NCBI GenBank assembly: GCA_964247055.1 | Contig: OZ176055.1 | Coordinates: 806,001 to 870,000, forward strand | DNA from: Paragordius varius | Taxonomy: Eukaryota; Animalia; Nematomorpha | Reading direction: 5' to 3' | DNA length: 64,000 nt | Shown: positions 1-64,000 of the stretch, piece after piece | How positions within the stretch are numbered: position 1 is the first letter of the stretch | Layout: every line of letters begins with the position of its first letter | Notes under the pieces: generated by a model | Databases searched by the model: none | Told to the model about the DNA's origin: nothing | The model's input: the letters and a program-made list of their open reading frames with translations, nothing else | Translations under genes and position numbers: made by a program

Positions 1-59
1 ATGTTGTATGTTTCTATATAGGAGTGCAAAAAATAATAATCCTAGGCACGAGATAATTA

Positions 60-265
60 CAGTATGCATTTTAATGATTGCTTATCACTATAGTTGGTAA
101 ATTTGCTACACAGTAGAGTGTGGCAAAACCAACAAAATCTTAAATAAATCAAAGTAATGAAGAAAGTAAATATTTTATTCGACATTTTGTTGTTTTTACC
201 ATTCCTTACTATGTTTCAAATTGACCAACTATACTGTGATATAAAAAAACCATTAAAATGCATAT
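60..265. mobile_element. R1 palindromic TA-MITE (decayed)
   Basis: CAGTATGCATTTTAATG...CATTAAAATGCATA. Confidence 0.7.
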
Positions 266-2109
266 AAGTATACTTTGCATATTAAAAAGCTTATTATATG
301 AGAGGCGGTAGTTATGTATATTAAGATTATTAGTAGCCAAAATTTCCTGATAGGGTAAATAAGGTGCAGACTGGTAATTATGCGCAACCCGATTTTTTCA
401 TCATATATTGTCAATCCTAGGCAGGCATTAAAGTCTTAAGTGATTTAAACTTTAATAGAAATAAAAAAGAGGTTTTAAACCAATGGTATTTAAATCGTGG
501 TCGTAAAACTGCTTATATGTTGCCCTGAATTATTTATCAAATTTTTTGATGTACTTATTTGGCGTATAAATATATCTGCAAGCGTGTCAAACAAACTATG
601 AAATTTTTATCGGTCATTTAGACAACAATGATTTTTTGGTAAGTACCACTGATATATAAACTGTAGTAGGAGAATCTCATCGATGAATATAATTTTATTT
701 TTACTTTTGCTAAAATAGAGAAACGAGAGTTATCATTGGATATTTCAGTCTTTTAATTAACTAAGGCATTACCACTTCATGTTTTGTTGACAAGTATGAG
801 ATTGTGTTCATTAGTAGTTACAAATTTATTTGAACAATGTATTTTTTTATTTTAAAATTGTAACGAATAAAAACGAAAAATTTTCAACATGGCAAAAAAC
901 TTGTAAATTAAATCCCCCCTTTTAGTCAATTAATAAACAGGCCATTAATAGCTCTCATTACCATAATTTTTTAGAATAAATACCATATTTTTACCATTTT
1001 CAGTCTAAACAACAATTCAGTTGTTTGCTTAAAAAAATGTTGTTTTGGTTAAAAAATCTCCTAAAATATTATTGATTATAAAAATGTTGATTTTGACTGA
1101 AAACAAGGTGTTTAACAATTCATTTCTTTATTATAATTTTGGTAATTACTTTTTAAACATATCCTATTATATAAGTTTAATTTATTTTACCAGCTAAAAT
1201 AATGGGCCAACTGAGTAATTTTATATGATGAGTGACCATTATTTTTACTTTTCATCATTGAGTTAAATCACCGCTTAGAAAAATTGTGAAATTTGGCATG
1301 AATAGGGTTAGATTATTTCATTTTGGGCTTTAAACATTTTTTCTGTGTCACTCTATTTACAATTTTTTTATATCCTAATGGTAATCGTAAAATATAATTT
1401 AATTATTAATTTAATCGGAAACCAAAATTTACATATGAAAATTTGATTGAATTTGAATATAATTTACATTTTATAGCATTAAAAACAACCATTTTGTCAA
1501 ACTTGTTCCAAACAAACAAGGAATCCAAAAATTTATAAATGAGCTAGGGTGCTCTTAGGAAAGTAGTGGAATTAATAAAGTGATTCCTATTGGGAACGGT
1601 TTTGACTTAAACACTGGTAGGGGTTTTAGGTCTAAATTAAGCTCTAGAATAAGCTATTTACCTAATCCCTAATAAAATTCTACTTGTTTGCAAACAGGCT
1701 AAAAAATATCAATTAAAGGCAATCAAAAATATGAATTGGGCCCTCATAACTTATGTGTGCATTCTTAAATTCATTCGTAACTAATCCTTTTTTAAAAAAA
1801 GAAATATTTAGTGATTATAATTTTACTATAATTTTAACATCAAAAGGATGATGTTTTAGCAGGTGAGTAGGATGCTAGTCTCTCACTATTGCGTGTGTGC
1901 GGAATTCCAAAGTTTTGATTCCAAAACTACGCTATTTTTTTATCAGAACACTGTCAATTATCACTGGGCAGGCAAGTATTAAAATTTTGCCAAGTGAGAC
2001 GATTAGTTCTTATTTTTTGCTTAGAGAGCTACATCAGTAACGCTTACCAAAAAATTTTAGGGGGATGCAAAAAATATTTCTCTTGTATCAAAGGCCCAGG
2101 TAACATCTA

Positions 2110-2298
2110 CAGTATGTATTTTAAGGGTTACTTATTTCATACAATACTAGGGCAATTTGCAAACAATAGTGTATGGAAAAAACAACAAATATTGAATAGA
2201 ATAAACAAAGTAATGTAAAGGGAAAAAATTTGTGTTCCGATTACTGTGTAAATCGACCAACTATGGTGTGAATTAAGCATCCATAAAAATGCATACTG
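2110..2298. mobile_element. R1 palindromic TA-MITE
   Basis: TA|CAGTATG...CATACTG|TA with the internal GGGCAATTTGC / GTGTATGGAAAAAA core. Confidence 0.85.
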
Positions 2299-2523
2299 TA
2301 ATAGTTTAAAAATATATCTACATAACTTATGGATTATAATTTATTTAATTACATTACAAAATTATTTGATTCAGATTTTTTAATATTTAATTACTTATCA
2401 TAATTAGCCGGACGAAATCAGCTAAATTCTGATACTAGAGAATCAAAACGATAATTTCCAAAGGGGCTATTGTATTAATTTTAAAATAGGTTTGTTGCAT
2501 TTTAGTGTTCAAGGTATTCCTAT

Positions 2524-2685
2524 ATCAGGGGTGTCCTTAAAAATTTATTTTGAGCCCAATGTTAGATGATATATCTTCTAAATAATAAATATATTGACCT
2601 TTCTTTATATATCCGATTTATTTAACATTTGATCTCACTTTGGTGTGTCGAAAAAAGTGTGTTGGACATTCTAATTCTATATAAT
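2524..2685. repeat. R6 decayed repeat, possibly a hAT-type MITE (related pieces at about 12400-12556, 16370-16418 and 49311-49335)
   Basis: Shared TTATTTTGAGCCCAAT..TTAGATGAT and GAAAAAAG.GTGTTGGACAT with 12436-12550; CAGGGGTGTCC-like ends. Confidence 0.4.
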
Positions 2686-5600
2686 CCTAAAGATTAATTG
2701 TTTTAACATTAATTTTGTTGAACATATCTACAAGGATAATTCAACATTTAATAAAGTCATACAAATCAACTAGAATTTAAACTAAACTGCGTTATAAATT
2801 TAAATCTTAGTATATTAATTATCTTTTAAATTGGACCTGCGATTCAAAAGTCGTTCAAATATTTTTAATAATTTTTCACAAAAAGCAATCATCCAATCTA
2901 CTAATTTTAAATCTCTTTAAAGGTAAAATTTTCATTAACTTAACTTTATAAAAAATTTTATAATACATTTATTTTAACGAAAAAATTTTCAAAAAATACT
3001 ACTAATTTTGTATTTTAAAATAAAGTACATTCAAAATTTTCTGGCCACCAACCATCCAATACATAAATAAACACAGCAAAATTTGAAGTTTGTAATCTAA
3101 TCTCTAATAATGCATTTTTCGTGAAAACGTAAATAATTTTTAGCTAGTTTATAAAAAAATTTTCTATCAGTTTCTACTATACTCCCCTAAAAAATGAACT
3201 TTAATTTACCAAAAACATGAAAATTAGTTAGGCGTGTTTGGGTTATATCAAAATAGATGTATGCATTTTGCAATTGATAAAAAAATTTCTTTGAAGTCGG
3301 CATACCGCCCAAATTTTGGAGGGCAAGATCAAAGGTTCCGACTCCAGACACAAAGAATTCCAAATTTCTTTATATGTGTATTATACGTTTCTTTTATCCC
3401 TTTATGAATGTTTGTTTGATGTGTGTGTGTGTGTGTGTGTTTGTGTTAAACTATTCATATTTTAATCTCTTATATGTGCACAGAGAAAGTATATTTTTAT
3501 GCATAATTTTTACATATTATGTTATGTGTAATATTAAAAAATCTCCACCCCTCTAATTTAGATACCAAGACCCAAAAAATGTTTTTTATACTTAGTAGTA
3601 TTGTGGGGTGGTACCCTGTCATAAAAGATAATTTTGAATTTTTTTCATTACAGAATTATTATTAATATCTGTGTGTCATACTATAAGTTGACCATGTCTG
3701 GTTTTATACTAAACTAAAACTAAAGAATTCGATATACATACATATTTTGACTGGGAATGTAAAACTCAGATAAAAGAATTTGGCTTTTTTATTTACCAAG
3801 ATTTAACAAGAAATTAAAATTAGTATAAATATGATGGGCGTTTAAGTTATTTATTTAAATATTTTTTCCAATTAAAGGGTTAGTTACGTATATATAGGGA
3901 ATAAATGTTGAAGATTTGATTATCGATTTATAAAAACTCCAGAAATCTCCGCAGTATATAAGCACTGAAAACTTTAATGTAAATTAATTTATCCACAAAT
4001 AATTTTACGGTTTATAACAGTAGTAGTCAAATCGCTGTCCTAAAACTGCTTTTTAGTGACCCAGAATTATTTATTAAATTTTTTAACTAACTCTAACTGA
4101 GCCTAAATAGTGTATATATGTCCTATAAAATTGCAAAGTTTATTGAGATACAAACCTTTTGGAACTTAGATATATAAAATATGATTGTATAAAATAAAAA
4201 TTAAGTAAAGTTACCCTTATATAATAATTTTATTTTGGGTCATAGAATTTTTTAAATTATTTTTTTGGCACTTATAAAGTTAAATTTGTTAAAAATAAAC
4301 ATTTTACCCATTTTCATACTTTTTTCCTATTTATCAGGCATTTATCCACTTTTTTTTAAATTTAGTCACATCTTTTTCTTCAAATTATTTTTTATCCTTA
4401 TTCTAATAAGAGTTTTATTGATTAAACATGACCTCCCAGCATTGCAACCTATTCTTAATAAAGTAACCGTCTTGATTCTTGATAAATATTTTTATTCTTT
4501 GAAAATTTGATATTTGCAGTAAAGTAAAAAATATTATTAATAGCAAGTTGAATTCAATATTATTTAATATTGCTTGGTAACATACAATAAATAATCATAC
4601 ATTTTTTTCCATGTTTTAACATTAACTTTGCCTATTTAATTATAGAGAATGCCTTTTTTATGCCATACGCTACTGTAAATAGGGTGGGATCCTACCTTTT
4701 TCTATGTGCAGAATGGTGACTATGAGCGCATTTAAAAATAACCATTTTGTTTGTTCACAAATGTTTATCACATGATATACGCTAATTATGAAATTTATCC
4801 AAGGTCAAATAATAAATAAAATACGCTAGGGTAATGGTTAAAAAGGATAAATTATTTTGCAAAATGAAATCGTTTAATTTTAAATTTAATCGAGCTTTTA
4901 TTGTTTGTTTCCAACATATATTTCCAATTAATATATATCGGGGATAGCCTTTAACGGTAAACTAATTTATGTGATTATAATTTACTTTTTCTAAATCAAT
5001 GTGTTAGATATGAGTTTCTACCTTTTTGGTCTAAAATATTTTTAAAAGTTTTTTAAGATTAAACAATATGTCTTTTAATTATTTAGTGGTGTCAATCAAA
5101 TGTATAATTCTAACCGCATTATGTACGTTCATTCACACCGGTAGTGATTTGATTTACATGTTTGTTAACCTGTATAGATTTTTATTTTATCAGTTACATA
5201 ATCGAACATTATTTTATTTCCACATTTAATGTAACTAATTAAAATGAAATCTATGACAATAGACCAAAATATGGAAATGGCATATAAAAACTTTCCCCAC
5301 ATACATATATATATAATATATATACAGTATGATCAAAAATCCATTGCTTATTTAATATTGCCAGATAGTATTTAAAGTAAAGAGCAATATATTTACCTAA
5401 AAGGAGAAAGAAAGTAAAACATGCCATTTTTTCTACTCACCAATATGTATGACTTGCAATATTTGCTTAACAATGTTTAGCATGGTTTTACTCAGCTGGA
5501 CTGCTTAAACGCTTATATATATTTAGTTTTATAAACAATTAGAATCAAAAATTTATCCATAATACCTAGCTATTTAATTGAGATGTAATTAAACTTTAAA

Positions 5601-6901
5601 ATTGATTATAGAATATATCATAAACTATAAACTTTGAAATAATTTATCATTTTTAAACGATCAATAAAGTCAAATATTATTCATACCGTTTTTATGAAAA
5701 TAAACAAGTAACATTACCGCCTTAACCAAGAGAACAAGTTTAAATGTTTGTGACAATGCTTCTTTTTCCTTTTTGTTTATATAAAAAGCTAAATTTTTTC
5801 ATTAAATAATGTCATTTTTATTTTTTAAATGGCTAAAAGGAAAGAAATATCGCAAAATGATCATATATAGTTTAATATATAAAGTACTACTGCTTTTTAA
5901 CAATGGGTTTAATATGATCAATTAATCGGGATAATATAGTTTTATTCCTGAAGATGATATAATAGTTATATCGAAAATATATTGGGAATTGTATTCGCAT
6001 TTTTTCTCCGGTGAGATTCTATTTCAAAACAACAATTTAATAAAATAAATTTTTATAGTATAAGTATAACTATACATTGGTGTTTTTCATTAATTTTTGC
6101 CAAATATCATATACAGCAAAGATTAGTATTTTGCATATAGTTATTTTTTTCACTTTTTACTATTATTAACCAAAAATATTTTTCTCTGTTGCATATATTA
6201 TTTGGTAATAATTGTTGAAAAAATAGCAGTGTATACTTAAATCATATTATGCTTGAACCAACATTACCTATATTTTAGTATTTCTACCGTATGTATACAA
6301 CTAAAGGTTTACTAAATTTGAGATGTAAGTCCCTTCGATATAATTTAATGGAATATATAGTTAAAAAATACTGATTCTATTGCAGTGTGATTAATTATAC
6401 ATTGATGTTTTTCATTCAATATTGTACTGTCAAATAGCATATACAGTAAAGAGTATTCATTACAGTACATGATGTAAAATTAAAATTTTACCTGATGTTT
6501 TTATTTTTTCTCAAAATAATAAATTCCATAAGACTTAAAAAACTTTTTTGGGATCGATTATCGGTATTGCTTTATTAGTGAATAAAGAAGCCAAAAAAAC
6601 TTTAAATAATACTCTTCGTGGCAAAAATAAATGAAAAACTAACAATGTATATTTAGTCATATTGTAATATCAGTTGAGATTTTTTTCGCTTTTTATTTCA
6701 ATTGATGGTTTTTTTCAATATTCCCTACCTCCGTTAATTTAATTTTTAATTTCCCTTTACCTATATTTAAATTTTATTAATCAAAATAATTTCATAAAAT
6801 TAAATTCTCTGGACCTACAGTGGCTTGAGTAAAATCATCTATTGTCGAGATGAATATTCTATATATAAATTAACTGGCTTCATTGCGGACTTTATAATTA
6901 A

Positions 6902-7462
6902 CACTTCGATTCAAATTGGGATATCTAAATACCCCAGACTAAATTTAAATTAAATTTTATAAAAACTACTAAAGGAAATGGTCCCAATTTAAATTTATGC
7001 TTCTATCCTGATAACTATTATATAAAGCCAAAATATCTTCATAAAATTTTGTTTTGAAAAAAAAAGCTTCATCTCAAATTACTTCGACGCCATTTTTATT
7101 TTACAAAAATTTTGCAAAATATCGTCTTCATTTAATTTTAAGGGTAAAACTAAAGCTTATTCTTTATATAAATTACATTTAACATTGATTGAAATAGAAA
7201 AAGAGGTTATTATTTTACAATTTGACACATCTCACGTGACTAAATTTTTACCTTCCAGTTTTAGCTCAAAATAAGTAATATCAAGTATTTTTGAATAAAT
7301 TTTTTATATATTTTTGTTTATCAATGTTATATAAGTGCAAAATTTTGCCATTGTTTCGATTCCTTCCATACTTTTTAAAGTATTTGATTTAAAACAGGCC
7401 TGGGGTATCCAACTACCCCAATTTGAATCGAAGGATTAAAATGAGTGTGTTGTATCCAAGTG
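6902..7462. mobile_element. R5 piggyBac-type MITE, copy 1 (561 bp)
   Basis: TTAA on both sides; imperfect TIR CACTT(C/G)GAT(T/A)CAA; subterminal inverted repeat CGATTCAAATTGGG...TACCCCAG. Confidence 0.85.
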
Positions 7463-9256
7463 TTAAACATCATTCGCTACTGTATATTTATTTTTGCCGC
7501 GCAAAATAAAAATTACTAATCTTTTAAATATGAGCAGGTTTAACATTAATTCAATATTGAAAATTTTTTCGGGTTATCTTTCAATTTAAATGTTAATAGT
7601 TGTTAAACTATAAAAACGCTTGTATTGAAAATAAATTTTTCAATCCTCCAGATTCTTGGGTTAATGTTTTAGAGTAATAATATATGATAAAAAAAACTGG
7701 CCATTTTTAACAAGGACAAAATGTTATGGCATATATTAATAATGAGGTGTTTTTGATTTTGCATTTATTAACCTCATATGGCGTTTAACCTCAATTAATC
7801 AAACTCCATCTATAAAGTTTAGTCTATATACACGAGATACCCCGTACCACATAAAATTTTTATTTTTTTCATTGTTTTTAATTTTATCTGATGGTCAAAA
7901 TTTAAATTCTCAAACGTCCAAACAAACAACTAAATTTTAAAAGCGTAAATTGAAAATATTTGACAATTTTTGATAGGACATATAACTATTATTATATGAA
8001 GCTTTTTTAGCGAAGAAAAATCACATAAGGCGGCAAGTTTGAAATGACAATTTTTTACCATTTAGAATATTTAAGGATATTTTATATTGAATAATGCTCT
8101 CAAAAGGACATACCAGTCTCAATTGTATAATACAAATATGTATTTTTAATAGAAAAGATACTACCCAAAAAGGTTATGAATGAAATTTTATTGCAAAGTT
8201 ATGTACTTTTATATCTTAAAGATGGCTTATATATGATTGATTTAAAGTATCCAAATTACAAAAGTGCTTGAAAGATTCATTTGTATTTATAAATATTTTT
8301 TCCATTTACCATTAATTTAGGTTAGATCTAGAATGCTGAAATAAAGTAGCGTATGTTAAAAACAACAAATGGTTCAAATTTAACTTTTTTTCCTATAATT
8401 TAACATTTTTATTTATTGAATTTTGGACAAACTTTTTTTTATACCATACGCTATTGTAAAAGATAAATACTTATTTATATTTCGGACTATCCCAACAGAT
8501 TTTTGCGATAAGGATTTAAATATTGAACTACAATATTTGGAATATTTTATTATGTTTTAGTTTTAGCGTTTCTATTAAATTTATTAATAAGTGTTAAGAA
8601 AGCATCAACATAATTTACGGATATATATTTAACCTATCTGTATAGGGCTCTTTCCAACAATCAGGCAATTTTTTAACTTTTTTAATCAAACTAAATTGTA
8701 TAATTTAAACAATTTTTTTTCAAATAATACCTTTCACTTTATCATCAATGATTGGAAATAACCGCTATATTTAATAAAGACGGTGATGGCATACAAAACA
8801 AATTTATATATACAAAAATTTTAATATGTTAAATACATTAAATTCATAATTTAGGTAAAAACGCTGTTAACTTGTTCCCTAATCAAAAAATTTAGATATA
8901 AACGTAATTTTATATGGGTTAAAACAATTTGAATCAATAGTGTTGAATTGATAGGGGTATTATTTGTATTTTTAACGTATAATTTACAAAACAAATTTCA
9001 AGCTACTTGTCATATCGCATGACAAATGCAATGATTTAGGAGTATATATTTGTCCTGCTTCATTTATTTCAAAATTGGTAATTTTTGAATTTGCTGTATA
9101 TATAATTCAAAAGACACACCATTTACCGCTATATCAAGAGATATATTATTGGATGAGAACGTTTTATAATTAGTTTAAAAATTTCTTAGTTTTGATAAGC
9201 AGTCTCTTTCGTTTGTTGTTTTTCTCTAAAAAGATTTGTTCAAATGTATCGATTAA

Positions 9257-9438
9257 CAGTATGCATTTCAATGGTTCTTAATACCTATAGCAGTGCGATT
9301 TGGAACACAGTAGTGTATGGAAAAAAAGAAAGGACTGACTTGTTTATTAAACATTTTGATGTTTTTTCCATACACAACTGTAGTATTGCAAATTGCCCTA
9401 CTTAGGTGTGAAATAAGCAACCATTAAAATACATATTG
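9257..9438. mobile_element. R1 palindromic TA-MITE
   Basis: Same TIR and core. Confidence 0.8.
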
Positions 9439-10621
9439 TAATTGTCAGCAAAATCATTGGAATTTTACAGTTTTGTCACTTCTTGTTATAACTCATTTTG
9501 GCTCCGATCAATTTAAACAGTCACTGCAAAACTTGTCCCAATATGATACATATGTTCCGTAATATGCTTCTATAATTCAATGTAAGTAACAAAAATAAAA
9601 ATTTCACATAGGCTAACAGATGATTATGTATGATGATGGATATCCCCCCTTAGTTTAAATACAAAATCTGGGTTTTTTGTTGCAACATATCTGTGATGTT
9701 TCTCTAATTTTTTGAATCTAAGCTAAATATCGTATCTTAGGACTTCAATAATTTCTAACCCCTTCTAATGGACCTGAATAGTTAGTTCATTTTGCATGGC
9801 TACATTCATTTTTATGTTTTAGCAAAAAAATCACCTGACATTTAAAATTTAAATATCCCCATTGACTTTTCACATATATTTTAACATTTAAAGTTTTTAT
9901 TTTGTGCGTACTTGCTATAATCTTTTTTGAATTTATATAAAAATCAACCTCTTTGTGCATAATTTTATTTTATTCAAATAATCATTTGAAAAATAAATAC
10001 TAATATATATTTTACACTGTATTAGTTACACCCTTTATTCGGTTATTAAGCATTTTCTTGTTATTACCGCGCACAAATGATTTTATATCCCGCTCTAAAA
10101 ATTATTTTCTAATGACTCATCTCGACATAATATTGTAAATAAATATCTATGATTATACAAAGCTATATTTTAACTACAAGTTATCGATATTCGTATAATA
10201 CATAGTTAAAATTAAAAATAATTGGAATTTGATATCATACAAAAGAAGGACTAACTTTCAACATTTATAATTTATAAAATTACAAACGTATTCACTACAG
10301 AATCTCTATTTAAAATGCCAAGCAAATTGTATTCATTTAAACCAAGCCATTTTAATAAGGTTAAAATGAGTTATTAGGACTGAATAAAAAACAATACACG
10401 TACGTTTAAATTTAAAAAGTTTTTTTTTTGTTCTTTTTACCAATCAACCAAAAATTTAAACTAACCACCTATATAAAAACATTTATTAAAATTACTTACT
10501 TTTGAACCGTCTGTATAATGATGCCAAGTTTTCCAAAATTTTAAAAATACAATAGGAAAAAATGTTGAACTGTAAATGACCTTTAAAACTAAAATTTTTG
10601 GAAGAATAATATGATTTGTGA

Positions 10622-10712
10622 ATCGCCCGTTAAACCCGATTTGTTAATATTTCGTGGAGAAGCATACAAAGTATAGCTTCTAAATTCTAAACAAATTCGG
10701 ATCTACAGGGTA
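10622..10712 (-). ncRNA. mir-10: microRNA mir-10 precursor (5p mature 10712-10691; 3p arm about 10644-10622)
   Basis: Minus strand reads TACCCTGTAGATCCGAATTTGT, the canonical miR-10-5p. A complementary arm ACAAATCGGGTTTAACGGGCGA follows 46 nt later. It lies 3' of a Hox5-type gene on the same strand, the conserved position of mir-10. Confidence 0.95.
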
Positions 10713-10895
10713 ATTTGCAAAACAAGGATGGAAAAATTATTTTTTGCGTTAATTAGTTAAAATGAAAATCAATTATAAAACTGTTTGCAACGTTTGCAAA
10801 ATATTTATTACTATTCATTATATATAATAAGATAATCGAATAATTTTGATGGCAAACAAAATAAAACTAATCATCCTTACTTTATCCTTCATGAA

Positions 10896-10905
10896 TGATT
10901 GACAG
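10896..10905. promoter_or_regulatory. Candidate Pbx/Meis site about 180 bp upstream of mir-10
   Basis: Exact TGATTGACAG. Confidence 0.3.
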
Positions 10906-13552
10906 TGGTAAATAAATGGCAAATCAATAATATAACTTTTTGGGTTTAAAATTCATTTTTTCGTTGTTTAGGAATTAAAAATTAAGATTGAAGAATTTAA
11001 ATCTCGGTTATAATATCTATAAAATATTTAAAAATGTAATAAAAAAATTAAATTATGAATATTAAAATCAATTCTCATCTTTGAACTTTTTACTAATATT
11101 TATTTTTATGAGATATTATAATGTTTTAAATAGACAAAAAAGTTAAGATGAAACGGAGGGAAAAAGCAATAAATATTTAATTATGGATCATAAATTATGT
11201 ATAAATTAAATAGATATCGGAACTACCATATAAAAATTATTGTTTATACATATAAAATTATTACAAATTAATCTCACCATTTCCTATTGAATGGATAAAT
11301 GAAGGATATACGTTTAAAAATCTAAGAATTCCAGGGTTATATTTTATATTCATTGTATTAAAATTGATTTCAAAATGTCGGCACCTAGGTGTTATGTAAA
11401 TATATAAAAAAATTGATTTTGTTGTTTAAACAGTGTTTTTTTTCAGAGAAAGAGAAAGGTATAAATAAGGTATCACTATAATATGCAACGTGTACAAATA
11501 ATTTTGTTTTTATACTTGGGTCGGAATTAAATAAAAAATCGGAATTTAATATTTTAAGAATAATCTTTATAAAGGGGATCAATAGTGATGTTTATAAACC
11601 ACACTGACTAAGATAGGTTCACACAAGTTAAAGCTAAGATATAAAAGTAAATTCAGTAAAATATAGGAAAAAATAAATTTTGTCGATAATTAAACAAAAT
11701 TAACATGTTAAAATATGAGCAAAAAAGTGTTGAATTTTAACCATTTGTTGTTGGTTACTAAACGCTACTGTGAAGGAGGGAGGTTGATTTCGCTCTATAT
11801 GTAAAATATATATGGAATAAAAGTTAACTATAAAATAAAATTTTACGACTTTTTCTGTATTTATATGAGATGATCGTATAAAATATATTTATTACATATT
11901 ATGTGTACATTAGATTCTAGAATCTTAGGATAGATGTGATGCTTTTTATGGTTTATATAAATGTTTTATGTATACTATATGTAGTAATAGAAAAAAAAGA
12001 TCAAAGGAAAATTACATCTATCTATACATTTGTACGATTAATACATAAAAATAAATTTATGATTTTCTGTTTAAACATGTAAAAAATTTACATTTTTACC
12101 AATTACCTAATTGTTTGCATTTTATTGAGGGAGGTAGATCTTATGCGTGTGCTGCCTTATATCAATCAATTTAAAGATTTAGGGTCAAATTTGACGTTTT
12201 TTCTTGAAAAACCATTAAAAAGTGACATATAACCAATATTTACCTGTTTACTGGAAAAATTTAAATATTTTACATAAAATGACCCTTGAAACTACCAAAT
12301 ATTCATATAAAAGACATCAAAACTAGTCTGTAATTAATTGACAATGGGTGATGATGACTTAAAAGTTAACACCAGTTAAGAAACCTTTGGCATATCCGTC
12401 ATAGATATTCGCGGTGTTTTGATAATTTTTGGCTTATTTATTTTGAGCCCAATTTTTAGATGATTGTATCTTGTAAATAATTCAGAATTTTTGATTGAAA
12501 TCTAAGTTTTTTGGAGCACTTTTGCGCAACGAAAAAAGCGTGTTGGACATCCATGCTTTAAAATTTAATCCCTACTGTTTTTTCACTTCATAAGGCTGGC
12601 TGAGACGCAGATGTAATTATGTGTACTTTTATCGTTCAAAATATTCTAAACAAAATATTCATCTTTTTAAACTATTTTTTCCATATATTGTGTTTGCGCG
12701 GTTTTAGCTCATAAAAATATTTTGTTGAGGTTTTAGAATACTAGGTCTTGGCATGTTTTTTTAATTTTCCTCGCTTTTGTAATTTACAGTATTTTTAATT
12801 TTTTTAAATTTTATATATATATTGAACCAATCTGCTTCAATTCAATGCAATCTGGATATCTGTTTAAAATCAAACTTTTAAGCTAAACTTATTATTATTC
12901 TTGCAGATAGATATTCCATCGTTAGGTATTATAATATCATGATGTTTCATTATAAACTTTTACTAGCATTTTATTTATTGTGACTGACAGCTATATTAGA
13001 AACCTTTGCAGAAAATATCCAAAAAATCGATAATCTAAAACTTATTGGATTTTCTTTTTGCTAAAACAAGTCAAGGAGGATTGACATATTAATATTTTTT
13101 CCGATTTCTAGCCTATGTATAATTTTAATACTTCCCTCCTCCCATATTTATGTGTGCGTCTGAAAATTCCTATTTATTAATAATACATATTAAAATATTT
13201 TTCTTTTCTTGTAATAAACATTTTTTTGGTTTATTTATGTAAGAATTCAAAACATGCCTTTAAACCACATTGTACTACGTTTTCTATCTCTCATTACATG
13301 ATAGTTGGTGTTATTTTGAAAACACATAACGAAAATTGAGTAAAATATAGTATATAAATTTATTCATATCATTTTATAAGTAAAATATAAAGAATACTGC
13401 AATGTTTTTGAATACAATACAAATATGAGAGAGGGAGAGTTTGAGATGATTTAGTTAATACAATGTTTTGTTTGTCCAGCGGTGGAATGACTAAAAATTA
13501 TCTGCAATCCATTCTTTGCATTATATTTTTGCCACATATGAGCTGCACTTTA

Positions 13553-14968
13553 CTATGATTTATTATCCTTTTTCCATTTCATACGTCGATTTTGGAACCA
13601 AATTTTAACTTGGCGTTCCGTGAGTCCCAGCAAGCTTGCTATTTCATATCGCCTCCTGCGTGTCAAATATCGATTAAAATGAAATTCTTTCTCCAATTCT
13701 AGCGTTTGATGTCTCGTGTAAGCCGTACGACACTTTTTAGCATCGTCATCTATGATAATAATACAGGCAAAAATGTTAAAATGTTTAGATTTCATAGTTT
13801 AACAAGTCTTAGATAATATAACTGATATATGTGCGTTTAAATTAACAAAATAATCGAAAATCTACACGTTTCGAATAATATAAACTGCCCTTTCTAAAAT
13901 TTTAACATAAAATCCTTATGTTTTGCATTATAAATATTTTGGTTAATATCTTTTCCCTTTTTTCGTACATGACTGTATGTATAAATTTGATAAAACATCA
14001 ATCATACGATTCCCCATAATTTAAACATATCACATCTCTCATATGCAACGTTCCTTTTCTCATTAGGCATATTTTGTTTTGCTAAATATTTTTTGTTTTT
14101 ACTGTATACATGAGACTTAAAAACGTCAGTTAAAGTAGTGTTTCAAAGAGTTTACCACTATACTATTCATTAAATTTGTAAGAAAAATATTTTGATCAGG
14201 GCCAAAATGGTATCATAAAAAATAAAGTTAATGTAAACCATCAAACAAATTGGCAGAATTTTGATTAATATTGGCATTCGTAGCAGTTATTGAACTATTA
14301 TTATTGCAATGGTATTTTTTATTATTTGCGGTTGTTGAGGGATGATGCAATGAACTGTTACCATGTATTTTAAGCATCCAAGGGTATATTTGTGTCGTCT
14401 GTTTCATATGAATGTTATTAAAAGTCTTGGAGATATTAGATTTTGAATTTGAGTTTTTCCTACTGCCTTTATTGACACAATTGGTCGTCTCAACATTATT
14501 TAAAGCGTCGTTTGATGCATTAGATGATAATGACTCATCAACAATTTCCCCATCTAAATGAGTTGATAATTCTGAGCTACTTTGCTGAGATTCATCATTT
14601 TCTCCATCTTCGAGAGGGTTTTCATATGATGACATATTTTGATTATTTCCAATAACATCATTGCTGATGATCTCAGATTCTAAAGTTGAGTTTGCATTAC
14701 CGGTGTGATAGGTTGTAAAAGGTTCCTGGATTACATTTAGTTGAGAATTAGTATAGTTATTGAAATTGTATGAATATGTTGGTGGCATAAAGTAGGATTG
14801 ATAATTTGCAAAAGGGTGTGATGGTTTATTACCATTTGGATTTAACAGTGTTGAATTTGAGTTAGAACTTGACCAAAAATAATTGGTATAAGCTGAATAT
14901 AAATTGGATGGAATTGAATAATAGCCTGCAGAATTGTTTTTATCTAGAGCCTCAGTTATATCATTCAT
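13553..14968 (-). CDS. Scr: Antp-class Hox protein, Hox5/Sex combs reduced type, 308 aa; exons 14968-14239 and 13749-13553
   Basis: Hexapeptide [11 protein letters not shown] resembles Hox5/Scr QIYPWMxKxH. Homeodomain [61 protein letters not shown] phase-1 GT-AG intron (G|GTTTAC...CATAG|AT) joins the two ORFs in frame. The Hox call is certain; the paralogy group is inferred from motifs plus mir-10 position. Confidence 0.9.
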
Positions 14969-16041
14969 TATTGCAAAAATTGTGTAATTGAAATAAAAAT
15001 TTGTTGGATTTTACGAGCGTGTCAGGATGTCATACTTAAAAATGTTTTGTAGGTTTATAAGATTAATTAATTGATTGCACACAGATTTTGATGTTTAGAT
15101 ATGGATAAAACACCGGCGGAAATAAGAGATATAAAGACAAAGAAAGATTTATTAAAATTGCCACTAATTGGATTGATTATTATTGATATTGATAAGTGCT
15201 TTAAAATATATTATCTTGATTAAAGACATTTTATTGATGGAAACATTTTGATAAAAAATATAAAAAACTGAGTTATGATATAATTTTTAAAAACATTAAA
15301 CAAATATCCGTTGCCACATTTGTGGATATGTCAAATATACTTTAAAATTAACTCAATCTTCATTTTTTTAATTTATAATGTACCAGAATTTTTGTAGAAA
15401 ATATATTTTGAGAAATATAAAACAAACAATTAACCATATTTGAATAAAATATAAAATTTAAGACCACATATTTTGCTTTAAGACAAAAATATGAAATAAC
15501 AACAATAAATAACTCATTTTAAGGAATTTTTTGTATATTTGCTTTTTTAAGCACAAACGATAACAGTTCATTTGTACAAATATGTATAAGAAAAAATATA
15601 AGTATTATTTTTAGCTAATAGAGATAAATTATAATGCATTGAACGGTGTTTGAAAAAACGGACATAGTTTCTTAATTTTATATATGTCCTTGTATTGCCT
15701 CGTTAAATATTTCTACTTCATTCCATCAAGGTGAATATATTTGGTAAAATTGTAAAGTTTAAAGCGCTAACCTCTATATATTCCGTAATATCCAAATATT
15801 TTAATATGTATATTTTTTTAATTATGTATGTATACATTAAAAAAATCCAACAATACAAACCATATACACGCACACACATGATGGAGTCTATGAAAAGAGT
15901 TTATTATGAATTCTAAGCTAAAAAAATGATTAATCTGTTTTTTAAAAATTATATCTTTTAAAATTCTATTTATTATTTAAATTTTTTTAATCAACTGGTA
16001 CTGAAAAATATATTCCAAACTACATCACTCATGATATATGT

Positions 16042-16068
16042 TGATTGACATGTTTAAATGATTGACAG
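16042..16068. promoter_or_regulatory. Candidate Pbx/Meis (Exd/Hth) site pair about 1.1 kb upstream of the Hox start codon
   Basis: TGATTGACAT (16042-51) and the exact decamer TGATTGACAG (16059-68). Confidence 0.35.
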
Positions 16069-17858
16069 AACATGTGTTTGCGAATTTTTACATATACATA
16101 TGGCCGCTGGTATTTTTTAAATATAAATAGTTAAATAAAAATGTTTTAAATTAATTATTGATTGTGAATAAAATGATTGTTTATATAGCATATCTCCATA
16201 AGTAATGACTTTACAGGTTGCCATTTTAGATGAAAAAATTTGGCGGGCATTCGCAAAAATGCTGTTATTTATTAACTTATTAGATTTGAAACATAAGTTT
16301 GTTAAAACTAGTATTGATTTCAAATTATTAATTTTAGTTGAATTTTTTAAAATTTTGTATTTGTAATTTCTCGCTGGCTGCAGAAATATATTGGATGGCC
16401 GTTGTTGGACATCCTTGGTTACTGATTTTGTTGTGTCATTGAGTTGTAATATAATTTTTTCTGACCTAAGTTATGATTACTTTATTGTAAGATTATTATT
16501 AGTTTTATAGGTCTTTTATTAATTATACTAAAATAGTGTAAAAATTATATGGTGTAATTTCCTTGCTTACCTTAAATAACTAACTTTATTTATTTATCTA
16601 TTGACAAACAAAAGGAAAGAACTTACCCGTAAAAATCTCATGACATACTTAATTTTGGCCTTTAAAAAACATTATATTTTACAAATTTTATAAAACAAAA
16701 ATGTCGAAGTTGTTTGATATGGAATATTTTTTCACTAAATTTCATTTAGATATTTGGACTTATTTTTAGTATTCTTTTAAGATAGAAGCATATATTTAAA
16801 TTGCGACCGCTTCTTTCAGTAGTGTTTTAGAAATTTGAATTTTAATGTTGTCTAAGGTATTTGGATACTCAATTTGAATCAAACTGTTAATCAAAATTAA
16901 TTTATTAAACCCTTCACAAAAAACTAATGTGCCAAGTATTTAAGTAAAAATAAATCACTAATATTTTTTTCCTCAAAATCAACCAGTCAATTGTAATAAC
17001 ACCTAATCTTACCTGTGATTTATATAAGGCATGGTTATATGTATTGTTTAAAAACATGCATAAATTAATAGAGTTTACGTTAAAACATTAGTGGCAAAAA
17101 ATAATAAATGATCGATTAACGTCATTTATTACATAATAATAATATTAACTAATTTATTCAATTTAATTTAATTATCTCTCATTATTATATTTATAAAAAA
17201 CCTTTTTTTTCAATATAATTTCTCGAGAGGTAAATAAATGAATGAAATAATTTTTGATTTATTTATGATTGCCTTTTTTTCACATATAATAATAAGAATA
17301 AGAATAGGAATTATATATTCACAAAAAAAAATTAATTGAATTTTTTCTTATTAGCACCAAAACATTTTGAGATTAAATTTGGTTGAAGGGATTATTACGT
17401 AATCATTATTGGCAGTAATCTATTTTTTTTGGTTTTATTATAAAAAAATAAGACTTTATAAGAAAAATTTTTGGTTTTTTTTTCAGAGCACCATTTATAT
17501 ATTCGTAAGACTAATCATCCATTATTGATCGTCCAAAATGAAATAGCCTTGAGACATTTTTTCTTATACATTATTCCATATTATTGGCAAAATATATTAC
17601 GAGCGAGAGCGTGAAAGGGAACAAAAACGAAATATTTTTTCCATATCAAGTAAGTTAGTTTTAATTCCATTCTTCTTATTAAGAAAAGAGGTGTGTATAA
17701 ATTTTAAAATTATGTGGCGTAGTTTAAAGAAATTCTTTTGGCTAATACTTTTGCTTAGGATTTTCATTGGGGATTGAATAAATGATTGATCAAATTAAAT
17801 TGATTATTTGCGATTAATTTTTTGCCATTTTCTTTCTTTCACCTCCATAATCTTATTA

Positions 17859-18292
17859 CAATATGCATTTTAATGGTTGTTAAATATTTCATTCACACTA
17901 TAGTTGGGGGCAATTTGTAACACAACAGTAGTGTATGGAAAAAAACAACAAAATATTGAATAAACAATTTTTTACTTTTCTTTTCTTGGATACACTACTG
18001 TTGTTTTGCAAATTGCCCTACTATAGTGTGAAATACAGTCATGTATCCTTTATTTTATCAAAAATTTATTTTCTTTTGTTAAATGGGTATAAATATTTGT
18101 TAAATGGATTAAAAACAAGAGCTCTATGGTATTAACAATATCATATTTATCAAAAAAGTAGAAGAATTACCATAGAGCTCTTGTTTTTTCCATTCTTTAC
18201 CAAATATTTATACCCACATTTAACGAAAAAAAAAAATAAATTTTTGATAAAATAAAGGATACATGACTGTAAGCAACCATCAATATCCATTG
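17859..18292. mobile_element. R1 MITE split by a nested R2 MITE
   Basis: The R1 right arm resumes (AGCAACCAT) after R2. Confidence 0.8.
18036..18269. mobile_element. R2 palindromic TA-MITE (234 bp)
   Basis: TA|CAGTCATGTATCCTTTATTTTATCAAAAATT...AATTTTTGATAAAATAAAGGATACATGACTG|TA. Confidence 0.9.
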
Positions 18293-18889
18293 TATAAGAC
18301 AAATTATATGTAAGATTGAATTTTGTGGCAATTTAGAAATGTGTCATATACATATTATTTTTGCCGTTTTTCTTAGTTTGTTGAGATCTATTAGCAGCAT
18401 TGTTAGGGTAAAAAGATGGACTTTGGTCAGTTAAATCGATTTCATCAAAATTGTTTTCATAAGCTACCGGGTTATCGTAAACATATCGATTATTATGATC
18501 GCCATTTGAATTACCATTTGTATAGTTTTTTGCTCTATTATTGGTATTGAATGATGTTTTGGGTTGTTTATAAGTTACATTGACAGTCTCGTCGTCAGTT
18601 GTGGTATTTAGATTTCTCTAAAATTATAAAATTTAAAAGAGCAAATTTTTTAGATAAATTATAAAATATATTATTTTTTACAATATCAAATTTATCCTTA
18701 AATTAAATTCATTATATCAAGATGTTAATTCATTTTACAGGTTATTAAAGGGTCCTAAAATTAATTGAAAAAAATAACATATGGTTTTCCATTTTTTTCA
18801 ATTTAAATTTAATTTAATTTTTACATGACCTCATTTAAATTGTGTTCAACTTAAATCAAAATACTAATTAATAATATGCGCAAACCCAA

Positions 18890-18928
<39 letters not shown>

Positions 18929-19179
18929 CCACATATACTATTAAACAAAGTTCAACTGATATATTACTTGGCTTAATTATATCTCGAATGCATGCGACAG
19001 TTTAAAAAATGTTGATAAATTTTGCAAAGCATTTATAGGAAAGAGAAGCATTTTAAGTTTAAATCCTTAAAAAATATTTTTTGTCTCTTTAACCAAAATA
19101 AATTAATGAAACAAACAAAAACTGTATATTGTATAGCCTATGCTTAAAAGTTATACAACTAACTTATACATATATACCA

Positions 19180-20584
19180 TCATACATTTTGATTTTGCCT
19201 GGCTTCAGAAAACGAAGTGTGATCTATCCTAGGTCGGGGGATTCTGGAAAAAGCGCTTGAAACATTAACATTAGGTGAGGTTTCATATTCAGAGGTGTGT
19301 ATTACAGGACTTATAATACGGCGTTGGGAAGGTGTTCGCCCCGATGTTGTCGTATAAAATATGCGTTTTTTCACCTGTTCTGAATGTCTAACATATAAAT
19401 TTAATGCTATAAAAAGGACAAAAGACGTAAAATTTCTTTCAGATAAAACCATTTTTATTTAAATAGAGTTAGGTTTCTGCGGAACAAGGAATATGAAGTT
19501 GGTTATATCATAGATGTAAAATCAAGGATAAAATATAATATTCATTTACAAAATTAGTCCTTTTACATAGATTTTATACATGTACAGTATAAATTGAAGT
19601 TACACGGACAAAACCTAAAAATATAAAGACCAAATTTTTTTTAAAAGACAACTATACTTTGTGAAACCTTAATTGACTTATAAATCATTCATATACAATC
19701 GTAAATATATAATTGATTGTGTTACCAATAAACTTCTCTATATTATATTTTTTAATTTAAAATCATTAGTTATATTTTAAAAAATAAAAAAAAGCATGGT
19801 TGTGTTGTGAAAAATATTTGTCCATAAATTTTTTCGTTTTGTCCGTATAATTTTAATTTTTACTGTAAGAGCCTTATTAAAGGCTAAAATATGTTTAAAT
19901 TGGCTTGTGAAAAATATTTGTCCATAAATTTTTCCGTTTTGTCCGTATAATTTTAATTTTTACTGTAAGAGCCTTATTAAAGGCTAAAATATGTTTAAAT
20001 TGGCTTAATAATAACAGAATCTATTATTTTCTAGCCAAAATCCGTAAAAAGGTTACATGCAATTGGGCGAAAAATTAAAGGTAGATATATAAAATATATA
20101 TTTATATATGCATATAATTGATAAAAGTGCAAAACGGAATAATGCATTTACGGCTAAGGTCCACACTTAGATTCTAAATTAGCTTAAATCTTTAAATATG
20201 GGCATTATTTTACAGCGGAATTTAAAAACAAAATTTAAATGAGCGAAATTCGCTCGTAAATAAATTTTAATTTTTTAAATTATAATTTTTCAATAAAAAC
20301 AGGACAATATAATTGGAATATAGCAATTTACTTGCAACAAAGCAGGAGGAGAGCTAATAAACCAAGCAAAAATATAATTCCCAAAAGGACAGAAATGAAA
20401 ATGGCAAAATTTCTCCAATAAACATTCCGTACATTTTCTATATAATGAGTAATTTTTTATATGTTTAACATATATTTTAAAAGCAATAATTTGATTACTT
20501 TTAAAAAAGATAACTTTATAATAAGCTATCGTTTTTAAATATTTTTTAAAATATTTTCTATATTTTACGAAATTATTTTCAAAG

Positions 20585-20617
<33 letters not shown>

Positions 20618-23600
20618 TATAACAAAAACACATATAATTCATTAAGTATTTAAATTTTAAACATAAAAAAGAAATTTTTTAGGATTAAATTCTAATTTTA
20701 AAATCTTGGTTATAATATATCTTATTGCAATTGGCTTGCAACATAGGAATAGAGATGTAATTTGTCGATACATTTACAGTTAAAATTGAAATTATACGGA
20801 CAAAACGTGAAAATATAAAGACAACTTTTTGTATCTAAAAGAGAACCATTCCTTTTTAAAACCTCAATGTTACCCATATAAGCTATTAGTTGTAAAATAT
20901 AGAGTTAATTGTGTTAGTATTACAGATCTCTATTTCGCAATTTTCCATTTACAACACTGAGTTATATTGAAATAAATCAAGATTTAAAAAGTATGGGGTT
21001 GTCTTTTAGAAAAAAATTTATGTCGTTATATTTTTACGTTTTGTCCGTTTATTTTTAGTTTTAACTGTACCTCAAAAATGAATCCTAATAGTTTATTCGG
21101 AATTAATCAGGGGTTAAAAAAGTATGGTTGCCTTGCTTTTTAAAAAATGAATTAGTCCTTAGTTTTTCCATTTTATCAATACAAAATTTCAATTTTTACT
21201 GTAATTATTCTTTCAAATTGTGAGTAAAATTTACTTATACAACGCGTTTCCCCCGGTTTTGTGGTCGAAGAGCCGGGTGGACATTTGCACGTGAAAGAAC
21301 CCGGTAGGTTTACGCAATCTGCATCAAACATGGAACAGTTATGAGCTCCGGTTTTACATTCATCAATATCTAACGTGAAATAAAAAAAATTTTTCATTAA
21401 GAATTAAAAAGAATTGATCAATCTTTTATGGAATGTATTGATATTTCTTTCGTTTTACTGGTTAAACATATATATAAAGAGGCTTGTTATATATATATAT
21501 ATAAATATATACCATTTACAGTTCAAATTCACCCTTGAACATTCAAATTCACCCTTGAACAGTTTAAATACACTCTTATCAAATTCAAATTCAATTCACC
21601 CTTGAACAATTAAAATTCACCTTAAAATAAATTATGGTTTTTTTTAAATTAAAAATTGCCTTTATAATTTTATATTTTGAAAAAAAAAGAAATTTTGTAT
21701 GTAATCAAAATAATACAGAAAAAATAATAAACTATGCCATAAAACTATATTTAATTTTAATGATGAGAGTTATATTATCCCGAAAACACATAATTTATTT
21801 GAGGGTGAATTTGAATTGTTCAAGGGTAAATTTGAATTGGTGAATATGAATAATGGTATATTAGGATATATATATATACAGTTTAAAGTCTGTTTTTTCC
21901 TTTTTTTATTTATTAAAGTGTAAGGAAGGACTTAAATTGTATCCGGACATATGAAGGCTTTAGAACTCGCCCGCCTACCTGAGCAGGGGGCTAATTGACA
22001 GTGAGATGATGGAAAAATTGCGCCATAGTTTCGGAGTTAGAACCCAGGCACGCAGTGTAAGACATATTAGGAGATTAGTTAATTACATTAGTTTCTGATA
22101 TTCGATTAAATTAATTTAGAGAAATGTGCCGCCACCAAAAAATATAAACTTAATCATAAAAATACTAATTTATTTATTAGCAGCTTAGCTTAAATTAGGT
22201 TGGCAGCAAAATAATTTTTGAATCGGGAAGGGGGAAGCAGGGATAAAACATCAAAATGTATTAGCTTTTAAATAAAATATACAGTTATTTTTTTCACTTT
22301 TTATCATTATTAGCCAATAATAATTCTCTTTGCTGCTGAATCAGCTATTTGTCAATAATTAATAACTTTCCACCAATTACTTACTCATACTGTAATATGT
22401 AAACGGTTCAATTTTGTCACAAAAAGTTATGAAACAAAGACAGAGAAACAGCTGTTGCTATTGTTAATTAGAAGACCACTGACCTTAAGCAAAAATTTAT
22501 AGGCCACGTTAAGGAAGGATCTTAACCTAAAAAGTGTATAAATAAGGCAAACCCTTAATAAATATAATCCTCGTTCCATTTAAGATAGATAAAAACAACT
22601 TGATTCGACTTATTTTTTGTTAGCGACACTCTGGCTTTGCATTCGCGTTTTTAAGATATAAATATTTTTTATAAATGAATAAAATAAGTGGATATTCTTT
22701 CCTGCATAAATGTTTGGATAAATTTAAAATATTATAAGGTTTTTTTAACCGATAAAGACAATTATGTGACATGTTAATTTAGTATAGGAGTTATAATTTC
22801 TAATATACCACAATATTAGTGATTTTTAATATACAATCTTTATTAACCCACATATTTATTTGCTTTAGATAACACATGTGTGATGAATTTAACCTCTGCA
22901 TATTTCAACATCAGGTCGATTCCAATGTGGGGCTTTGGCAAACCCTGGTCTGCAATCACATCGGAAACTCCCGAATTCATTAACGCAAACTGTATACTCG
23001 GGTGGGCAATTGTTTAGTTCAGTTTCACATTCATTCAAATCTACAAACGAAAATTAAGTTTTTTATATCGAATTAATATATAAATGTATATGAATATAAA
23101 TATTTTTAATTTACAGTAAAAAATGAACGATATAACACACAAAACGTAAATAATAAATAAATATTTATTTCTATAAAAAAATCAATATATCTTAAAAACC
23201 TTAATTATTTTTGAAAATAACTCATCGTTTTGGGTTACTTAACAAAAAGAAAACAGTTGTAAATTAATTAATATAATTTATAGAATTAATATTTTCGTTA
23301 ATGTGCAAGGAAAATCAAGGTGGTTAAAAAGTATATGGTTGATTTTTGATTTTGTTTTTACGTTTTATCTGCATAATTTTAATTTTTACTGTAATATCAC
23401 TGAATAGGATACGTAATTAATAAAGCTTTTCTAGTCAAATTATTGCCTTTCGGTTCTACGTGTCAAAAAACGGTTCCATATCATATAATATTCTGATCAT
23501 CCGGTTCTGACATTTTTTGGTTCTATTTTTTAACTATAAGTATGAAAACCAAATTTTAGTAAATGCGAAAATGAATTTGATTAAATATTAATTCTGAAAA

Positions 23601-26600
23601 TTGAAAAATTATTTATTATTTATAAAAAACGGTTAAACATAAGGTACATTGTTTTAAAAATTTGAAAAACGATAAAATAATAAACGATAAAAGCCGCGGT
23701 TCTGTAAAAAACGGCCTGATTTATCCTTTTAAAACGAAATCATCCCTGTATGATTATTTTTGTATTTTAAAAATTGAAGTTTCACTATAATATCCTTAAG
23801 AATCAATCAAAAACAGGTAAAACCCAATTTTTTATGTAAGATCCCTGGATTATCCACAAAATTACTCCCCCCCCCAAATAATTTATTTATTCATAGAAAA
23901 TATAAATTCATAACATCTATAAAACTACATTTGGTTTTTAATCAATTATAGTAAACCTTGAGCTACAAGAGTTGAGGGATAAACCTTAATAGCTGTGGTC
24001 GGGAGATATCTGGCATTCGTGGGTATATTTTCACCCTTGGATGTACGGAATGTAGTATAATCATTATTGTTAATGCGAGGCAATAGAAATAAATTATTAG
24101 TATCTAGGCTTAATTCGAAGTTATTCTCAAAGATTGATCCATTTAATACTGTTGTTGATGTTGTATTGTTGGCATAATACTGCTGTAATTCAGTGCTTTC
24201 TGTTGACTGTTTTTGCTGTCTTTTACGTCTCTTAGATTCTTGCTGTAATAAATTATCATAGGAGTTTGGTGATTCAATTATTGATTCATAATCGCTTTGT
24301 TCCACATTGACATTCGGGGGTATTTCCAATCTCAAGTTTCTTTTTTGTAACAACGTATTTCTTTGATTTGTAATTACATGGGAACTAACAGCAGAAGGCC
24401 AACCAAAGGTTTGTGAAATAATTTGTGGTATAAGGTTTACTTGAGCTCCCGGGCCTGTTAATAAACTGTCATCACCATCACCCTTGTGCAAAAACATAAG
24501 GACTAACGCAATTTCAATGTCATACAGCTCAGGTTTATAGTCGACATAATTATAGATATTGCTATTGTTTTGAACGCTGTTAAATAAAAATTTATTTTGT
24601 TTTATTGTTGTTAAAGGATGGCTTCGATAATTTCGTGGAGTTAACATAGTTGCTTTTGGTGATCTTTTATTATCATTGCCATAGGAGGAGTATTTATAAT
24701 TTGATTCTCTATTCCTATCATTAAAATTCAACATATCTCTGGGTAGTGGTGTGTTTAATATGGGAATTTTATCAAAAATGCGGATATCTATAACGCGAGA
24801 ACCAATGTACTTCTCTTTAAACTTGTCACGTAACGCATTATCAATCTAAAGGTTACAAATTAGTATTTCTTTTACAATATATATAATAATTATAGAAAGA
24901 ACAAAACCAAAAAGTAAAATACGAAAAATTATGTTATAGCGCAAATAATTTTTTGAATATCCCTAATTTATATTAATCTATATCATAATTATGAAATATA
25001 TAGTTGAGAATTTTACCTATATGCATATCCTTTTTACGAAACTCAAAGGAAAATAATAAATAACAAGGGTGAAAAAATGTTTTATAATTTTTTAATTTAC
25101 AGTAGGTAAGTTTAAATTTAAGACTTAATAAAAGTTTAAAACACTCCTGAGAAAAAACCAATTTAACACCATAAAAAATATTAAATAAAAGTGATGGGTG
25201 TTTTACTGGTCTTTGGATTTCACGAACTAACCAAAAGTGAGCAAAGGTATGTGGTTGAAGGATATCAAAAATATCTAATTGATGCGTCATAGGTAAGCTA
25301 GAAATGGTCAGGTTTAACATAATATTGATTGGGCTTCGATTACACTGCTGCTGGGCTCCCACACTGTTTTCCCTGATGTTTCTCTGGGGAGAAACCTAAA
25401 AAAGCGATAAAATTTGCATTAGGATTACCATATAAATAAAAATGAAATTGTAGTTTTTTATTGTTGAATATTGGTACCAGATATAGAATAAGGGAAATAT
25501 TAATGACTCATAGCTATATATATCACATTTTAACTTGTATTAAACAATAATAATTGTTGTTATATTAACTGAAAAAAAATTAGTAACATACAGTATGCAT
25601 TGCAATGGTAGGCTATTTCCCACTATAGTAAGGTAATTTGCAACACAACAGTAGTGTATGGAAAAAACAACAAAATCTTGAGTAACAATTATTTTTTTTC
25701 TTTTTTCCATACGCTTTAATATAGGGTGAAATAAGCAACCATTAATATGCATACTGTATTTAACCCTCAAACAATTTAAATTCACCCTAAAATAAATTTT
25801 GTATTTTTAAGTGTAAAAAATACCTGTGTTAATAAAATTTATCATTTACAACTCAAGAATTCACCCCCTTGAACATTTTCAAGCATTCACCCCCTTGATA
25901 TTAATTTTTGGGCGCTAATTTAACATATACTCATCATTATTTATGTTAAATATTTCTTTATGGCATAGTTTATTATTATTAATTTTTGTATTACAGTAAA
26001 AATTGAGATTGTACGGATAAAACGTAAAAATAATAAAGACAAATTTTTTCAAAAGACAAACATACACTTTTAAACATTAATTTATCCTGGAAAAGTCATT
26101 TAATTACAATCGTAAAATACTTAATTAATTGTGTTACTAACATACATTTCTATTATATAATTTGCAATTTGAAACAATGAGTTATATTTAAAAAAGAAGA
26201 TTTAAAAAGGATGGTTGTCTTTATATTTTAACATTTTGTCCGTATAATTCCGATTTTTACCGTATGTTTATTTTTACACAAAATTTTTTTTTTCAATATT
26301 ACCGTATAATAGGTGGCATCACACTGACATACTTCCTGAGCAACGTAGTTATTTGAATCATCCATATCGAAAGCTGTATTTTGAGCAGTTTTTGGGGTCC
26401 AACTAACGCGACAAGTACTATGGGGTGGACATTCTTGACCCCCGCATAAAAGTTTATCTGGGGTTGAGTTATAAATATTTCTTAGAAAAAAAAGTTAAAA
26501 TGTTGGAAATATAAAGGCACAAAACATTATAAACTGATATTTTTTATGTCTTTTCTTAATGGTAACAACTTTGGTTTTGTAATCCTAAATGTTCTAAAAT

Positions 26601-29217
26601 AATACGCAGTAAGATAAAATTTTAACGACAAGAAAATTAATTTTTTCATTTCAAATAAACCGTATTTTAAACCTTGATTTTTTTATATAAAATCTATGGT
26701 TTTTTGAAGGAAAAATAGGAATTAATTAAATAATTTATTTGGGAAAATTAAGGTTTAAAAAAGGGTTGAAAAAATATTTGTCCTTATATTTTAACGTTTT
26801 GTTCTTACAATTAAATTTACACCTTTTAAGTATGGTATTTGAAATTTCAAAAATATACGATAAGAAATAATTATAAACTACCTAAAACTAAAGTATATAC
26901 TCAAAATGCTAATAATATTAATTAAAGAATAAAAATATTATTCGCATTTAATTTAAAAAAAACAAAAAAAAACTTCGGCATTTAGTTAAATCATTCGGGT
27001 CTCTTTCATAAGTTAGGGGGCATTCGCATTTATAGGCTCCTGGGGTATTCACACAGAAAGAAAGTTGCGTACAATTATGCAATAAAGGGTTAGAACATTC
27101 ATCGATATCTAAATACAATATTTAATTAATTAATAAGAAACATTTAAGGTAATTGGTTTATTTCGTATGCAGTCAAAATATATAAGCATAAAGTTGCTTG
27201 TTTTATTTATGTGACCCCTCAAGCATATGCAGTATAAACTAAAATTATACGGACAAAAAGTAAAAATATAAAGACAAATATTTTTTCCTAAACAGAAAAC
27301 CATACTTTTTAAATGATTAATTTCAATATAACTCATTGTTTTAAATGGCAAAGTGTGAAATAGAGATATATATATATTACTAACACAATCAATTCTATAT
27401 TTTACGATTGTAACATATGGGGAACATTTAGGTTATAAAAAATATGGTTGTCTTTAAAATAAAGATAGTCTTTGAGGTTTTGTCCGTAAAATTTCAATTT
27501 TACTGAAATAAAAAAATATGTCTGTTTATAATTAATAGCATATGGTGCAAATTATGAAAGTTACTACAAGTTATTTTCAACTAAATTCACTTAAAATTAG
27601 ATGTTTTTATAAAATATAAATGTTGGTATTACAAGTGTTCAAAGAATTATAAAAAAGTTAATAAATAGCCTTTTACTTTACAAGTTTTTAAAAAAATGGT
27701 TATCTTGACAATAAGTCAATCTATTGGCTAAACAATATTCATTAAAAATAGGGCCAATTAAAACATTCAGTTTGAATTGTGACTTAAAGAATCCATAATA
27801 AAACAACACAAAATTGTGATAAAATGTTATAATAATACGCCTTACCCCATTTCTATGGCTGTTTGAATACAATATTAAACTAATGGAAGATAGATATATC
27901 TAAAAATACTATCAAGGTAATTATAAAAACATTTCAATATAAGATATATTACCTATTCCAATCGTAAACGCGTTATAAATTTGATTTTAAAGGAAAAATT
28001 AAATTCATTTAAGGTTCTTATAAACTTAAAAAAATATATTGAAAGAGCTGTATCGGGCACATTATAAAAAGAATATATAATATAATATACTATATACCAT
28101 TTAAAGTTTAAATTCACCCTTGAACAATTCAAATTGATCCATTAACAATTAAAATTCATCCTCAAACAATTCAAATTCACCCTAAAATTAATTATTTTTA
28201 AGATTAGAAATTACCTTAATTTCATGATATTTTAAATATATCAATTCTGTTTAAAATTAATATAATGCTGAAAAAATAATATAATATGTCATAAAAAATT
28301 ATGTCATATTAATGATGAGTTATATTGTAGCTGCCTGAAAACACAATTTATTTTTAGGGTGAATTTGAATTGTTTAAGAGTGAATTTAAATTTTCCGAAG
28401 GTCAATTTAAATCGTTCGAAGGTGAATTTGGAAAAATTTTAATCTAAATTTCGTTTTTGCATAAACCTTGACAAGTTACATTGTATGAATCCCAAACATA
28501 ACCCGGGGAACATTCACACCGATAACCTCCTGGCGTATTTATACAAAGGGCGGCATTTGCATGATGGCACAGATTATGAGTATCCATACACTCATCAATA
28601 TCTTTTATAAAATAAATAAAAAAATGAAATTGAAATTTATACGGACAAAACGTAAAAATAAATAAAAAGGTTTTTTTCATTAAAAGATCGCTCTAAATTG
28701 CTTTTTTTAAAAAATAACTATTTATTGTTTAAGACTGTAAAGTATGAAATAGAAAATATTGATGGACAATTAATTATGTTTTTTTACGATTGTAATTAAA
28801 TAATTTACATAAGATAAATTAATGATTGTTTTTGAAAAAAAATATTTGTCCTTATATTTTTACGTTTTGACCGTAGAATTTAAATTTTTACCATATATAT
28901 ATAATAAAGTATCAAAAAAATACACTAAAACTATAATTAATGCCTAGAAATTTTATACATCATTTGTTTTAATAAAGTTAACTTTAAAATGGTGCTAAAA
29001 TCATTTATGCATTAAAAAATATACACCCTAAATTTTTAAGTTGATATCATAAAAATATATCCTAATACCTAGTTTTAAAAAATTTAATTTTGACTAATTG
29101 GTTATTTGAATTAATTTTTAAAGGAATGTAATCTTAACTCTGTTCTATGGCCATTTAAATAACCCGTATTTTTTTTTCAAATTACTTATAACACCAAGAT
29201 TTTTAAAGACTTTTTAT

Positions 29218-29255
<38 letters not shown>

Positions 29256-32200
29256 CGATAAATACTTTATGTGTTTTTTTAGTTCATATAAAATAAGTTT
29301 CATAGTATTTATATATATATATGGTTCGAAAAAACAAAATCAATGCCTAATAATTTACCTATACATTGACCATCAGATTGTAAAAGATACCCTGGGGGAC
29401 ATGAACACATTTCGCGACCCGATTGAATAGTACAGTACGAGGAATTTATACATTCCGACATGAGACAACCTTAAAATTGTTGAAAAAATATAAAAATGAT
29501 TAAACATATAAAGAAAATGACAGATATATATTATAATTAAAAATCAATTTTAAACTTTACTTTCGTAATCAAAACATTCAATCTTATATTTCAAATCATC
29601 TAAGGCAGGTTAAATGGAAATATTCAAGGAATAAAAAATACAGTTTTACTCAAAAAAATGTTAGATACGTAAATGATTTTTGGTTAACTTAAGTTTTCGA
29701 TTTTAAAGAGTAATAAAATTGATTGATAAAAATCAAACACTTTGAATCATGGAATTACCAATCCTAAAATGCTCTTTTTATCATTCATCATTAAACCACA
29801 GTTTTATATCAACAAAACAAACCATTGATTAAAAATTCTTTAAAACAATTACGTTTTAACTATAACTGCAAAAATCGTCAAAATTTTCAAAAAATAAAAT
29901 TTATGTAACTAACCCTGTTTGGGTCGACACGTTTCTCTGGGTGCATTAGGATTGCTTAAACTTTCAGGTTCGAAACCGTCAAAACAGGCACATTGGAAGG
30001 AACCCGGGCGATTTATACAAATTTGCGTGCAATTATTACGATGAGGCGATTCAAGGCGATCACATTCATCAAAATCTACATACATTAACATACATTACCA
30101 TATATAAGTATTATAAACAAAATGACAAAAAATAAAGACCAAAATTTCTTTTCTTGATTCAATTACAACCACACCCCTTTTTTAGTTCTTAATATCCTTA
30201 AAAAATATGGAAATTTATTTAAAAAACGTGTCATCGAATAAATAAAATATCGAACGGTTTCAGATACTATTACGTATGCCCATCCACAGCGTTAAAACAA
30301 AATATAAATGATATCGGCCAAACCGCATAGGAAAGTTAAAACACGCCTGAATGAACACAAGTGTAACATAAAGAATGGAGATTTTAAGAGTTTTATTGCG
30401 GAGGAACATTGTTGGAAGGAAAATAATAATGTTGCCTTTGACAATTAATGTCAGTTGCATTACAATTTTCAATAAAATTCAAAGGCTTACGCGGTAATCA
30501 TTAGAAATTCTCAAAGAAAACAACTTTAACCGAGAGGAGGGACAAAAGATGAGTGATATATGGAAAGTCATTCATAATGATTGATCCCATATGGACTCTT
30601 TTGTTTTCCACTCAAAGTTGTTGTCCCTTATTTATTTTTTGTGTCTTTATTTTAGTATACGGTTGTAAATTTAATAAATTGTTTGTTCGACATGGTTTAA
30701 ACCATTCTCAATGACAAATTGTTTTAACTTATTATTTTTAAGGAAAAAAAACAACAATAAACGTTTTTAAAAATTGTATATAAAGAACAACCATTTTATC
30801 CATACTCATTTAAATATATATTTTTTTAACGCTGAGGACGGACATAGGTTATAGTGTCCGAAACCGTACACAAATTTTATGTTTTTAAATAAATTTCCAT
30901 ATTTTTTATACAATTCACGGGTAAAAAATGAATGATTGTACTGATATATACATCCTTACTTAATTCATAACTTGCTATTAGTTTATATGTGTAGCTGGAA
31001 AATTTCTTTTTTTTCTATTAAAAGCATCAATATTAGTCGTTGTGTATGTGTATTGCTACAATCGAGTTGGACATTTTGCAATTATCGTTACATGGATAAA
31101 AGGTCTTATTTAAGCTTTCAGTGTTATTTTATGTTATATATTGTTGGAACAAATCCCATTTTTTATTCATTAGATAATACTTCAAATCTTTATATATAAA
31201 TAAAGCACCAGCACCTTTATTTCAATTAAATTTGCCAAATGATTAAATTTTAGACTTTGTAAAGTTCAGATATAATAAAAATTTTAAATTTATATATATT
31301 TCCAAAATATATTCAATACTGAATTTGGTCGGAACAAAAAAATAACTCTTGAGCAAAAATTATTTCTTATTATGATTCTTTTATATTAAACCTATGCTTT
31401 TATTGTTCAAAAACCTTTATATATATACATTTAGAAACGAAAAAATCAATTTTCTAACGTTTTATTTCATTTAAATTATAAATCAAAATGTTAATGATGA
31501 TAAAAATTTCAAATAACCTATGCAATGAGGATTATTATTATTGTTGTTTTCAAAAGATCCCGAGGGCGCCAATCTAAATCCGGGACGACAAATGCATTTG
31601 AAACCTTGATCCAAATTAATGCATTCCATATTTTCTCCACAAACATCTCCATCTAGGCACTCATTAATGCCTATAATGCCATAAAAATATTATAAAAAGG
31701 AAATTTATTAAATATAGTGTCTCAAAACTAGAAAAAGGTAAAATATTATTAAAAAATATATATTAAAAGATTATTGATTACAGTTAAAACTGGACAAAAC
31801 GTAAAAATATTATTAAAGACAAATATTTGTTTCTAAAAAAGAAGACAATAACCTCATGCTTGTTATATCACTCTCTAAATTTACCCCATAAAAATTATGT
31901 AATTATAAAATACATAATTGATTGAGAGTTACCAATCATAGTCACATTTCTAATTCATACTTTTCCAATAAAAACGTGTGTGTTAGTTATATTTCAAAGA
32001 AAAAAATTATTAAAGACCTACGGTATTTTGCAAAAAAATACTTGTCTTAACTTTATATTTTAATGTTTTGTCCATATATTATAAATTTATACTCTCTGTT
32101 TGTTAACTAAATTTCTTATGTAACGATATAAAAATGTAGAACATAGAAATTTTTTTATGGTGTTGCAGGTGATATGATTTAAAACTAATGTTAGTTGTTC

Positions 32201-35200
32201 ACAGTAATTAGACTTTATAAATTGTATTTGCATTTTTTATAATGTACATCTTAATTTAAATAAACAATATTAACCATTTATATAAATAATTAAATTAATT
32301 TTAATTTTCAGAAAATTATATTATATTTAGCCCATACTAACATATTTTATTTCGCAAGACAATATAAAATATCTATTTTTTTTAAATAATTTAGTTTTAG
32401 GTTCTTATTACATATTAATCGATTTAATTCATGCGATATCTATTTAAATTCCATTTCTTTATTAAAAAATATAGTAAGATTATCCATGCAAATATATAAG
32501 ATTCAGCATAAAATAGAGTAAAAAATACCTGATATATCTGACTTTTTTTATAGTTTTAATTTAGAAATGAATATATATATATATATATATAAACCTAATT
32601 GATGAGATTATAGTATATTAAAATATGCGTTTTTAAAAAACAAAAAAAACTATACCCATACAAACAAATTTAATTTTTTAGATAAGGTCGATAAAAAATA
32701 TGCGGACAAAACGTAAAAATATAAAAAGATAAATCCTTTTTTCTAATAAACAACTAATTATACTTTTTCAATCTTGATTTTTAACTTACTGTTTTAAACA
32801 AAGTATAAAATAGAGACTAAAACTGGTAAAAAGTAAGGATTGAAATTAAACGCGATTTTCATAGGATAAATTAAGTTTTAAAAAGTATGGTTGTCTTTTT
32901 TAAAAAAAATTTGTCTCTATATTTTTATATTTGTCCGCAATATCAATTAGTATTTAGGATACAAAAGATTACAATTAAATAATCATTTTAATAAAAAATT
33001 ATTTTACAAAATATCAAAATTTTTTAAGAAGGATTTTACCCATACAAACATTATCGCTCAGCCTGGTTCCTGGAGGACAAACACATTTAGAAGTTACAGA
33101 TTGTGGATTTGGATATTCATTAAAACACGTAAAAGTTGGTGGGCACTTTTTTTCCGGTCGTCCGCAAACATCAATAGCTAAAAATGAAATCAAATAAATG
33201 AATATAAAGTTTTAAGTTTTTTTCTTTTAAAATTATAAAAATGATTGAATAGGGTGACATATATTTTTGTTTTAACATAGTAAAAATTTGCATATCAAAG
33301 TTTTAAAACCAATTTTTTTATCAATAATATTTTGGTCTTTGATAATTATGTTTTATGCAATTATTCTATTTTTACTGATTAATTTAATATATAAAATTTT
33401 TTTAATCTTTATAAACATAATTTAATAAATATATATATTTATTCATAAAAAACTCAATTTTGTGGTTTTAAAAGAGCAATCAAAAATTTTATATTTTTCA
33501 AACCTTTACAAGTCATATCAGGCCCAGAAGGTTCAAATCCCTCATGGCATTTACATTGGTAGAATGGGAATAGGTTTATGCAATGCGAAGTTTCAGCATT
33601 ACATTTATTCGTATCAGGCTTTGAACATTCATCAATGTCTAACGGAAAAAAAACGTAATTAACAAAATATTTAATTAATATACCAAAATCGAGTTATATA
33701 TATATATGGAGTATAAAACAAAAATATTTAGATCCTTGAACAATGATGTAAAAATTGTGAATTATAGCGGTAATTACTTCGTGGGTGACAAAACTCCGAC
33801 TTACCTTTAAAGTTAAAACAAGTAACTCATAATTTTTAATTTTTATACAAAACTTAAGTTATTACAATTAAATAAGGGAGGAAGAGAGGGAGTAAGGAGT
33901 TATATAATAATTAAACCGTATTTATATATAGTATAGATTATATATGGAAAAATTAGACAGTCTTAGGTTTGACATTTTTTTCAATAAAATTTCATTCTTT
34001 AACTTTTGCATGTGCTACGTATATGTTAAATATTAGCTATAAAATAAATTTAAAATTGATGGTTTGTTTTGAGGATTTGATGAGTATTAGGAAACTTAAA
34101 CTTACAGCAATAGATATATTTGAGTGGCATAATAATAATATACAATGAATAAATAAGTTAAAACGGTTACAAAATGTAAAAATTTGTTATAAGGACAACT
34201 ATATTTTATACAGTCATGTATCCTTTATTTTATCAAAAATTTATTTTTTTTTCGTTAAATGGATACAAATATTTGGTAAAGAATGAAAAAAACAAGAGCT
34301 TTATGGTATTAATCAATATCATAGTCATCAAAAAGTATAAGAATTACCATAGAGCTCTTGTTTTTTCCACATTCTTTACCAAATAATTAGACCCATTTAA
34401 CGTGAAAAAAAATTTTTTTTGATAAATTAAAGGATACATATATATATATATATATATATATGTGCAAAAATAATTAAAATTTGGAAATGACATAATATTA
34501 ATAATTTAAAGTATAAACCTTCGCATTTTAAACCATTTCCTTTGGCATATGAAGGACATGCCGGGCATGTTAAATCTTCCAAATTTCGTAAAACATCAAT
34601 CCTATTTGTCGCATTATAATGGAATAAAAAAATAATTTTTTAATTTATTTTCAAAAACATAATTGCGTATTGAGTTTGTATTGTATTAAACTTTGAAAGA
34701 AAACTTAAGTTATAAAGTAATATCGATAAAAAGTAGTTCGCTAAAAAAAATTTTTTAATAAAAAATCAACCATGGTTTTCGACACTTAAAGATAAATATA
34801 TAACCGAAATTAATGATTCCAATTCCAAATATAACTTTGAATCGAATATACATCTCTCTTGCCTATATTTCGCAATTAAAAACAATAAAAATTATAAAAA
34901 TACTGTTGCTTTACGAAAAAAATCTAAGCCTTTTAATTATTTCTTTCAAGCATTTTTTTCTCTCAAACTATATAAAAATTAAATTCTTTATATAGTGTAG
35001 GTGCGTATAAAATTACCCATCTTTCGCGGGTAAAAGACATGGCGCGCCCTTAAAACACGGATTTAGGGCGCAATAATGTTGATCACAATGTGGACCGAAA
35101 CGATTTGGTTTACAGTGACAAGGTAGCTAATATGAAAATTTAATATAATTATCAAATAAAACGTATCATATATCATTTACAATTCAAATTAACCTTTAAA

Positions 35201-36844
35201 CAGTTCAAATTCACCCTTGAACAATTCAAATTCACCCTAAAATAAATAACATGTTTTTAAAATAAAAATTTACTTATATTTTAATATATTTTTAAAAAAT
35301 AAAATTTTGTTATAAAAAATAATACTGAAAAAAATAATTAATTCTTATGCCATAAAGATATATTTTATATTAATAATGAGTTATATTAGTTCGAGGGTGA
35401 ATTTGAATTGTTCAAGGGTGAATTTGAATTGTTCGAGGGTTAATTTGAATTGTTCGAGGGTTAATTTGAATTGTAAATGGAATACATTAGTTGAAAATAA
35501 TAAACAGTGCCAGCCTTCCTTAGATATTATAATTTGATAAAATTTAATAAAATTTTACTTTATTTTAGCAGGTAAAAAATTATAAATTTAGTAATGGGAA
35601 AAAAACGCTGATTTTTTTCATCCAATATGTTTTAGAGACTACTTGTTCCAAGTTTTTTTATAAAAATTACTATTCTATAATAATATTATGGCAAAAAATA
35701 ATTTAAATATTCCACATCATCAGTTTCAAATTCACATTGTAATTAACACATTTTTAAAAAAAATAGATTAAGGTATGTATTTATAGATTTTTCTTAGAGG
35801 GTTAATAAAATCAAAATATTCCCTCCATATAAGTTCCCCCTATTTACAAGTAAAAAAAATTTCAAACCCAAAAATTTTTTTACCCAAAAAATTTTTTTTA
35901 TCAAATAACTCCAAAAAAAAGTTTTACCGGAATGTATAAGCCTGTAGGAGCTACACGCATAAATTCAGGCACCATTATATCTGTTATTGAAGAAAAATTA
36001 TTTTGCCTTTTTCTATTTTCCGAATTATTTTGGGTAAAATTTATTTCATGATCAGGTGAACATTGTTTTAAAGCAACTGATGGTCTGTATACAAAGGTAG
36101 GAATTTTGTTTTCCATTACAAATATGGCAATTCTCACGGGGCCAAAATTATCGGGGTGAAAATTAAATGTGCTATATAAATATAAAAAATTCATTTAATT
36201 TTTTCTTATTCTATTGCAATCATAATTTAGGTAAAATTAAATAAATTTATTAGGGGTAAATTTTCGATTACTACAAGTATTATTTGTCAAACGTAATAAA
36301 ATTAAAATGTAAATTAAAATATAAAATTTTTAATAATTATCATGATATAAAATTTAATCATTTAGATATGTCGTAAATATTTAATTTACGGTAAAAATTG
36401 AAATTTTATGGACTAAATGTAAAAATATAAAGGCAAATATTTTTTTTCTATGACATAACCCCATACTTTTTATATCTTGATTTTTTAAATATAACCTCTT
36501 AGTTTAAAACTGTAAAGTGTGAATTAGAGATATATATAGGAAACACAATCAATTATGTATTTTACAAAAAAATCATTATTATAGGATCAATTTAGGTTTG
36601 AAAAAATATGGTTGGTTGTCTTTTGAAAAAAAAATTGTTTTTATATTTTTAAATTTTTATTAATAATTTCGCAAAAACTAAATTTGTATAGAATAGACAA
36701 AATACTAAACATTCGAAAAAAACCAATATATTTTAAAAGGCGGATTTTTATGTAAAATATTTAATATTAAATTTCAGATCTTTAAAGATATATACCAGTT
36801 TATCATTTTTATGTTTAAAATTTTATAAAATAGTCAAAATAGCT

Positions 36845-36904
<60 letters not shown>

Positions 36905-39900
36905 AAGCAAAGAAATATATTTTATTTAAAAACAAAAAATTAATAAATACTCTATTAAACCATTCATTATATATAATTTTTTAAAAGTTATATACATTAT
37001 GCATTTAATGGTAGATTTTTTCCCACTATAGTAGAAGGCAATTTGCAACACACAAGAGTGTATGGAAAAACGAAAGTAAGGATATGGTTTATTCAATATT
37101 TTGTTCTTTTTTCCATGAACTACTGTATAGTGTTGCAAATTGCCCCTTACTATAGTGTGTGATTAAGTATAGCAATTATTGAAGGAAAAAAAATTATAAA
37201 GACAAAATGTTAAAATATAAAGACAAAATTTTTTTCACAAAAAATAGCCTCATACCTTTTTTAACCTTAATTCCTATAAAAAACATTTAATTACAATCGT
37301 AAAATACATGATTGATTGAATTGCCAATCAACATCTCTATTTTATATATTTTGTAATTTAAAACAATCAGTTATCATTAAAATAGTAAAAATTCAAAAAA
37401 TATGGTTGTCTTTTATAGAAAATAATATTTGTCTTTATAATTTACGTTTCAATGGATTTCAATTTTTATTGTTTTTAATTTAAAAAGTATTTAAACATGT
37501 ATATACGCACCCATTAGGATAAATGTACAGCTGGCCATTGGAAAAGGTTGTTTCCAATTTATTTTGCCGTCCTGAATAATGATTCAGCTTGTAATTAAAC
37601 CAATTATTTTGAAAAGGTACCAGGGTTAAAAGATTAGGGCCCAAAAATTTCAAGATTGGTAGGTCTAGAAAAATTGTAATTAAATAAAATTTAATGCGCA
37701 ACCTGAGTAATTGTAGAAAGATATATAATTAAGCTCGTCATCTTGTTAGCAATGTTTAAAAAAGTTATTTTTTTATTACGATAAATGATTTTAACAAGTT
37801 AATATAATACAGTATGCAGTTTATGAATGGTTGCTTATTTCACTGCACTATATTAGGGGGCAATTTGCAAAACACAAGAGTGTATGGAAAAAAGAAAGGA
37901 AATAATAGTTTATTCAACCTTTTATTGTTTTTTCCATACGCTACTGTGTGGCGAATTGCCCCCTAATATAGTGTAAAATAAAATGCATACTGTAACACAA
38001 TGTGTATCATTAAATTTATTTTAAATTAAACACTAACAATTTACAGGTAAAATCTAAATGACAAATATTTTAAAAGGATAGGTCTACTTTAAAACCCTTA
38101 AGTTTTTTTAATACATACATAATTTAAAATTATAAAAAATGTGAAATGTATAATTGAGTGTGTGGTAACTAAATTTCTTACATTTTTTAAACCTAAAAAA
38201 CATGGTTTAGTTTAATAATAATAAAGGTTGTTTTATCAAAAAAATATTTAGCCTTTTGATTTTTACATTTTGTCTTAAATCATTTAGTAATTTTAGTAAT
38301 GTTTAAAGTTTCTTATCAATACAATACATTAAATTAAAAAAATCGTAATATAAAATGAAAATTTACGTAAAAATTTGCTGTGTGCCATCTTTTCGGTTCG
38401 TATTAGTGTGATTAATCTATGATTAAGTTCTTGACTTATGTTTAGGTGAGTTTTGTAATTAACATCGGGCAAATTTCTATTGGCCTCGGGTAAACTGGTG
38501 TATTTGATCAGGATTTCCATTAAACATACCCAATACAATATACTATTGTTTTGTCGACATTGCTATCAAATATATTAAAAAAAGCTTATTATGAGACAAA
38601 AATTAAAAAATGTATAAGGAAAAACTAAGAATTAAACACATAAAAACTTATATTTTTTGCGTAAACAAACCGTATTTTTTTATCCTTTAATTTAAGCATA
38701 ATTATATTTAACCTAAACAATAGGTAGCATATTAGATATCATAAGTTAAAACTAAAATTTTTCTTTCTAAAAAATATACGAGTTTTATCTTTTGTCTCTC
38801 TTTTGGGAATTTTAATTTTTACTGTAATAATAGGTCTAATACCTTATTTTTACCAAAAATTTACAAAAAATATTTTCCCATACAAATTTATAAAAAATCA
38901 AGCAATTACAATTAAAATCGTGGCGTCAACTATAGGCAGTTGAACAATCATCCTTTCATGAGCAATTATAGTTTCCAATTGAAGTGATTGTATAGTTAAA
39001 TCAGAACTGTTAATACTTTTTCGCACATTATTAACTTCAGATTGGGGGACTAGCAATTTAATTTCCGATTCATCCAAATTGACTTTAATGATTGATTCAT
39101 TCAGATTGATTTGGCCTTTTAAGTATACAAAAATGAACTTTTTAACTTATTTTATAGAGTATTTTTTTTAAAAAAAGTAAGGGTGTATGTAGCCTTAATA
39201 TTTTTAGAGCTGTTATTAATGTAAAATAATTAATTTTAAAAGAAGTTATATTACCATTTACAATTTAAATCACCCTTGAAGAATTTAAATTTAGTATCAA
39301 ACATTTCAAATTCACTCTTGAACAATTTATATCCACCCTCAAACAATTGAAATACAATTCAAATTCACCCTTGAACAATTCAAGTTCACCCTAAAAATAA
39401 ATTATGTGTTATCCGGCTAATATAACACATTGTTAATATAAAATTTATGTATTATTTTAATTTTAAACAAAAATATTATTTTTTAAAGCTCAAATAAAAA
39501 ATATAGCTAATTTATAATCTTAAAAGCAAGTAGTTTATTTTAGAGTGAATTTGAGAGTTTGTCAAGGATGAATCCGTAGTGTAAATGGTATATATTTTAA
39601 TATTGTCTATCTTTTCTCCATATATTAGTCAAAAAAGGCATCAATAGTGTATAAAAGTAGTTTTTTAAGTCCCCATATATATATTTTACTACCATATATT
39701 AAATTAACAATTATAAAACTGCTCAGTATTCTTTTAAAGTAATTTATTTAAAATTTTATTTTTTAGATAAAAAAAATATTCTCACATAACTTTCCAAAAG
39801 CAGCTATTTGTTCAACAGATTCACCATTTTCTGGGCCCGCGTTAAAGGTTATAGAAGAATTTTGCCAATGGAATTTATGAGTTTGTTCCTCATAACTAAT

Positions 39901-40021
39901 CAGGAGTAAGGATGGTTTTTCTATCAGGGCGTGTTCAACATTACATTGGCTGGCTACTTCAATATCAAGCTTTAATCCTTGTAAATTTTGCGCATAAACC
40001 TATATTTTTAAAAAATGTTGG

Positions 40022-40056
<35 letters not shown>

Positions 40057-41284
40057 CAGTGAAAACTGAAATTATACGGGCAAAACTTAAAATATTAAGG
40101 CAAATTTTTTTTTAGTCATGCGCATAAACCTATATTTTTAAAAAATGTTGGTTGGATATAATATAGAATCTGAAATTATACGGACAAAACTTAGAATATA
40201 AAAGTCAAATATTTTTTTCTTAAAAATAACTATACTTTTTAAACTCTAGATTTATATCAATATAACTTATTGTGCATGGCAAAGTGTGAAATTGAAATAT
40301 ATAATAGTAACACAATCAATTCTATATTTTACAATTGTAACAAAGTAGCTTATATGAAAAACATTAAGGTTTTAAAAAGTATGGGGTTGTCTTTTAGAAA
40401 AAAATATTTGTCTTTATATTTTTACGTTTTGTCCGTATAATATTAATTTTTACTGTACATATATTTAATTAAAATTAAGGCATTTTTTATAAAATCAAAG
40501 AATATATCGATATTTTCTAATATATTGTTGTCTTAAAATATAGGATGTATATGGATATAAATCTATACAAATTCTGTTAGAGATTAAACTTTTATATTAA
40601 TAAAAACCTATCTTTTTTCAACAATTTTTTTATATCAACTATTAATTTTTGTAAATGTTCACTGACAATTTTAATTAAATTTAAAAAAGTTATCTGGGCA
40701 TGCATAAAACATTTAAAATTATTTAACTCAAATTCATATTCAATTTCATTTTTTAAAAAAACCATATATTTGATAAATCCTAAAATTTAATACCCGAGCA
40801 ATGTAATGGTACGTTGTAATAACAAAAGTGCGATTTGTTTCAAATTTTTCCACGCTATAAATTTCAGAATATTTTGGTAGTTGGGACATAGGAAGAGCAT
40901 TCCAATATATATTCATATGCATGGCACTTGAATTATCGTAAACTACCTGTTTAAATTTGGCATAGGTAGGGTTAAAATATTATATATATATATATATATA
41001 TATGTTTATATACCATTTACAGTTCAAATTCACCTTTGACCAATTCAAATTCACCCTAAAAATAAATTATGTATTTTTGAACTAATACAACTCATTATTA
41101 ATACAAAATATATGTTTATGTTATGTTTATTATTTTACAGTATTAATTAAATTTAAAACAAAAAATTTTATTTTTTAAAGATATATAAAAATATTGGTAA
41201 TTTTTATAAAAAACATATATTATATTTGAGGGTTTTGAATTGTTCGATGGTGAATTTGAATTGTTTAAGGGTGAAATTGTGAAT

Positions 41285-41317
<33 letters not shown>

Positions 41318-44300
41318 GTAACAGATTGAAATTATGCAGACATAATGTAAAAATGTAGAAACAAATTTTTTTTTCAAAGGATCAATCCCTTGTTGTTAAT
41401 CATTTTTTTGAATATAAATTATTAAATTACATTTATAAAATATATATAATCGATAGATTGTGTAACCAATTTACATTTCGCTATTTCATACTTTGCAATC
41501 TAAAAAGTATTATTTAAAATTATCAAGTGTAAAAAATATAGCGGTCTTTTTAAAAAAATATATTTCTTTATGTTTTTACGTTTCGTCCGTATAAATTATA
41601 TTATATTTTTTACTGTATGTGTAGTAAAAAAAGATTGAACATTAAAATAATAAATTACCCATTAGAAAAAAAATTATATTAAATTTCAAATTAAAACTGC
41701 ATAGAAATATATTTTTTAAAACACCATAATCTTACAAAGTAATAATCATATAGGTAGAAAGAAAAAATAGACTTAAAATATGACGGTTTCTCTTTACAAA
41801 AATATTAGTTTTTATAATATTTTTATGTCTTTGCCATTTAAAATTTTTAATGATATAGGCCAACATTAATTTTTTTTACATTATTCATCAAATAATATAA
41901 AATAAAAAATGGTTTTAAGTGCAATGGTTAAATTTTCAAAAACTTTATTTCAAAAAAGATTATAAATGTAATTTACCATATTCAAGTTAATTTTAAAAGT
42001 CTATTATAAAAAATAAAATACCTCAATAAAATTTAAGGAACCAATCTTGAATGCTAAATGCATGAAATTGGCATAGACATACGTTGTGTTCAAAAATGAC
42101 AGTTTTTTATGAATCACCTTTCCTTGTATAATACATTTGGGTGTTTCTATTAATCGATAAACTAAACTATTTTCATTAATATTTTCATTTTGATTATTTT
42201 CATTATTGTAATAATATCCTGTGGGTGAATGTAATGGTATAAGGTAGGAATGTACATTTTGAGATGCTATAAAAAAATGTTGAAATAAAATAAAAAATTT
42301 CGAAGTCCTAAATAATTTCTGGGGTGTTTTATATAATTTTTTTGATTTTTACCCCCTATTTAACACTTCGATTCAAAGTGGGGCATCTAAATACCCCAGA
42401 CTAAATTTAAATTAATATTTTTGAAAAACTACTGAAGGAAACAGTCCCAATGTAAATTTATACTTCTATCCTGATCAAAATTATATATATAAAAGTCAAA
42501 TATCTAAATAAAAATTTTGTTTGGAAAAAAAAATTCCATGTGTCAAACTACTTTGACGCCATTTTTATTTTACAAAATTTTTGCAAAATATCGTGTTTAT
42601 TTGATTCAAAAACTAAACGTAATTGTTAATTTAAATTACATCTAATATTGATAGAAGTAGAAAAAGTGGTTTATTTTATATTATTTTCGATTTTACCATT
42701 GCACACATAATGTCACGTTGACCAAATTTTTACCTTCTTTCGGTTTTAGTTTAAACTTAGTATCAAGTATAAATTTTTCATTTCGGTTTATTAATGGTTA
42801 AAAGTTCAAAATTTTGCCATGGTTTCGATTCTTTCCATATGTTTTTCAAAGATTTTAATTTCAAATAGGCGTAGGGTATTTGAATACCCCAATTTGAATC
42901 AAAGGACTAAAAAATGAATGTGTTGTATCCAAGTGTTATTAGACAAGTTGATTACATTTATCATTAAAAAAAATTTTTTTATATAAAAGATTGTACCATA
43001 TTGTAAATGTTCATATTTAATGCAAGTCAACAATCCTTGAACCTCGTGATAAAAACTGCATAAATCCATGGCGGGTGAATTAGAAACATTCATATTCTTA
43101 CCAACTATTTCCATTTCGCCTAAAATTTTAAAGAAAAATAAAATGATCCATCATTGATTGATTGGTATAAAATAATTAAACAATCTTCTTGAATTTTAGA
43201 TTTAAATAATTTAATACAATATTGAATAATATAAGAAAAAGGATTTTATAAATATATACAAGGCGAAAAATAAAATGGAAAAAAACGAAATATATGTTTT
43301 TTAAAAAGAAAACTAATTTCCGAAATCTACCCTGATTTTTTGAATTTAAACCTATCGTTTAGGGTTTCAAAATTAGGGATACCTTAGAAAGTTAAACATA
43401 AGGGTATCATTTACAATTCGATCACCCACCAACAATTCAAATTTACCCTCAAATAAATTATATGTTTTTTAAGATTAAAAATTACCTATATATTTATATT
43501 TTCAAACATAATAAAAATGTTTATAAAAATAAAATAATACTGAAAAAAATTATAAACTAAAAGCCATAAGGATATATTTTATATTAATAATAAATTATAT
43601 TAGTTCGAAAACCAAATTTTATTTTTAGGGTGAATTTTGATTGTTCAATGGCGAAAAATTGTTCGATGGTGAATTTGAATTGTTCAAGGGTGAATTTAAA
43701 CTGTAAATGGTATAATATAAAATTTATATTGTAAAATTATGTGAAATTAAAATTCCAAACAATACCTATATTTCGGAATATATTTTCAATATTAAAATTA
43801 TATCTACATCAGCGATAAAAAAAAGCAAAATACATCCGGACCACCTTTATTCAAAAATATGATTTTTATTAAGTGAAATAATATTGATTTCTCTAAATTA
43901 AAAAATCTAATCTTTCACTACTATTTATAATTATTTTCCATTTTTAAATATAATAATTGTAGTCTCAAACAAACTTACTAACGAAAAAAGTTTAAAAAAC
44001 GAATTTATTACGAAATATTTTGAAAAGTAAAAAGAAAATAAAAACTTGAAATATGGTTATCACAGCAAGCCTGCCATAACTTAAACGTAGCTAAATCCTG
44101 TTCATTCAAAGCTTTTGATTGTGGTTGTTGATTAGTTTCTTTGTGTAAAAAGGTGTCAGTATTTTCTTCAGAGCTACTTTCAAAAGAGGATTTACTAAGA
44201 GTTTCAACATCAATGCCAAAATAAATGAAACGTGAAGGAAAGGTAGGTATAAGGGTATTATGTAAGGCTTGATCATAACAACACACTGGTTGATATTTGA

Positions 44301-47300
44301 AAGATTGTGTAGTTTGATAATTAAAGGAGGATTGATTAGATTTTACGTAATGCGTAAGTTGAAATTTAAGACGGGCGCAATTACCCTCAATTATAACGTA
44401 TCTAATGATATAATACCATTTACAGTTTAAATTCACCCTCAAACAATTCAAATTCACCCTTGAACAATTCAAATTCACCTTTGAAAAATTCAAATTTACC
44501 CTTGAACAATTCAAATTTACCCTAAAAATATATTATGTGTTTTCGAACAAATATGACTCATTATGAATATGAAATGTATCTTTATAGCACAGTTTATTAT
44601 TTTTTCAGTATTACTTTATATTAAACAATTTTTTCTAAATATTTAAAAATATACGTAATTTTTAATCTAAAAATGCGTATATTTAATTTGAGAGTGATTT
44701 GAATGGTTCAAGGGTGAATTTGAATTGTGTAAGGGGTGAATTTGAATTGAAATATAGCTAAGAATCGAAAAAATAAGAAAACTACAGAAAATTAAAACTG
44801 ATTATTATAAAAGACTAACATAGAGATGTTATAAAACATAAAATTTGACAAATTAAAAGCATAATAAATATATAACATAAATGTAGGCGTTTGATACAGT
44901 AAAAATTACACGGACAAAACGTAAATATATAAAGACAAATATTTTTATCTAAAAAAGACAACCAAACTTTTTAATACCATAATTTTTCTCATATAAGGTA
45001 TTTTAAAACAATGAGTTGGATTGAAATAAATCATGATTTAAAAAGTATCGTTGTCTTTTAGAAAAGCATATTTATCATATCACGTTTTGTACGTTTAAAT
45101 GTTGTAATTTTTATTTAAAAAAATATTATAAATAAATTTATGACAATAAACAATTAATTTAGCAAAATTATAAAATATCCTGTATTTGATAATATAAAAT
45201 TAAATTTTTTTTTAATTTTTTCAAAATATTTCATACGAAAAAAAGAGAAATATATTTTAATATTTAAAAAATATAGAGGTAAAAATAAAAAATACACTTA
45301 TGAAAAATAATGAATTATATAACAATTCTCCAAATTATTTTAAAAAAGAAAACTAACCTATAATCTCTTCGGGCTTGTTCAAGTGTACATGGACATTCTT
45401 CAAAAATTCGTTGAGTGTTTAAAGAAACATTAAATGGTCGCTTGTATTCAACAAATAAATTGCGACAAGTGTCACCAAAATCTGACAGGACCGGAATGGT
45501 GTAATGATAAAGACCGATCTGACCTAATACACGAAATTTATTATAGAAATTTTTGTTTATAAAATAAACCACGCATTCTATAATATGTAAATTTTAATGT
45601 AATAAATTTATTATTCGTAATTTATTGAATAATAATAATTGTTTCAAACATCTTATTTATTTTCATCGGGTCTTAATTAAAAAAACTAAATATATTATTT
45701 ATTACTTTAAATTTTCAGGTGTTAATTTTTGAGTTTCATAAAAAAATTTAATAAACCATGTTATATATAATTATCTTTTTACTAGACACAAAATGTTTAA
45801 AAACATTCATTGTTTACTTTTTAAAATTGTTAATTAACTGAATTGTATAAAACCAATTTAATATATATAAAAAAATATTAATTTATCTTTTTTTCTAACC
45901 ACAAATCAACTACTTTATCGTATATAACTCATTATTTATATGAAATATATCTTTATGTGCATAGTTTATTATATTTTTTCAGTATTATTTGGAACTTACA
46001 AAAACATTTCATTTTTATTAAAAATATAAAAAATTATAGATGAAATTAATCTTAAAAAACATATAGTTTCAAAATACATAATTTATTTTAGAAAACCTGT
46101 ATTTCCTGGGACTTTTGCTATCCAATACGCATCACTAATGTGCGTTATATTGGTCCAAAATAGGGTCCAAGGACGCCCCCCTTTCAAATGGTCAAAAAGT
46201 GTGAAACCAATCAATACGTTTGCTATTGAAGGATTTTGTAATCCAAGCATACCCACGGGATCGCCACCATTATTATTCCACATGCTCGGAAAATAATGAA
46301 AAAAGATGTGAAAACTACTGCTGCTGCCTTTCCCCCCAAAAACTAGCACGGTTTGAAACGTTAATTTTACGGGGGACTGTTTAAGTAAAATTTAAAATAA
46401 AGTTGTTTTTGATATTTACATACTGTGTGAGTAATTAACTATACATTGCAAGTCAATCATTAAATAGTGCCGGACTTTAAGTGATTCTATTGGCTAGAAA
46501 GAATATCTTTTTAGTTTCATATCTCATTAAATATTTTTACTTTATACTTTAAATTTTAGTTTATATTTTAATTTTATTTTTTACGTTAGACCAAGATTAC
46601 GCGTAGTAATCAAAAATCATATAACAAAATCATATAATTTTAACTGAATTATAATTGCAATATAATAAAATGCATATACTTTATATGAACAATCTGATTC
46701 TTATAGCTACTTATTTTAAATGCTATTTAACATAATTAATGAAAAAATAGCAATGTACAGTTATTGACACAGTTTTGAATGTATCAAATTGTTATAATGA
46801 TGTTTTCAGTACTTTTAAAGGGATACGAGTCATTTAAGAAAGTTTATCAATCAGATTTCAAATTTAGCCAAATTCTAAATGGGCAAAATTCTCTGCACAT
46901 TATGTTATTATATATCTTTTGGGAAGAGAAGCCAAAAATAATTATAATAAAAGTAATGTTAAAATACTGCAAAAGTGTTCCGAGTAGGGTACGGTGTAAC
47001 ATTTTTCCATGTGACCACAAGCACAAATCGTGGTTTAATCAAATCTTTAACAGAGGCTCCACCCAACATTTGAGATATTTTAGCGCTAGATTTAAAAGTA
47101 CAAAATTATTAATTTTATTAATAATTTAAATTTGAAAGAGAAAATTAAAAAAGAAAAAGATATACTTTTTTTCTATATAAAATAATTTTTTATTTAACTC
47201 ATGTGATTACAATTGTTAAAACTATAAAACTGAACATCTCAATTCCTTATATCGCAACCCAAATCAAAAGGTCTAAAAAATATGGTTTTACTTTAAAAAA

Positions 47301-50300
47301 ATTAGAGTTTACTTTTTAAGTTTTGCATTTAATAATACAATTATATCAATATTTTCGCAAAAACGTAAAGACATTTTTACTAAAAAAGATCACTGTAAAA
47401 CTTAATTATTTAAATATAACTTATTGTTTTGATATATAAAGTATAGAAATTAGAAATGGAAATTGCCAACAGACAATATTACATATTTTAAAATGCTTAT
47501 TAATTCATTTATATAGGAAAAATTAGGGTTTAAAAAATATGGGGATAGTTATTTTCTTTTGAAAAAAAATATAATTTCTTGAAAGTTTTTACGTTTTATC
47601 ACGTATAATTCCCTTCTTTACTATCTCTTACTTTATATAATCAGGTATTCCGGGTTGACAGACCCCTTCATCCGTTTGTCGATTCAATCGTTTATGAGGA
47701 TTCATCTCATTATTTTCCTTGTCAATATTCTTGACTTCAGAGGCGCGTTTTTTCGTTTTTATTATGTTGGTTGGGGCACTTTTTTCAACTATTTGACTTG
47801 GGGGAGGGCTTTCATTTTCTGAACTTTGACGTTTTTTCCGTTGTTGACGAGTTTGGGCATTTTGATTATCATTAATAATGTCATCATCAGTATTTTGGCA
47901 AATTTCTTCTGTATATTCATCATCGGAGCTGCTTGGTAAAGAATCATGTAAGGAACGTTTTTGAACGGGCGTAATAGCCAAATTTTCAGCTGGCTTGGAA
48001 CTTTTGACATTTTTTCCAATTTTAGCGCTTTTAACAAATCTTTCTGTCGTGATTTCTTCGTCTACTACACCTTCTCGATTATCATTTTCATTTTCTCCAG
48101 GGTCTGAGTTCCTATTATTATTGTTGATTGATTTTTTTAGTGTGGTGGTTCTTTTTTTCATCAATGATGTTGGTTTTGGTGAAGAAGGAAGCAATTTTTC
48201 ACTATTTTGGTTGTTTTCTTGAGCTTTGGGCATAAAGGGCGTAGTATTCATTTGAGGAATAAAACTGGAAAGTATTTCATCACTGTTTGCCGGACTAAAA
48301 TTTTGATTGGAATTTCGTTGTTGCATGTCATCATCAATCAAACTTTGCTGTTTTGTTTTATCGCCTTTTTGCATAGGTGTAAAAAGTGTGTTGGGTAATG
48401 TTGAAACTCTTAAATTCAATAAAGACTGTGTCATCTCCGTAGTAGAGTATGTAGTATTTTTACTTTCTTCTTTCAACCCTTTTTCTGGAATATTTTTAGG
48501 GGTTTGATTTTTAACATCCATCAACGTTTGTTGATAATTTTTATTCGGGGTGTTTTGTTTGCTGATGAATGGTACAATAGTTTGCGAATCTACATAACAT
48601 TGCCAAAAAGTACCGCTATTTTTTTCATTCCCATTGTCTGGGTCTGATGGAGGGTCCGTTTGTTTTTGTTGCATATTACGACCTGAAACCGAAATTGGTA
48701 TTAAATCGGTCCAAAATGGTGCAATTATACTTAGTTTTTCAAGCGCCGCCGCACTAGAAGAATTAACATACGCAAAAGATTGATTTTGTCGTTTTTGTAT
48801 TATGTCGGGGGCTAAGTTTTGTTGCACACTTAGATTCAAGATTGGGTTTGGTAAATTGATAGCTTCATTGATTGAGATGTAACCATTTGTAGATATCTAA
48901 ACGATATATATATATATAATATAAATTTTCGGTTAAAACAGTAGCATCTGGTTAAAAAGAACAAATAGCAATTAAATTGATTCGCCCTTCCTATGTTTCA
49001 ACATAATTTTGACGCTTTAATTATGGACGAAACCCAATTACAGACCATACGCTGCTGTAAAAAGTGATATTAAAAATTTGAAAAAATATATACATATAAA
49101 TCGTGTATTATGTGCCCATTTATGTGTATGCTTTGCCCAAAATTGATAGGGACTCGCGCAATTTCGTCATCTGACAACATGGAATGTGGGGGCGTATATT
49201 TTCCCGTGGAACTATCATCATTATACCACAAATCAATCCAACTTGAATCTAATTAAGAAAAAAATGTAAAATAAAAATAATTATTTTCATCAAAATATTA
49301 TGCTTTAATGCAGGCGTGTCCAACAGGCGACCCTGGTAAAATTTGTAAATGTTATCATAATTTGCAAAAATATGAAAATCTTATCAAAATTGATATTTTA
49401 CAAACAATTATCTAAATAAGTCAATCCCATTGTCAAGGACTAGAAAAACAAATGTTTTATTATGTTTGTATTTCATAGTTTTCTGTTTAAATTCCTAATA
49501 AATTATTTATGAATATCCATATATATATATCGAATTTTTTGAGTTAAAAATGCGACCTACGATCACGATTTCGTTAAAGATAAAGAATTTTTAATTTCAC
49601 TTTTTTTATTAGTTTTTTTATGACAAAAGTTTATAAATATTGCCATTAACAATGCAATCCAACACACGTCATGACAGGATACCAAGAGAGTCCTTGACAA
49701 AAGCAGCCATCTATCTATTTATCTATTAACTAAACCTAAATTGATATCTATTGATAAAAACTAAGGTATCAAATACAGTATTTCATTATTTTGAGTAATC
49801 ATTTATTACACAAAGATAAAATTGCATTCATTTATTTAGGGCTCTGATAAAATTTCAGTGGATTAAAAGGCATAATTATTTAACCATTTGTAACTTAACT
49901 TTTGTTAGACATTTGAAACGAATGCGGTAAAAATTCATAAATTTAAACATATGACTCTGTTTCAAAAAATTTAAATATTAAACAATGTTTTGTGTTCGAA
50001 TAATTGTAAAATACTTAATTGAACAGATATTTACAGACAAGATTTTGGGTAACGTGGTGTGTTCGTTTCTAAAAAAACTTTGTTTTCAAAAAAATATACA
50101 TTATATCAAAGATGAATAATATAATATTGTATATATATATATATATATAATTGAATGATATAAAATTGATATTAAGTCAAGGTTTTATAATACATATTCA
50201 ATAAAGTTTTTTTTCATTACAAGCAATTCTAACCTCCATATCTGGGTTTTTTCCCGTTTTCCGCACCACGAATTGGGCCAAACAGGCTTAGAAGACAGTA

Positions 50301-50351
50301 TAGGACACCAGGTAAGAATAAAAAATGAATTTTTTTGCGCAATGTTATCAT
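19180..50351 (-). CDS. MUC4/SUSD2/Mesh-family type I membrane protein (SP-NIDO-AMOP-vWD-EGF array-SEA-like-2 cbEGF-TM-tail), about 2290 aa, 30 exons
   Basis: Exons: 50351-50234, 49248-49094, 48896-47632, 47085-46968, 46376-46097, 45523-45358, 44401-44046, 43119-42997, 42266-42022, 40946-40794, 39999-39786, 39115-38910, 38562-38367, 37664-37511, 36171-35928, 35126-35017, 34601-34519, 33638-33504, 33177-33040, 31670-31518, 30075-29914, 28601-28467, 27108-26974, 26457-26303, 25395-25207, 24845-23957, 23040-22894, 21369-21235, 20437-20332, 19387-19180. All introns are GT-AG and phase-compatible; total 6873 nt with no internal stop. Motifs: LY|[35 protein letters not shown] (NIDO); [18 protein letters not shown] (AMOP); repeated DIDEC cbEGF; [27 protein letters not shown]. 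Individual splice sites may be off in a few exons. Confidence 0.88.
19585..19865. mobile_element. R3 palindromic TA-MITE (family representative; about 18 copies between 19585 and 55520)
   Basis: TIR CAGTAAAAATTGAAATTATACGGACAAAACGTAAAAATATAAAGAC. Other copies (approximate): 20777-21067, 23114-23391, 25994-26262, 26630-26820, 27230-27505, 28620-28893, 31780-32095, 32690-32945, 36389-36665, 37190-37472, 38590-38824, 40057-40455, 41322-41615, 44897-45105, 47300-47622, 53194-53443, 55256-55520. Confidence 0.85.
20332..20437 (-). CDS. Transmembrane exon 29 of the MUC4-like gene
   Basis: [35 protein letters not shown]; phases match exons 28 and 30. Not in the ORF track. Confidence 0.85.
20777..21067. 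mobile_element. R3 MITE
   Basis: TA|CAGTTAAAATTG...TTTTAACTG|TA. Confidence 0.85.
21512..21856. mobile_element. R4 foldback-type element (TIRs made of tandem 21-bp units AACAATTCAAATTCACCCTTG)
   Basis: TA|CCATTTACAGTTCAAATT...ATGG|TA. Family copies: 28097-28430, 35173-35480, 39254-39588, 41013-41282, 43407-43710, 44416-44750, 55770-56119; partial 25760-25900. Confidence 0.85.
21950..22070 (-). repeat. Possible tRNA-derived SINE fragment (related piece at about 1940-1980)
   Basis: GC-rich island with a B-box-like GGGTTCTAACTCCG; shares CACTGTCAATTA with 1949-1960. Confidence 0.25.
25591..25756. mobile_element. R1 MITE
   Basis: TA|CAGTATGC...GCATACTG|TA. Confidence 0.85.
25994..26262. mobile_element. 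R3 MITE
   Basis: Both TIRs present, TA flanks. Confidence 0.8.
27230..27505. mobile_element. R3 MITE
   Basis: Both TIRs present. Confidence 0.8.
28097..28430. mobile_element. R4 foldback-type element
   Basis: 21-bp subrepeats in inverted orientation at the two ends. Confidence 0.8.
30230..30900 (+). mobile_element. Penelope-like retroelement 3' relic (GIY-YIG endonuclease end plus 3' region), in intron 20 of the MUC4-like gene, antisense
   Basis: Frameshifted [33 protein letters not shown]...[14 protein letters not shown] is typical of PLE GIY-YIG domains. Confidence 0.85.
30822..30875 (+). ncRNA. Degenerate type-I hammerhead ribozyme-like motif of the Penelope relic
   Basis: CTGAGGA (30832-38), extra C, stem II GGACAT/GTGTCC, GAAAC, then GTA. 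Stem III is one base short of an ACCGGT palindrome and stem I is poor. Confidence 0.5.
34211..34439. mobile_element. R2 MITE, second copy
   Basis: Colinear with 18036-18269; the right end runs into (TA)n. Confidence 0.85.
35173..35480. mobile_element. R4 foldback-type element
   Basis: TCATTTACAATTCAAATT...AATTTGAATTGTAAATGG. Confidence 0.85.
36848..36901. repeat. (TA)n microsatellite, longest in the window (others near 18891, 20585, 29215, 34437, 40025, 40977, 41285, 50070, 53800, 62360; (GT)n at 3419-3439)
   Basis: Read directly from the sequence. Confidence 0.95.
36996..37170. mobile_element. R1 MITE (ends decayed)
   Basis: Core GGCAATTTGCAACAC..GTGTATGGAAAAA and its inverse. Confidence 0.7.
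37810..37992. mobile_element. R1 MITE
   Basis: TA|CAGTATGC...GCATACTG|TA. Confidence 0.85.
39254..39588. mobile_element. R4 foldback-type element
   Basis: TA|CCATTTAC...GTAAATGG|TA. Confidence 0.8.
40057..40455. mobile_element. R3 MITE with a duplicated left end
   Basis: Two left-TIR segments (about 40057 and 40165) and one right TIR. Confidence 0.8.
41013..41282. mobile_element. R4 foldback-type element
   Basis: Flanked by (TA)n on both sides. Confidence 0.8.
42364..42935. mobile_element. R5 piggyBac-type MITE, copy 2
   Basis: Colinear with copy 1; TTAA left, TTAT right; in intron 8 of the MUC4-like gene. Confidence 0.85.
43407..43710. mobile_element. R4 foldback-type element
   Basis: TA|TCATTTAC...GTAAATGG|TA. 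Confidence 0.8.
44416..44750. mobile_element. R4 foldback-type element
   Basis: About five 21-bp units in the left arm; ends 12 nt from the exon-7 acceptor AG. Confidence 0.8.
46097..49248 (-). other. NIDO domain exons 2-5, split by an about 315-aa low-complexity insert
   Basis: NIDO motifs lie on both sides of an S/T/N/Q/K/E/D-rich stretch in the 1265-nt exon 3. Confidence 0.8.
50234..50351 (-). CDS. Exon 1 of the MUC4-like gene (signal peptide)
   Basis: [33 protein letters not shown]: basic N-region, hydrophobic core, small-residue cleavage region; donor G|GTTAGA. Confidence 0.8.
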
Positions 50352-51906
50352 TTCAATCACACATATGCAAAAAATATTTATATATAATCGGGATTTGTGA
50401 AACTAAGTTTTATTTAAAACTAAAAATAGATCGTATGCATTTTTTCCATTGATATTTCTTTCAGTTACCTTAAACAAAGGTGGTTATGTATGTATTTTAA
50501 ATAGGGCATATAGACTCAATAATTTGAATATTACATAAAAGTTATGTTAAAATTGGATAAAACATGCATATATGCAATGCAGTTAAAAAGCCATAAATAA
50601 GTTGAAAAAAAAACACTTTTTTATGGTGCTAAAAATTTTTATTTTCATAAATCAATCAATCTCATGTTTAAAAAATTAAAAAGTTTTTATTTGTAGAAAT
50701 ATAAAAAAGGAAGGAAATACCGCCGCTTTTTTTACACGAACATACATATACAGGTAAAAATTTGTTCAAATACACATGAGAAAATCAAGGCAGGCAAATT
50801 TTCATTATAAATGTATATATATAACGTATAAGGTAAAACCTATAACCCTCATTTTTTTGTGTATAGTTATGTAGGTATTTAGCTATAGTTTATATATCAA
50901 CAAGTGTGTTGATTTTACGATATATTTATTATAAAAAAAAATTGGAAATAAAAAGCTGGCTGGCTGCTGCTTGTTTTCTGATTGGCAATATCGATTTTTA
51001 TGGCCCTTTTTTTGCGTGTAAAATCAATTTAACTTTTATCATTTTTTGATAATTAAAAAAGTTTTTCACGCGCAGATATTAAAACATAAAATACTCTACC
51101 TAATCGATATACATTGTTTAATATACGTTTTTTAGACACCATATCACAAAAATGAGTAATTAAACAAATACGTAATTTGATACGATTAACCTTGAAGTGT
51201 CAGTCCGGGATTAAAAGGATTACGGGGACACTTGTTTATGGGTTAGTTTTGATTAATAAAAATATTTTTTGACCTTTGGCCCCCTTTCCACACAAAAATA
51301 ACTTCGAAATACGTAGTCTTGTAGATAAAAATAAAAAATAAGCTATCACGGAATTTCTGGAAATCGTTTTATTTTTTTTGATCTCGCTCACATTTTTTTT
51401 GTAATCGTTTAAATTAATATAAGAGCACTATTAAGAGTCAAATCTGTATTTTATATGGCTAATAGGGTATTTAATTTTCATAGCAGTGCCCATAAGATTT
51501 TTCGTTTTTATAGTTACATCTTTGAAAATTGTGGACAATAAATACAGTTATTTGATATAACTAATAAAAACAAAAAATTACTACACGGAAACATAAAATT
51601 AATATCCTTTCGGTCATATAAAATACAGATATAACTTTTAATAGTGGTTACTGTACAATTGTAATAGCCTTAATTTATTCAAAATAGCCCATTAAAAATG
51701 TCCTAATATATTTGTTATTAAAAAAATGTATAAAGCCAGATACTAATTAAGTAATCATGCTATTCATAGATGCCTTTGTTTAAGCCAGAAAGAATCACTT
51801 GTAAATTAAATGTTTGGCAAACATAAAGAATTAATTAAATCTAATTGGCTGAATCGCTCTTATGAATAAATAAATTATAGACGTATTTGAAATGTGTCTA
51901 AACATA

Positions 51907-52706
51907 CTGGGTGTAGTCATTCATTACCGGTTTAACAAAAAAAGGAGAAAAAAAATGCAGACGATTAATTTGGACGCCATTTTGCCCATCTAACATGACA
52001 AACCCACACAAGTTAAGTTCCCCTAAAACTAGCGTCATACTTTTATCATTTAGTAATCATATCGTATTTTATTCCTGTATAAAACATTTGCGGCACGCAT
52101 TGCTATCAAAAAGTCATAAGTTTGCCAGGACAAAATTAAACATGCTTCATCGATTGAAACATAGTTAAAAGTCTAAAAGTTGTGGTTTCAATGTGAAAGA
52201 CACGCTGTAGTAGACCACGCAACTACAATGGCGATCAAATGCAGAGTTATTGAATGATGGCCTAACTGAAACTTACCGGCAATTGGCCGAAGCATTAAAT
52301 GTCTCACAAATTACAATCATTAGACGTCTCTACAAGCAATGAAAACGACCAATAAACTCATTAAATCTACACAATTATAATGAACGTCAAATCTAAAATC
52401 GTAAAGTGATATCTGATTCGTCACGAAAGGAAAGTGTTTTTGCACCGAATTGTGACGGGTGATAAAATGTAAATTTTGTAAATCCAAATCGAAATTTGCG
52501 TAACCAATAATTTTGAAGACGTTGAAAAATGTGCCGCAAAAGACAATCAGTTTTTCGGGCACGCATTCATATGTTGCGAAAGAGATGGGCAATATGTAGA
52601 AGCCGATGGACAATATTTTCCATAAAATAAATAATTTATATCCTTTAAAAACTACGTGGTAGTTTCTTTTACCAAAAAACCGGTAAAGACTTATAATTAC
52701 ATCTGA
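51907..52706 (+). mobile_element. Internally deleted, decayed mariner (Mos1-like) transposon
   Basis: Broken transposase fragments KHLRHALL, YRQLAEALNVSQITIIRRL, RKVFLHRIVTGD and DGQYVE. Imperfect TIRs (CTGGGTGTAGTC..TTACCGGTTT / reverse complement TCAGATGTAATT..TTACCGGTTT) flanked by TA. Confidence 0.85.
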
Positions 52707-53976
52707 TATATAAAAATACGCCTAAAATGCATTTTAGATCAGTTTTTCAGAATAACGTAAAAAACAATTTACAATTGATTTTGGCCTCAGTATGGTTTTT
52801 AGGTTGTGAGATTGGCTTAGCACTAATAGTTCCTTATTATCATTTTCAAATATCAATAACTTTTAGGTGTGACACACCCAAAAAATATTTACATATAATT
52901 AATTAATAGCGATTAGAAAGGTAGAAAAAAGAAATTATTAGGATTGGAGACATGTGTAAGGAAATTACCTAATTATTACATAATGATTATACTGCATAAA
53001 ATTAACCACAAAAATTATGCTTTGATAATCAATTAATGGTAATCTTTACAAATTCGTTTTATATGATGGAATTTAATAAATTCAATAGTGCCAATATAAA
53101 TATTATCGTAATAATTTTTATTCTGATTCAGGTAAAACTTTATTTATTATTACCACAAAAATTTGTAAAAGTTAGTGTAATTTCCACGATTCACAGTAAG
53201 ATTTAAAATTATACGGATCCAACGCAAAATATGAGGATATATTTTTTAAAAAGACCGCTGACTCTTTTAACTTATAAATTGCAATGTATGAAAAATAAGA
53301 TTATTGGTAACACAATCATTTATGTAATATACAGTTGTTGTGAATAAATAATTTATATAGGTAAAGGTTTATAAAAGTATGATTAGTTGCCTTTTAAAGA
53401 AAAAAAAATATTTGTCTTTATATGTTAAATTCATTTTTTCCTGTAAATGCAATTCCCCTTTTAGTCGATTAGCATGTGTTCAGCTTGGTTCGATGGGTTC
53501 CCCTTTCACAGGGAAGACTTAGATAATTTGCCTTCCTTGCAACAATTATATGTGCCTAGGATAAAAAGTATTTAATTTATACTCTTCAACAACTCTTTTG
53601 ATTTAAAATTAGAATTTATTTCGGTTATTTTTTCCACACATAAACCCAAATGTAATAAAACTTATCCTCAATGTTTTTTCAAGGCTCTTTGTGGGATTCG
53701 TTCCCATTAACAATAATATTTTGTTAAAAAAGTGTTAAAAGTTAAATAGGTTATTCTGCAACATCCGAATAATATATTTAAAAACATTTTAAAATAACTT
53801 ATATATATATATATATATATCTATATATATATATATTGCTACATTTTGATTAAATATTGTCAGATTGCATTTACAGTAAAGAACATTCTTATTATTGGTT
53901 TATAGTTGGTGCATAGATAGTATCAAAGTATTTTTTCCGCTTTTTCTTGATATTCATCAATAATATTTCTTCTTAG

Positions 53977-54378
53977 TGTGTAAATTCTTTGCCATATGTA
54001 TTAAATTATAACCTAGAAATTGAAGTGTTATGTCATAACTCAATCACAACTATAAAACTTGATTTTGAGTTACCGGCTTACGGAACCCTGACATATTTCA
54101 ATGTTAATTTAAGTTCTGCAACGAATATTCAACCCAAAACAATGGCAGAGCAAAGAAGGCAGCTGATAGATGAATCCTTTCGAGATGCCAACATTGGAAA
54201 AAGTTTTAACTTACTAAATGGGGATAACAAGAAAAATAAAAATGCACGGCTAAGCAATCGAATAGATAATTTCTTGAATCATAAATGCGGTTTCAGGTTT
54301 CGGGGACAAAGACGGATAATTAAAAGTTTTCGAAACACTTTTTGTGGATACTATCCGGACACAAATAGCCAACAAGAG
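53977..54378 (+). CDS. Exon of an unidentified plus-strand gene (likely further exons at about 53465-53568, 53613-53731 and 54427-54456)
   Basis: 134 open codons bounded by TTCTTAG| and GAG|GTTTAA; the opposite-strand frames are closed; the next intron has a TACTAAT branch site. The full structure is unresolved and I recognise no domain. Confidence 0.5.
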
Positions 54379-55255
54379 GTTTAATTATTTTTTAATCCCC
54401 CTTGTACTAATGATTTTTTGGATTTAGATTATAAAAATTCTTGATTGCGAGTTTTAAATCGGTTAGCACAATCATATAAACGGATATTTAAATAATTTTA
54501 TATAAAACTTGATCGATGGTTTAAAATGATAGTAATATAATGAAAAAATATCTTTTTTAATCATTTAAATTTTATATGATTATTAAGATTATATATTTAT
54601 ATCATGGCATCGAATTTATTTTAGCTGATATTTCCTTGATATTTACAATCTCGAATTGTATTCGAATCCAACCCTATGATTGTTTAAAAAACACCAAAAA
54701 AATATATAACAGAATTATTTTATTAAAAAATTAAGACAACAACATTTCATCCAATAAACTTTTAACTTACTGGATTGCATTGAATACGATAAATTCTCTA
54801 AAATTCTTAAACTAATTAATCTTAAGATTTATATACAGTCGGCCAGCGCATTTTAAGATGTAATCAAGGGTTTTTGATTTAATTTGAATATCACCAATTT
54901 TAAAGGTATCGTTTTAGTTGAATATACCACTCCTATTAACTTTCTTGTGGTTAATTTATACACTTTCAACTAAGCATTATGGACCAAATAAAATAAAATT
55001 TTATTATTTTTTAAATTTTTTCGAATATATCAAAATATATAGATATATATAGTATATGAAAAACAAATATTAATTATACAAATTTTTTTATTTTTTTCCC
55101 CCAAAATAATAAAATGATAAAATTGAGCATGTAATCGGGTTTAATTAAAACTTTTTTTAAACAATGAATAAAAAACTTGGTTTCAAATCAATTAAAAAAT
55201 AAAATAAGGTCGAAATGCATTTAAAAATTAACATTAATCTATAGCTCAAAATATA

Positions 55256-55520
55256 CAGTAAAAACTGAAATTATACGGACAACAAATATTTTTTTTAAAA
55301 AAACAGCCATACTTTTTAAAACCTTAAATTTGCTATATAAATATTTAAGTACAATCCTAAACTACATAATTGATTGTGCTAACCATTTACATTTCTATAT
55401 ATTTTCCAGTGTTAAACAATCAATTATATTTAAACCAAGATTCAAAAAAATTGGTTGTCTTTTGAAAATATGATTGTCTGTATATTTTTACGTTTTGTCC
55501 ATCCGTATAATTTAAATATA
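55256..55520. mobile_element. R3 MITE
   Basis: TA|CAGTAAAAACTGAAATTATACGGAC...GTCCGTATAATTT. Confidence 0.8.
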
Positions 55521-55696
55521 TTATATAACATAATTTATTTCTAATGTTTTATATAATTTATTTTAAGGATAGAATGCGACTCTACAAAATCTCATATATA
55601 AATGGCGAGGAGAAATACATTAATACCATGTGTGCTAATAAATAAATTACTTTATAATACCTTGGACCAATATCCGATACAATTTAATGGCGCTTA

Positions 55697-57655
55697 TTAT
55701 TTTGATGGAGGATTTATATTGTATTCCTGGCAGAATGTCAAAAATTCATTTTTCTCACTAATATATATATCATTTACAGTTCAAATTGACCCTCAAACAA
55801 TTCTAATTCCCCCTTGAACAATTCAAATTAATCCTTAAACAATTTAAATTCACCCTTGAACAAATTCGAATACACCCTTGAACAATTCAAATTCACCCTT
55901 AAACAATTCAAATTTACACAAATAAAAATAAATTATGTGTTTTCGAACCAATATAACTCATTGTAATAAATATATACAGATTTATGGCGCATAATTTATT
56001 ATTTTTTTAATATATTGATTAAAAACAAAATTTTTTAAAAAAACCTTTAAATATATAAGTAATTTATAATCTTAAAAAACATATAATTTATTTTTAGGGT
56101 AAATTCGAATTGTAAATGGTTTATGAAAATAAGATTACATACATAATAAGTTACATAAATATTCTCTTACTGTAAACGCAGCAATAATGCTATATTGGCG
56201 TGACTTTTAACATTTTTTTCGCATATAATTTCCACGATTTTATCCAATTTGGATTTGGCATATTCAATGAAATTAGTTTGATGTTGGCTTAAGGAATTTA
56301 TCACATCTATAAAAATTGTAAAAAGAAAATATAAAATTTATATATCAAAAAGCGATAAATATAGATTGTAATAATTAAAACACTTGCCAAACTAAATATT
56401 TCTATATATTTAAAAAGCTTTTTATTTGCTTTTTTGTGCTATGAATAATTAGCAAAAAGATATTTTAAAAGCCCGTTAAATTTTATAAATCAGATTCTAT
56501 AAAAGTTTTTTAAAACCTAATTTATAAAATCCATCCGTAAAATCGTTTCATTTTTAATTTTTTAAGGAAATTTTTTTTTCTTACCTTGTGATTTAAGGCG
56601 TGAGTCTTTATTTTCAATTTTCGTGGTTTGATAAGAATTAACATCTTGTACAATAGCTTTTATTTCAACATTAGTATCCCATAAACTATTTTGAAATGCA
56701 AAAAAATATTGATATAGTTTTTTTAAATTTATTTCTAAAAAATACTATTTATAAATGTAAAAAAATGTTGTGATTCGGTTAAAAAAAGAAAAAGCTTAAT
56801 TTGATATAACAATTAAATTGAAATTACAATTCAAAGTTTTTATATAAAAACTGGGCTTAAAATAAATTTTTTTAACGAATATAGAGAGTATAAATATCTA
56901 ATAAAATAAAAGTAATGTCCAATAAAATATATATTTTGGTGCTTTAAAAATTGTTTTATTAATAAAAAATATTTTTTAAAAATCAATTACTCACTTTTCT
57001 GAGAACATATTTTTATCAATTTGATTGGAGTAATTTTGTATGGTTTGTGATATGATCGGATAATTTAATGAGATATCTTGCAAATTATTAAGTAAATTTG
57101 ATATATTGGATGTATCTAGGTCTGTCATTGCTAAATCTTTTAACAAATCATCGCAACATTTTAACAATTCCATGTTTTGTGCAAAAACACTTTCGACATT
57201 ATCGTTTAAAAGTATTGACTTCTATCATTAAAGTAATTTATACCTGATTATTCAAAAAATCAATGTTTAAATTTTTATCCAACCTGCTTAAACTAGATCC
57301 AGAAGATTCCTTGGATAATTTAAAAGCAGAATTTATAAGCTTCATTAAGTCTTCCTAATATTTACATCATAATATAAACTTTTTCGCTTTTATGGCAATT
57401 TGCCTCGGTAGTTGCGGTCAATTCATTAATTAATTCCATAATTTGTTTGTCATAATTTTTATGAAGATCACTAACTAGATTGCTTATAATCGTATCATCA
57501 ACATTTTTCGCAATCAAACCCTAAAAATAAAAATTTGTTTTGACTTGTATTAAAAGTTCAAAGCTATTAGATTCTTTAGGTAACTTATTCAAAGCACTGA
57601 TGTCTCTTAAATCACTCAGAAGAGAAGTCAAAATTTTTATATTTATATCGCACAT
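55697..57655 (-). CDS. Unidentified, apparently helical protein, about 330 aa, 8 exons, with introns of 24, 25, 22, 97, 107, 278 and 413 nt
   Basis: Exons 57655-57545, 57520-57380, 57354-57244, 57221-56995, 56897-56852, 56744-56585, 56306-56171, 55757-55697 give one ORF, MCDINIKILTSLL...EYNINPPSK*. Exon 5 is the least certain. Confidence 0.6.
55770..56119. mobile_element. R4 foldback-type element
   Basis: Makes up 350 of the 413 nt of the last intron of the minus-strand orphan gene. Confidence 0.85.
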
Positions 57656-58201
57656 TTAAATGTACCGCTATTCAATTACTTCATTTATCCGTATGATATA
57701 GAAGTCGAATCGGGAGATTAGAATATCCTAGTATCATTTTGAAATCGAAAATCTATAGAGATTATTGTTTTTGACTTTAATGAAAGTTTACACATTTTGT
57801 TAAATATATTTGGTTAAAGCCAAATCATTATATAAATATCAGTAAAATATTGCATAGACTACAGAAAAATGGAAAAAAATTTGTATAAAATTAAAAAGAT
57901 GACATTTTCAAAAAAAATTAAAATTACAGACCTGTTCAAAATGGATTATATCTCTAAAGGCGAAAGAACTGATATTGCGCAATAAATATTTGAATTGATT
58001 CTAAATTCTGACATCAAATAGGGTTTTTCGCGAAAAAAGGATTTATTTAATTAAATATTTTTAGGCATATTTTTGATGAAACGAATTTTACAATATTTTT
58101 AATGATGTACACGGGATAAAAACACTTGAACATTTTTTTATCAAATATGATGAACAAATATATAACTAAATTATAATATAAAGGCTCGTTTTATTATTTA
58201 A

Positions 58202-59712
58202 CACTTCGATTTGGGGTATTTAAATACACTAGACTAAATTTAAATTAGGATTTTTAAAAAACTACTGATGGAAACGGTCCCAATTTAAAATTATGCCTCT
58301 ATCCTGATAAAAATTATTTAAATATGCCAAAATATCTTGACAAAATTTTATTTTGAAAAAAATTCCATTTCAAACTACTTCGACGCCATTTTTATTTTAC
58401 AAAATTTTTGCAAAATATCGTCTTCATTTAATTATGAGGGTAAAACATAGGCTAATCTATATTTATAAAAATGGAAAATGCTGGCTTTGTGATCTGGTAC
58501 AGGAAAAACGGTAGACCCATTCAAATCCAAACGAAAAAATATAATCATTAATGAATGCCCCGACAATAGCTTCGCCTTTTTTTGAAATAGGCCCCCAGTT
58601 CTGGCCCACCAAGGTGAAAAAAGGTTTCTTTTTGAAAACAGAAGTCCACAAAATCGTGTCTTTGAAATAATTTTCCGAAGAACATTGTTGGACCATTCAT
58701 TTTCAAATATGATTTCTATTTAGTTATTTTCGATGCCGAACATAGTCGTCTCGCTTTTTTAACTTAGGCCCTCTATTTACCCGGTCCCCCCGTAAAATGA
58801 TACCTTTTTCAAAAAACAAAGTCCACAAAAATATTTTTTTAATCGATTTTTTGCCTACGGTATGAGACCGTAAAAATTCAATATGGATTACACGTATTCC
58901 CTGTTACTTTAAAGATAGCTGCTGGGTAAGGAGCTATCCGCGAAAAACTGACCCCTCATATCGAAATAGCATGCTTTCGGGGCTGAATTTCAGAAAACCT
59001 AATGGCCATATGAGTTCAATAGCTGCTTAAGGTATTACCCGTAAATGTCAAAAATTTTAGTCAGCGGATTTTTCGAATTAACCGTTAAATAGGCCCTTTA
59101 CTCCCTAAAAATGCGCTATTATTGAACTATTATTTAATTTTGAAACCATTCTTCCATAAACTATTAGGACTGAATGATTATTCCAGGTATAAAGGTGGCC
59201 TCTGCGTAGGGGGCTACCCGCCTACAACTGCGCATTCATATCCATACAGCATCTCTTTGGAGCCAAATTTCAGAATATGACACCATGTGAATCATTTTAA
59301 AACTTCGTGTTGCATACCAAAATTGCTTATAAAATTAAAAATGCCTCCCCCCCAGAGGTCCGAAGGACTTCCTCGGGCTGCGTAACAGCACGAGATTTAC
59401 GCTAGTTTTTAATATAAATTATATTTAACACAGATAGAAATAGAAAAAGGGGTTTACTTTGTTTTATTTTTTAATTTATTTAACACATCACGTTGACGAA
59501 ATTTTTACCTCTCGGTTTTAGCTTAAAATATGTAATATCAAATATTTTTGAATAATTTTTTTTATTAGGTTTATTAATGTTATATAAGTACAAAATTTTG
59601 CCAAGTTGACTCACTCCATAGTTTTTAAAGTATTTGATTTTAAACAGGCCTGGGGTATCCAACTACCCAAATTCAAATCGAAGGACTAAAATAAGTGTGT
59701 TGTATCCAAGTG
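58202..59712. mobile_element. R5 piggyBac-type MITE, copy 3 (interrupted by the Helitron)
   Basis: TTAA both sides; 1511 bp minus the 950-bp Helitron leaves 561 bp. Confidence 0.85.
58456..59405 (+). mobile_element. Non-autonomous Helitron, 950 bp
   Basis: 5' A|TCTATATTTATAAAAATG; 3' hairpin CTCGGGCTG-CGTAA-CAGCACGAG followed by ATTTACG-CTAG|T; inserted between A and T with no TSD. Confidence 0.88.
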
Positions 59713-59856
59713 TTAACAAAACAATGAATATCTAAATCAAAATGATTAAGTGATAGAATCTCAGCAGCATCTACGAATTTAGAAACGGTGTTTCCATATT
59801 ATTCTTTACATTTAAAATGTTTCCATCTGCTTCAAACTTGTTGAAGTGTGTTTTAA

Positions 59857-60399
59857 CACTCCGCTTCAATGTGGGGTATCTAAATTTCCCAAACTGAATT
59901 TAAGTGGGGATTTCTAAAAAACTACTGAAAGAAACGGTCCTAATTTAAATTTTTGCGTCTATCCTAATAAAAATTATATAAATATGCCAATATATCTAAC
60001 TAAATTTGATTTTGGAAAAAAAGTTCCATGTGAAACTACTTCGACGCCATTTTTATTTTACAAGATTTTTGCAAAATATGGTTTTCGTTAATTTTGAGGG
60101 AAAAATTAGAGCTAATTTTTTATTTGAATTACATCTTACATTTGTATAAATAGAAAGAGTGGTATATTTTGTATGTTTTTTAATTTTAACATTGTACACA
60201 TGCCACGTTGACTATATTTTTACCTTTGTGTTTTAGCTCAAAATAAGTAATATCATTTAATAATATATTACTGTTTATTTATATAGGTGCAAAACTTTGC
60301 CATGATTTCGATTCCCATATTTTTTAAAGAAATTAATTTCAAATGGGGTATTCAACTACCCCAATTTGAATCGCTCAATGAATATGTTGTATCCAAGTA
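59857..60399. mobile_element. R5 piggyBac-type MITE, copy 4
   Basis: Colinear with the other copies; TTAA flanks. Confidence 0.8.
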
Positions 60400-60950
60400 T
60401 TAAATATTTTTTTTAAAAAAAAGTCTATATTTTTTAAAAATATTTTTTTGATGCCACAATCTAACAGGTATTAAATCTATTTTGTTATATATAGGCTTTT
60501 TGCGTTAATTTTAAGAGATAACTAATTTAGAACGACAGAAGAATTTGCTTTTGAAGCTCCTGTCTAAATAATAATATTGATATTTTTTAGGAATATAGCA
60601 ATTAGATTCTAATGGAAAATGTTGATCAAACATAGTGGGCTAAGTTTTATTTATTCATATATAAAAACATAAACAAAACTTTAATTGGTTTCCTTATAAT
60701 TTTTATAATTAAAAGCAATATCAGAATCCTACTGCATTTTTCTTTTATTTCATCACCATTTTTTTGATTAAATATGGATTATATTTTCTGCAAAATTCTG
60801 TAAGAAATTTTTTAATATCCGTGTTAACCTGTAATAATTTTTAAAACAAATACATTTTTTTATGGATTATAAAAATTTTATTCAAAATCCCGCTAATTTC
60901 TACAATTGGCATTATTTCAATCAGATCGTATGTTTTATTGTTGATTCGCA

Positions 60951-62114
60951 ATGTCGTATGATGAGGATCAGGAATTTTCTTACAAAGAACTTGAGCCCGT
61001 TCTCAATAAATATGTCAATTTTGCCATACCACTATACATTGAAATGTTGGAAAAACATAAATATAACCTCCATAAATATCGGAAATTTTTCGACTATAAC
61101 CGTATAAATAAGGAACTTATTAATTCACGCACCACAGTATTACAATTAAAATATGAACTTGTTGAATTGGATAATCTTAAATACAAAGTAATTGACAAGG
61201 ATTATCAATTGTATGATACAAAAGTATCGGCCACCAAACAAAATGCGCTTAAAGCCTTAGCCATGTTTGATGAGTTTTTGTATGTCCTTAACTCCTTGAA
61301 TCCAACCAATATGTCAAATCAATCACATCAATCCAATGATAGTAATGGGAATGACATGAGTAAATCAGAATATACCTTAAACGCAGACGAAACATCAAAA
61401 GCTCAAACTATGCATTTAATAACACAATCTATGATTGAAAAACCAGGAATATTGGGCGATGATAGTCTCGATGATTTCGAAGCTGTATTACGTCAAAATG
61501 CTCAACAATTACAAACTTTACACAATGATTTGGATGATGTTAATTACATTTTTCGACATTTAGCCACCATAGTTGAATCCAGCGGTGAAAAAATTGATGC
61601 AATCGAAACCAAAATTGAGGACGCAACTCAAACCACGACACGCGGAATACGAAATTTGAGTCAAGCTCTAAAATTTAAAGGGACTCTTTATCCCATTATG
61701 GGAGCTGCCATAGGAACGGCTATAGGGGGTCCTGTCGGTCTGTATTGTGGTCTCAAGGTTGGAACTTTAGCGGCCCTTGGAGGAGCTGTGGTCGGTAGTC
61801 AAGGAGGTGTGTTAATCAAACGAGTCATCCTTAAACGCAGGGAAAAGAATACTGCAATGACAACCCAAATATTATCTCGAACTGCAGATAATGATGATAA
61901 TAAAAAAAATGACAAACAAGAAAAAGAGACGAATGAATTAGGGGGAAATCCTTTCATAATAGATCCTGACATCCCATCTGATACCAAAGAACTTGTAGAA
62001 AAAACGAAGGGAAAGGATTGGAAAAGCGTTTTTAGTTTTGGCCGTAATAAGAAGTCAAGTAACGCAGACGGTTCTAAACAGTTAACAATCAATAATAAAT
62101 TACACGAGGAATGA
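60951..62114 (+). CDS. Stx17: Syntaxin-17 (autophagosomal Qa-SNARE), 387 aa, single coding exon
   Basis: N-terminal LEPVLNKY..AIP...EML.KH and TVLQL match the STX17 Habc region. SNARE helix DLDDVNYIFRHLATIVESSGEKIDAIE. Gly-rich hairpin TM YPIMGAAIGTAIGGPVGLYCGLKVGTLAALGGAVVG. Confidence 0.93.
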   Translation: MSYDEDQEFSYKELEPVLNKYVNFAIPLYIEMLEKHKYNLHKYRKFFDYNRINKELINSRTTVLQLKYELVELDNLKYKVIDKDYQLYDTKVSATKQNALKALAMFDEFLYVLNSLNPTNMSNQSHQSNDSNGNDMSKSEYTLNADETSKAQTMHLITQSMIEKPGILGDDSLDDFEAVLRQNAQQLQTLHNDLDDVNYIFRHLATIVESSGEKIDAIETKIEDATQTTTRGIRNLSQALKFKGTLYPIMGAAIGTAIGGPVGLYCGLKVGTLAALGGAVVGSQGGVLIKRVILKRREKNTAMTTQILSRTADNDDNKKNDKQEKETNELGGNPFIIDPDIPSDTKELVEKTKGKDWKSVFSFGRNKKSSNADGSKQLTINNKLHEE

Positions 62115-63628
62115 TGAACATGCATTGCTCTTAATTGATACTATTGTAACAGTTTTTAATTCCCATTATTTTTATATAGAGATCATTTAAATTCGTTCTG
62201 TCTATTTATTGTCAACTAAATTTTTACGTCCATATACAAATTTATCAATTTTTAATTATTAAACATTAGTTATAGTAGTTACGCTGTTAAATAAATATCG
62301 TAATATATTTAATTTAATCTGTTTAAGTTACAAAACCTAAGGACGATTGGTAACGCTTTTTGAGTATATATATATATATATATATCTGTTTAAAATATTC
62401 AAAGATCCGCTATTAAAAAGAACATAAAATTTTTTTGAAATGAACTTGTGGACCAGTTTCAAAGCCGTTTTTAGAATAAAATATCGGAAAAATTTTCATG
62501 GCTTAATTAATTAAATTATTTTAAAAAGCTTAAAACCTCCTTATTTTTCAAACATTTTTTTATCCAATAAATTCTGCATAAAAAAATTCTAAATTATAAA
62601 CAGCCTTACTATACAATTGAGTTGTTGCTGCTTATTTCACCGAGAGGAATGTGTACATAGACTATTGAAATTTAATTTTGAATGAGCAAATTAAATGATT
62701 TAAAATTATTGCAATGCTATTTGATATGAATGAAGAGTGTCCAAAAATGTCTTAGAGCCGTTTTGGCCCAAACTAGCGGACGCACAACTAGCAATAAGTT
62801 TGACATGTCATCAAATTATTAAAATTACGATTAATTAATTATATATGATAATTAGGTGTCTTTTTTCAAAAAATATTTTTTTTATTACTTTTTGTCAGTA
62901 TATATAAATTTTTTATTGTAATATATTGAGATAAAACAAATCGGTTTGGTTTAATCTCATGTATATGAAAAGCCTTCCAATACAAGTCATTTGCTATTAT
63001 AGATTTGATTTACATAATAGATCGCCAAAAGCTTTAAAATTTAATAATATATCAATGTCCAAATCAGTTTTGTATAAATTGAAACCATATAAATATATTA
63101 AAAAAATGGGACATTTATTACAGAATTTTTTAGATAAAACATCGCGGAATAAAAAAATAGATGTTGCAATTTTTTCGCTAAAATTGCAAATAAAAAATAA
63201 ATCTTAATGGTTTTTCTCTTTAATTATAATAAAACCAATATTTTCATGTGCTAACATATTTCTTGTTAAAGCAATTTCCATACGACAAGCAATAATACTG
63301 TATATCACAATATAATACTGTAGTTATATACCTAATGAAAGTTATATATAGGTCATTTCGGTTTTTAAATGGTTAAAAACTCACATGTCTATTTCCATAT
63401 ATGCGATTTTTCGTTTTCCATTTTTTCATATTGTTGAGAAAAAATACCGTACAATTAAATATGCAATTAATAAAATAAAAAGACATGCAAATTAAATCCC
63501 TTTTTAGCCATTTGAAAACAGAAATGACTATAAAAAATCTCTCGTTGATGTACATATAGAGCGGGGGTTTTTACTGTATGTTTATAATTTATTTTTTGGA
63601 ATGTTTGTTCATTAATATTTATCTCTTA

Positions 63629-63810
63629 CAGTATGCATTTTAATGGCTGCTTATTTCAGAGTACACTATAGTAGTGCAATACAGTAGTGTATGGAAAATA
63701 GGAAAAGAAGTATTTAACATTTTGTAGTGTTTTTTCCATACATTACTATGTAACTTGCAAAATGCCCTACTATTATGGTGTAAAATTAGCAATCATTAGA
63801 CTGCATACTG
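63629..63810. mobile_element. R1 MITE
   Basis: TA|CAGTATGCATTTTAATGG...GCATACTG. Confidence 0.8.
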
Positions 63811-64000
63811 AAAAACATGCAAAATCTTTACGAAACGCTCTAAATTTTTAAATTTTATTTTTTGTTTAATATATATTTAAAAAAATCCATTTCAAATGTA
63901 ATCAACATTTTCTTTACCTAAATTTAATGGAATTAATATTCAGTAATCTTTAAAGATTCTAATTTTTCTAAACATGTTGCCAAATATTTTATAATTTTGC

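Follow-up and report, generated by a model that had tools for sequence, protein, structure and literature searches.

A mir-10 locus with a lengthened hairpin beside a Hox5-like gene in the hairworm Paragordius varius

According to MirGeneDB 3.0, some animal groups show no apparent upper limit to the loop length of their microRNA (miRNA) hairpins, and this freedom is not tied to the number of Dicers (PMC11701709). Hairpins of conserved miRNAs have been lengthened repeatedly in invertebrates (Javad-zada et al. 2025, PMC12553114). In that work, 42 nt between the arms is taken as the vertebrate maximum, and sponges, Schistosoma mansoni and Seison present the species-wide exceptions (PMC12553114); in Seison nebaliae, hairpins reach a mean of 117 nt (PMC12256650). 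Experiments indicate that long hairpins need a paired extension together with an unpaired patch near the dicing site, the patch probably being an internal platform for Pasha/DGCR8 (PMC12553114). Elongated hairpins are poorer substrates of human Microprocessor, and homology tools miss loci of this kind (PMC12553114). Hairworms are mentioned in none of the literature on long hairpins that we examined (PMC11701709, PMC12553114, PMC12256650); Gordionus sp. is included in MirGeneDB 3.0.

Our present results concern a mir-10 locus in Paragordius varius, found in a stretch of 64,000 nucleotides (the window; C6:806001-870000 in assembly coordinates). Lengthened miRNA hairpins are known as a class in invertebrates, and the locus belongs to this class. 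An initial annotation of this DNA took about 60 nt as the usual size of an animal pre-miRNA. The precursor is indeed long by the usual animal standard, but 60 nt itself is a vertebrate-centred norm (PMC11701709, PMC12553114, PMC12256650). We propose that the locus is, with high probability, a genuine, single and functional mir-10 gene of the MirGeneDB Mir-10-P1 type, located at its ancestral place downstream of a Hox5-type gene, that its 5p arm serves as the guide and that the growth of its arm spacing is lineage-specific. As a mir-10 orthologue, it adds to the record of a phylum that has been poorly sampled.

The mir-10 hairpin and its Hox neighbourhood

The minus strand of the window carries an exact match to the canonical miR-10-5p (Table 1), and this site is the sole match in the 110.5-Mb assembly (44 contigs) when up to three mismatches are allowed. 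The canonical 5p arm described in the initial annotation is thus confirmed, and the second, short-looped mir-10 copy that was considered there as a competing source of reads did not appear in the genome search. The predicted 3p arm is separated from the 5p arm by 47 nt (46 if the 5p arm is taken as 23 nt), which gives a precursor of 91 nt (10712-10622), in agreement with the previous estimate of about 90 nt. The 136-nt stretch 10735-10600 (minus strand), whose folding had been recommended as a check, forms a single hairpin of -32 kcal/mol. Its shuffles reach -18.8 +/- 3.1 kcal/mol (z -4.2), and none of the 200 folds as well; G+C content of the window is about 25%. In this fold 18 of the 22 5p positions are paired with the predicted 3p arm, on top of a basal stem of about 10 pairs. 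The antisense (plus) strand folds with a large open bubble across the duplex region, and an antisense miRNA is not favoured for this reason.

Table 1. Features of the mir-10 locus and of the neighbouring Hox gene, in window coordinates
Feature	Position	Strand	Remarks
First-exon open frame, Hox5-like gene	14228..14968	-	IYPWM hexapeptide; hexapeptide block common to Gordionus
Homeobox exon, same Hox gene	13553..13795	-	Open frame; stop 2.8 kb upstream of mir-10, same strand
Basal stem, 5' side, below predicted Drosha cut	10713..10724	-	From the fold
miR-10-5p	10691..10712	-	22 nt; canonical and identical to the Gordionus orthologue
Predicted Dicer-excised region	10644..10690	-	47 nt; MFE structure: one extra closing pair, 4 x 3-nt internal loop, 4-pair helix, inner stem-loop
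Inner near-perfect palindrome	10658..10681	-	6 + 4 pairs, one bulged U, 3-nt loop
Predicted miR-10-3p	10622..10643	-	Seed AAAUCGG, the canonical one minus one U; 19 of 22 positions as in Gordionus
Basal stem, 3' side	10612..10621	-	From the fold
Flank block conserved with Gordionus	10600..10610	-	Contains CNNC motif 10604-10601

In both hairworms, mir-10 is located beside a Hox5-like gene on the same strand (13553-14968, minus, in the window; L038:10001-11338 in Gordionus). Its two exons were searched separately. Among named proteins, the homeodomain is matched best by Hox-B5, Hox-A5 and Sex combs reduced. A protein word search returned no match for the first exon and only short fragments for the homeobox exon, none of them labelled as hairworm. 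In a large HMMER search with the homeobox exon, the best single-homeodomain match is P0145 from Gordionus sp. m RMFG-2023 (isoform P0246). The two Hox proteins share 12 of 13 residues of the hexapeptide block and a homeodomain 85% identical, including lineage-specific residues; the rest cannot be aligned. Of 5.8 billion proteins, one alone is homologous to a syntaxin-17-like frame at 60951-62114; it too comes from Gordionus sp. m RMFG-2023 and has 44% identity. Because the Hox protein aligns only in the hexapeptide and homeodomain, and because of the low identity of the syntaxin-17-like frame, the Paragordius genome is apparently deeply diverged from that of Gordionus.

A survey of Nematomorpha reported duplicated Dfd and no Hox5 (PMC11603191); the gene linked to mir-10 may, to judge from its sequence, be the missing nematomorph Hox5. 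An Antp/ftz-like Hox gene, with LYPWM and a homeodomain ending in KKEK, is situated 3.3-4.8 kb before the start of the window (L037:5227-6800; C6:801227-802800, plus strand) and is transcribed towards the mir-10/Hox5 unit. With this convergent Antp-like Hox as the next gene, mir-10 has not kept its ancestral order on the Hox4 side.

Comparison with the Gordionus orthologue

The orthologue in Gordionus sp. m RMFG-2023 (region L038 of GCA_954871325.2, OX940787.2) has the exact miR-10-5p at L038:16135. It too lies downstream of the Hox gene on the same strand, at a distance of 4.8 kb against 2.8 kb in the window. Its hairpin folds with -37 kcal/mol (z -4.5). The 5p arms are identical in 22 of 22 positions and the 3p arms in 19 of 22, including the seed, while 47 nt between the arms and a precursor of 91 nt stand against 22 nt and 66 nt in Gordionus. 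In both worms the basal stem pairs, although its sequence is not the same, and four basal pairs have changed on both sides in an alignment of seven sequences. A flank block (10610-10600) is common to both, and its CNNC motif starts at +18 from the predicted 3' Drosha cut here and at +17 in Gordionus (L038:16217-16220). Unlike the two arms, flanking sequence is saturated between the window and Gordionus.

The inner stem noticed between the arms in the initial annotation is present, with 10 pairs at 10681-10658. It is more stable than most of its dinucleotide shuffles (z -2.5; 6 of 300 equal it). Among random 47-nt pieces of the window, 5% fold as well as the loop does. The 47-nt extension is 43% paired. 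A small internal loop (4 x 3 nt in a single MFE prediction) follows one pair beyond the duplex and adjoins the predicted dicing site. The inner stem has no counterpart in the Gordionus loop: pairwise alignment opens one 25-nt gap, which takes in the palindrome's right half, and the leftover loop bases show no recognisable relation. By parsimony against outgroups, which have about 13-17 nt between the arms, the 25-nt extension including the inner stem is apparently recent, not conserved and arisen in this lineage. Since the two halves of the palindrome are almost fully complementary, it may have arisen recently through inverted duplication or insertion at the site. Origin from a mobile element was rejected, as the palindrome has no other copy in the genome at up to three mismatches.

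The history of the 3p arm is different in age. The arm starts with CAAAUCGG here and with CAAAUUCG in 15 of 15 comparison loci, so that loss of one U turns the canonical seed AAAUUCG into AAAUCGG. The comparison set consists of 15 invertebrate mir-10 loci from metagenomes, retrieved with a pattern ending in GTT, which excludes vertebrate (including human) mir-10a; none of them looked human. Their arms are 13-16 nt apart, except in L008, where alignment gives about 17 nt (its hairpin was missed by the long-segment fold). A scan of metagenomes with the 5p arm combined with the hairworm 3p motif found nothing. The initial annotation had proposed that the 3p seed is unusual and that 3p targeting has changed or been lost. 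The seed change is real, a one-base deletion relative to all comparison loci; loss of the arm itself is contradicted, since the altered seed is common to Gordionus and the arm is largely identical there. By this comparison, the one-base change is older than the split of the two lineages and has been kept, and orthology does not depend on AAAUCGG, which is a lineage variant. Gordionus thus dates two events, an old, shared change of the 3p seed and a recent, lineage-specific extension of the loop. All positions of the 3p seed pair with the invariant 5p arm, and 3p function is therefore inseparable from structural constraint.

As for arm use, the 5' base is U on the 5p arm and C on the 3p arm. 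Four 7mer-m8 sites for the 5p seed are located within 222 nt (C6:7082943-7083164, plus strand; L039), 430-650 nt downstream of a Gbx-like homeobox at C6:7082517 on the same strand, probably in the 3' UTR of that gene. For reference, both strands of the 64-kb window together contain three such sites. Sites for the 3p seed are missing from the same stretch downstream of the Gbx-like gene, and near the Hox genes no 3p cluster comparable to the 5p one was found. The four-site cluster and the CNNC motif at +18 lend support to a working, 5p-guided miRNA.

Arm spacing across conserved miRNAs of the genome

Sixteen deeply conserved mature sequences were searched in the assembly and three loci from a scan with the Rfam mir-10 model (RF00104) were added; all 13 loci with a credible star arm are reported, on the basis of folding, not of reads. 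The arms are separated by 15 nt in mir-125, 22 in let-7, 24 in mir-100, 36 in mir-34 (weakly paired, 14/22), 45 in mir-1, 46 in mir-10, 49 in mir-9, 60 in mir-7, 77 in mir-184, 86 in mir-219, 106 in bantam, 119 in mir-124 and 172 nt in mir-87. The spacing thus ranges from 15 to 172 nt with a median of about 49, ten of the 13 loci have 36-172 nt, and the clustered mir-100, let-7 and mir-125 keep 15-24 nt. The length comparison with other conserved miRNAs of this genome, recommended in the initial annotation, consequently turns against its own premise that the long loop is special to mir-10: most precursors are lengthened, and mir-10, at about the median, is by these folds typical of the genome and no outlier.

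The added stretches are AT-rich and show secondary structure, with z between -1.3 and -6.7 in the seven long regions scored (mir-34, mir-87 and mir-219 not among them). In most long loci, fold prediction places an internal loop one to three pairs past the predicted dicing site. Five of the 13 loci have a CNNC motif starting at +16 to +18 (background 4.9%, P 2.6e-4), and two more have one at +19. Those at the canonical +16 to +18 are the motif of mir-10 in the window and motifs in L002, L027, L032 and L035. Nematomorpha are the sister phylum of nematodes. Nematode pri-miRNAs are reported to be without features of the CNNC type; in hairworms this determinant appears to be in use.

Domain searches detected one Dicer locus (C4:9128416-9148774; Dicer_dimer and two RNase III matches) and one further RNase III locus (C4:7780464-7781894), which probably codes for Drosha, both counts being lower bounds. 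No genome match at up to three mismatches was obtained for miR-8, miR-71, miR-993, miR-133, miR-2 and miR-263/183, which may reflect a reduced set, as in other parasites, or divergence. Exact mature matches exist for miR-10, miR-9, miR-7 and bantam. Mature let-7 (L002:1636-1657) differs from the near-invariant sequence at positions 10-11, and miR-100 is diverged too. A possible mir-7 paralogue with a changed seed position (L026; C3:7830771, plus strand) forms a 185-nt hairpin with 22/23 positions paired and 111 nt between the arms; as uncertain, it was excluded from the survey. Three-mismatch matches at L022, L024, L033 and L034 lack a hairpin and were treated as chance.

We tentatively consider this hairworm lineage a further, undescribed case of genome-wide lengthening of conserved miRNA precursors, a reading that we hold somewhat less probable than not, with one Dicer detected and CNNC retained. 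For mir-10 at least, the lengthening would have followed the split from Gordionus. If true, this lineage would present a natural system in which to ask what allows Microprocessor and Dicer to cope with long hairpins. The combination of lengthened hairpins, one detected Dicer and kept CNNC could also bear on the question of why some animals limit the length of their pre-miRNAs and others do not.

Lengthening has a consequence for annotation. Rfam leaves the mir-10 locus undetected in a scan of the window at gathering threshold, in a scan of a 551-nt region at E <= 10 and in a whole-genome scan with RF00104; only the mir-100/let-7/mir-125 cluster was recovered by these scans. The Gordionus hairpin reaches 35.4 bits (E 7e-7) with RF00104, whose gathering threshold of 47.5 is an operational criterion, not a biological one. 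As the loop extension is the main difference from the Gordionus hairpin, loop length is probably the main cause of the failure of the model at the Paragordius locus. An extension of 25 nt would thus probably suffice to hide a perfectly conserved miRNA from the Rfam covariance model.

Alternative readings, proposed processing and relation to known systems

The loop and the 3p arm each invite an alternative reading. The inner stem-loop could be a selected functional module that either binds a regulator of processing or yields an additional, loop-derived small RNA. Its helix is indeed more stable than most shuffles, and paired extensions matter for biogenesis of long hairpins (PMC12553114). Nevertheless, we consider such a role very unlikely: the 22-nt loop of the Gordionus orthologue is unrelated in sequence and lacks the module, about one in twenty random pieces of the window folds as well, and similar extensions at nine other surveyed loci leave a role specific to mir-10 unsupported. 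The inner stem with the adjoining 4-pair helix amounts to about 14 pairs, which falls short of another Dicer duplex of about 22 nt, and the inner stem is not conserved; the loop-derived small RNA envisaged in the initial annotation is therefore unlikely. The altered 3p arm, for its part, could be a functional guide that acquired a new set of targets in the hairworm stem lineage, a case of arm-specific neofunctionalisation. Two very divergent hairworms share its seed and 19 of 22 positions, and switching of arm use between lineages is documented in the mir-10/100 family (PMC3049427). Structure alone, however, can explain this conservation through pairing of all seed positions with the 5p arm; a cluster of 3p sites was found neither near the Hox genes nor behind the Gbx-like gene, and it is the 5p arm that begins with U. 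A guide function of the 3p arm is thus possible but improbable in our opinion.

The same lengthened loop could also mark a weakened or decaying gene, whose processing suffers from the insertion and whose perfect 5p arm is a remnant. Poorer handling of elongated hairpins by human Microprocessor (PMC12553114) would fit with it, and the conserved miRNAs for which the genome has no match make miRNA loss in this lineage possible. Both arms have nevertheless stayed nearly unchanged since Gordionus despite saturated flanks, basal stem and CNNC motif are kept, the locus is the sole mir-10 copy in the genome, and the four-site 5p cluster persists behind the Gbx-like gene. Moreover, ten of the 13 surveyed loci, mir-10 included, have at least 36 nt between the arms and cannot all be dead. 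Decay is accordingly the reading to which we give least credit, and a functional, 5p-guided mir-10 gene with a recently extended loop is preferred.

We infer expression, cut sites and arm choice at mir-10. In the processing that we propose, Drosha/Pasha would cut about 11 pairs above the basal junction, and the small 4 x 3-nt internal loop, following a miRNA duplex of about 23 pairs, would stand in for the terminal loop. The sole detected Dicer would then measure about 22 nt from the cut end and release the 5p/3p duplex, with the 47-nt stem-loop discarded as a by-product and the 5p arm used as the guide. In the simplest view, the extension itself would stem from AT-rich sequence that was recently inserted or duplicated in inverted orientation on the spot, a near-neutral event, and the same kind of growth may have taken place at most conserved miRNA loci of the genome. 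The one-base change of the 3p arm would be the earlier event, preceding the split from Gordionus.

The locus is like bilaterian mir-10 genes (Mir-10-P1; RF00104) in its identical 5p arm with the seed ACCCUGU, in its place in the Hox cluster downstream of a Hox5-type gene and in its hairpin with a basal stem. The closest known relative is mir-10 of Gordionus, with the altered 3p seed common to both. It differs from other mir-10 genes in the spacing of the arms, which is 47 nt here, 22 in Gordionus and about 13-17 in the invertebrate comparison set of 15 loci, and from that set also in the one-base deletion of its 3p seed.

Among lengthened hairpins, the locus resembles the extended ("giant") ones, for example dipteran mir-989, mir-375 and let-7 of Daphnia and lepidopteran mir-12 (PMC12553114), in having more than 42 nt between the arms, an extension predicted to be partly paired, a predicted unpaired patch by the dicing site and extension sequence unconserved between relatives. 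Unlike them, its extension is modest, 47 nt and not hundreds, and it is accompanied by lengthening of most conserved miRNAs of the genome, whereas the giant hairpins belong to single outlier families (PMC12553114). In this respect the hairworm is closer to the species-wide cases: its median arm spacing of about 49 nt (13 folded loci) compares with 62 nt in Seison nebaliae, 34 in Schistosoma mansoni and 68 in sponges, the usual value being about 15 nt (PMC12256650; PMC12553114). As in Seison, Schistosoma and sponges, mature arms stay conserved; unlike these, the present case comes from a different phylum, that of the hairworms.
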